Source: Eledone cirrhosa (taxonomy: Eukaryota). From it: a stretch of DNA of 64,000 nucleotides. Within the stretch, counting starts at the first letter, position 1. Every line of letters starts with the position of its first letter. The notes under the pieces were generated by a model. It searched no databases. It saw only the letters and a list, made by a program, of their open reading frames with translations, and had not been told where the DNA came from. The translations under genes were made by a program, and so were the position numbers. The stretch covers positions 19,902,001-19,966,000 of the forward strand of contig OZ024747.1 of the NCBI GenBank assembly GCA_964016885.1, in the 5' to 3' direction. Below are positions 1 through 64,000 of this stretch, piece by piece.

Positions 1-99
<99 letters not shown>

Positions 100-100
100 C

Positions 101-225
<125 letters not shown>

Positions 226-229
226 CATA

Positions 230-276
<47 letters not shown>

Positions 277-278
<2 letters not shown>

Positions 279-322
279 CGTTTCTGAATTTATTGGCAAC
301 ATGACCCTCCCAAAGTATAACA

Positions 323-323
<1 letters not shown>
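277..323 (+). mobile_element. 3'-terminal fragment of family E (ends ATGACCCTCCCAAAGTATAACA-(TA)n)
   Basis: Same terminal motif as 54879-54901 (+), 763-787 (-) and 29096-29119 (-). Confidence 0.65.
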
Positions 324-353
<30 letters not shown>

Positions 354-361
354 TACATATC

Positions 362-396
<35 letters not shown>

Positions 397-437
397 GCAT
401 ATATATATATATACATATCTATATATATATATACATA

Positions 438-495
438 TGCGGTGCCCCAGCATGGCCTCAGCCGGATGGCTGAAACAGGTAAAAGGGTAAAATAG
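438..495 (+). mobile_element. SINE 3' tail fragment (octopus-type GCGGTGCCCCAGCATGGCC...CTGAAACA.GTAAAAG)
   Basis: Recognised from memory as the tail of an abundant octopus SINE; single copy in window. Confidence 0.5.
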
Positions 496-531
<36 letters not shown>

Positions 532-558
532 CATATATACATATCTATATATATATAC

Positions 559-631
<73 letters not shown>

Positions 632-644
632 CATATATATATAC

Positions 645-679
<35 letters not shown>

Positions 680-703
680 CATATCTATATATACATATAT
701 ATT

Positions 704-735
<32 letters not shown>

Positions 736-762
736 CACATATATATATACATATCTATATAT

Positions 763-1060
763 AGTGTTATATTTGGGGAGGGTCATATTTGCGTAATATT
801 GCCAGAATTAATAACAGAACACACTCACTGTTTGGTTGGTTTTCGCTTCTCGCTGTCTTTTATATATATATATCTGCGATCTAACTTACTCGGTCCTCAA
901 TGTTGCCATTGACTGACCGGCGGTCAAAAATAATACAGATACAATATAGACAAACACATATATATATAGTTTACATAATATACATAAATCTTTCGTTGCA
1001 CATCTGCAACATCGTCAGTGGTGTTATATTCATTGTTCCTCCTGTTGTGTTGTATAAAAA
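763..1060 (-). mobile_element. Family E PLE-type terminal repeat with hammerhead-like core (983-1020)
   Basis: Reverse complement aligns with about 54630-54901; core CTGACGA-TGTTGCAGATGTGCAAC-GAAAG; flanked by (TA)n. Confidence 0.75.
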
Positions 1061-1150
1061 ACCTCGCAAAACTAATTCATCGCCGCTATCTATATATACA
1101 TATCTATATATACATATATATATATATGTGTGTGTGTGTGTGTCTATGTA

Positions 1151-1181
<31 letters not shown>

Positions 1182-1767
1182 GGGTGTGTGGGTGTGTGTG
1201 TATACATATACATCATTTATGCACATATGCATATATGTATGAAATTATTTATGTATTTTCAAATATAAACTTAATTTTCTAATAAGTATTTGAATATACA
1301 TTGTTATTTTGTTGAAGCTATATTTAACTATTTGTGTATATAAATTCTAGAGAGAATAGTAAATATACACAAACAATATAAAGACGACTATAGATAATAT
1401 GTAAATACACTTAAATCTCAAGGATCAAAAAATTCCCTGAAGATTTGACGTTACTTATCATAGAATGTCTAAATATATTCATAACATTTAATATCTAGTT
1501 TTTGTAGGTGTTATATCGTTTGTATATTTTCTCTGTTTATTGATTGACTTTTGATACTGTTTAGAGATTGAATTTCTGTAAATTTTATTAATATTTATTT
1601 TAAAATATATTGTGCATTGTATGTTTTGTAGATAGCTCAACATAAATCATAATAATCATTTGTTTATTGGCCACATCTGATACATACAATACTGAAAAGT
1701 ATCATACAAAACATATGCTGTTATACGTATGAATTCTAAATAGATAGTGGGGGCTGAATGCATGATC

Positions 1768-1870
1768 GCCGAGGTTGACTTTGCCTTTCATCCTTACGGG
1801 GTCGATAAAATAAAGTACCAGTAATGCACTGGGTAATTGCTGGCCTTGTGCCTAAAGTAGAAACAATTAT
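1768..1870 (+). mobile_element. SINE family A, 5'-truncated
   Basis: Matches the consensus GCCGAGGTTAACTTTGCCTTTCATCCTTACGGGGTCGATAAAATAAAGTACCAG...GGCCTTGTGCCTAAAGTAGAAACAATTAT seen about 20 times in the window. Confidence 0.9.
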
Positions 1871-2157
1871 GTGTACTTCCATAATTGCGGAAAATTGTAA
1901 CTCATCCAATCATGTGGGAAAGTTGATAAACACGTAGACATTAGCAGAATTCCTGAAATGTGTGTTGTCCTAAATTTCTCGAAAGCAGAGTCGTCCATAC
2001 CTGAGCTGCAAAGAGAAACATTGTTGGGGCTGTGACTTTCAAAAAGTATCAATCATATATGGGCGTTAAGGTACCCGTCCTAAAGACCTCGACGATTTAG
2101 CTCCAAATTCAAATGAAATAAGCTAGTGTTTTCCTATGGAAGGCTAATATATATATA

Positions 2158-2262
2158 ACTAACGAAGGGAGTGTGGTAAGGAACCAGGTGGACCATAACG
2201 CAGCAGAGTACTCGATACTAAGGGTAGTAGAGCTCAGCCGTCGGGGTCCTTACCTGTTTCCT
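2158..2262 (-). mobile_element. Family C (TA)n-embedded element, internally deleted copy
   Basis: GTGTGGTAAGGAACCAGGTGGACCATAACGCA..AGAGTACTCGATAC shared with 17277-17460, 19488-19660, 49690-49778 and 59020-59210. Confidence 0.8.
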
Positions 2263-3636
2263 ATATATATATATATATATATATATACACGCACCAGGTA
2301 GGTTTCCCTGCCTGAAGTCAAGGTGAAGTAAATAAACATAATCAAAACAAAGAGGAGACACAGATAACAGAAACACTCATTGAGACGCGGACAGCATGTG
2401 TAAGGAAAGAATTTTGAGAATTAAATAGCCATCCGGATACTAAACTAACTAAACTAACTAAGACTTACGATCTTCTAAATAGTCGGAACAAAATTACTTT
2501 AGTTAGACATCTAAAATAACTTGGAGGACAAGAAATGTATACGATTTAATCAACGTTACATATCTATCTAATAGTTCTATTATTGATCTTACAGTAAAGT
2601 TAGGTTAATTGTTTGAATGCAAAATTTAGAAGGGGCGAAACAGAAACTATACGAATTTGAGGCATTTAGTAGTTTCTCTAACATGTTGCATTCTAGTTCG
2701 GATTGCCTCGTTTACCTCATAGTACTTTTCATTATGACTTAAGCGGCACTCACCTATGTCCCTTCTCCCTGTTCTAAATTCTAATTGAATCAAATTGTCG
2801 TCCATTCTTTCTACATTAATAACCTGTGTGTAAAGAAATATTTATTAGAATAATAAGAAAGAGATAAATATCTTCAAAAGACTTCGAAATCATCTTGTTT
2901 GGTGTCAATGAAAAATAGCCAATAATATTCTTTCACTGGAGAAATGGTATTGTCTTCCTTCGCAATCAGGAACAATAACGTAGCAACTCTATATTACAAT
3001 TTATCTATTGTGTTACTTTTACATTATATTAAATTAATATAAAATTTAGGCAATGTAATAACTCTTCTGCAAAAAAATAAATGATGAAATTTCAACTTTA
3101 ATGAACTGCATTAGTGTTTTGACATGAACGACATTCAGGAAATTGAAAGAAAGTTCTTTAAAACGATTTCGTTTATCACCATCTATATCATTGATAGCAA
3201 AAATATGTGCAACATATTGTTTAATATTTTGTTGTATATTTAATATCTTAGTTCAAATTCCATCGATGCGATTTCATGTTCCATTATAAATGAATTTATA
3301 ATATATTTATTGACCAGCTTCTAGTACCGAGAGAAACCACTATATCCCACCAATATTTTTCGTGTATGACTAATGTCAAGATTTAGTTTGCTTATCCTGA
3401 ACAGATTTCTTTGGCATAATCACACTCCCATTACACTAATAGACGCTAAACAAATTATTAGGAGTTTCTGACGGACAAGTTCCCGGGTTCTATTCCACGG
3501 TACGGCACCATATTTAGATGTCTTTTACCATAGATTTGGATGAGCATCCAACGTGTGTGGAATGTGCTAGACGAAATAATTGCAAATATACACACGTGAC
3601 TGCCTCAAACAATTCGATTGGTATCTGCTATATTAA

Positions 3637-4097
3637 GGGCAGCGGATTGGCAGTATCGGTAGAGGGTCGGAAGCCATGCTTTGCAGCATAGAGTTACGGC
3701 TCTTTACAGTCTGAGTTCAAATCCCCTGAAGCTAACTTAGCCTTTTATCCTAACGGGGTCGATAAAATAAAGCACCAGTAACGTACTGGAGTCGATTTAA
3801 TCGATTTTTCCCCTCCCCCAAATTAATGGCCTTATACCTACCTATACTAGAAATCATTTTTATTGATGAGGGCGATGGATTGGCAGGATCGGTAGAGCGT
3901 CAGACACCATATCTTTGCAAGCATAGAGTTATGGCTCTTTACGTTCTGAGTTCAAATCCCGACGAAGTCAAATTTCCTTTCATCTTACGGAGTCGATAAA
4001 ACCAAGCACAGGTAATGCAGTGTAGTTGATAAAATCGACTTTCCCTTCCCCTTCAAATTGCTGGTCGTGTGTCTAATGTAGAAACATTTTTTTATTG
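3637..4097 (+). mobile_element. Two head-to-tail SINE family A copies (3637-3864, 3870-4097)
   Basis: A-box-like TGGCAGTATCGG and B-box-like GAGTTCAAATCC, shared body and tail. Confidence 0.9.
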
Positions 4098-4288
4098 ATC
4101 AACTAATACTTGGGGACGCAGGATTTAGCACACAACGTATTATAGGTTTTTGACTGTGATGTAATCATGCAGGTTTACATACAATGGAGTTAATGTATAA
4201 TAATGAATAAGGCTGTATTCAGCAATCTTGCATTGTTATTTTATAAAAGGATGTAAAATTCAAGAGCACTACAATATTCTATAATCTT

Positions 4289-4297
4289 ATATATATG

Positions 4298-4350
<53 letters not shown>

Positions 4351-4836
4351 GTATACATACATACATATATATATAAATATGTATACATATATATATATAT
4401 AAATATGTATACATACATATATATATAAATATGTATACATACATATATATATACATAAATATGTATACATACATATATATATACATAAATATGTATACAT
4501 ACATATATATATACATAAATATGTATACATATATATATATACATATATATGTATACATACATATATATATACATAAATGTGTATACATATATATATATAT
4601 ATATATATACATATATATATACATAAATATGTATACATATATATATATACATATATATGTATACATATATATATATACATATATATGTATACATATATAT
4701 ATATACATATATATGTATACATACATATATATATACATAAATATGTATACATATATATATATATATATACATATATATATACATAAATATGTATACATAT
4801 ATATATATACATATATATATACATAAATATGTATAC

Positions 4837-4877
<41 letters not shown>

Positions 4878-5076
4878 CATATATATATATGTATATACAT
4901 ATATATATGTATATACATATATATATATGTATATACATATATATATGTATATACATATATATATATGTATATAGATATATATATATGTATATAGATATAT
5001 ATACATATACATATATATATATACATATACATATATATATATACATATATATATACATATATATATATGTATATAC

Positions 5077-5123
<47 letters not shown>

Positions 5124-5242
5124 CATATATATATATACATATATATACATATATATACATATATATATATACATATATATATATACATATATATATATAC
5201 ATATATATATATACATATATATATATACATATATATATATAC

Positions 5243-5303
<61 letters not shown>

Positions 5304-5480
5304 CATACATATATATAAACATACATATATATATATATATATATACATACATATATATATATACATACATATGTATATACATACATATATATATACATAC
5401 ATATATATATACATACATATATATATACATACATATATATATACATACATATATATATACATACATATATATATACATAC

Positions 5481-5543
<63 letters not shown>

Positions 5544-5544
5544 C

Positions 5545-5577
<33 letters not shown>

Positions 5578-5640
5578 CATATATGTATATACATACATAT
5601 ATGTATATACATATATATATATATACATATATATATATAC

Positions 5641-5672
<32 letters not shown>

Positions 5673-5742
5673 GTATATACATATATATATATACATATAT
5701 ATATGTATATACATATATATATATACGTATATATATATACAT
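4289..5742. repeat. About 1.45 kb compound (TA)n/(TACA)n microsatellite with local 30-bp higher-order units
   Basis: Direct reading; ACATATATATATACATAAATATGTATACAT repeated at 4441-4500. Confidence 0.95.
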
Positions 5743-7560
5743 ATGAAAAAGAACACAAGAGCGTCTACAACATCAAAAGATTTTTATTGGCTTACAATGC
5801 TTCTTCCTTACGTAACCGTAGGATTCGTCAGAGCTATAAAAGGGGTTTGATTGGTGTTATGGACTCTACCGACCAAACATTCAAGAACAAAGAGTAAAGA
5901 GAATAAAGAGCAAAAGTAGGGGACGATAAGTCTAATTTTGGTGCGGGAGGGTGGGGTGTGGGTCCTTGTTTACTAGCTGCGGTCATATTCATTCCCGGGA
6001 GACGGGTGGTTAGCTGAACCATAGATGGGGTGGCGTCGATAGTATGGTGCAGAGGGTGCTCAGAGGCTACACAAACACAAAGGGCATACAATATATATAT
6101 ATATATAGCGGAGGAGAAAGTACATGAGGTAATTAGAAATGGAAAAAGAGTAATAATAATTATCTATAATTAATAGTGTATAATAAGGCACGGGGAAGAT
6201 TACACTATAATAAGGTATAAAAGTAAGAATAAGGTAAAATATAAAGGAGGATACAAGTGGAAATAATAAAGATAAAAAAATATATAGAGAATATATAAAG
6301 AAATATAAGCGAATATTTGGAGGGGAAAACACAATGTAAAAAAGCCGATTTTTTCAAATAATAATAAAAATATAATAATTATGGGAGGAGAAAACGGGAT
6401 AGAGAAATATGATCAAGTGTGATTAGTTGAGAGAATATAAGATGATAATAGTTATGTCAAGTTTATACATCTTAATAATAAATAATCTGTGTATCAGAGT
6501 TGCAGAACCTTCAATTCACTTACGGGTTCAAGCCACGTGGCGTGGTCCATTGTTTATCTGTGCGGTCATGCGCGTTTGTTTTTGACACCACAGCAGATGC
6601 ACAAGTTCGTAAATTCCAATGCAGATAGAAATCTATTTTTGCTCACCCGGACATTGACGGAGGATCCAATATTCCTAGTTCAATATGTGTGTGGTGTTAT
6701 TTTGGTCGCACAAATCAATCACTTGGTTCAATATTATGGAGTATGGTTTTCTGGTCTTCGTAACAGTGTCAGTGGTTGTATATCTGGAAATCACAAGGAT
6801 CACAGTACTCCGGTTTGGTGGGATTATCGGTCATCCAGCTATGTTGTTGGTGGTTGGATTCAATTCTATTCGCCCGAACGTTGAACTTTGGTGTCGATAG
6901 GACATTAACGAGGCAGGGTGAGATCGCATCTGTGGTACAAAACGGTACGCAAGGAAATTCTTCGTCTTCGTTTCATCCGGGTCCAGCAGTCACGTGCAAG
7001 AACCGCTACGTAGTAATTGTGGGGTTAATCGGTCAAGTCAGCAACTGACCGAAAATTCAGACAGGCATGACAGGCACATTTAGGTCGGCAGCTTCTTTAT
7101 GTGTACGTGTGTCCGACACACACAGACACATATTTATATGTATTTCAACTCAAAAAACTCAATTGATTCACCCACTGGTACTACAATCGGTCAAGACAGC
7201 AACTGGCCGACAATTCCCTTAGGAATTCAGACAGGCATGACAGGTATATTTGGGTCAGCAGCTTCTTTATGTGTACGTGTGTCCGATACCCACGGGCACA
7301 TATCCATATGTATTTCAACTCAAAAAATTCAGTTGATTCCCCTATTGATATTATATCGGTGTCGCCCCGATGTGCATGCTGTGGTGTTCTGGTCGTGCAC
7401 AGCATTCACTGTGTTTTGCCATTACCTTGGAATGTGATGTTATGGTCATCAATAGTCCGGCAAGCGCATTTCGCTCTTATAATGCGGACGGAGAATGGTG
7501 TTCTGGTTCTCAGTAAACATTTGGGTCAGTAGGAGGGGTGGTGGTTCTCAGTTTCAACTT
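5743..7560 (-). mobile_element. ORF-less PLE-type element with a 3' hammerhead and an internal tandem duplication (7027-7173 vs 7185-7341); right boundary approximate
   Basis: Starts exactly at the end of the (TA)n tract; HHR at 5790-5834; region next to the HHR resembles 10621-10705. Confidence 0.55.
5790..5834 (-). ncRNA. Minimal type I hammerhead ribozyme motif (GAAA altered to GAAG)
   Basis: Minus strand: gct CTGACGA atcctacg gtta cgtaaggaa GAAGC att GTA agc. Confidence 0.65.
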
Positions 7561-7954
7561 CGACAATACATATCATGCTCCTCTCAGAGAAGAGTATTAT
7601 AGGAGGAATTCGTGCCACACACCGCATATAGAGAGAATTTCTACAGAAAAGTATACATACATATACACATACATAAACACATCATACACTTACACATACA
7701 CATACACACTCATACGCATACTTACATATATTCACATACATGTCACATATACACATACACACAATATAATACGCGTGCATACAATATACATATATATATA
7801 TACATACAATATACATGCATACAATGCACGCACACATGCGTGCATGCATGCACACACGCACGCACACCCACACATATGTCTGCGTGTGTGTGCGTGTGAG
7901 AGAGAAAAGGAGAATACACACACACACACACACACACACGCAAAAACACCAACC

Positions 7955-9770
7955 TTGTAGGGGACTGTACCACCCTTAGGGTACCTATCTATCTGGGTTA
8001 CGGGTTGGGGGGAAGGGGGGGAAACTATAGTCTAGGTGAGGGTTGCGTGATATATGTTACGTCTATGTGCTAGGTTTAAAATAGAAGAAGGAACTCAGGA
8101 TTTTGTGTTGGCAAGAGGAGAAAATTTCCGATTTCCTGTTAAGCAGGTTCAGTTTAGAGTGTATTATGACATGGCATTCCAGTAAACACAGGTCACAACT
8201 TCCGCTCTGCGGTCGGTATGGCGTGGATCTAGTAAGCTTCCTCCAAAAAAGTTTGTATGGGTACTATTATTTTTTAAAAAGGAGATGTATCCCGCCAGTG
8301 AGGTGGCATTCTTATGTCTATCGTGTCTAAATGTGTACATATGCGCGTTAAATCTAGTTTTAAATGTATTGGACGTTGCTCCTATATATGTTTTGGTAGA
8401 GTTGTGTGTGGTTACGTCACATGCATATACTATGTTTTTCATGAGACAATCCCCTCTCAGGGGACAGTTACTACTCCGCCTACAATTGCAACTGCGGGTT
8501 CTATTAGTTAACTTACCTCCCGAAGTTTGGTTACTAGCATTATCACTAGGTGCCTCTATATCATTAGATGGCTCATTGATGCTATTATGTTGCCCATTTT
8601 CCAGTGTAGTCGGTTGCTGGTGGTTGACTGCCATTTTAATTGCTTCGAAGCCTTCCCTAGTTTTCCTAATGTTCGTGCGTGCTAGGTGTGATGCGAGGTT
8701 AGGTGTGGTCGAATAGGATAATTTAATTACGTTTTTGTTAATTATGTTGCGATATCTATTGCCTGGTGGGAAGTTTTTTCCAATAATGAGAAGAATACTC
8801 TGGGAGGTTAGTGAGGACCTCAGAGTTAAAAGGTGGGTTAAAATACATGTTTTTCCTTCTTCTATTTTTCTTATCTGTGGGGTGAGTCTCGCTACTGTGC
8901 GTACTATTTTGTAGGGTTCCGTTATTAACATTAGTGGCGTTGTCTGTTTTGCTTAAGCCCGGATGATTTATATTCATGGCGTGATCATTTACTGTTTTAG
9001 AGTTGTGGTGAGGGACTCTAGTATTGTCTTTACGTGGTTTACATTTAGCTGGGTTACCGCCATTAGGGTTCTTACTATTATTCTTGCCTCTAAGTTGGTT
9101 AGGCGTTGTGGCCATACTATGTGTGATTATGTTGGTAGGTTTCACACTCATGGTTTGAGAGTCCTTATGTATATATGATAATCTACTCCCGTAACCAGAT
9201 TCTGCTAGGGCCTTGTCATAATACTCTGCATTGGAGTTGAAGATACTCTCATTACAGGACAGTATACTAATTCTATTAGAGACCCCCTTGGGAATAGCGT
9301 TTAGGACTGATTTGGGGTGGTTAGAGCTGGCGTTTACATATGTTAGTCTATCGTTAGGTTTATGGTAGGGTGCAAATGTTTTACTTTCTAGGTCAAATCA
9401 ACAGACAGCGAAAGACGCGTTCCGAGTTGTCCGACAGACAACCTTTTCCCCCACCCCGGAAAAAACACCAGTTGATGGATGTGAATCCGAAATATATAGG
9501 GACTATTAAATCTCTCCCAAGGTAACTCTCTCTCTTGTGTTGTTATTATTATTTTTATTCTTTTACTCTTCCCTTCATTCTACACATCTCACACATCTTA
9601 TACACACCACCCATCTCAACGTACACCCACTTACATATCTCTCTCTCCACCACCGGACCTTGTTACCCGGAGATTTACCCATTTGCATTGTCGAGGCTTC
9701 CAAACGACCTATAAATATTTACTTATTGTTCCACAATGCTTCAAGCAAACTTCAATACTCTCTTATACAT
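7955..9770 (-). mobile_element. Penelope-like element 1, 5'-truncated, with a probable inverted terminal segment at about 9400-9770
   Basis: Coding remnant 8063-9397 homologous to the two other PLEs in the window; bounded by (CA)n and (TA)n. Confidence 0.85.
8063..9397 (-). pseudogene. PLE polyprotein C-terminus: RT thumb, Cys linker and GIY-YIG endonuclease, frameshifted
   Basis: Manual translation gives PYHKPNDRLTYVNASSNHPKSV, MYFNPPF, KLSYSTTPNL, CNCRRSSNCPLRGDC, NIVY..TYIGATSNTFKTRFNAH and CDLCLLE..LLNRKSEIFSSCQH; frameshifts near 8800 and 8250. Confidence 0.9.
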
Positions 9771-9786
9771 ATATATATATATATAT

Positions 9787-10192
9787 AATTAGAAAATATA
9801 TAGCTTTCACCGTATATTTGACTAAAGGAATTTTAGCTTGATAACGGGGTTTAGAACCTTCAGATAAATGGAAAAAGATGAGTATTGACGTACATGGGAG
9901 TCGAACCCACATCTATGGTTATCGCGACCACTGTGCTACCATTACACCAACACATCACACAAAGTAAAATATTTTACTTTGTGTGATGTGTTGGTGTAAT
10001 GGTAGCACAGTGGTCGCGATAACCACAGATGTGGGTTCGACTCCCATGTACGTCAATACTCATCTTTTTCCATTTATCTGAGGGTTCTAAACCCCGTTAT
10101 CAAGCTAAAATTCCTTTAGTCAAAAATACGGTGAAAGCTATATATTTTCTAATTTCAAACTCGCTCACTGTTTCAAAACATACTTACTTGCC
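9787..10192 (+). mobile_element. Family T: zero-spacer palindrome (arms 9787-9970 / 9971-10154) plus unpaired 3' tail 10155-10192, within (TA)n
   Basis: Centre AAAGTAAAAT|ATTTTACTTT; 3 mismatches seen between the 184-bp arms; second copy at 58399-58662. Confidence 0.9.
9985..10055 (+). tRNA. tRNA-like cloverleaf (nominal anticodon CGA, non-canonical loop); probably a tRNA-derived module, not a decoding tRNA; mirror copy at 9886-9956 (-)
   Basis: Acceptor GATGTGT/GTACGTC (3 G-U), D stem GTGT/GCAC, anticodon stem GTGGT/ACCAC with loop CGCGATA, T stem GTGGG/CCCAT with TTCGACT; A box TGGTGTAATGG, B box GGTTCGACTCC; T5 at 10065-10069. Confidence 0.75.
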
Positions 10193-10209
10193 ATATATAT
10201 ATATATACA

Positions 10210-10357
<148 letters not shown>

Positions 10358-10404
10358 TACATATATACATATATATATATATACATATATATATACATAT
10401 ATAC

Positions 10405-10513
<109 letters not shown>

Positions 10514-10659
10514 TATATATATATATATAAGGGAGAGAATTGGGAGTGTGTAACACTCCACTTATCAAATAGGCAGTATATGGTTAGCTCAATGTCAGAG
10601 GACAGAGCCGTAATACAATTAACAACAAAGAGCGCTTAGAACATAGGTATATCTTTAAT

Positions 10660-10705
10660 TGCTAACAGTGTTTCGTCCACACTAGAAGTGGGACTCTTCA
10701 GAGCA
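10660..10705 (-). ncRNA. Minimal type I hammerhead ribozyme, intact core
   Basis: Minus strand: tgct CTGAAGA gtcc cacttctagtgt ggac GAAAC act GTT agca. Confidence 0.8.
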
Positions 10706-10928
10706 TAAAGAGTAAATACATAGTATACAAGCATTGACAAAGCCAAAACAGAAGAATATATGTGGGGCTACCATAAGTTGGGAGGAGTTTAAAGAGTAAA
10801 GTAAAAGGAGTAAAATAAGAAAAGAGTAAAATTAAAATAAACATAAAAATAAGAATACACTAATACAAATAAGAATACACTAATACAAATAACATATCAT
10901 AGACGGATGGGCACAAGTTAAGAGATAG

Positions 10929-11165
10929 AGATAGATAAAAAATAGATAAAAAATAGATAAGAGGTAGATAAAGAATAAATAAAAAATAGATAAAAAATAA
11001 ATAAAAAATAGATAAAAAATAGATAAAAAATAGATAAAAAATAGATAAAAAATAGATAAAAAATAGATAAAAAATAGATAAAAAATAGATAAAAAATAGA
11101 TAAAAATAGATAAGAAATAGATAAAAAATAGATAAAAAATAGATAAAAAATAGATAAAAGATAAA
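10929..11165. repeat. (AGATAAAAAAT)n 11-bp tandem repeat
   Basis: Direct reading. Confidence 0.9.
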
Positions 11166-12004
11166 AAATAAAATAAAATAAAATAAAGTAAAGTAAAATA
11201 TACACCAGAAGATAAATAAAACAAGACACCAAAAAAAATGGAGTAAAATATACACCATAAAGGAAGGTGTGGGTAAAGATAAGACTGGCAAATGCATAAG
11301 CTATCAAGCTATGTTCAACAAGCGATATACGTACAACATATAAAATACACAAAAATATATATACAAAAATATATATAAAAAATATATATAAAAGAGACGT
11401 ATATATAAGGATATATATATATATATATACACATATCAGTCCAAGTAATGCATATTTATAAAGATGTAACTGGGGGTAAAAAGATGTAATAAGGGTAATC
11501 AAGATGGTAATTATTAGGGCATGTAATAATAATATTATTATAGAAATCCTAAGGTGACACTAGTGTTGACCTATGGTGATATATGGAATATATCAGGAGC
11601 ACACGAACGCCTTAGGTGTTGCAGTTAGCCGCAGTTCAACAATAGAGTGTTCGAATGAGATTTTTTATGAACAGATGCTATGTCCGCACTAGATTGAGTG
11701 GACCATTACAATGCAATGGAAACATCCCAGGTTGGACAGTCCCAAAAGTTCACACTCCAAAGTTCAATCCACAGGTGTGCATTCATAGAGTTGAGCGGTT
11801 GGGCAATCCGAAAAAGTTCACACTCCAAAGTTCAATACACAGATGTGCATTCATAGAGTTGAGCACTCAGGCAAGAATTAATTGGTTAACAAGGTGTATC
11901 CATATCACAAGCAGGAGCATATGCTGGGAAGGTTGCAGGCAAATTCATATACAGCAGCACGAACATCAAGAGGCAAATAACTGAGGCGCATATTAGTGAG
12001 CATA

Positions 12005-12077
<73 letters not shown>

Positions 12078-12320
12078 GTGTATATATATATATGAGTATA
12101 TATATATATATACATATATATATATGAAAACGGAGAAAAAGACGATTATTAGGAAGAAAAATATATTTTTTACCCTTTTTATTTTCTCTCTCTTTTTTCT
12201 GGGTCAGAAAATGATTAAAATGAAATATTTTACTTTGTGTGAAGTGTTAAGGTATTGGTTGATTTATTTATTAATTAACAATGGCATATATTTATGTATT
12301 TATATATTTAATAATTGTCT

Positions 12321-12355
12321 ATTACCGGTTTCAGCATTTTTATGCATTATCAAAT
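12321..12355 (-). ncRNA. Minimal hammerhead-like motif with U3-A8 core variant, in a (TA)n-adjacent element at about 12125-12420
   Basis: Minus strand: at TTGATAA t gcat aaaa atgc t GAAAC CG GTA at; stem I only 2 bp. Confidence 0.5.
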
Positions 12356-13112
12356 GATAATAATATGTATTGGTGTAAAATGGTGGTGTTGGACATGTTA
12401 AAGAAATGGTGCAGAAATGGTGTGTGTGTGTGTGTGTTAGTGTGTGTGGGTGTGTGTGTGTAAGTATTTACGTATAGCATACTTTTCTTTCATGAAATCG
12501 CAATTTTGGCTACATGTATTTTTATGACGAGTGTACATACCGTCATTATTCTAGAGGCATAATCAGTCATCTCTATTTCTTGCTAAATATCATATGATGT
12601 AATTCTTTACTGAATATGTGTTGGGAAGTTTTACTACTATAAACACCTTGGAAACAATACTGTAAAAAGAAAATTCAGGCCCATATCAGTTGATTTGGGA
12701 ATTTGAACATCAACGAACGTAGTTTTGCTAACAGATAATATTTTTATTTTTATTTTAAATGAGTGTGTGTGTATTTTTATATTTCCAAATCCAAATGACT
12801 TTCACTTTAACACAAACAAGGAATAATCATTTTTTCTCTTTTACTTTTTATGCCAGAGCCTCGAGCATTGTTTAGCAGGATTTAATTATATTTTACAATT
12901 CTCCTATTGGCAAGAGCAAACATGTATTTCTATCGACTCCATAGCATGTCCTTACCGACCACATACTCGTCCATTTATTCATCGCCGATACTATCCCAAA
13001 ATATGGTTATATTTCTGGTCAACAGCCAAAATATTCCATGCAATATTCATAAAGACATACGCACGTGTGTGTATCTTAAAATAGTATATACACCGTATGT
13101 CTAACTGCAATG

Positions 13113-13155
<43 letters not shown>

Positions 13156-13582
13156 TATGTATGTTTATGTATGTGTATGTAGGTATGTGTATGTATGCAT
13201 ATATATATATACATAAAAGATAAAATAGAGGGAATAGGTAATAGTGAGACACGGATACATGGACGTGCTTTGGGTTTCCGATAGTTATATTCTAACAAAT
13301 ATAATTACTATTATTATAGCTTTCTTCGTCATGATGTCAGCGGACAAACAGCTTTCAATGTCATCCACTAGGTTTATAAATGTTACACTGATATTACCAT
13401 TGCGTAAGTAGTAGTAATAGTAATAGTGGGGGATGTCATGGTGTTGGAGTTGGTTCAGGCGGTAGTCGTAATGGTAAGCAGGATTTTATTGGCCACAATC
13501 ATATACGTTTTTTTAGAAGTGTGTGTGTGTGGGGGGGGGGGGCGATGACCTTTCACATGCAAAATCAATAATGGTAATGAGA

Positions 13583-14027
13583 AAATTATTGTTTCTACTT
13601 TAGGCTTAAGGCCAGAAATTTGGGGGTAGTGGAGAGTCAATTAAATCGACCCCATCGCATTACTGGTGCTTTATTTCATGGACCCCGTAACGATGAAAAG
13701 CAATGTTAGCCTTGGCAGAATTTGAATTCATACCGTAAAGGGCCATAACTCTGTACTGCATAGCATGGTGTCTGACGCTCTACAAATACTGCCAAACCAC
13801 CGCATTAATAATGATTTCTTATATAGGCACAAGGACAGTAATATTCGAGGAGGGGAAAGTCGATTAAATCGACCCCAGTGCGTGACTGGTACTTTATTTT
13901 ATCGACCCCGTAAGGATGAAGGCAAAGTTAAGCTCGGCGAGGTTTGAACTCAGAATGGCAATGGCCGTAACTCTGTGCGTGAAAGCATGGCGTCTGACCC
14001 TCTACCGATGCTGCCAATCCACTGCCC
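13583..14027 (-). mobile_element. Two tandem SINE family A copies (13583-13803, 13807-14027)
   Basis: Reverse complement of the family A consensus. Confidence 0.9.
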
Positions 14028-15129
14028 TTGTGAATAATAATGTCGTCAATTTCTTTTTCTGGGATGCACTTCACCTGTCAGACTTTCCTTCTGCTCATAA
14101 ACCTCTTTATGCTGGGGACTAGGTTTGCTAAGGCTGATGCGGAGAGGCATGTACTAAGCCAACAGTATCTACAGATATTCTAAAGCATCTAAAATATTGT
14201 GTCACCTTTTGATAGGCAGGTCTCTTCATTGCTTATTCCTTTGATAGTGTTGCATTCCTGGATGAAGAACAAGACTTTGTGAGTTGCATATAGAATGTCA
14301 CCACACTCACTGCACTCGGCCAATAACACAATGCGACTAGGGAACTTCTATATTAGCATTGTATGGAAATTAATAGAGGAGATGAGCGACAGCGTTATCA
14401 AGGAATATCTGGGTGCCGTGAACTAAAATGGGACGAGTAATATGGGTAGACTCCAATAATTCTCAAGCCTTATAATTCAACATGAGTGCATTGCCGTTTC
14501 GAGATATACTCTACAGTCCCGGATTTGGTCTCAGACGAGCCTGTCCTAGATTCACTTACCGCTACCAAACCGTCTACATCCAGTTGTTCACGTACCGACA
14601 GTTGCTGGTCCGTGTGATTTTGTCAAAAGAATGCTACTACACGTGACACAAGTCCCGTCTACACCATGAATATCGCCCTATCACAGTCATTTGGCTAGAA
14701 ATGTCGGATAGTTATTTTCTTTTTAGTGACAATGATGTTGAGCATTTTCATTTCTACTCCAACAAATACTACCTTATTTAATTCAATTTTTCCTATGCTC
14801 TATACATTTATTTGGCTTCGTTCCTTTTGAGTTCTAACAGCGTGAATAAAATACCATATTAACTGGAAAGGCAGCTCATTAACATTAGATACAAGGAAAT
14901 TGAACAACTCTAGGTTGAACCGAGTTATGTGCGTAAAATAAACAAGTTAACAAACAATGAGGGAAAGAAAGAAATAGAAAACATAGGAAAGAGAAAACAG
15001 AAATAGAGATGCATAGATATGTACATAATATGGCATGTGGCATATGTAAGAACACATTACCTTCATAAAATTATACTAACTGAAACTAACAAAATAATCA
15101 TGTGACCAAATATATCGATGGCAGAAGGG

Positions 15130-15232
15130 TGATAGGTTTATACTCGGTGTCAATTCTATGTAAGGTTTGTAATTTTACCGAATCCCAGACATAAAATAGT
15201 GGGGTCGACTTATATTCGAGTATATATGGTAT
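15130..15232. mobile_element. Right end of a Tc1/pogo-like MITE (GTCGACTTATATTCGAGTATATATGGTA)
   Basis: Resembles the widespread TACCGTATATACTCGAGTATAAGTCGAC-type TIR from memory; partner TIR not found. Confidence 0.45.
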
Positions 15233-15253
15233 ATATATATATATATATATATA

Positions 15254-15760
15254 ATTTGTATATCTACCAACATATATATACAGATGCATACCTATGCTAG
15301 CAAATATATACGTTTTCTCTTAGTAACTTTGTGGTTCAATGCAAGGGGATGCAGAACAATTATATGAAAGACGTAAAATAAGAAAATTATAAAAATTAAC
15401 TTACTTACTAAAATTTCACTCCAACTGAAAGGAAATAAACATGGTTTCCGAATGGAATATGGAGAATACCTTTCGTCATCAGGGAGTCAATTCTCAGCTA
15501 AGTTCCCAGGCGATGCGTGGACACAGGGAACTTATACAAAAATAATTCAGTGGATGGAAAAAAGCAAGCGAGGACTAAATTCAAGGACATTGAAACAAAA
15601 TCACTGCCTACTTGGTCGGTGGCAAATTCAAAAGAATCAATCACGTGACATCGAGGTTAATCAGTGAGGAGTGGGGTGTTAATAAGACAGTAGCCGGACT
15701 ATTACTATGAACTATAGTAGTAGTTTTGGCAAATTTTTGCTCAACAAAATAATTTGGAGC
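15254..15760 (-). mobile_element. Family D HHR-bearing non-coding element, about 500 bp
   Basis: Homologous along its length to 55230-55875; 3' end abuts (TA)n. Confidence 0.8.
15418..15487 (-). ncRNA. Type I hammerhead ribozyme, intact core
   Basis: Minus strand: actcc CTGATGA cgaaagg..ccattcg GAAAC [18-nt loop] GTT ggagt. Confidence 0.8.
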
Positions 15761-16650
15761 TAATTATAAAGAATTAGTATATCTACACCTTTTCTCTCCC
15801 TCTCCCCGCTCCACCTACACCCTTTCACACACACATCCCACTAACACCTCTACTAATACACAGCCACATCCCCCAAATTGACCACCTCCCCTCCACCTTT
15901 CACACCTACCCATCCTCTCCCCTGTTCACCGCACCTCCGCACACACAGACACACCGTCCTCACCACATACTGACCATTTCTCCACCTGTCATTCTCCTCT
16001 ACTGCTATCACTTCACCCTGCCTTGTCCCTCTGACCACTTCCTGTTGCGCGCGACGCCATCTCTCTCCACTTCCGACCACCACAACCTATGGATTTTACA
16101 CCACCGGTCATCGTTCCAGCTATCCACTCCGTAACATGAAAAATATCCAGAAAAATATCCAGCACACTCCACGGAACTACCTTAGGAACTGCCCACGGAC
16201 ATACACTCACAATATTTTTTCGAACCACGCCACCCACATCCACACCACATATAAACACCAACACGCATGTGCGTACCCCCACATATACACACTCAGCCTC
16301 CGGAATCTACACGCCTCTTACCTCTCCATACCCACACGCACGCACACACCGACCTACACCCCACCCCACGCCTTTTCCTGTACATGGAACCTCGTTCTTC
16401 CCCCAAGTCTCACATTCACATACACACACACACGTACACCTACACAAACACCATCTTCAGCCCTCCCCGCTCAGACCCCGCCTCCCTCTTGCTACTCCAC
16501 CCGCCACCACACCTACACGCCCTTCCACTACTTGTTTATCTTTATGTTTATTTTTATTCCTTCCACCGTTTTTATCGCCCCCCCCCCCCTTTTCTAAATG
16601 TATCTCCACCACTCCCCCACACACCCTCGGAACTCTCTTCCTATCCACTT

Positions 16651-16690
16651 TTCTCCTGATGAAGGGCTTATGCCCGAAACGTCGTTTCCC
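16651..16690 (+). ncRNA. Minimal hammerhead core of the common PLE type, at the 3' end of a C-rich segment (about 15785-16770)
   Basis: CTGATGA A GGGC TTAT GCCC GAAAC GTC; AATAAA about 35 nt downstream, then (TA)n; stem I not evident. Confidence 0.65.
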
Positions 16691-16837
16691 ACCCCTCACT
16701 CCCAAGAGCGTGAACCTAATAAACTTTTATTTGTACTGCCTCTGTTTTTGTTCCCGTCCAAGTTTTCACTAATATATATATATATATATATATCACAGAA
16801 AAAAGAGAATCATTGTTGCGACGAAAGGAATTTATTG

Positions 16838-16932
16838 GACATATTACAATTGTTTCTCGGGCGACCAGCTCGAGGTACGATCGATATAGTGATCAAACCT
16901 GACTCTGAAATCGTGAGTTCCTCAGATACGTC
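16838..16932 (-). ncRNA. Hammerhead-like motif with a multi-hairpin stem II region
   Basis: Minus strand: gacgtat CTGAGGA [62 nt] GAAAC AATT GTA atatgtc; 7-bp stem I, palindromic loop III, AATAAA immediately after. Confidence 0.7.
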
Positions 16933-17020
16933 TCGATTCTACGAATCAGATTTTCCTATTGTCCTTTAACATCAAATTTCTGCAAAAGCATATGCACCTG
17001 TCTTTCCCACACCAATTAGG

Positions 17021-17075
17021 ACTGCCTGAAGAGGTCACAGCAAATGGTGGCCGTCACCAAAATATATATAGCAGT
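17021..17075 (+). ncRNA. Decayed hammerhead (GAAA to AAAA), same family as 58249-58304
   Basis: actgc CTGAAGA ggt..acc AAAA T ATAT ATA gcagt. Confidence 0.65.
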
Positions 17076-17276
17076 ATATCTATAATTTATAATAAACGAA
17101 GCCAAATTTTACATATTTGACTTAATTATTTTACATTAATCCGGAGTAAACAAACCAACCTGCGTACTTCGTCGAGTGCTCCAATCTGCATACTTAGGTG
17201 TCGGTAAACAACCAACATATACTCAAAAAAAATATATATATCTGTACATCTATATATTTATATTTATAGTTTTTAT

Positions 17277-17460
17277 AGTAGTAATAGAGTCAGGACCTCG
17301 ACGGGTGAGCTCCGAGTTCGGATCCAGCTGTCGAAACGGCCTGAGCTCAGCCGTCGGGGTCCTGACTCTCTTCCTATTACCCACTCTACTACCATATGTA
17401 TCGAGTACTCTAGTGCGTTATGGTCGACATGGTATCTTACCACACCCTCTTCGTTATCTC
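17277..17460 (+). mobile_element. Family C element with fold-back hairpin 17287-17368
   Basis: GAGTCAGGACCTCGACGGGTGAGCTC...GAGCTCAGCCGTCGGGGTCCTGACTC followed by the conserved family tail. Confidence 0.85.
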
Positions 17461-17636
17461 TATATATATATATTTGAAGCATTTCGAATACTATTGTTTG
17501 AAGGTTACGTTAATGAATGCGCAATGATAAACACAATTAGGGTCAGCATTCTCATAATATATTTTTAATGAGAAGAAAAATCTTGAGAAATTGAAGGATG
17601 GTCAAGAAAATCAATATCATAATGATGTGGATGATG

Positions 17637-17824
17637 ATAATTGTTTCTACTTTAGGCACAAGGCCAGCAATTACTCAGTACATTACTGGTACTTTATTTT
17701 ATCGACCCCGTAAGGATGAAAGGCAAAGTTAACCTCAGCGGGATTTGAACTCAAACCGTAAAGGGACGTAACTATGCCAGAAAGCATGGCGTCCAACCCT
17801 CTACCGATACTGCCAATTCACCGC
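17637..17824 (-). mobile_element. SINE family A, near full length
   Basis: Reverse complement of the consensus. Confidence 0.9.
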
Positions 17825-17919
17825 GATGTGGATGATGATAATGATGGGGAAGATGATGATAATATTATTATCATAATGTTCTGGCTGATGATAATGAAGA
17901 TTAGGACGATGATGATGAT

Positions 17920-18090
17920 TACCGTATTTCCCGGCGCCGAAGACGCTTCATCCCCAAGGACGCACCCTAATTTTGACAACCAAAAATTTGAAAAAAAAAA
18001 TAAACAACTTTCGGTCTCCAGGACGCATGGTAGATTTTTGAGACTTATTTTAGGAAAAAAGTCGCGTCTTCAACGCCGGGATAGACGGTG
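17920..18090. mobile_element. MITE of about 170 bp with TACCGTATTTCCCGGCG terminal inverted repeats (Tc1/mariner-pogo type)
   Basis: Imperfect right TIR CGCCGGGATAGACGGTG; second copy at 32511-32681. Confidence 0.8.
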
Positions 18091-18213
18091 TTTTGTTATG
18101 GGTAATGATAATGATAATGCAGATAATGAAGAGGAGGATGTCAATGATGATGATAATATTCGCTTTTATTAAAACGTTTCAATATAATCTTACTTATCGT
18201 TATCCACATCCTT

Positions 18214-18244
<31 letters not shown>

Positions 18245-18454
18245 GTGTTTTTACCTCCTTCCTCATAGTCACAATCATCATCAGTATCATCAGTTAATTG
18301 TTTATTCATTATATTTAGCGACATTTTTTGTTACTTCGGGTGTCTCTTTCACAAAATGATTCCTTTCCTTCGTATTTTATTATACCTCAAGCTGTTACCT
18401 CATAACTGAAATTGATAGAATTAATGTCATTATTGTCATCATCATTATTATTAT

Positions 18455-18624
18455 TAGTTGTAGTAGCACTTGTAGTAGCATTAGTAGTAGTAGTAGTAGT
18501 AGTATCAGAGCCGCAGAAGCGACAGTAGTAGCAGCAGCAGTAACAGTAGCAGTAGTAATATTAGTAGTAGTAGCAGCAATAGTAGTAGTAGCAGCAGCAG
18601 CAATAGTAGTAGTAGTAGTAGCAA

Positions 18625-18668
<44 letters not shown>

Positions 18669-18790
18669 CCAGCAGCAGCAACAGTAGGAGCAGCAGTAAC
18701 AGTACCAGTTGCAGTAGTAGTAGTGATAGTAGTAGTAACAGCAGCTGCAATAGTAGTAATTGTAGCAGTAGTGGTAGTAGTAGAAGAAGT
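18455..18790. repeat. Degenerate (AGT/AGC)n trinucleotide tract
   Basis: Direct reading. Confidence 0.9.
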
Positions 18791-19487
18791 GGTAAGCATC
18801 GATAAACTATAAAATGGCAACCTGAACCTATTAAATATCCCCATTTACCCTAAGGTTGTTAGCACCAGCATTTAATTTCTTTGCATAATTGAATCACGTA
18901 GAAACAGTTTGAACCAGAATACAAAACTAACAATAAAACTAAAACGTTTTGTGATAGCAAATCTGCTATTATGTCGATGTATCATTAAATACAGAACGCC
19001 CAAAACTCCATTTTAGCAAAAGAGAGTTAGAGAGATGTATTTTCAGGGGGGAAAAAGTGTTCCATTTTAAGTACCCAATTATAGACGAGTTATTGAAGTA
19101 AACCTCACACAAAAGATACTGTCTGGTTAATCCAATAACAATGAAGTTTCAACTTCTTTCGAAAGCTTACGGATTGAAACATTTTATGTATTTTCGTGTG
19201 TGTTGGTATGATTATTTTATCGTCACCGTATCCAAATTTAGTTTGAGATTTCTAAGATATCTAGCTTCAAAGGAAGACGTCTTATCTGACTTTTCATGTT
19301 CATAATTATTGACAGAAGAAAACTAAATTCTATATATTTTATCTCTTACGACAACACTACACGCAGGCACACACACCACACATGTACACACATGCACACA
19401 CGCACACATGCACACACGCACATACACACATGCACACACACACACACACACACACAGACGCAGACACACACACATATATATATATAT

Positions 19488-19660
19488 ATAACAAAGAAAG
19501 TGTGATAAGGAACCAGGTGGACAATAATGCACCAGAGTGCTGGATACTTCGGGTAATAGTAAAAGAGTCAGGGCCCCGACGGCTGAGCTCCGGCCGTTTC
19601 GACAGCTAGATCCGAACGGCCGGAGCTCAGCCCTCAAGGTCCTGGCCCTTTTCCTATATA
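19488..19660 (-). mobile_element. Family C element with fold-back hairpin at about 19569-19644
   Basis: Family tail plus GGCTGAGCTCCGGCCGTT...AACGGCCGGAGCTCAGCC. Confidence 0.85.
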
Positions 19661-21427
19661 TATAGTAATACAGAGCAAAACAGTGGGAGTGATAATTTAC
19701 TGGAAGGCGAAATTTCGCCAATATCTACTCCTGGACTCTCGAATCCAATCTACGGACGATTTGGAAAATGAAACATAGATATGTTATACAGAGATGTCTC
19801 AATACCAGAAACAGACCTTTTGAGTGAATTGGAACGTAATGATTGTATTTCATGACAACAGATCTGTATTAAAAATATTAGTGTATTGTAGATACCGATT
19901 CTCTATGAATATATATATGGAAGTGATATGAAAACAATAAGCAAACCAAGCATATATTCACGAGAGCTTCACAAATATTACATGTACGTAGAAAACCGAA
20001 ATTTGTCAGGTGAAGTCTCAAAAGTATTAAGAGTTTTATAAACACATACATCGCCAGTGCACGCAATATTAGCGTTGTATCCTGAAGTAATGCGTTTTCG
20101 TTTTCATATTTCGAAGAGCATATTTCATATTTTTCATTTAAGGTATGAGTATTTCGTAACTAAGTAACATTATTTTCATATAGAAATAAGCTATGACTCT
20201 CATAATTGAGTGAGAACTGCCATGTTCATGTTGGGAAGTATGTTTAAGGATTGACCAATTCATTTGAAAGGCCGTCAAACTTGCTTATATGCTTAGAATA
20301 CCTCATGAATAATGTTTGGTTTATTAGATAAATGAATATGACGCAAACGTGAGAAATGCATGAACGTATCTTACTTTAATCTATATCGAATACTGGAACT
20401 CCATTATGTTCCAGTTACACCATAACAAGTACACTAATGCATGTGAAAATACACCTCGTAGTTTTATCATGCAATGCAATTACGAGTATGAGAATGTATT
20501 CTTTTTTTTCTATAAAAGCGCTTGGGTTTTCATTGATTAATTGCGAAAGAAACGTCATTATTGAGCAACAAACTTACATCTATTACAGGCAATAGTAAAC
20601 CCAGAGTCGTATGTTTAACGGTATTAACAGGAACCAAGAACGCAAATTTTACACGAATGATAAATATAGAAACATACCTTTCTTCCCTCAGCTCTATGTC
20701 TCAACAAGAGTATCATATAAATTAGTGAATCTTCTATATACACCCATGTACATCATCGATAATTTGGGATAGTCCATTGTCTTAATTATAGATTTGATAA
20801 AATATTGTACTTATCAATAACAAATTGTTTATACAAATATGATAGTCCATCACTCCCCCAAATATTCTACGTAATTTGTTTCAATAACATTAATAAACAT
20901 ACACACTCATTGTAATAGGAAAATGTTTCTGTTACAATGATAGCCTTCACATTAGTGACTTCACAGATTAAATAAGATACAGAACCATCTTTTGCTGGTT
21001 ACATGAATGGCATACTTTGTCGTGTAACCTAATTTTCATTTCAAACTAAGTATATATACTTCCGTAGTTTTTCTAAATCGAATTTCATTTTATTGTAGAG
21101 TGAATTATGATATCATCAGATTTACACACAAACTAGATTAAAGTAAGCTGTTGCTTCTAGTGAAAACAATAGCCAAATCAATCGTATCAGTTCTGAAAGT
21201 CTTTTCAGTAACAATTACACAGTCATTAATTCTAGCTAACATTGCATTCACCCAAATAATTGATACGTTAATGGTAATTGCTATTTCAAAGTTTAGTATA
21301 TTGTAGTATTCTTCCAGCAGATAGTAAGGTATAAGAAAGTGGTGCATTGGTTTGAGTGGGAATTGCTTCAAGGCGAGGGATGAACTTATCAATTCATTCA
21401 ACGTCATAGAAAATATGTAGCAACATA

Positions 21428-21613
21428 TAATTGTTTCTACTTTAGGCACAAGGCCAGCAATTACCCAGTGCATTACTGGTACTTTATTTTATCGACCCCG
21501 TAAGGATGAAAGGCAAAGTCAACCTCGGCGGGATTTGAACTCAGATCGTAAAGGGACGTAACTATGCTAGAAAGCATGGCGTCCAACCCTCCACCGATAC
21601 TGCCAATCCACCG
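21428..21613 (-). mobile_element. SINE family A, near full length
   Basis: Reverse complement of the consensus. Confidence 0.9.
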
Positions 21614-22032
21614 ACATATAATGCTGTTTAGATCAGTCTGACCTTCGGAATAACGTACATACCAAAATCGTACATTCCCAGCATTCACTCCAGGTGAACG
21701 ACTGTTCATAACCTGAAACAACCTCACCCGTATAGTGAGGATACTAGAATAATGCATACATCGATCCTGTAGCTATATCAAATGTCCAGCTCAATAGTTA
21801 CACACAATTATCTATCGAATCTCTCGGTACAGACGATGCAATGCAGTCAGTCAATGTGGTAACTACACGATTTATATATCTCATGTTACAATAGCAGTTA
21901 TAACACAAATTCCTCATTTCAAATCACATATTTTTATTGCACTTGAAAGAGCTGGGCATTCTTACGATGTTGGTGTCGTTAGACAATATAACAGTATTTC
22001 AATCTATTAATATAAATATGTATTCACTCCCC

Positions 22033-22101
<69 letters not shown>

Positions 22102-22107
<6 letters not shown>

Positions 22108-22578
22108 ATATTAACAAATGGAAACTATATTTATAAAACCATATTTATTTCATTATACATATTTCAAGGACACCAAAGCAAATTATGGTGCGCTTTCATC
22201 AGATAAAATATAATATAGATCAGTTTTATAAACAAATATGACACACCCTTAAAGAATTCAACCATGTTGGTTGGAAACTCCCGGATATTGGGGTTACTAA
22301 TTTTATTATTGGTCTATTATGCAAATTAGTGTCGGAAAGGTTTAAATCCCATACATTTAAATTAAGCCGTTGGATATATTATATTTTATCTGATGAAAGC
22401 GCACCATAATTTGCTTTGGTGTCCTTGAAATATGTATAATGAAATAAATATGGTTTTATAAATATAGTTTCCATTTGTTAATATATTGTATTTTTACTCT
22501 AAAAATGTGTTGAGTGCTTTATATCAGTTATACAAATATTTGGTTGTTGGGATACAACAAATTAAATATAACTTCTAC
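22102..22578 (+). mobile_element. Short PLE-derived fold-back element: 116-bp inverted arms (22102-22217 / 22375-22490) plus tail; related to the PLE 3 terminal repeat
   Basis: Arms are reverse complements; 22382-22578 aligns with 63723-63918; (TA)n on both sides. Confidence 0.9.
22382..22446 (+). ncRNA. Type I hammerhead ribozyme, intact core; mirror copy at 22146-22210 (-)
   Basis: tattttat CTGATGA aag c gcacca..tggtgt c ctt GAAA T ATGT ATA atgaaata. Confidence 0.85.
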
Positions 22579-22711
<133 letters not shown>

Positions 22712-23490
22712 GGATGAATATAAAATGAAAGTGCTTTTGTTAAAAAAGGGATTTATTAGGTATTGACATATGTTTCTGTAACAGACCGAATACCTATGTA
22801 TCGCTGCTTGCGTAATCATATAATGTTAGCAAGTATTCGATAGCAAATGTATAATCAGTTGTCACTTCTTCAGAGATTTTGGATAAACTGGATAAAATCA
22901 GAAAAATTTAAGTATTTATATTAGTAAAAGAGGAAGGAACAGAGGGGATAGAATATGACAGATGGTAAAATAATTTACTGCTAAACAAGTATATAATGGG
23001 TTTTTAATGAGAATACCATGAGTAAATCTAAATAAGAATTTTGGGAGTGCCGATTTTAATCTCTACTTGACCAACTGGACAGTGGACAGGGCTGGTCATT
23101 TGGTGCAGTAGTATTAATCATAAAGTGTCAATTGGGGAAGGGGGAGATTTCGATTACTACTAAATAACATCAATGCTAGTAGTCAGCTGGTATTTGCACT
23201 AGGGAATTGAATCAAGAAATCAGAAATCTCATTTTATCTATAGCAGTTTGTATTAAAAGGTAAATAATAGAAGAGTTGATAGAATTAAGACTAATAAAGA
23301 ATGTTCATATCTATTTTGACAATCAAACGGGGATAGAGACAGGCGTTCAATCCTGGTAGTACTTATAATATGAAAATGTAGATTTTAAGCGATGGTTACA
23401 GTATAACGATCGCTCTATTCTGTTATTTAATAAAATGTTTTTGGATTTCATAATACAAAATAATTCCACATTACATAATTTACAAAATTC

Positions 23491-24507
23491 CCTAGAAATG
23501 TTTCTCTTAGAATCTCCCGCCTATCGTCCAACCAACAAACCTTCAAAGAACATGCCGAGTATTATGATGATGCACTTAGGAAAGCCGGTCACCTAGATAA
23601 TATAGAGTATATAGTCAATGATCACCAAAACACCCAAAATAAATCACATAGGAGTAGAAATAGCACAGAATCACCACCATACATACACTACCGCAATAGA
23701 CACAATAATAGTCGCACACCACCAAACAGAAGGCGATGTAAGGAGTATATCTGGTACAACCCGGTCTATAACAAATCTATTAAAACCAATCTACCCTCAA
23801 AATTCTTTCGATTAGTTAGAAAACACTTTCCAACATCACATAAATATAATAAAATCTTAAACCCTAACACCATCCGACTTTCATATTCAACCGCCCCTAA
23901 TATTGAACAACATATAAAAATGCTTAACGCAAAACGGTTGTATAAACGCCTTCCAACACATAACAATACACGTAAAACATTAGCTATAACATCACAAAAC
24001 AACAAACAACATCCTGTCCTACATAAGCAACCTCATCAACCCATCCATGGCAATACAACAACGCAAAATTGTAATTGCAACTGTGTCCAACCAGGAATGT
24101 GTCCGTTGAACAATCAGTGTCTTGAACGCAACATCGTATACAAATGTACTATCGAATCGGATAGACAGAAGTGGTACTATGTGGGATCTACAGCCACCTC
24201 CTTTAAATCACGCCTTTATAGACATCGTTATTCGATAAAACATGAAAACCAGCGTTATGTAACAACACTCGCAGACAAGGCTTGGCAGCTGCGTGAAAAT
24301 AACCAACAATTTCACCTAAAATGGGATATAATAGCGGCTGCCCCCCCATAATCCAATGGACAGGAATTTTGTAAATTATGTAATGTGGAATTATTTTGTA
24401 TTATGAAATCCAAAAACATTTTATTAAATAACAGAATAGAGCGATCGTTATACTGTAACCATCGCTTAAAATCTACATTTTCATATTATAAGTACTACCA
24501 GGATTGA
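23491..24507 (+). pseudogene. PLE RT thumb plus GIY-YIG endonuclease, 5'-truncated, with one premature stop (TAA 24349-24351)
   Basis: RISRLSSNQQTFKEHAEYYDDALRKAG, YIWYNPVY, IRLSYSTAPN, CNCVQPGMCPLNNQC, NIVYKC..YYVGSTATSFKSRLYRH; the frame continues past the stop to CKLCNVE..LLNNR..CNH. Confidence 0.9.
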
Positions 24508-25057
24508 ACGCCTGTCTCTATCCCCGTTTGATTGTCAAAATAGATATGAACATTCTTTATTAGTCTTAATTCTATCAACTCTTCTATTATTTACCTTTTA
24601 ATACAAACTGCTATAGATAAAATGAGATTTCTGATTTCTTGATTCAATTCCCTAGTGCAAATACCAGCTGACTACTAGCATTGATGTTATTTAGTAGTAA
24701 TCGAAATCTCCCCCTTCCCCAATTGACACTTTATGATTAATACTACTGCACCAAATGACCAGCCCTGTCCACTGTCCAGTTGGTCAAGTAGAGATTAAAA
24801 TCGGCACTCCCAAAATTCTTATTTAGATTTACTCATGGTATTCTCATTAAAAACCCATTATATACTTGTTTAGCAGTAAATTATTTTACCATCTGTCATA
24901 TTCTATCCCCTCTGTTCCTTCCTCTTTTACTAATATAAATACTTAAATTTTTCTGATTTTATCCAGTTTATCCAAAATCTCTGAAGAAGTGACAACTGAT
25001 TATACATTTGCTATCGAATACTTGCTAACATTATATGATTACGCAAGCAGCGATACA

Positions 25058-25097
25058 TAGGTATTCGGTCTGTTACAGAAACATATGTCAATACCTA
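25058..25097 (+). ncRNA. Atypical shortened-core hammerhead-like motif; mirror copy at 22757-22796 (-)
   Basis: taggtatt CGGTCTGTTACA GAAAC ATAT GTC aataccta: perfect 8-bp stem I and canonical 3' half, no CUGANGA. Confidence 0.5.
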
Positions 25098-25899
25098 ATA
25101 AATCCCTTTTTTAACAAAAGCACTTTCATTTTATATTCATCCTTTCTACATTTCTCCGGAATATAATTTATACTCGTTGAGCAAACCTGCACGTACGCTG
25201 TTCATCTCTAACGTAACGATATATTATCACTACATTATTGATAACCTGAAATTTTATATATATATATATATATATATACATATATACTATACCTGTATGT
25301 ATGTATATATATATAAATATGTGTGTGTGTGTGGGTGTATGTATATATGTGTGTGCATGTATATATATAAATATGTGTGTGTGCATGTATAAACGTATAT
25401 AAACAGATAACATTTATTATTTTTCGCTGACGTCACTTAGATGAATATCACACCTGCGTTTATAGAGAATTGAAAATGAGACAAGGCAATTTTCTCATGG
25501 GTATTAAAGCATAAATAATTAATAAGTTTTCGACCACGAATCTACACCCCATCACAGAAATATATGGCATTCAATATATATCAACTTTAATGTTTAACAT
25601 ATAAAAGAGGAAATAGGTTGTGAATCATAACATAATTGAAATTATATGATGTAATATTTCTCAAAAGTATTTACTGCATAATTAATGTGAATTAATCAAA
25701 AGTATTTACTGCATAATTAATGTTAATATTTTATAATTTAATATTTAGATACATCTATAGACTTGAACAAGAATTTTAATTTGTTTTTCGGAATCTGTCT
25801 TCATATACCATCTGATGAATACAATGTGATTCTGTTTCCAGTCCCATGATTCAGCAGACATATTCAATCTAACTGCTTGCAGTGTGCAATTATATATAT

Positions 25900-26018
<119 letters not shown>

Positions 26019-26025
26019 CATACAC

Positions 26026-26098
<73 letters not shown>

Positions 26099-26102
<4 letters not shown>

Positions 26103-26157
26103 TATGTATCAGCCGTACTAACAGTGAGAAATGAAATTTCATTTTTTCCAATGATAA

Positions 26158-26188
<31 letters not shown>

Positions 26189-26206
26189 AATGGAAAAAAT
26201 GAAATT
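26099..26206 (-). mobile_element. Short (TA)n-embedded terminal fragment (family F) with a small fold-back; homologue at 58663-58732 (+)
   Basis: GGAAAAAATGAAA..TTTCATTTC.CACT.TTAGTACGGCTG shared between the two sites. Confidence 0.65.
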
Positions 26207-26212
26207 CTCAGA

Positions 26213-26421
26213 TGTGAGAAAAACCACAGACACTCCATCTCAACTCTACTTTTGAAAAGCAGAAGAACTGCGAAACCGGTAAAGGAACCAAAGAAATATA
26301 TATATTTAAAAAAAAAAAAAAAAAGGACTCCAGTTGCATTTTCGATTTCATCTTTTTTTCTTTATACTTTCACTCGTGTAGGACACCTCGGTTATTTTTA
26401 ATTTTGTAAAAAAAACCTCAC

Positions 26422-26428
<7 letters not shown>
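26213..26428 (+). mobile_element. Family G element (about 215 bp) with a U3-A8 hammerhead variant at 26249-26284
   Basis: Near-identical to 48120-48329; ctt TTGAAAA gcag aagaa ctgc GAAAC CG GTA aag; ends in (TA)n. Confidence 0.8.
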
Positions 26429-26459
<31 letters not shown>

Positions 26460-26465
<6 letters not shown>

Positions 26466-26727
26466 ATAAAAGTATGTGTTCCTGCATGTAAATAATGCAC
26501 ATAGGGATACAAGTATAGTCCGACCGTATGCAAGTGTGGTTCAATGGCAAGTTAATAAATTAACAAGCCAGAACATATAAAATCAAGGGAAAGCAAATAA
26601 AGAAAAAAATTTTAAATAAATTTCAAAAATTCACTGTACTTATTATATGGCACATATAGTAAGTACAATGAATTTTTTGAAATTTATTTAAAATTTTTTT
26701 CTTTATTTGCCTTTCCTTGATTTTCTG
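26460..26727 (-). mobile_element. Fold-back element: arms of about 70 bp (26579-26649 / 26654-26724) plus tail 26460-26578
   Basis: AAAATCAAGG..GTACTTATTATATG / CATATAGTAAGTAC..CCTTGATTTT; TA-rich flanks. Confidence 0.7.
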
Positions 26728-28824
26728 TATATATAATACTGTATAGATATATTTCCTGTTTTGAAGAAACTATTGTCTAATTTCACAGGTCGTTCACCTT
26801 TAAGCCTCTATCATGCTGAATATCCAAACACAGTACTATCAGTACTATCTAGTACTTGTGTGTGATCCGGTAGCCAACCCAACATTAGAAGTGTTTCTTA
26901 GAAATATTTTCTATACCTTTGAGATATTTTAGAATTATGACAAAAACAAATCTTACATTTCGCATTTTACATCGAAATTGAGAATACATCGTAGTTTCAA
27001 TTGTTTGTTGCATCAACGTCCCCAGATGATTTCACCAATGCTGTGAAGGTATGCAGTGGGCTTCAACGATGTTGCTTTGTATGCAACAAATAGCAACTAG
27101 ATCGCCAAAAATAACACAATGTTATCTAAATTGCGAGGCATTAAATTAATAAATATACCTATAAAGACGAAATGATTACGCATGCAATAGTTTTGATGTT
27201 TGCGAGATCATACATGACCCTGGGTTAAACATCTCATTTTCCTTTGACAGAGCATCAGCGTTAGATATACATGTTAATTCTTTCTTCACAAAACCGAACC
27301 GTTGCACATAGAGGGAATACCATTATTTCTGATGGTGAGTGTACTACATCGACGAAAACCTACATAATTCCATATTTAATTTCTGTCAAGTTACATTTTT
27401 GCATATAACTGTAAAATTGACATTTGGCATATATATTATGATAAATATTATATTCAATAAATATATATTCAGAGAGAAGAAAGTATTGACATGCCTCTAT
27501 ATCGTTTGATTAAAAACAATGTCATTTCTATTTTACGGAAAATAATTCAAACATTCATACTACTACTTAATAGCTTGAAATGTTAGTAATATCAGACTAA
27601 TTCCTATCAATTCACACCATGCAGCATTGAAAAATATATATTATATAATAATGTCTTGGATACAAAGTGCAGGAAAATAAAAGGTTAAATACAACAGGAT
27701 TATTTCTTATCAGCAGGAACAACATAAGATTTGGAATTGTTTGATTAACAGAACAGCACACCCATTAAACTAATATCTAAGTGGCTGCTAACTCTACAGC
27801 AATAGAATAATCCCCTGGGAGATTCAGTATAACACGTTGTCTGACATGGAAGACTCTTTAAATTATAGTTGGACTCAATCCACCGGGCCACCAAATAGTT
27901 TACGTTTACTAAATTTCGTTCGAGACCTGATGATTGCGAAACAAACATCTTGATTATTAAGACATTTAGCGTTCACAAATTTCTTGTCCCACTAAGGCTA
28001 AAAGATAAAATCTATCCCGACGGAATTTGAAATCGAAATGTGTCAAAATGACACGAAATACTGTAATTCAATCTGAACATTTCAAATATTTTCTAACATA
28101 TATTAATGCAATCTTCAATTTCTGAGCTGATATTTTTTCATAAATTAAGATTTTTGTCTTCAACTTTGAATTATAATGTAATTTATTGCTATTCAACTTC
28201 CTTAACAGCTGAATTAGTTGTGTTTTATTGTCCATAACAGTTCTGAGCATTGCAGTTCCAGGCCAGACCATAATTACATATACGCTGCAACAGTAACCTC
28301 AAATTCGCCAATTAAATATTTCTTAGACTCACCTGAAGTCAGTTTCAGATCGTAAAGGTGATTAGATGTCAAATGGTCGATAGTTCTTATCACATTACTT
28401 ATTCCAGTCAGTCCGTATAACTATAAATAAGTGCTATAAGTTAGGTGGAGAGGATATCCGTGAAAACCAAGTGTGATGTATGGCAAACAGTTCTTTCATT
28501 ATTTGTTTCGTTAATACTATAAGACGGAAGCTATATCAGAGGTTTCCATAAAAGAAAATATTCTTAGTATTTTATTCTATGAAAGAATATAAAATATTAG
28601 TGCTCACACTTGGATATATTACAATCTACGAAATATTTTTATTTGTTTTAATAATGAGGTTTATTTTTCGACACAGTTCTTGGAAAGAAACAATGCAGTT
28701 ATTAATAAGGAGAGTTTAAATTAATGCATGCAAGATTTCAGCTCTAACATCATTCCTTTATATTCCACCTATGATATTTTTAGTGTACCCTCGTATTATG
28801 TGTGAGGCGCGTGGCTGATATGTG

Positions 28825-29035
28825 TGAGGCGCGTGGCTGATTGTATAGAGAACTGGATTCGCAATCGTGAGTTTGTCAGTTCGATTCCTGGAGCGGCCGA
28901 TGCGTTGAGCAAGACACTTTATTTCATGTTGCTCCTTCTACCTGGAGTTGCGACAGATAGATAGTATTAGCAATTGGAAAGACCAACGGAAACATTCTTT
29001 CCTCGGTCCGATTTGACCAAAGTCGATCAACAAAT
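28825..29035 (+). mobile_element. tRNA-derived SINE family B
   Basis: B-box-like AGTTCGATTCC, then TTGAGCAAGACACTTTATTTCA; homologue at 34179-34395; 22-bp head duplication at 28797-28839. Confidence 0.8.
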
Positions 29036-29093
29036 TATTTATAAATATATATGTTTTGCGATATTTCTTATCCGAAAACGTGTGTTGAAACAG

Positions 29094-30053
29094 ATATTGT
29101 TATACTTTCGGAGGGTCATGCTGACGATCAAAACACATGCAATTTATTATAAGTTTTCGGTTGGTTGGCTGGTTGGTTCGATAACCGGAAGGTTGTTTAT
29201 AAATTGTCAAAGCTCTTTTGTCACACATTCTGTGACCTCCCAGCGAGTAGGTTTTTATTTTGTGTCTCTCCTTTGTTCTGTCCTACACCATCTTGTTTTT
29301 CTGTGTTGTATGCTTAGTTTGCGCATGAGTTACATCTGTGTGTGTGTTTTTATTTATTTATTTAATTATTTATTTACTTGTCAATAGTTGGTTGTTTGTT
29401 CTATCTGTGTGTGTCTGATTTGTTTCGTTAGTTTGGTTTTTGTGTGTGTCTTCATTTTGTCCTTAATTACTAGTTCTGATGTTGCTATTCCACTCATGTT
29501 TTCTGTTTAATTTTGGTTGGAGTTCGTTTATATTTGTTTCCTCTGTGATTTGTCTGAGCATTGTATCTTTTTTGTGTGTGGATATAAGTTTTATCTCTAA
29601 GTTCTCTAATGTGCCCCCAAGTTCTATTTTGGTTTGTTGGTGGAGTACTGAGGAGTTTTTCCCATCCTGCAGTTCTCGCCAGTGTTCACTTATTCTTGCT
29701 GCTATGCTGTTTCACTGTTGTATCTTATATTCCTATTTTTACACTGTCCCTCGGTACATCTTATGCTATATACTACGTTCCTAGTTTTGCAGTTAGATTG
29801 CGGGCTTAGCTTGCCGACATTTTATATCAGCACAGGGGGATCTTTGGAGTGGGTATGTTTTGCTAATTAGGCGTTTTATGAGGATTCGTGCTCTTTCAAC
29901 TATCCTAATATGTAACCTTGTCTGGGACACTTCTAAATCTATAAGTTAGTTCGCCTCTATGGGTTATATTGACAAATATTACACTCTGGTATTTATTGCT
30001 ATCATACCATGAGTTTATTTGATATGCCTTATTCCCTATCCTTTCTATTCAGT

Positions 30054-30056
<3 letters not shown>
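29094..30056 (-). mobile_element. Family E-related ORF-less element with a decayed hammerhead (29207-29246)
   Basis: Terminal ATGACCCTCCGAAAGTATAACAATA on the minus strand; tcg CTGGGA ggtcac..gtgac AAAAG AG CTT tga; right boundary at (TA)n is inferred. Confidence 0.5.
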
Positions 30057-30113
<57 letters not shown>

Positions 30114-30164
30114 TATATATACATATATGTATACATACATACATACATATATATACATATATGT

Positions 30165-30210
<46 letters not shown>

Positions 30211-30605
30211 TGGTTCCACGAATTCTTCAGAAACCGGACAACCAAACATATTTGTCAAACAGAGGTTTCACTAGAAATCATATCCCCCGGTACTACACAT
30301 CATTGATATGGAGTGCGCTGTTGCCAGATCTTTCCAACATAAAGCTAAGCGCTTCAAAATATATTAGTGAGAAGAATTTTTATCAAAAGATACCATAATT
30401 TCTTTCTCGCCTGCTGGTTTGTGCTGTATACATCATCGTAATTAAATATAGAGCTAGAAGCCTGGTGAGTTAAAGGAAATTATTGAAGCAGTAATTAACT
30501 AAAACGTCTGTAGGAAAGAGGTTCGATTATTTTCTGGTAGAAGGACATGGTACCCCCATACACATCACCTCTGTTAGGTCTAACATAATTATCATCAAAA
30601 CCATC

Positions 30606-30644
<39 letters not shown>

Positions 30645-30760
30645 CCGTCAACACTATATACTATTCTTGTACTAAATACTGATATACACACACACACATA
30701 TATACATACATACATACATATATGTATATATGTATATGTATATATATATATGTATATATA

Positions 30761-30825
<65 letters not shown>

Positions 30826-30898
30826 ACGTGTATGTGTATGCATATAAATAATGTTTCTTTCTCTCTCCCCCTCTCTCTCTCTTTATATATATATATAT

Positions 30899-30965
<67 letters not shown>

Positions 30966-31243
30966 CACCCACAAATAGGTATCGCACCTGTTTCTAGAAA
31001 GATTGGAGGAGTGGGAAAGACAGGGAGGGGGAGAGATAGCAAGAACAAGTGACCGTTTATATGTGCTGGAGTGAATGTGTGAGTGTTTATATACAATTAA
31101 ATATTTTTTCGTTGCTGTATTTTGTGCAGGGATTAAATTAAAATGGGATTGAATTAGAGACAGTAAATGTTTCATGAGACACATTTCAATTCTTATTGTT
31201 AACAAACTCAGCTGCGGGGTATGAATATTATATTACAAACCAA

Positions 31244-31437
31244 GGGCGGTGGATTGGCAGTATCGGTAGAGGGTCGGACGCCATGCTTTGCCGCAAAGAG
31301 TTACGGCCCTTTATGATCTGAGTTCAAATCCCGCCGAGGTTAACTTTGCCTTTCATCCTTACGGGGTCGATAAAATAAAGTACCAGTAATACACTGGGAT
31401 ATTTGCTGACCTTGTGCCAAAAATAGAAACAATTATA
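31244..31437 (+). mobile_element. SINE family A, full length
   Basis: Best consensus-like copy, with A/B boxes and an ATT-rich tail. Confidence 0.92.
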
Positions 31438-32510
31438 TTAGAAACCAATTATAAAAATAATAGATTACTGAATGCGTTTTATTATCTGTTAAATGATGCG
31501 TTTTGTCTCATATTTCAATTGGGTGTCGGACAACGATGACCCTTGCTCGATACGACATTGAACACAGCACGAAAACCCATAAATAATCCGCATTCGTTAT
31601 CATTACAGCGGTATATTGCATCTAACAGACCATAGGTATTAACAGCAGTACTGGACTATAAGGTGAAATGTTTTGCTTATGACTATATGTCATCTTGGCA
31701 ATGTAACGTAAACTGCCAATTATGGAGCTACGGTATTGTAACATATCAGTATCCACGCATTCTGTCTCTCGTTCATTCACTCCACAAATCACTCTCACTA
31801 ATTCCTCTCCACCTCTACCTCTCTACCCCTTTCTCAGTGTCCATCGGGCTGACTGTCGTTGGTGTAATATATAAAGGGCTGCTGTATCAATCGACTGATG
31901 TCTGCATCGTCCATCAACGACTTTTTTAGTTACATTTTTCAACAGTAATAAGAGAAATAATTTATATTTCGACGTCTGTAATTTTAAAACAAATACCGAA
32001 CTTTGTTATTTATTTTTCTTCTTCTTTCATGCTGTTCGTGTTTTTACGTTTTCTTTTAATTTTCATCAAATTTTTATTACGATATTAAACACTGTTGAAC
32101 TAATTATAGTTTAGGTGTCAAATAATTTCAGGTTGTAAAATTCCATTAATGAAATACATTAGATGTATTTGTCATCACGTCAAACATAATTTCTGAACAT
32201 CCTGTTAAAAAAATGGGAGATTCGTTTTCAGGTTGTTGTCGGTGGTGGTGGGGGATAGCATTTTTCTTTTATTTAGTTACTGATGTTGCTATTGCTTTCT
32301 TCAAATGACAAATATCGCGTAAAGACTTATAACTTAGAACGAATAGCTCTGATAAGTTTAATCCTCTATACTTTACAGGTCGTTGAAAACCTATTATGTA
32401 GTTTGAGCTATAATGATACATGCCCTCTTTCATGTGTCTAACCTACCTGTTACACACGAAGGCTCGCATGAGCATCTTTGGTGTCGAGCTAAGTAGGACA
32501 TCTCTTAAGG

Positions 32511-32681
32511 TACCGTATTTCCCGGCGCCGAAGACGCTTCGTCCTCGAGGACGCATCCTAATTTTAACAACCAAAATTTTGAAAAGAAATAATAACAACC
32601 TTCGGCTTCCGGGACGTATGGTAGATTTTTGAGATTTATTTTAGGAAAAAAAAAGCATCTTCGACGCCGAGAAATACGGTA
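32511..32681. mobile_element. MITE of about 170 bp, TIR TACCGTATTTCCCGGCG / CGCCGAGAAATACGGTA
   Basis: TA at both ends; homologous to 17920-18090. Confidence 0.85.
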
Positions 32682-34178
32682 ATTATAGTTTAGTTAATCA
32701 TAGAATAATTGTATGTTTTTGCATCTATTATGTGAATGTAACAAATTTATACCCATTAATTTTTCAATCAATACATCACTACACCTTTCCTCATATATCA
32801 GTTTGTTTAGTCATTCGTCTGTTGTTTCCAATATACTCTTGAATTCTTCCATGGATTCATGAGTCTACCATCCATGTTCGCTTTCCATCTGTTTCTCATT
32901 GATACATAAAGTTTATTGGGATTTAGAGGTATCTCATGGTCAGCTTTTAAGTCCGGAGATGTGACGGATGCTGGGGATATCACCAGATTTATTTGTTTTC
33001 TGCCTAAATTAGAAATCATTTATTATAGTTTATTTCGTGACATCGTATTTTATTTATTATATTTGATTAGATAATTTTATTTCATTTCATCTGGATGTTT
33101 ACATAGTAATGTTTTATATCTACTTAGATAAAGCTTTTAATGATTAAATAAAATACTCCGTTCTCCAATTATTTTTGGATATAATCAACTTTGCTATTCC
33201 TCGAAATTTTCTCAACCCTGCACCTAAATTAGAAGTAACATTTACATATATATTTCCTTCGTATATTCCCCTGCTGTCCCAGGATATGACATACTACGAA
33301 TCAGCAACTTTACATGCAATTGCTCGTTCGGTTATATGTAAAAAAAAAAAAAAATTCGTTTGTGTTTTTTGAATTGCAGAGATAATTTCTTTTCTTTCAT
33401 CTATTTCTTCAATAAAAAATGTTGAGGAAGTGATTCGGCATTTCTTGTCACACAGAGAGACTTTTTATGTCAGATAATTAATATATAAAGCCCGACAGAT
33501 TCAGGTAACTCCAGCAAAGAAGGAAGGTTTTCTATGAAATTCTCAATGTAATTTCACGATTCACTCATTCATTTCGCGTACTGTGTGTGTGTGTGTGTTT
33601 ATATGTGTGTGTATGCATTTATGTGTGTGTGTATGTGTGTGTGTTTAGGTGTGTGCGTATGTTTATGTGTGTGTGTGTGCGTGTGTGTGTGTTTTATGTG
33701 TAAAATTGCCGCTGGATATGGAATAATAATTTGTGTCATTTACAGTGTATCTAAGTTTGGCCCAAGGCCAGAGGATTGTAGTGAAGGAAAATCGATTATA
33801 TCAAAACATATCCATACATATATCAAAACATATCCATACATGCATACATCCATACGTACATACATCCATGCATGCATACATCCATACATGCATACATACA
33901 TGCAAAGAGTCACAGAGTCAAAGCATACACATATATATAGGCACTACATATATACACCCAGACATAACTACACATATGATATATTTTCTTCGAGTTTGGT
34001 TCTAGAGTCCGCTAGAGCCCTTCATATCATTTAACAGACCTTCAAAACAAAACTTCATTTGTACACATTACTATGTAGAAGAGTATGCTGGTTTATCGCA
34101 TTGTATCGTTTTAATCCGCCAACAGAATAGCAAATGTATTGTATATTATCGTATCAATGTCACAAATATTAATCAAGT

Positions 34179-34395
34179 GAAGGCGTGTGGATGAGTGGTA
34201 AGAGAATTGGATTCGCAATCGTGAGGTTGTAAGTTCGATTCCCGGACCGGGCGATGCGTTATGTTCTTGAACAAGACACTTTATTTCACGTTACTCCTTC
34301 TACCTGGAGTTGTGACCGATAGATAGTATTAGCAATTGGAAAGACCAATGGAAACATTGTTTCCTCAGTCCGATTTGTCGAACGTCAATCGTTCT
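34179..34395 (+). mobile_element. tRNA-derived SINE family B
   Basis: Homologous to 28825-29035. Confidence 0.8.
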
Positions 34396-34414
34396 TTAAT
34401 ATTAATCATATTTG

Positions 34415-34792
34415 AGGGTGATGGATTGGCAGAATCATTAGAGCATTGGATGAAATGCTTTGCTGCATTTTATTCCGGTCCTTTACGTTCTAAAGCCAGT
34501 AATTTGTAGGTAATGGGAGGTCGATTATACCGACCTCACTAATTTATTGTTTCTTTATTTTATCGACCTAGGAAGGGTGAAGGATAATGTTGCCCTTAAC
34601 AATTTTGAATTCAGAACATAAAATCATGTAGCAATTATTGCTAAGCAGTTGTCCGATTCTGCGAGTCCACTGCTTTTGAAGATCTGAACTAGCATTGCTT
34701 TTCTTTCTACTCTCCGTAAATGCTGAGTTCAAATCCCGGACAAAGTTAGCTTTGCGTTTCATCCCTACGGGGTCGATAAAATAAAGTACCAG
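34415..34792. mobile_element. Diverged SINE family A fragments (34415-34490 +, 34492-34673 -, 34722-34792 +)
   Basis: Partial consensus matches. Confidence 0.7.
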
Positions 34793-35123
34793 ATTCGTTC
34801 TTTTTGCGTGTTGGGGGCCTCGGCGCAGATTTTCTGTTTTTTTTTGTATGAGTACTATGAAAATATTTTCCACGCACATTTCGCTTTATTTTCTTCACCT
34901 GACTGAAATAGTTTTCCTTTAAACAGTATATGTAATGCAATAAGTTAAATAACCACTTCTCTCTTTAGGAGTTAACTGTTTCTTTTTGACTTGTAAAAGT
35001 TCATGGTATGGTAAATCCGGACAAAACATGTTATTTTGTTTATCCACTATGAAATGTTCATCGACACGGGAGAGATCTAACCTCAGAAATTAAGAGGATG
35101 CAACTCTTTATTCTATGAGATTA

Positions 35124-35810
35124 TAATTATTTCTACTTTTGGCACAAGGCCAGCAATTATTCCAGTACATTACTGGTACTTTATTTTATTGACCCTGTAA
35201 GGATAAAAGGCAAAGTTAACCTCGGCAGAATTTGAACTTAGATCAGAAAGGGGCGTAACTCTGTGCTGCAAAGCCTGTTGTCCGACCTTGAGATAATAAT
35301 TGTTTCTAATTTAGGCACAAGGCCAGCAATTACCCAGTACATTACTGGTACTTTATTTTATCGACGACCCCACAAGGATGAAAGGAAAAGTTAATGATTT
35401 CTACTATAGGTTCAAGGCCAACTATTTTGAGGGTGAGGAAAGTCGACCTAGTGGATTACTGGTACTTTATTTTATCGTCCCCGTAAGGATGAAAGGCAAA
35501 GCTAATCTCGACGGGATTTGAACGCAGAAATCAGAAGATAAAAAACCATAAATATATGCCGCAATGTATATTGTCCGATACTCCAAAACACTACCCCGGG
35601 TCATTTAGGACAAGGCCATCAATTTTGGGCAAGGGAAAATCGATTAAATCGACCCCCAGTGTGTTACTGGTACTTTATTTTATCGACCTTGTAAGGATGA
35701 AAGGCAAAGCTAGCCTCGGCGGGATTTGAATTCAGAACTTAAAGGGTCGTAACTCTATGCTACAAAGCATAGTGTCTGAAACTCTACCGATACTGCCAAT
35801 CCACCGCCCT
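35124..35810 (-). mobile_element. Cluster of four SINE family A copies, all on the minus strand
   Basis: TACTGGTACTTTATTTTAT occurs four times, at about 35172, 35343, 35457 and 35665. Confidence 0.9.
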
Positions 35811-36778
35811 GGGTCATAAATTAATCATAAAAAAACAAATCTAGATCATATATAACCACACATAGAAAATACAATCATATATATACGCGTGTGTCTGTGT
35901 GTGTGTGTGTGTGTGTGTCTGTGGGCATGTTTACATACATAATGAAGATTAGCAATCTGTGTAGAATTATGAAATTTGATGCTGCTATTTGTTTGAATTT
36001 ATATTTCAAATTTTAATTTCCCCAAGGCTAATACAGGGAACTACACATTTGTAGTGTCGGTTAATGACATTTGAGCATCAACAAACTGTTACCTTGCAGG
36101 TAGGATTCAAAAGCCTCTTGAGGAAAGTGCATCATTGGTGTTGCAATGCAATCATATTCGGATATATTAAATTTACTATTTCATAACATGTAGGTTATGC
36201 GTTATATGTAGAAAGTGAAATTAATAGCAAACATCGGTGCAAATTATATTATATAGTTAATTTATATATATGTATTGGAAGCTAGTTTGTATATATAGAA
36301 ATATGTTGAATAAATAGTCTTACAGTATTAAGTTTTATGCCGATATTTTCTATCTAAGTATTACCTGAGTGATATTTCATCTCTCCAGAATAAATGAAGT
36401 AGGGATAATTTATATATTGCAGTTGATTCGATCAACTGTACCTTTCTTTCTACAAACGTTGGCTTCATATCTAGTCTAACGTAATCAATATTATAAATTT
36501 GAACAAACAAACATATGCAAACAAGAAATCAAATATTTCAAATCATATAAAAATATATATATTCAATCTAATATATGCTCAAACATCGTATATTTTCTAT
36601 ATGTTAGCGTGTAGCTAAAATACATTGCTGTGATAATTGTTATATTTGAACGTGTCAAATATCAGCAAGAAGAATGTGTGAGAGAAGATTACAGTCCAAT
36701 CAGAAAGTTGGCAACATATTAAACTCCAAGTCAGGACACGAATAATATCACGTGTTACAAGAGTAGGGCGGCCAGTAA

Positions 36779-36990
36779 TTCTTCTTCTTCTTCTTCTTCT
36801 TCTTCTTCTTCTTCTTCTTCTTCTTCTTCTTCTTCTTCTTCTTGATTGGCAGTACCGGTAGAGCATCGTACAACATTTAGTTGCCGTTCTTTACGTTCAC
36901 ACCCCAAATCCCGCCGAGGTTACGCTTGCCTTTCATTATACGGGGTCAATAAAATAAAGTACCAGTCATGCACTGGGGTCGCCTTTCCCC
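36779..36990 (+). mobile_element. (TTC)n tract (36779-36843) followed by a diverged SINE family A copy
   Basis: GATTGGCAGTACCGGTAGAG head and CGGGGTCAATAAAATAAAGTACCAG body. Confidence 0.8.
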
Positions 36991-37024
36991 TCTGTTCAGT
37001 GATTCCTGAGTTATTTTAACCACA

Positions 37025-37415
37025 ACCCATAGTACCGGAGCTGTGATCTCTTAATTCGGAGTAGTAGTGGCTCAAAGTGTAGTGACTTGCTGATCTCCAC
37101 GCTACGCAATTTATTGAGTAACGTTACTCCGAAACCCTCTCAGACGAAACCCTATTCGCGATGGTATTTTGGTCATTCCTCAAGATTTATGACTTTATAT
37201 AAGGGTTGGCACGAATACCGAATACCGATAGCGTGTTTGGCGCTTACACCTATCTCCCTTCAGAATACCAAATACTGAAGCTGGCGCATTACTGAACCAG
37301 CTCCTGCAATTCATGCACTTAATTGACCTACCTCCCCTCCATATCTTGTGGAAAAGGCCCTGAGATACCTGAACTTCTCCAACTGCTTCACTGGAACTCC
37401 ATTCACATGAAAGTA
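37025..37415 (-). pseudogene. Decayed RTE-clade (Rex3/Expander-like) LINE RT C-terminal fragment
   Basis: Manual translation gives VKQLEKFRYL, IAGAGSVMRQL, VFVPTL and GVTLLNKLRSVEISKSLHFEPLLLRIKRSQLRYYG, with stops and frameshifts; not in the ORF track. Confidence 0.7.
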
Positions 37416-38584
37416 CACAAGAAAGGACGAATGTCTCAGTTTAACCCTGATGAAAATCTTCATCTAACTGGAATCAGAATTTACAGGCCAGAAAGGTATA
37501 TTTACGAAAGAATCATTATTTAGTTGATCCACCATATAGACATTGCAACCAATCACCACCAAGTTTAACTTCACCATCCTAGTCAATGGACGAAGCATTA
37601 AATAATGTAGTTCTAGACAGTTAAAATGGCATAGTCATAGTTGGAATGATAATCAAAGTAGGTTTGTTCAATAGATTTTGACGTGGATCTAAACAGCTAC
37701 AATAGTAATAGCACACTACGGAAATTAGTGGCAATTAACTAGATTGTGCATCCGTTTCTCATTGCCATTGTTCAGACTGCGGGAAATAAAAATGACGCAC
37801 AAACAAAAGTTGTAACAACGATATTAGCTAGATCAATGTTGTTTATTTATTTGTGTGACACGCGTTACAAAGAATAGTCAAGCTCAGTAACTAACTGGTA
37901 ATTATATTATTGACATTGAAATTACCATAAGTAAGATTTCAAAGAGATTTGAAATATGAACCTAAATTAAATATAACCAATAAAAGAAACCACGCAATCA
38001 GGTCCACTACAACCTTCGCCAGCCAACCGCGCCATCCCCTTAACAATGAAATTGACAAAATTAGGTTGTTTTCAAATCGTTATACAATTCCATACAAAAT
38101 AACGTTTTGATTAACAGACTTGCAACAAATTGCCCAAATGTTCCAGAAAATGAACACAGCCAAATACCACCCACACAAACACAAACAGACACACACTCAC
38201 ACACTCACATACATACACACATACACATACATACACACACATACACCCAAATACACGCATATATACATATAGTCAGAATCGACAAAGATGATTCAAAATA
38301 GATTCCTAGGTTATTTGTAATTTTCTGGATGGTTAGTTTTCGATTAAGTGTATTTTTTTTTATTGCTTTCACATTTTTTTTGGCTTTTCATCTACGTCGT
38401 ATATTCTAGGTGATCACTTTATATGGAGATAAACATTGATTACCATCTTAACTCTATGGCAGTTTATTTGAAAATGTTTCATCCAATGATATATTGCTGT
38501 CTTACAGAATAACTTGGCGTTGTCTGTGTTGATGGTAATGACATTGACAATGTTTATTGGACTTTGTTAATGGTGTTTTATTTC

Positions 38585-38970
38585 TACGCAGCCCGATCGA
38601 CATAAGCCAGGCGTTTTACATCACTTCTGTCAGGGTAAATGGTAATGGGTAAAGACCTCCTTCGGCCGCGAATGAACATGGAATTTCCATCGAGAAAGTT
38701 CCCCTCCGAGACACAAGTCTGAGCAAGAGTGTTTGTGGAAGACCAGCAGCTGCTCATGCATAGCAGTCTCACCTCTCCACACTACTTATGTTGTCCAGGG
38801 GAAAGGAAAATGCTGATACATATTGGCACTAATGACGTCGCTACTCATTCTCACAGCTGCGAAAAGTGAAGCAATGTGAAATAAAGTGTCTTACTCAAGG
38901 ACACAACGCATCACCCGGTCCGGGAATCGAACTCACAACCGTACGATTGAATCACAAACGGTCTAACCAC
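38585..38970 (-). mobile_element. tRNA-derived SINE sharing its head with family B but with a different, longer body
   Basis: Minus strand GAGTTCGATTCCCGGACCGGGTGATGCGTTGTGTCCTTGAGTAAGACACTTTATTTCAC matches 34232-34290. Confidence 0.75.
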
Positions 38971-39016
38971 CAAATAAGACTACAAAATATGCATGTTTAT
39001 GTATGTACGTATGTAT

Positions 39017-42000
39017 GTTCTTCTGGTTTTATAATTTCCCAAAGTTTTACCAATAGAGAGAGAGTCGATTTCTAACATAGACACAAGACTCTCTCATTAG
39101 AATTTACACATCAACTAGGTAGATATGTATGTATGCATGCATGTGTAGATATGGATGTTATTGTATGTGTGGATGTGGATGTTTTGAGTTGTATGTGTGC
39201 ATGTGTATATGCTTTGCATCTGTATATGTGTATATGCAGTTATTAGATGCAACATTTTTGGAATGTTTTACATATTTTTACTGTTTCATTAATGGATTGT
39301 ACTTGTAATTTCCTAACTAGTTGTGTTTTTTCTGTTCCTGTGAAGCCTAGTTTCTCAAGATTTGTATTCAGGCAGTTACTAACATATCCCAGTGCCCCAA
39401 TAATCACAGGCATAAATCTGAAGGTGTAATCAGGGTGGAGTATCGGCAGATTTCTCATCACTTCTGCATAAATGTTCTACTTTTCACTAATCTTTGATAT
39501 TATATTGGCATCTGCTGGGCAGCTAATTTCCACTACTGTGCATGCTTTCTTCTCCCTGTCCCATATCATAATATCTGGTCTGATTTGCCTGCATTTTATT
39601 GGTGTTTTTACTGGAACATTCCACCAGTACTCTTTCATATTATGTACATGGATCTCTTCCACATTGCTGTAGCTTTTAATGTGCTTATTATCGGGGCTAT
39701 CTTTTTTACGAACTGCATTGTACAGTGTTTTGGCCACTACATCATGCCTCATAGGTAGATAGTACCGCGATGACATCTTTGGACAGCTGCTGATGACATG
39801 GGTGATATCCTCGATGTTAGTTCTGCAGAGTCTGCACTTGTTATCACATCTAGGTCTTTTGTCTGCATCCCTATCTCTTTTGTGAATCAGGTTTTTCGTG
39901 TTAATCTCCTGTTCCTGGATTGAAAAACCGTATCCTTCAAAGTGGGAGCCAATATAGCGGTTGTTGGTCCAAGATAGACTACTTTCCTTATCTATATTAC
40001 TCTCACTCTGGAGCTTCCTGGCAACATATCCATGCATAAATTTTTGCTGATAGGCATGCAGCTTCTCATCCAAGGATTCACTGCGATACTGCTGAGTGAC
40101 ATCCCTGGGTGTGAGTTTTTGATTATCAGACAGGGAATATCTCTCGAGGAGTTATTTCCCAACTCTCATGATCTTATCTGTTTCATGCAGATAGACTTGC
40201 TCGAGAAACGGGCTCCTACGCTTCGAGGTTCGTAGATGTTGTCGGAGAGATATGATGCGGCATTCAAATGTTGTCTGGACAGATGTTAGGCCTCTGCCTC
40301 CCTGCTTACGTTTCAAGTAAAGGCGGTCTATGTCACTGTTGATGTAGAAGTTTCCGGTGTTGTTCAGTATTTTTCGAGTTCCAACATCAACTGCTCGGAT
40401 TTCGTCTATCGTCCAATTGAGTATTCCAAACGTTGGTGTTAGGACAGGCACAGCAAACACATTGTGAGCCACTGTTTTGTTTTGCGCAGAAAGTTCCGAT
40501 GGCCAGATCTTTCTTAATCGGGTGTAGTATTCCCTGGTTACGCGTTCTTTATTACAGATACCATTATAGGATATGTTCTCATCTATCCCCAGATATCTGT
40601 AGCAGTCATCATCAGATATCGGTGAAACAGTTAGGCCATTGATGACAATGTTGCTAGATTGGGTTGTTGTTCTTCCCGCTTTACAGTAATGTATGAGCAT
40701 TTATCTTGGCCATTCCTATATCCTTTGAGAACGTTGTAACCAGGTCAAGATTTTTCTTCAGATCGTCCACAAAGAAATTATGGGTTAGGTTCGTATTTAT
40801 GTCCTCCTGTGAGCCAATAATGTATCCCTCACATTTCTTGAGCAGAAAGGACAGGGGCTTTAATGACAAGATGAATAATATCACAGAGAGACTGTCCCCC
40901 TGAAATATACCCCTGCAATATTTTATTTTATCAGTGAAAATAGAGTCCTACCTCTCTGTCTTTAACCTTAGGATAGTAGCCCAAGAAGAAGACAGCCTCT
41001 CTATGGCTCTGACAATAATGTCTGGGACTTTAGCAAGTTGGAGGGCCTCTATCATCCAAGAGTGGGGAACAGAATCGAAAGCTTTCCTGTAGTCCAGCCA
41101 GACTGTAGTCATATTCCTCCTAAGTTGTCGTACCTCCGACATCGCAATTTTGTTGTTCAGCACATCCCCAAACCCCATTCTTTCCTGCTGCTTGTTCATC
41201 TGTGATGATGTTATTATTTTCCCAGTGATCTTCGAGGAATAGGTTCAGGCAGTCTGTATACATCTTATACATCAGGTTCTGGCATGCAATGGGTCGGCAG
41301 TTTTCTGCCAAGTGGGTGTCTTTGTTCTTGGGGACCAGTAATGTTTGTGCTAATGTCAACCACTCTGGTATAAGTGTATCTCCCTTAAGAACTTGTTGGT
41401 AGAGGTCAGTAAGATACCTCCGATAGAATATCAGTTTTTTGTACCAGTAGCCGACAATCATGTCTCTTCCTCGTGTATTCTTATCTTGGAGTTTTCCTAT
41501 CACAGTCTCAAGGGTACCCTCACTTATTTCGTATGTTTTTGTTGTTGTGTAGGAGCAATAGTTCTTTCGGATTTCTCTTAGCCACAGTGCATCTTGGTTG
41601 AAATTATTCTTCTCACCCCATATTTTGCTCCAAAAGGAATCTATGTCTTTCTGGGACGGGGCCTCAGTGACACTTATTATTTTGCCCTTCATATCTCTAT
41701 AGACTGATGTTTGGTTTCGTCTCAATCTTTTATTAAGCACTTTTCTCTCTTAACCTTCTTCAGGTATCGGCGTTTTTCGCTAACAGCTCTCAATTCTTGT
41801 TTGAGGCTGATCAGCTTATATTGGAGAGTTCTGGCTTTACTGTTACCAAACATCGTCTCTATTTTATTTTTCACTTTTTGTTGGTGAGGAGTGAGGTTTT
41901 TTTGTGTTTGTTTGCATGTAAGGAGCATTGTCACATATCCTATGTTTTTTCGTAGGTTATCAATCTTTTTTTCTATTTTAGTTATATATGATGGTATTTT

Positions 42001-42022
42001 TGGTGGTGTTTTGTTCTTGTTA
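39017..42022 (-). mobile_element. 5'-truncated RLE-type non-LTR retrotransposon (R4/Dong-like): RT, CCHC finger and restriction-like endonuclease; frameshifted
   Basis: CRPIACQNLMYK, WLDYRKAFDSVPHSW, FQGDSLS, FFVDDLK, YRYLG, RLYLKRKQGGRGL, CRLC..THVISSC, RHDVV and RPDIMIWD..VEISCP; (TATG)n at both junctions. Confidence 0.9.
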
Positions 42023-42282
42023 TGTATGTATGTATGATATGTACGATATAAAACCCGCGCCTCAGTAGTTACCGATGATGTTGATCTTTTCTTCTTTTCG
42101 GGTTATAGCTACTGTCGCTCAGGGAGTGGGATTGGTTCAGTGCACAGCCTTTTCTCACTTTAAAAATATCTTCACGCACAGGCATTGCACGATAGAATTG
42201 ATTAATAATTATTAATAATTGTATATCGTGAAATGGCCATACTCGATAACGAGGGGGCAGCCATCATCATGTATGTATATAT

Positions 42283-42315
42283 GCTCTTCTGGTTTTATAA
42301 TTTCACAAATGTTTG
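42283..42315 (-). mobile_element. Second, very short 3' end of the same R4/Dong-like family
   Basis: TCTTCTGGTTTTATAATTTC identical to 39019-39038, again between TATG repeats. Confidence 0.75.
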
Positions 42316-42480
42316 ATGTATGTATGTATGTATGTATGTATGTATGTATGTATGTATGTATGTATGTATGTATGTATGTATGTACGTATGTATGTATGTA
42401 TGTATGTGTGTATGTATGTATGTATGCATGAATGTATGTATGTGTGTATCTTCGAATGTATGTATGTGTATGTATGTATA
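42316..42480. repeat. (TATG)n microsatellite
   Basis: Direct reading. Confidence 0.95.
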
Positions 42481-43803
42481 TAAGTAGGTATGTGTGGATG
42501 GATGGACAGAGGCATGGATAGATGTGTGGAAGAAAGGAGAGATAGACTGGTGGATAGATGGAGAGATGGAGTGGTGGATAGATGGAGAGATTGATAGAGG
42601 GAGGGATGACGGGAATTAGTGAGGTAGTAACGGATGGACGGAGGTTTATACGGTATTAACCATAACACTTATCAGGACCACCATGGAAGGGATGAATGGA
42701 TCTATCCTCAAAACATGAAATCTGGTAAAATATCGATTTTCCGGCTGGTGGTATTATATCGGATTTGAATTAAATATTGCAAGACCTTAGTCATTTAATT
42801 TTTATTGTATCGATCCCGAAATGATAATAGGCAAAGTTGACCTCAACAGAAAAGAGTCGAGGCAAATAGCGCTATTTTTTTTTTATACCTAATTTCTAAT
42901 TATTGCACCAATCCATCAGTTTTTATTAAGAGGTGTTTCTGCTATTTCTACCAGGTGTAATGATCACACTGAGACTTCTTAATTCTCATCTCTCATGCAA
43001 CTTGTTGCTGCTAAAACTTGTTCGAAACATTCATGAAAATGTTTTTCTATCCTCAATTTGTTATCATAGATGCTCTACAGTTTTGGACAATCTTTATAAA
43101 TGTCATTATCAACAAATACATTTGCCGTTACATAGAGATTTCGTAACGCTGCACTGCTATCAAATAGCACGAGCGAGAAATGATTTGCTTCTGGAAAATA
43201 TTAATATTGCTACATTAAATATAACATATTACAGTTCACTGCTCCCATATTAACATGTTTTAGAACAAATGACTTTGCATTTTGCGAGAGTAAATAGAGA
43301 TTTAATGTAGATATGCGTGTTTCTGTTTTTATTAAACATATATGTTTGGCTCCTGTATGAAAAGTAGAGCCCGAGGATAATTTTTATAGTGAGGCTAAAA
43401 ACGAGTATCTATTGAATTCATACACTCCTAGGTCTTCCATTGCTATTTGTCAAAGAGCCCAGTGTATTACTTCAATTAATTAATAATATGTAAATGAATG
43501 ATGTAAGAGGATAGTGTTAAAAAGTCAGTGTACAAAATGCTAAATAATACATGAGAAGTTTAAAAAAAACTATATGATTGCATAATCATTATAATTTTGA
43601 CTTAAACCAGACCATGTCTAACTTAATAGCACCATGTTATGTATGTGGGGAAGGGTATTACTTTTCCTTTAAGTCCAATAACTAGTAAACAGATTTTCTA
43701 TATACTGGAATCTTACGTAAATGGCATTCTTTTTCTACCCCTATCTTTACACATCATGTCATTTGTTGTAAATTCCGTCAGAGCACAGGGAGAAGTTATT
43801 ATT

Positions 43804-44225
43804 GGCGGTGGATTGGCAGTATCAGTAGAGGGTCGGACACCATACTTTGCAGCATAGAGTTACGGCCCTTTATGGTCTGAGTTCAAATCACGCCGCGGTT
43901 AACTTTGCCTTTCATCCTTACGGGTTCGATAAAATAAAGTACCAGTAATACACTAGTTAATTGCTGGCCTTGTGCCAAAAGTAGAAACAATTATTATTGT
44001 TGGTGAGGGTGGTGGATTGTCAGTATTGGTTGGTTGCCGGACAACATGCTGTGTAGCATAGAGTTATGGCCTTTCACGTTCAGATCCTGGCGAGGTTAGC
44101 TTTGCCTTTCATCCTTAGAGGGTCGATAAAAGAAAGTACCAGTAATGCAATGGAGTCGATTTAATCAACTTTCCCTTTCCCCAAAATTGCTGGCCTTGTG
44201 CCTAAAGTAGAAACAATTATTATTT
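43804..44225 (+). mobile_element. Two tandem SINE family A copies (43804-43997, 44007-44225)
   Basis: Consensus match. Confidence 0.9.
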
Positions 44226-45921
44226 CTATTACCATTACTTATGCTCCGTGACAATATCGACTGCTCCTTAGAGGAATCGGTTGCTATATTTGCGGATAGC
44301 AGAAGTGTGTTGAGACCCACATATTCTGGGAAAATCTTAAGTAGCTTTGATTGCTCCATTTACTACTCTTGTGTGTGTGCACATGCATACACACACACAC
44401 ACAGATATATTTGCATATTAGTTGTATTCTTACCATACTATAATCCTTTTTGTCGCTTACATTTCCCTCCCTATGTTCTTTCCAAGCGGTTACGAATCTA
44501 CAAATTTTCATAGTATTAAATTCTACCTTATATTAAATTCTACCTTTCTCACTTTAATTCATTAATTTCTATAATCTCCTCTTTACGTTTTAACAAATTC
44601 TTTACGATATAAATTATTTTCTAGTTTCATTTCTCATTATTATTTATAAAGTTATAGAAATTACAATTCCAAATTCTCCCCCCCCCCTTCTCTCTCTCTT
44701 TCTCTACCATCTCTCTCTGTGAAACAGACGCACAAACATAATCTCTGTGTGTATACACTCTGCGTATAGTATACACGCGCGTCCAAAACACACACACATG
44801 AATATTTATAGATATGTATTTATATATATATATTTATATATACATACGTATATATACATATATATATTTATACATGCATACACACACACACACACATATA
44901 CATACATACAAATAAACATACATACATACATACATACATACATACATACATACATACATACATACATACATACATACATACATACATACGAACTACGTGA
45001 TTGCAAAGGGAAGTTCTAAACCACGCAACAATTGAAAACAAAATATTCATGGAGTATATGGCACAGCTATTCAATGATCTCTTCCCATTGAATTAAATGA
45101 AATCATATGTTGTAATTTTCAGTCATGATCTTTAACAATTGATGTAGATTAACTTTTTTGCTGTTCAGAATTTAGATTATTATCACATCAAACAGTGTTC
45201 AATTTTGAAATGTTTGTAATCAATGAATGATTCATATAAATAAAATAAAAAAAAACAAATTTTAAATTCATTTGTTAACCAAACCGTCTGGAAATTTTGA
45301 TATGTATGCTGTCTACGTTCATTGACTCAGGAATAATGGTAGCGTGTAAGACCAAGTGACTTGTCGTAATTTATCTGGATCTCCGTAGCCTGGGTTCTCC
45401 TACTGCTTGTAGATCGTGATACAACTGTCATTTCCACCAGACGTGTGACCTTTTGGACGATCCAACGCTCAGCTAAAGGTAACAGCAAATTCTTCTCCAA
45501 AATTAGACCCGCCATCTTTATGAAAAGATATTATTTAATTAACTTTTAAAACGCACCGAAAATCAGATTGAAATGTTATCTTTTACATAGGTCTATTTCA
45601 TCAAGCATAACATGAGTTTTCCCATTAACAATGACTATGGGATGTTGTATAAGCCTTGATAATTTGTAAGGCATAGTTTCAGTAGTGTTACATTTTTGCC
45701 CATATCTTTCAGTTTTGAAGTAACCATGTGCAATAAAAGTATATTTTATTACTTTCTCAAACAAGAGTGTGACTCTTTAATAAGGTACCTCGTTAGTTTA
45801 CAAGATATTGTCTTTCGATATTTGGTGGGTGAGGATTGTTTTGTTACATTTGTCAGCTAATTATGTGGAAAGTTGTACTCGAATATATACCATCATGTGA
45901 CCCGAACTGATTAACGCATTG

Positions 45922-46073
<152 letters not shown>

Positions 46074-46217
46074 GTAAAATATCGGTGGGTGGGAAAAGGT
46101 TAAAATGTGTATGTATTTTCTTTCTATATCAAGCGTTAAACTGAAGCATTTCTTCATGACACTGTACTCTTTGCTCTATTTTTTCCGTTTACTTTTTGCA
46201 TAATGACACACATACAC

Positions 46218-46288
<71 letters not shown>

Positions 46289-47038
46289 TGTATGTGACTG
46301 AGATTGTGTGTGTGTGTGCGTGCGTGTGTGTGTTTGTGTGTGTGTGTGTGCGCGTATGTGTGTCTGTGTGTGTCTGCGTGTGTTTGCGCCATTGTTTTTG
46401 TATATATATGTAGTATTTTCGAAATAAAACTATAATGAACATCCATCGATATTTATACTTTAATATATGCACTATTATAGATTTGATTTCAATTTGTAAT
46501 GCATGCGTTGTAATGAAACGATTTTGGCAACATCATGAGTTTCGAATTTACCAGAGAACAGTTTCGTATATCATACGTTCCAAAAATGCCAGAGGATATT
46601 TTCATAAATTTTCAGCTTTGTCGCGTAGAAATATTTTTCCAATCATAACGCGATTTACTTTCGCCTGAAAGCCCATATTGTTTAAAATATTTTGTGTTTC
46701 ATCCTGCTTTTTCTTTCTGATCTTTTTCTCTTAAACTTATTTATTCAACTATTTTTATTTATAAAATAATTCGTACATAAATATAGCTCATATGAATTTT
46801 TAAATACGATATTTGTTCACATTCTGCACCCCCTACCTTTATTGTCAGAGCGTTACAGTAAAGTTTTTATTGATGACATTTTTATTAAGAATTCCATGCA
46901 TTCACGTAAGTATTATATTTATGACGAATCCACGTGACGCCACGATACCGAACAATATATTTGGCCATGTGTATGTGCCTGTTGTTATTTGTCACACTTT
47001 GTATAACGAATTGTGTATATAAACACACTCATATATAC

Positions 47039-47154
<116 letters not shown>

Positions 47155-47586
47155 TACCAACCTCTTATTTTAAATAACAAATCCAAACATTGTGAAGATC
47201 CTACAGAGTGAGTGGTACTCATTTCCTTGACTTCAAACGTCAACATATTTGTCTCTGCTTTTTCTTATATGTTGGAATCTATTGTGTCTTTCATAACACT
47301 GTAGTTGAACTACGTATTTTCTCGTACACTAATATAAACTGAAATTTTGTGAGAACAAAAAATACGAAATCACGAAAGTATTTCAAGGAAAAGTACGTTG
47401 ATATGATCACAATACTTTTGTTTAAAATTCATGTGCATTTGGTTCCTGCTGCTTGATATTCAGTAATAATTATATCTGTTTGTTATGGTACACTTACACA
47501 CGTGCAAAAAATAAATGTATTGGTGGTATATATGTCTTTATGTGCAGATTTATGCACATATTAATGTAAAAATTTGTATGAATGTA

Positions 47587-47670
<84 letters not shown>

Positions 47671-47679
47671 TATATTCAT

Positions 47680-47743
<64 letters not shown>

Positions 47744-47884
47744 GGGACTGGTATGCATGTAGTCAAGTCAACATATAGTCGAAGTAAACAAGCATTGTTA
47801 AGTTGCAGACAGACTGTAAAGATCGTATAGATTTATTGACACGCACACATACATATTATATATATTATATATATATATATATAC

Positions 47885-47939
<55 letters not shown>

Positions 47940-47944
<5 letters not shown>

Positions 47945-48031
47945 GTAATCTGAGTTTCTCGAATATTAATAATAACATTCGAAATACTCAGATTACATTT
48001 ATTGTATTCAGCCATGTAGAGCGAACATTTT

Positions 48032-48035
<4 letters not shown>
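47940..48035 (+). mobile_element. Tiny fold-back element (hairpin 47941-48000) plus a tail of about 35 bp, within (TA)n
   Basis: AAATGTAATCTGAGT..TCGAAT / ATTCGA..ACTCAGATTACATTT. Confidence 0.7.
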
Positions 48036-48119
<84 letters not shown>

Positions 48120-48123
<4 letters not shown>

Positions 48124-48329
48124 AGAAAAACCACAGACCCTCCATCTCAACTCTACTTTTGAAAAGCAGAAGAACTGCGAAACCGGTAAAGGGACCAAAT
48201 AAATATATATATTTAAAAAAAAATAAGACTCCAGTTGCATTTTCGATTTCATCTTTTTTTCTTCATACTTTCACTCGTGTAGGACACCTCGGTTATTTTT
48301 CATTTTGTAAAAAAACCTCACTTTCTAAT
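48120..48329 (+). mobile_element. Family G element with a U3-A8 hammerhead variant at 48156-48191
   Basis: Near-identical to 26213-26428. Confidence 0.8.
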
Positions 48330-48350
48330 ATATATATATATGTATATATA

Positions 48351-48541
48351 AATAATTGTTTCTACTTTAGGCACAAGGCCAGCAATTACCCAGTGAATTA
48401 CTGGTACTTTATTTTATCGACCCCGTAAGGATGAAAGGCAAAGTCCACCTCGGCGGGATTTGAACTCAGATCGTAAAGGGACGTAACTATGCTGGAAAGA
48501 TTGGCGTCCGACCCTCTACCGATACTGCCAATCTCCCGCCC
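48351..48541 (-). mobile_element. SINE family A, full length
   Basis: Reverse complement of the consensus. Confidence 0.9.
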
Positions 48542-48598
48542 TTATATATATATAAATAATAAATTCCTGCAGAGACACAACACACTAACGCATTACAA

Positions 48599-48647
<49 letters not shown>

Positions 48648-48825
48648 CCACTTTTTTTAAGTAAAAAGAATTCAAACACAAACTGGCGCGAAAGCTGATG
48701 TGCTTATTCACGTGAATGCATCAACCAACCAAACTTCACTCATATATGAAAAAACAATCTGAGCCCCCCAGTCAAGTTTGCAATTTTCAACTGAAAATTG
48801 CAAACTTGAGTGTCACCACACGTTA

Positions 48826-48864
48826 TGAACCTGAAGATTGCGAAACCATGAAAGTACTTGTTCA
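48826..48864 (+). ncRNA. Minimal hammerhead motif inside a (TA)n-flanked insert (about 48647-48980)
   Basis: tgaac CTGAAGA ttgcgaaaccat GAAAG TA CTT gttca; 5-bp stem I, weak stem II. Confidence 0.7.
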
Positions 48865-48976
48865 ATTTACACTTAACATTTAATATTCTACCATACTATT
48901 TCATTCTAATACCATTATAAATTTTAAAGGATTGTAAATAAAACGAGTAAATCAGACACAGTTGGAATTCCTTTTA

Positions 48977-49024
<48 letters not shown>

Positions 49025-49389
49025 TACTTATATTTATCCTTATATATAGGTAGAAGAGAGGTGAGCAACACTGCGTAAATAGGTTCGTTATTAATTAAGA
49101 TATGAAGTGTATTTGATGGGTATAGAGCATTTCTCACCATATAACAATTTCTATTTATGCATATATACATTTATCGTACACTTCGGCAGCTACTGCACAT
49201 CCTACTATATCTATTAATCAATTAGCAACCCGAGTATAATACTAAGTGCGAATGGGTATATATATATACACATTAAATACATGATTCTTTCTCTTCGATT
49301 GGATGCTATACACTTTCTAATTCACCTGTAATTTCTAATTTCAGACCCAATGAAATAGTTCTAGACCTGTAGAAAACATTTCTATATTA

Positions 49390-49565
49390 AATAATTGTTT
49401 CTACTTTTGGCACAAGGCCAGCAATTATCTCAGTGTATTACTGTTACTTTATTTTATCGACCCCGTAAGGATGAAAGGCAAAGTTAACCTCGGAGCGATT
49501 TGAACTCAGATCATAAAGGGCAGCAACTCTATGCTGCAAAGCATGGCGTCCGACCCTCTACCGAT
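49390..49565 (-). mobile_element. SINE family A
   Basis: Reverse complement of the consensus. Confidence 0.9.
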
Positions 49566-49597
49566 TATTAAATAATTATGTATATGTATATACATAA

Positions 49598-49689
<92 letters not shown>

Positions 49690-49693
<4 letters not shown>

Positions 49694-49778
49694 CGGAGGA
49701 GGTGTCGTAAGGAACCAGATGGACCATAACGCACCAAAGTACTCAATACTTAGGGTAGTAGAGGTGGTAATAAGAAAA
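49690..49778 (-). mobile_element. Family C tail-only copy
   Basis: GTAAGGAACCAGATGGACCATAACGCACCAAAGTACTCAATACTTAGGGTAGTAGAG next to (TA)n. Confidence 0.8.
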
Positions 49779-49853
49779 GTGCGTGTGTGTGTATATATAT
49801 ATACTTTCGGTAAACATGTTGACTAAAAGGGGTTGCTCTCCCCCCTCTCTCTC

Positions 49854-49949
<96 letters not shown>

Positions 49950-50699
49950 TATATTTATGAATTCCAGTGTGCTTCATTAAGCGTTTAAAATTTAAACTAA
50001 AATACACTCGATTCATATGATTATTTGTAAATGCATTTGATGCAATATTTACACGATTATGTTTGACCTGGGACCAAACAACATCAATAATTAACATCAA
50101 CAGCCAGGACACAGGCAATACTGTTAATGGCAACATAACCAACAGCAAAGCTATAATTCAACCACATCAAATCTACAACGAAGCAATAGCTGTAGCAACA
50201 TCAGACAAGAAACATTAACATCTATTTAAACACTACTTAATCAAAAACTAATGCAACAAGAAAAAAAACATTATTAACGATACCTAAAAAAATTTCAACC
50301 CTTCATGAAAATACTTCTAATGATATCCAATATAGCAATAAAATCTGATAACCATTATGATCACAACCACCAGCATCTTTATTATCATCTCATTTACACC
50401 CATCATTTTCATTATGACCATCATCATCACTTTCATCATGTCTATTACCACTAATATATAAAGAAGAATAACTACAACAGTTACATGAGGCACACTAAAT
50501 ATCTCAAAATTCAACTGACAGTTGATTAAAAGCCATAATTACATGTAATAGGTGTGCATCAATATCTGCAACGTTGCACAACATGTGGCACATATTTAGT
50601 ATACCTGCATCTATAACCTTGTCAATATATATTAATGTGAACGTTTCGACATAGTCTTGATTATGTTGTTGTTGACGATGATGATGTTGATAATGTTGT

Positions 50700-50762
<63 letters not shown>

Positions 50763-50810
50763 CAATCACTATCATCATTATCATCGTCATCAATATAAAC
50801 ATTATCTCTG

Positions 50811-51000
50811 AGGGTGGATTGGCAGTGTCGTTAGAGGATCGGACGCCATGCTTTGACGTATAGAGTTACGGCCCTTGCCATTCTGAGTTCAAATCCCGCC
50901 GAGGTTAAATTTGCCTTTCATCCTTACGGAGTCGATAAAATAAAGTACCAGTAATGTACTGGATAACTACTGGCCTTGTGCCAAAAGTAGAAACAATTAT
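50811..51000 (+). mobile_element. SINE family A, preceded by (GAT)n at 50676-50762
   Basis: Consensus match. Confidence 0.9.
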
Positions 51001-52106
51001 CTCTGACCTGAACATTAATATCTTCCCCGTTCTCATATACCAATATTGTAGTCACAATAACTCACATTAACAGTCGCTGCAATAATTCTATGCCCTTCCA
51101 GTCATCATCATCATCGCCATCATCACCTATATCGTTATCATTTGTTGCAGCTGCTGTAACGTAGCTGAATTGCTATGAAATAATTGTCGAACCGTTGAAT
51201 ATTGAATACCTGAGAATATTGAATATGACTCACTATTACTTCGATTTTTGAGGATATATGCAGCACACTTAATACCACATGCCACGTGATCATGTTCTGA
51301 AATCAATTGATTAATTGGTTGATCAGCAACAACAAAAATGCTAGAGGATGTATTTAAGTTTTGGAGAATAAAAGCAGATTCTTAATATTAAGTTCTTTCA
51401 AATAGACCAGATATATTAAAGTATTCAAACGTATAATTGGTTGATTAACAACATCCACAACGTAATCATGTTAAGTATGATAGTATCTTTTCACTCTCCT
51501 CAAACATACAACATTCTTCAACAAGGAAGTCAATTATGATAATGATGCTGTTGCTAGCCTGTTCAAAGATAGAATTATCCACACATCGTTTATCTAGTTC
51601 GGTTTCCTTTTACCCTGAAAGGTTATGTTAAACCTTTCTAAATATTCCCTAAGTATGGGCTTCTTCGATTATCCCAGCTGCCGAGATAATTCAACAGGAC
51701 ATTTCTAAAAGTGAGTGACAAGTGTATATGAAGCATGAAAAATATTTAACGCCTACATTATCTAAATTAATAGAGGCTATGTACCACTCGTAGAAACAAC
51801 TGCTTCCCAGCTTGGTTCGCCATGCAATGTAGGCATGATAATAAATGAAAAGAATCTGACTTTGCCAAACCAAATGAATCCTTTGAGAGTAAACGCTACA
51901 TAGGTATGCGGAAAGATACGATAACTCTTACGTCAGCCACATATCATGATTTTGACGTAGAGAAAAGAGAGAAATATCAGGATTTTAATGTTGCCTGTTT
52001 TAAGATACTGATATATAATTTGTTCCAAATCCTAGAGAGGATAAAATTATGTATTACCAGTTCTTAAACGGGTATTGTGTGTACGGTTAAAAAATGTTAG
52101 TTTAAA

Positions 52107-52224
52107 ATAATTATTTCTACATTTAGCACAAGGCCAGCATTTACCCAGTGCATTACTGGTACTTTATTTTATCGACCCCGTAAGGATGAAAGGCAAAGTT
52201 AACCTCGGCGGGATTTGAACTCAG
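52107..52224 (-). mobile_element. SINE family A, 5'-truncated
   Basis: Reverse complement of the consensus. Confidence 0.9.
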
Positions 52225-54056
52225 TTTTAAATAATATCATCATTTCCGGCAATTATCTAAACAGAAGAGAGTAAATTTCTCAAAAATTTCAACATTTTAT
52301 CAGCAGCTCTCAATCTATCAGAAATAGGTACGCTCTTTTGTTTTATTACGCCATTTACCCGATGTTTTAAAGAAATCCCTTATGATAAACTCCACCCATT
52401 TAACTCTCAATGTTTAAAAAATATCAAATCATGTTTCCATATATTTTCACTGAGTCGAATTTCTCGATGTAACAATAACAAATCTATGGCAAGCACTCCA
52501 GCTGAGCCAACGTCATTTTATGGTGTTGTCGAATGTTATATATCATCCGATGGTTGATTGATTTTTTTTCGTAACTTTATTTATGGAACTATTAGTGACC
52601 CATGTATTAATTTCTACATTGAGTAGGCCAATATATACATAACCACATATATATAGAAAGAGGAGAAAGAGAGAGAAAGAGAGCGAGAGAGAAAGAGACA
52701 GGAGGGAGGGATAGAAAGAGAAATGGACAGAAATGCAAAAGGGGTAGATATATTGAATGATTCATATTAATTCGTATGTTAATAGATATTACATAGCATT
52801 TGTTAATATTTCTCTTGAGCTATACAGAAACACTATTTTCGAGAGATTTGCTCTATTACATGTTCTGTTGAAATTGATTATTGCAGAATTTTTGCTAACC
52901 ACTTGTGTATTGAAAATTTTCTGTTTAAGAGGTTTTTAGTGTCTAACTCTGATGTATGTCAATGGTGGAAATGAAACGTTAGGTCTTCGCTTGACAATAT
53001 AAAATTGACTGGCATTCTCTTCATTTATTGATTTATACATAGAAGTTATTTCGAGTTAAAGAAGACATTTCGCGTTTCACTCTGTATTATCTTTGCATCC
53101 AAAGAGTAAGCACTTTTTCGCTTTTCCAAATAACATTTTCAACATGCAAGAATCATAGGTCGGTGTTAAGCTCTTGGAATTTTGAACCCGTTAGACATTT
53201 TTAAATACGTGCAAAATCATTCCATTTTTAGCTACGATTCGCAGCCTTTTATGTTCTGAAGTTGGATTATGACTGTCAACATACGAAGTCGAAAGTATTT
53301 ATATTTGCATCACTATACTAATAAGTCTAAAATAATGTTGTGGATCACAAACGCATTACTGTAATCAAATAGAAACCAAAGAAGTAGTGGCTTAGATCGG
53401 TAAAAATATCTGGCAATATATTATTATGAAGATTATATGCCAATTGCTTCGGGAGAAATATCATGACCTTTCTGTTTGAATGCTTCGTGTCAAATATAAA
53501 TGAATGGGTGCTTTGAATAGCGATGTATGAATAGATTGGCCACATCCAATGTATTAATACAAAGAAAAACATAACTATGTGGTTATAAAGTTTGTCTCGC
53601 AATCGACGTATGCCCTTGGAAAATATGCCCCTAAGAAACCAACGAATTCTGAGTGAAAGTCAGCATCGGACACCTTTGAGAATTCGGTTATATATATAAA
53701 TATATTTGTGTGTCTATTCGTTTAGTATTTATGTGCAGCAACGTAGGGGTTCAATGTATTTTCGAAAAAATTCCACCAAAATGTTTTCGAAACTTTTCTT
53801 ATAGATTATATCAAAGTTTTTGGGAAAGGTTTTCTCAGAATTGCTCTGAAATTTTTTCTCAAAAACGTTAAACGAAATTTTCTTTAAAGTTTTATCAAAA
53901 GGTTTTCGAAGAGATTTCACCAAAGTTTCTCGCAAAATTTTCTGCAATATTTTGAACATTAAAAAAAACACATTGTGTATGTTTGTATGTGTGTGTGTTT
54001 GTTTGTTCGCGTGTGTGTTTGTTTGTTTGTTTGTGTGGGTGTTTGTGTGTGTTTGT

Positions 54057-54103
<47 letters not shown>

Positions 54104-54349
54104 TGTGTGTGTGTTTGTATGTCGTATACTTTCACGCAAAATATTTATCATTAAGCGTTCCGTCAGAAACAATAAGTACCTTTAGGCGAGACCTATTTAG
54201 TCCTTTACATGAATTACTAATCTTGGCAATGTTTAAAACATTTTCCAGCGAACTGAAGACCAACTGTCGGAAACATAATTATTTTTATAATGAATGACGC
54301 TTTACTTCGGACACAATAAGTTAGCCATTATATATATTATATATATATA

Positions 54350-54901
54350 TAAATAGAACTTAGAAGGCGAAGGCTAAACAGAAAAAAATGAATGGAATAA
54401 CAACATCACCCAAACAAACAATACTGACCTAAGAGAACTATAAATAAATAAATAAATACATACATAAGCACAATAACAACAAACACATATAAACACACTA
54501 GTAAACTAAGATAGAATACAATAACCAATACACAGTCACCAAAACACGAACACGCATCAAACGCATGTGCAGAGAAGACAAAAAAAAAAAAATAAATAAA
54601 TAAACAGACTAAATAAAGATGGCGCAGGCATACAATACAACAGGAGGAAACATAATAGCACCACTGACGATGTTGCAGATGTGCAACGAAAGAACTTTGT
54701 TAGACTATATATATGTGTTTGTGTCTATATTATATCTGTATTTCTGACCGTTGGTCAGTCAATGGTAACATTGAGGACCGAATAAATTAAATTAACCGAT
54801 ATAAAAGACACAGAAGCGAAAATCAACCAAACAGTGAGTGTGTTCTGTTATTAATTCTGGCAATATTATTACACAAATATGACCCTCCCCAAGTATAACA
54901 A
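54350..54901 (+). mobile_element. Family E element with hammerhead-like core at 54662-54699
   Basis: ca CTGACGA t gttgca gatg tgcaac GAAAG AA CTT tg; (TA)n on both sides; homologous to 763-1060. Confidence 0.75.
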
Positions 54902-54929
54902 TATATATATATATATAAATATATATATA

Positions 54930-55184
54930 AATAAATTACACAATTATCAAAGTCATGTTCAAATCGTTTAATTGCTGACAATCGTTTCTTCCAAACTTTC
55001 GATTGTCAGCAATTAAATGATTTGAACTTAACTTTGATAATTGTGTAATTTATATTCCTGCTCTGTAAAACACCTGATGTTCTTACATTGAGATATTTCT
55101 CTTACTGGTAATAAGGTAGTAATGAATTACTGACCTTTCCTGTTTATAGTTGTTTATAGTATATACATAACTATAAATAGTATC

Positions 55185-55188
<4 letters not shown>
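54930..55188 (+). mobile_element. Fold-back element: arms of about 55 bp (54931-54985 / 55000-55054) plus tail, within (TA)n
   Basis: ATAAATTACACAATTATCAAAGT..TTAATTGCTGACAATCG / CGATTGTCAGCAATTAA..ACTTTGATAATTGTGTAATTTAT. Confidence 0.75.
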
Positions 55189-55970
<782 letters not shown>

Positions 55971-56597
55971 TCATATCCATGTATGTTTATATTGTGCGAG
56001 CTTGTAAGTATATGCGCATGTATGGAAAAAAAGTTATTTATGTATGTATTCATAGTTTCCATCAACCAAGTTTCTTTCACGTGTTATGAAAGATTTGCCC
56101 AATATACCACGAATTTATATCGATCAACTGACGTCTTTACCACGCACCTTTTTCTGAATCCATACAACTGTTGTTGTGTTTGGTTTCTTATGACTTAAAC
56201 CTGGAAGTAGAAAATACCTCATAAAACAATTAGTACATCATGTATCAACATCCATTTTGTCTGTATGAATAATCTACTTAAAGTTTAGCTATAATTGTAT
56301 CCATTATGTATGTGATAATCTAGTCAGTAAATTTAAATTCACTTGTAATAATACTATGTGTTAAGTGTATTCACAAATTTCAGACTTGTAAATTAAAGAA
56401 AAAAAATAGAAATGCTCAGAATTGGATGGTTTGATAACAATTAGATTGAACTCAGCAACATAAAATGTTAGAGAAACTAGAGAACACCGAGTGATTATAT
56501 GCAAGTGTTTAAAAACAAAATACATGAAATTCACATCATCATCATCATCGTTGCCTTCATCATCACCATTGTCATGATCACGATCATGATGATCATC

Positions 56598-56792
56598 ATC
56601 TTCTTCTTCTTCTTCTTCTTCTTCTTCTTCTTCTTCTTCTTCTTCTTCTTCTTCTTCTTCTTCTTCTTCTTCTTCTTCTTCTTCTTCTTCTTCTTCTTTT
56701 TCTTCTTCTTCTTCTTCTTCTTCTTCTTCTTCTTCTTCTTCTTCTTCTTCTTCTTCTTCTTCTTCTTCTTCTTCTTCTTCTTCTTCTTCTTC
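56598..56792. repeat. (TTC)n microsatellite
   Basis: Direct reading. Confidence 0.95.
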
Positions 56793-56992
56793 TCCCCTCT
56801 CCCCTTTCCCGATCTTTACCATCAACAACATAATGTTTATCAACATATTCCTCAAAAGAGAATTCAAAGTGATAATTATAGATGAACTGATCATAGACCG
56901 TTTCTACTCAGTTCTGTTCTGAGTTCAATGTTTCCAGTTTGCATTTCCCCCTCCTGGAATCTATAGATTTCATATTAAGTAGATATTATTCT

Positions 56993-57108
56993 GGTTCAAA
57001 TCCCGCCGGGGTTAACTTTGCCTTTCATCCTTACGGGGTCGATAAAATAGAGTACCAGTAATGCACTGGGTGATTGCTGGCCTTGTGCCAAAAGTAGAAA
57101 CAATTATT
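56993..57108 (+). mobile_element. SINE family A, 5'-truncated, with apparent target-site duplication ATTATTCTGGTTCAAAT
   Basis: ATTATTCTGGTTCAAAT at 56985-57001 and 57103-57119. Confidence 0.85.
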
Positions 57109-58248
57109 CTGGTTCAAATGACTATACACTCCTCCACAACATATATGCCTCTGTATGAAAGTAAAGATATGATATATCTACATCAACGTGATTTAGTCAA
57201 TAGTGTCAGTCAACAACTTGTTTTAACAATTGCTAATCGTATTCGTATATCTGTTACCATCGCATACACTTATAACACATACTCTATATAGATCTATGCT
57301 ATCTAATATGTTGATTAATTTCATACGAGGTTCTGTTATTGAAGAGATATTATACAGCTATATCTTCATTGAAAATGGTGATATAATGTTTGATGGTCAG
57401 TAGTAAAACTTCAGCGTGATCCATTTGATATTCAGACCAAGCGAGAAAAGGTGATCATTCACTATTAGAATAACTACTCCCAATCCGTCCGTGACAGGAT
57501 ATAAAAATGTTCTCAATGATCTCTCACAAGTTCCTGCGCCAGATTTATTTTCAACACCACATTTATTTTTCGATAATCATTTTCTTATTTTCTTTATATT
57601 ATAACGTAGTAGTCGTTGTTCAGGTCATTATGACTCATAATATGGGAGGTAATTCAACCAGGTGTCATAATTTCTGCAGATTGTAAATGTTACTGAATGA
57701 CTTAAGGATTACAACTTGGAGAATTTATTCAATACAAATTCCTTTAACATAACCTTTAACAATATCTAGTGTTGGACGGCTCAAGTGTCTTCTAATGGAT
57801 ATGGTGTAAGTTACTCGACAGGGCTGAGTTCACATTTGGCAGGATTTCAAAGAATATGAAATTTCATTGCGGTAATGTGTTACGTTACTAATCAAAGCAA
57901 AGGATCAGTACGGTATTGATTTAAAATGAAAGAATACACAGAAATAATATATATATATATATATTAATAATAAATATAATATATATATAATAATAAATAT
58001 AATATATATATTTTTGTGAAAATCAGTCATATGGAACTATTGTCATCTTGCCTGACGGTTTGAACTTTACAACACAACCCGCCTCTTTGAGGTCAAATAC
58101 CGACCCTACTAGCATCTACAAACTGACTAATGAGAATTAAGATTATTCCTGCTGACAACATTAAATTATTCCTAACAAGCTCATATATCCCAAGGCTCTG
58201 ATACCATCAACACCATAAACACAGAACTGGCATATATAAGAATGACTA

Positions 58249-58304
58249 ACTGCCTGATGAGGTCATAGCCATTCAATGGCTATCATCGTAATATATATGG
58301 CAGT
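58249..58304 (+). ncRNA. Decayed hammerhead (GAAA to GTAA) near the 3' end of a (TA)n-flanked insert (about 58010-58350)
   Basis: actgc CTGATGA ggt c atagcca ttcaa tggctat c atc GTAA T ATAT ATG gcagt. Confidence 0.7.
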
Positions 58305-58345
58305 AAATAAAGGATTATGAGTTCATGCAATTGACTTATGTTTCG

Positions 58346-58398
<53 letters not shown>

Positions 58399-58400
<2 letters not shown>

Positions 58401-58662
58401 AGTAAGTATGTTTTGAAACAGTGAGCAGGTTTGAAATTTGAAAATAGAATAGCTTTCACCGTATTTTTGACTAAAGGAATTTTAGTCTGATAAATGGGGT
58501 TTAGAACCCTCAGATAAATGGAAAAGGTGAGTATTGAAGTACATGTACTTCAATACTCACCTTTTTCCATTTATCTGAGGGTTCTAAACCCCATTTATCA
58601 GGCTAAAATTCCTTTAGTCAAAAATACGGTGAAAGCTATTCTATTTTCTAATTTCAAACCTG
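58399..58662 (-). mobile_element. Family T second copy: zero-spacer palindrome (58426-58543 / 58544-58662) plus tail 58399-58425
   Basis: Centre GAAGTACA|TGTACTTC; homologous to 10046-10190. Confidence 0.9.
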
Positions 58663-58971
58663 AATATAAACGGAAAAAATGAAAGGAAATTTCATTTCCC
58701 ACTCTTAGTACGGCTGTTACTTAAATATAAGTATGTACACGTGCATACATATATGCATACAGACGTGCAGTAGTATGTATATATATATATATATCCATAC
58801 ATGCACACATATATATATGTACGTATGTATTCACCGAACATTTATTATAATGCTCGGTCCGTTTGTAAACAAACATCCCGTATTAAGCCGTAGTGTCCAG
58901 CAACCATCGTTGCTAGTTTGTTCAACACTGACAAAGGAACGCTGTACTAGTTTCAAGCTTATTAGCTATCG

Positions 58972-59019
<48 letters not shown>

Positions 59020-59021
<2 letters not shown>

Positions 59022-59210
59022 ATGTTTAATCTCGACGGCGGAGCTCAAGTCGTTTCGACGGGTATTTCTGTCCAGAAATAGCCGTCGAAAAGGCTTGATA
59101 TCTGCCGTCGGGGTTAAATATTTTCCTATTACCCACTCTACTACCCTAATTATTGAGTACTCTGTTGCGTTATGGTCCATCTGGTTCCTTACCACACTTC
59201 CTTTGTTATA
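59020..59210 (+). mobile_element. Family C element with a longer fold-back hairpin (59033-59111)
   Basis: CGACGGCGGA..TTCGACGGGTATTTCTG tc CAGAAATAGCCGTCGAA..TCTGCCGTCG followed by the family tail. Confidence 0.8.
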
Positions 59211-59237
59211 TATATATATATATAATATGTGTGTGTG

Positions 59238-59277
<40 letters not shown>

Positions 59278-61037
59278 TGTGTGTGTGTGTGCGTGTGTGT
59301 GTGTGTGGGTGTGTATGTGTGTGTGTATGTGTGTGTATGTACATACAAACGGCTATTTAAATATAACATAAACTATATGTGAGTAATGTTTTTATTTAAC
59401 ACCTTATATATATATATATTATATATATATATATATATATACAATATTAAATAAATGGAAACTATATTTATAAAACCATATTTATTTCATTATATATATT
59501 TCGGGGATATCATATTACCATATGCTATGCCTTCCTCAGACAAAATACAATATAAACAGTTTTATAGATAAATAGATTCGACATACCGTTATAACACCGA
59601 CTTCCATTTGAAGAGGTTTAAGCTGGCAGTGAAAAAATTTTACACAGAGAGAAAGAAAGAGAGAAAGAAAGAGAGAAAAAAGAAAGAAAGACAGAAAACG
59701 AAGAAAAGGAAGAAAAAGAAGAAATGCATGGAACAAAATAGAGAGATGAAAAGATAGATAAAGCGAAGAACTTCATGTAAAGAAACAGAAAGAGATATAT
59801 ATATATAGAGAGAGAGGAAATAGAGATAAATACATATATATATATAGAAAATTAGGTAGTGGGAGGTCATTTTGAGTAAATGTATCAATGATACATTTAT
59901 TTATTTATTTATTTATTTAGCTCAAGTATTAATGTAAGGGAGATATATATAGAGAGAAAAAAATATATAGAGAGAAAAAATAGCGAGAGAAAAAAAATTT
60001 AAAAATAGCCAGATATATTCGAGGCGTAAAAACCCTATGTTTTAATGTATTAGTATTTATAAAACTTACATTATATTGTAAATATCAGTATTCCTGAATG
60101 AGACAAGTATCCATAGTGTGTGAAAATTAATTATCTTATGTTTAGTTTTTTTAAAAAATTCATATGTTTATGTGACAGCTACAAACATCCATGCGAATCC
60201 ACATGATTCACTCTGCAAACTCTAAGTTCACGGAAAACATTCTCAATGTGGTATAAAAATTTGAGCATACATATATGTGTATTATTATTCCTGTCTTTAC
60301 TCTACAAGATTATCTATCAAGCAGAAATAGAGAGCAGATTTCAATATACTAATAAAATATATATCAGAAACAAAACTAAAAAAATAAAAAGATAACAATA
60401 ATAATAATAAGTAAAAATAAGTAATAATAAAATAGAAAACTAAAAAAATATTACGAAAGAATATTACATAATAAAAATATTACATATTAAAAAATATTAC
60501 GTATTAAAAAATATTACGTATTAAAAATTTACATATTAAAGATATTAAAAATAAAAATAAAAATAAAAATAAAAATAAAAATAAAAATAAAAATAAAAAT
60601 AAAAATAAAAATAAAAAATATTATAAAATATATTATAAAATACTACAATAATAAAAGATAAAAATAAAAATAAACCACAAAGATCAACCCTTCAAAGTTA
60701 ATTGACAATATATTGCCAAGTTCATTACAAGACAAAGCCAAAAATTATCTATCAAATCACATCTAGCAAAGATCATTTCAAAAAGTTTATGACGTCCAAT
60801 TTGGTCTACATATGTTCTTATATTTAATATAGAAGTTTATCTAGTGTAAGGTTTATTCAAAATAATTGGAGCATCAGCTTTTAGGGTAGCTTAATTTTTC
60901 ATGAGGAATGTTTAAATAAAAATAAATATAAAATAAAAATAAACAATAAAAAAAGAATAAAAAGAAGGAATCAAAAATTTAGGAATCAAAAATTTATCGG
61001 CTAGTTTCCCATATAAATATAAATCAAACTAAATATA

Positions 61038-62338
61038 CTACATTTTAAATTTAAATTTATATTTAAACGTTGAGTTTAATCTATGTTTGCAACAACTGAA
61101 TAAATTTGTCCGTAGGTTAAGGGAATTTTTAGATTTTAGTATAAAGAATATCTCCTCTGTGCAGAGGTCACATGTCTCAGAGGATGAATTAAAAGGAATC
61201 CCTCTTGAGACTATATTCCAAGCCGTCGAATATCTAACGTTATCTAGCTTAAGTTGCCAGAGTACGCCTGATAGTGCCGTTGAAGATTTTTTACTTGGAT
61301 CCGTGAAAGAATTCTTGTGGTTATTATAGCGAAGTTTAAATTCCGTCGATGTGGAACCGACGTAGTTAAAAGAATTAGAGTCAGTATTAACATTACAATT
61401 GTATACTATATTTTTAACTAAGCAGTTGTTATTTAACGGACATTTAGATCTATCTCTACAGTTACATTTGTTAACTTGTATATTATTTATGCTATTATCA
61501 CTAGGTTTTAAGTTCCTATTATTTATTCTATTAATATTTTGTGCTAAATTTTTGGTGGATGAGTAGGTTAATTTAATTGTATGCCTATTGAAAATTGAGT
61601 GATACCTATGTGTTCTAGGGAAGCGATTATCAAGAGCTTTGAAAAATAATTTAGCGATGTGGGTTTTAATGTTTAGTGAGAAGGGGGGGGGGGGCAAACC
61701 AAATTATGTTCCTAGTTCTATTTCTTTTTTGGCCTTTGGAATTATTGTAATGCTTTCTATTATAGTTGTTAATGTTGTTGCCGTAATTAAAAAAGTTGTT
61801 ACTTTGTTTAGTTTGTCTATCATTATCTATGTACACAATCTTATCAGCATATCCTGCCCTAGCTAATGCTTCATTATAGTATTGGGCCTTTTCGTCGAAA
61901 ATCTTTCTATTCGACGAGATCCTAGAGATACGTTTTTGAACTGAGTTTACTATAGTGTTTTTGACAGATCTGGGGTGGTTAGAGTTAAAGTTGACATAGT
62001 TTAAGTTTTCATTCAACTTGTGAAAAGGATAGTGGAGACATGTGTTGAGATTTAATGTTATATCTAGGAAATTGACTATTCTATGGTTGTTCTCAATTTC
62101 TATTTTAAGGTTAAAGTAATTAAAAAATTTTGTAATTTGTTTACATTTTCTATTTAGTTCAGGGTTATTATTATTAATAAGTAAAAGCATGTCATCCCTA
62201 TATAAACCTCCGGTAGTACCAGGTATTTTCCTATGTAGCGAATTGATTAAAAATAAGCCCACAAGGTCAGTTACCTGAGCTGAGTCGGAAAATCCCATAG
62301 TTATGTCAAAATTACTATTTCTATCTGCTCTGGTCCAT
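61038..62338 (-). pseudogene. PLE RT (C-terminal motifs and thumb) plus GIY-YIG endonuclease, 5'-truncated, frameshift at the G-run 61683-61694
   Basis: FDITMGFSDSAQVTDLVG, GGLYRDDML, VNFLDITLNL, SNHPRSV, IIWF, CNCRDRSKCPLNNNC, NIVY..NYVGSTSTEFKLRYNNH and CDLCTEE..LNLR..CKH. Confidence 0.93.
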
Positions 62339-63722
62339 AATTTTTGATTCCTTCTTTTTATTCTTTTTTTATTGTTTATTTTTATTTTATATTTATTTTT
62401 ATTTAAACATTCCTCATGAAAAATTAAGCTACCCTAAAAGCTGATGCTCCAATTATTTTGAATAAACCTTACACTAGATAAACTCCTATATTAAATATAA
62501 GAACATATGTAGACCAAATTGGACGTCATAAACTTTTTGAAATGATCTTTGCTAGATGTGATTTGATAGATAATTTTTGGCTTTGTCTTGTAATGAACTT
62601 GGCAATATATTGTCAATTAACTTTGAAGGGTTGATCTTTGTGGTTTATTTTTATTTTTATCTTTTATTATTGTAGTATTTTATAATATATTTTATAATAT
62701 TTTTTATTTTTATTTTTATTTTTAATATCTTTAATATGTAAATTTTTAATACGTAATATTTTTTAATACGTAATATTTTTTAATATGTAATATTTTTATT
62801 ATGTAATATTCTTTCGTAATATTTTTTTAGTTTTCTATTTTATTATTACTTATTTTTACTTATTATTATTATTGTTATCTTTTTATTTTTTTAGTTTTGT
62901 TTCTGATATATATTTTATTAGTATATTGAAATCTGCTCTCTATTTCTGCTTGATAGATAATCTTGTAGAGTAAAGACAGGAATAATAATACACATATATG
63001 TATGCTCAAATTTTTATACCACATTGAGAATGTTTTCCGTGAACTTAGAGTTTGCAGAGTGAATCATGTGGATTCGCATGGATGTTTGTAGCTGTCACAT
63101 AAACATATGAATTTTTTTAAAAAACTAAACATAAGATAATTAATTTTCACACACTATGGATACTTGTCTCATTCAGGAATACTGATATTTACAATATAGT
63201 GTAAGTTTTATAAATACTAATACATTAAAACATAGGGTTTTTACGCCTCGAATATATCTGGCTATTTTTAAATTTTTTTTCTCTCGCTATTTTTTCTCTC
63301 TATATATTTTTTTCTCTCTATATATATCTCCCTTACATTAATACTTGAGCTAAATAAATAAATAAATAAATAAATGTATCATTGATACATTTACTCAAAA
63401 TGACCTCCCACTACCTAATTTTCTATATATATATATGTATTTATCTCTATTTCCTCTCTCTCTCTATATATATATATCTTTCTGTTTCTTTACATGAAGT
63501 TCTTCGCTTTATCTATCTTTTCATCTCTCTATTTTGTTCCATGCATTTCTTCTTTTTCTTCCTTTTCTTCCTTTTCTGTCTTTCTTTCTTTTTTCTCTCT
63601 TTTTTTCTCTCTTTCTTTCTCTCTGTGTAAAATTGCTTCACTGCCAGCTTAAACCTCTTCAAATGGAAGTCGGTGTTATAACGGTATGTCGAATCTATTT
63701 ATCTATAAAACTGTTTATATTG

Positions 63723-63787
63723 TATTTTGTCTGAGGAAGGCATAGCATATGGTAATATGATATCCCCGAAATATATATAATGAAATA
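63723..63787 (+). ncRNA. Type I hammerhead ribozyme in the PLE 3 pseudo-LTR; mirror copy at 59483-59547 (-)
   Basis: tattttgt CTGAGGA agg..catat ggta atatg..ccc GAAA T ATAT ATA atgaaata. Confidence 0.82.
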
Positions 63788-64000
63788 AATATGGTTTTAT
63801 AAATATAGTTTCCATTTATTTAATATTGTAAATATACTCCAAATATTTGTCGAGTGCTTTTATATCAGTTATAAATATTTACTAGTTGTAACCCAACAAT
63901 TTTAAATATAACTTTCCATATATATATATATATATATATATATAAACGATATATGAATATATACCAAATGAATAGCAAATGATATGTAGCATTAGCTCCA

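Follow-up and report, generated by a model that had tools for sequence, protein, structure and literature searches.

Organization of the palindromic copy

Positions 9787-10192 of the window (the whole 64,000-nt stretch of Eledone cirrhosa DNA analysed here) are occupied by a zero-spacer inverted repeat with a tail on one side. The arms, 9787-9970 and 9971-10154, pair at 362 of 368 positions, in agreement with the 368-bp palindrome described in a first-pass annotation of this DNA. Each arm contains a tRNA-like cloverleaf. With the Rfam tRNA model, a score of 44.3 bits (gathering threshold 29) was obtained at 9985-10055 on the plus strand and at 9886-9956 on the minus strand, and ARAGORN called both cloverleaves as tRNA-Ser(CGA); the complete 71-nt cloverleaf noticed earlier was thus recovered by both programs. 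Other details of that description also held: the odd anticodon loop, CGCGATA, is located at 10015-10021, the variable loop has 4 nt and no long variable arm is present, a T5 run follows the cloverleaf, and the tail is confined to the sense arm. Stretches of (TA)n flank the palindrome on both sides. The relevant features of the window are listed below (m, position in the 259-nt family monomer, with the cloverleaf at m1-71; PLE, Penelope-like element).

9764-9786, unstranded: (TA)n target, left side (in the family, (TA)n stands at the tail end of 74/85 insertions)
9787-9958, minus: inverted arm, m170 to m-2, tailless, with the antisense cloverleaf at 9886-9956 (in the family, short ends lie mainly at m157-161 and m169)
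9959-9982, unstranded: foreign 24-nt palindromic centre, not element sequence (the family leader differs; 9967-9986 equals 12223-12242)
9985-10055, plus: tRNA-like cloverleaf, m1-71, Rfam 44.3 bits; A box 9992-10002, B box 10034-10044, A58 at 10040
10058-10075, plus: trailer with T5 at 10065-10069; predicted partner of the 18-nt leader in full monomers, the leader being absent here
10076-10154, plus: body as far as m170, the short 3' end, at which the inverted arm also ends
10155-10192, plus: one-sided tail, 38 nt, m171-208, sense arm only
10193-10529, unstranded: (TA)n target, right side
12128-12400, unstranded: unrelated (TA)n-anchored repeat, likely donor of the foreign centre (1,509 first-look candidates; 40 scored, 94-100%)
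58398-58660, minus: second family copy, a fold-back centred on CATG (m61-64) with the cloverleaf lost, the commonest family form
59434-63917, unstranded: autonomous-type PLE insert, probably of the Hydra clade, with an inverted arm, a hammerhead core at 63731 and a one-sided tail of ~90 nt; same architecture as the element, no sequence shared with it

The window copy comprises 210 nt of the 259-nt monomer and keeps just two bases of the family leader. The segment 9967-9986 is identical to 12223-12242, which lies inside the unrelated (TA)n-anchored repeat; for the 16 foreign bases, 0.0008 chance matches are expected in the window. At the tRNA start the match runs out in a stretch of microhomology, and both arms contain the foreign piece, arranged around a palindrome of 8-10 bp. 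The centre may thus have arisen by templated insertion followed by snap-back. In the first-pass annotation this stretch was taken for a retained 14-nt upstream flank, which was used as an argument against a simple Pol III SINE transcript. Since the stretch is foreign and the family carries a different, conserved 51-nt leader there, that argument fails, and the true leader makes a similar point. The (TA)n in which the body of the element was said to end is target DNA, not part of the element, whose unit is the 259-nt monomer.

Several other features of the window were recorded. The donor repeat at 12128-12400 is abundant, with one end fixed at (TA)n, the other end variable, and inverted arms now and then. 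A second T-arm-like hairpin, possibly an old T-arm duplication, is found in the element body at 10080-10100. A broken PLE ORF (8164-9397, minus strand) lies directly to the left of the palindrome, and a hammerhead core at 10701, within 10530-10720 (minus strand), directly to the right. LINE-like RT fragments are present at 39477-41749 (minus strand).

The element forms a family of tandem and inverted insertions

The genome (3.0 Gb, 1,796 contigs) was searched with a 22-nt tail motif. There were 1,759 exact matches, compared to 0 for the reversed control, and 2,635 matches to a looser, generalised tail pattern. The copies are head-to-tail partial tandems of a 259-nt monomer, which consists of a 51-nt leader, the cloverleaf (m1-71), a body and a tail reaching m208. 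An unselected sample was drawn from the first 100 matches listed, all on contig C1: loci were taken for 96, two others that belonged to the best-hit set being left out; three duplicates were merged and one long array was set aside, leaving 85 insertions.

An inverted arm was present in 54 of the 85 insertions. The tail (37-39 nt) was on exactly one side in 52 of these 54 and on neither side in the other 2. Twenty-five insertions cross the monomer junction into a second monomer. (TA)n was found at the tail end in 74 insertions and on both sides in 62. Ends with the tail were placed at m199-210, and most short ends at m169 (24) or m157-161 (17); the family therefore has two fixed 3' ends, 37-39 nt apart. 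The length of the inverted arm varies between copies. Direct repeats of at least 7 nt flanked 6/85 insertions, compared to a mean of 2.7 (maximum 9) in shuffled pairs, which is no excess of target site duplications (TSDs) over shuffled flanks, TSDs that are shorter or lie within (TA)n being invisible to this comparison. Neither an LTR-internal-LTR form nor LINE-type tails were seen among the 85 insertions. (TA)n flanks, fold-back and TSDs are the features by which the first-pass annotation proposed that copies be scored; a family of mostly non-palindromic copies with LINE tails and TSDs, its stated alternative, is not what the sample contains. The zero-spacer form with a full cloverleaf is a minority outcome, most family copies stopping inside the T arm.

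The array set aside, at C1:131458900-131465830, is 6.8 kb long and holds ~25 diverged monomers, 80-88% identical to the young form; an inverted head borders it on one side and a tailed end in (TA)n on the other. An origin of the fold-backs in genome assembly was considered and rejected, since CATG fold-back joints recur in short-read contigs (three runs of one sample). When the same three runs were compared with locus L005:1480-2320, ~99% of letters at two diagnostic places were those of older subfamilies. That sample thus contains hardly any of the youngest subfamily, a hint that this subfamily spread in a recent, lineage-specific burst.

Subfamilies and an older lineage

Eighty-eight full heads were sorted into five subfamilies of at least nine copies each (2.8-7.8% from their own majority sequence) and one pair. 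The anticodon loop reads CGCGATA, CTGGATA, CATGATA or CATGGTA, depending on the subfamily. The oldest lineage was reached via the D arm of tRNA-Gln and has the D loop of tRNA-Gln in full; its 84 exact anchor matches led to 70 loci. It shows the same two-ended, tailed, tandem or inverted form (inverted in 22/61), with a tail of 45-60 nt, and has T at position 58 in 42 of 47 heads. The A box is conserved in the family, as part of a predicted Pol III promoter whose B box lacks A58 in the oldest lineage. A TATA-like box is found at -35 in the oldest subfamilies, the T58 lineage included.

A still more diverged subfamily (loci L328:1839-2044, L329 and L170) has another anticodon loop and T58; the Rfam tRNA score is 30.5 bits in L328. 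In the window, a one-sided extension (25147-25253) of the PLE insert at 22708-25146 contains two short stretches that by eye resemble the leader start and the tail of an older A58 subfamily; they were not flagged by BLAST.

The tRNA-like cloverleaf is non-decoding and has a predicted fold

The cloverleaf is identical at 42 of 71 positions (59%) to one host tRNA-Gln gene, Gln being the isotype compared, and the D arms are nearly identical. Host tRNA-Gln genes are clustered at C1:168211720-168275586 and C9:34974668-34975239, one of the clusters being arranged in 277-nt tandem units. The window copy has G in place of U33, the anticodon is unstable and the variable loop has 4 nt where tRNA-Ser needs a long arm. 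As the anticodon loop changes between subfamilies, the cloverleaf is not a decoding tRNA. Element copies inflate the tRNA-Ser calls in this genome.

The tRNA is preceded by 18-20 nt that can pair with the 18 nt following it, a stretch that includes T5. A basal helix of 16-18 bp with a 3-nt bulge is predicted under the acceptor stem. Bulge-helix-bulge processing at the leader/trailer junction was considered and dropped, a single bulge being predicted. Folding of leader, cloverleaf and trailer gave negative z-scores in all five copies (-4.6, -3.5, -3.1, -2.0 and -3.7), and the window copy without the leader scored -0.4. Minimum-energy folds contain the basal helix and not the whole cloverleaf.

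Among 37 stem pairs, 13 vary between the five subfamilies. Ten of the 13 change only among Watson-Crick and GU types, including one double change and one T-A to C-G replacement via T-G; in the remaining three, one mismatch becomes a pair and two pairs are broken in one subfamily. When equal numbers of changes were placed at random, few placements preserved as many pairs: p was 0.001-0.04 at 45-67% transitions for comparisons away from or between older subfamilies, and 0.04-0.25 if all changes were transitions (0.22 for young to subfamily 3); since the fold had been drawn from the young form, tests in its direction are biased. In 20 single copies 89.8% of cells pair, and covariation did not exceed that of shuffles (48/500 and 212/500). 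We conclude that these comparisons argue moderately, not strongly, for selection on the structure of the element RNA.

No hammerhead ribozyme is found in the element

No Rfam ribozyme match was obtained in four family loci at E<=1 or in five loci at the gathering threshold, and a loose descriptor found no hammerhead core on the sense strand of five natural tandem copies, consistent with the lack of a clear hammerhead noted earlier. Hammerhead half-cores on the antisense strand were rejected, since none is complete and the subfamilies do not have them in common. Hammerhead cores were found by this type of scan in neighbouring PLEs and in a 310-nt array. This young tandem array, at C3:323447000-323448460 (minus strand), has 310-nt units with a hammerhead core in each and looks like a canonical retrozyme of the same genome; it contains an 11-nt motif of the short 3' end of the tRNA element.

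In PLE pseudo-LTRs and retrozymes a hammerhead is found ~100-140 nt upstream of the sites of priming; in the element this place is taken by the cloverleaf. Its job is most likely that of a promoter and RNA-stabilising fold, which would involve no decoding.

Insertions have the architecture of Penelope-like elements

PLE insertions are described as partial tandems that adjoin an inverted copy, truncated at its 5' end, and carry a tail of 30-40 bp at one end, and (TA)n targeting is attributed to Hydra, Neptune and Naiad PLEs (PMC8557442, available text). The anole PLE nicks both strands of its AT-rich target and primes reverse transcription internally, at two sites that mark the limits of the tail; it does not require cleavage by the hammerhead (PMC11167929). 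The element shows the corresponding features: pseudo-LTR tandems (25/85), an inverted truncated copy (54/85), a one-sided tail and a (TA)n target. With such Penelope-type ends, copying in trans by a PLE is likely.

A genome search with one reverse transcriptase (RT) yielded 45,143 first-look candidates, 149 of which were scored, many with open frames of 738-745 amino acids. In six full-length loci, YxDD and the CxCX5C linker were present in all and DK[TG] in five; hammerhead cores, inverted arms and a ~90-nt one-sided tail in (TA)n were also seen. The RWK motif is absent from the six loci, LWK standing at the likely place. Pfam did not identify the PLE ORFs, their best match being GIY-YIG (E 0.01). 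A C-terminal endonuclease, CxCX5C linker, DKT, hammerhead and (TA)n, the marks of the Hydra clade, are present, and the autonomous PLEs of this genome, as judged from their sequences, probably belong to that clade. Hydra-clade PLEs share with the element (TA)n targeting, an inverted arm and a one-sided tail (PMC8557442, available text). Unlike the element, they are autonomous and hammerhead-bearing, and the sampled family has a 90-nt tail and no sequence in common with it. Abundant and intact in this genome, they are the likeliest source of the enzyme.

A tail-sharing autonomous PLE was not found among 30 RT loci and 4 PLE stretches of the window, nor among the six full-length loci. Twenty-two variant-tail loci, taken from 100 listed of the 2,635 pattern matches, were all family members, belonging to additional subfamilies, with no partner PLE. 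The idea of a tRNA-derived element that uses Penelope machinery, put forward in the first-pass annotation, thus gains from the architecture of 85 insertions and from intact PLEs of the same architecture; the autonomous PLE with the same tail, for which it proposed a search, was not found in the 34 stretches, six full-length loci and 22 variant-tail loci.

Copies break off in the T arm more often when position 58 is A

Each polymerase pass through a monomer was scored from an anchor at ~m115-135. For the A58 subfamilies 118 passes were scored, with the array and three passes of unrelated neighbouring inserts left out. Ninety-six passes reach the tRNA 3' end, and 56 of these stop at m56-71, with a peak at m61-63; nine of the 56 were reassigned from a fold-back alignment artefact, the count being otherwise 47/96. 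None of the 40 remaining passes stops at m44-55, beyond A58. For the T58 lineage, stops at m56-71 were scored in just 6 of 58 passes (p 1e-9). Counted per insertion, the stop is found in 34/48 (A58) and 5/43 (T58). The difference persists in copies without an inverted arm (13/25 vs 4/35, p 0.001), a comparison that controls for loss of old palindromes. The T arms of the two lineages are identical except at positions 58-59. In these comparisons A58 cannot be separated from the age of the lineage or from its partner enzyme, the T58 lineage being older and possibly served by a different one. An apparent second stop cluster at m30-43 was rejected, as nine ends were fold-back alignment artefacts (corrected 9/40 vs 4/47, p 0.08).

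A58 corresponds to m56, so the cluster has its limit where a block by 1-methyladenosine at this position (m1A58) predicts it. Hairpins that resemble a T loop and contain GUUCRA are methylated by TRMT6/61A in RNAs other than tRNA, and the cDNA truncation caused by m1A is imprecise (10.1101/202747); the enzyme is also described as acting on unprocessed pre-tRNA (10.64898/2026.05.17.725798, available part). We infer from these sequence comparisons that the A58-linked break-off would reflect an m1A58 block to reverse transcription. Only four arms reach m56-58, and the peak, 5-7 nt 3' of A58, would need trimming to CATG or TA microhomology. No misincorporation signal was found: A58 is unchanged in 41/41 read-through copies.

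That A58 carries no misincorporation also suits a different explanation, in which the element is PLE-mobilised and the hot spot of 5' ends comes from RNA structure, another partner enzyme or re-mobilised truncated masters, not from m1A58. The peak does lie at the GC-rich base of the T stem and at the CATG palindrome, and 16 of 40 stop-bearing insertions come close to an exact CATG palindrome and might be derived from each other. However, the junctions of the other 24 differ from the exact palindrome, and the T58 lineage, with the same T stem and CATG, stops there in just 6/58 passes. Moreover, the stop occurs in young and old A58 subfamilies alike and in copies without an inverted arm, and it has a sharp limit at m56-57, with 0/40 ends in m44-55. 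We therefore consider this explanation rather unlikely, and the m1A58 block is retained below.

Proposed mechanism and alternatives

The reading we favour, with a probability of roughly two in three, is that the element is a 259-nt non-coding, tRNA-Gln-like, hammerhead-free repeat, copied in trans by the RT/endonuclease of a PLE, and that copying is often arrested by host-placed m1A58. Templates longer than one monomer would be transcribed from tandem copies, some of them probably from the Pol III promoter of the tRNA. The RNA would form a cloverleaf on a long basal helix and be methylated at A58 by TRMT6/61A, creating a polymerase stop. A PLE protein, probably of the Hydra clade, would nick both strands of (TA)n, and two cDNAs would start at m206-208 and m169-170; priming at internal sites is modelled here on the anole PLE in vitro (PMC11167929, available text). 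Head-to-head joining of the cDNAs via microhomology (CATG), or snap-back, would then produce an inverted repeat with one tail. A point against this scheme is the T5 terminator 10 nt past the tRNA, which would have to be read through.

It is decidedly unlikely, in our estimate, that the cloverleaf instead acts as a processing signal in the hammerhead's stead, RNase P (or P and Z) cutting multimers to monomers, which may then be made circular and serve as rolling-circle templates. Monomers in tandem, with a length typical of retrozymes, the 25-unit array with its inverted head and tailed end, and stems that are kept while the anticodon drifts would all suit such processing. So would 5' ends at m-7 to +8, found in 15/36 T58 passes and 5/29 A58 passes (p 0.06), but these suggestive ends fit a Pol III start and an RNase P cut alike. 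Reading through m1 in 24 of 29 A58 passes speaks against processing, as does the basal helix, which may be expected to hinder it at the ends. No ends at m70-76 were found in the A58 set, so RNase Z cleavage left no trace. In a comparison bearing on circular versus linear templates, tandem monomers shared 0/40 private variants and opposite arms 5/121; with so few shared between opposite arms, the tandem-monomer test has no power, and it weighs little against processing. The RNase P/Z substrate considered in the first-pass annotation gains little backing here: 5' ends are missing at the RNase Z site, and the 5' end of the tRNA is read through in most templates. Its companion idea, a tRNA mimic that replaces the ribozyme in a pseudo-LTR, survives as far as the missing hammerhead and the cloverleaf in its place are concerned.

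A SINE of the usual Pol III type, moved by a LINE that targets microsatellites and inverted secondarily, would account for the A and B boxes, the more than 100 copies, the length below 1 kb, the 59% identity to host tRNA-Gln and the TATA-like box at -35 in the oldest subfamilies. It would not account for the pair of fixed 3' ends, of which one side only bears the tail, the inverted duplication of 54/85 insertions, passage into the next monomer in 25/85, a conserved 51-nt leader upstream of the tRNA and the lack of a simple-repeat tail of the element's own. LINE twin priming inverts without duplicating, and the inverted duplication seen here is unlike it. We regard a SINE of this kind as very improbable. 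Hardly tenable, and already disfavoured, is a DNA-level fold-back or satellite repeat (MITE-, Helitron- or satellite-like) with a chance tRNA pseudogene: one satellite-like 6.8-kb array exists and palindromes are common, but fixed 3' ends with variable 5' truncation have the polarity of reverse transcription, inverted-arm length differs from copy to copy, and truncation tracks a single tRNA position.

Relation to known non-autonomous elements

Animal non-LTR retrozymes are non-coding tandem monomers of 150-450 bp with low GC content, proposed to be non-autonomous PLE passengers (PMC7229834 and 10.64898/2026.07.22.740005, available parts). The element resembles them in its low GC content and its tandem non-coding monomers, whose 259 nt fall in this range. 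Unlike it, they carry a type I hammerhead in each unit; having a cloverleaf and no hammerhead, the element falls outside the definition of a retrozyme. The available text of the 2026 retrozyme preprint (10.64898/2026.07.22.740005) does not mention tRNA.

Chlamys MRC1 (PMC8557442, available text) is likewise a non-autonomous PLE passenger with pseudo-LTRs and head-to-tail insertions, from a clade mostly without hammerheads, but Chlamys elements are from green algae and their 3' ends are generally shared with autonomous families. In that text no tRNA-derived part is described for them, its one mention of tRNA concerning selenocysteine. TRIMp3 elements (Helenus, Ajax, Cassandra; PMC10886601, available text) are also non-autonomous, with a piece derived from a Pol III gene in the repeated end and a non-LINE partner. 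In contrast to the element, TRIMp3 have true LTRs, PBS, PPT, 4-5-bp TSDs and a Copia or Gypsy partner, and they conserve promoter boxes only, whereas the element keeps its stems. Penelope is not mentioned in the available text of that paper.

SINEBase defines a SINE as shorter than 1 kb, present in at least 100 copies, at least 60% identical to tRNA over 60 nt, interspersed and non-tandem, with a simple-repeat tail and a LINE partner (PMC3531059, available text). The element lies within the size and copy-number limits, with 259 nt and 1,759 exact tail matches. It shares with the tRNA-derived SINEs of that source a tRNA-derived head, A and B boxes, short length and high copy number; unlike it, they are LINE-dependent and non-tandem, have a simple-repeat tail and lack a leader upstream of the tRNA. 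Given its tandem and inverted form and the absence of a LINE-type end, the element is not a SINE in the SINEBase sense. The annotation of Octopus vulgaris lists 893 recently active unclassified SINE families (PMC13282606, available part), among which the element family could sit unlabelled.

In octopus, the tRNA-derived SINE families OK, OR1 and OR2 were reportedly described by Ohshima and Okada in 1994; the element is set apart from these by description only, not by sequence. Literature searches, outside the repeat catalogues Repbase and Dfam, returned no description of a tRNA-bearing PLE passenger.

Implications

By analogy, the element would work as a ribozyme-free, tRNA-bearing counterpart of animal retrozymes. 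tRNA-derived passengers are known for LINEs (SINEs) and for LTR elements (TRIMp3), and a PLE-dependent counterpart would fill the missing third case. The finding also bears on the role of the hammerhead in PLEs and retrozymes, as a hammerhead-free lineage with a cloverleaf at the corresponding position has undergone repeated amplification. At 259 nt, the element may serve as a minimal substrate for what PLE proteins recognise. The contrast between A58 and T58 is a natural experiment which suggests that RNA modification shapes insertion truncation and that germ-line modification may be read from DNA.

A wider reading is advanced tentatively, at less than even odds: the family would represent a class of PLE parasites in which a selected tRNA mimic replaces the hammerhead and enters the host tRNA pathway (Pol III, TRMT6/61A and possibly RNase P), its copies recording a map of germ-line modification. 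If this is true, thousands of genomic copies would constitute a fossil map of the sites of germ-line RNA modification.
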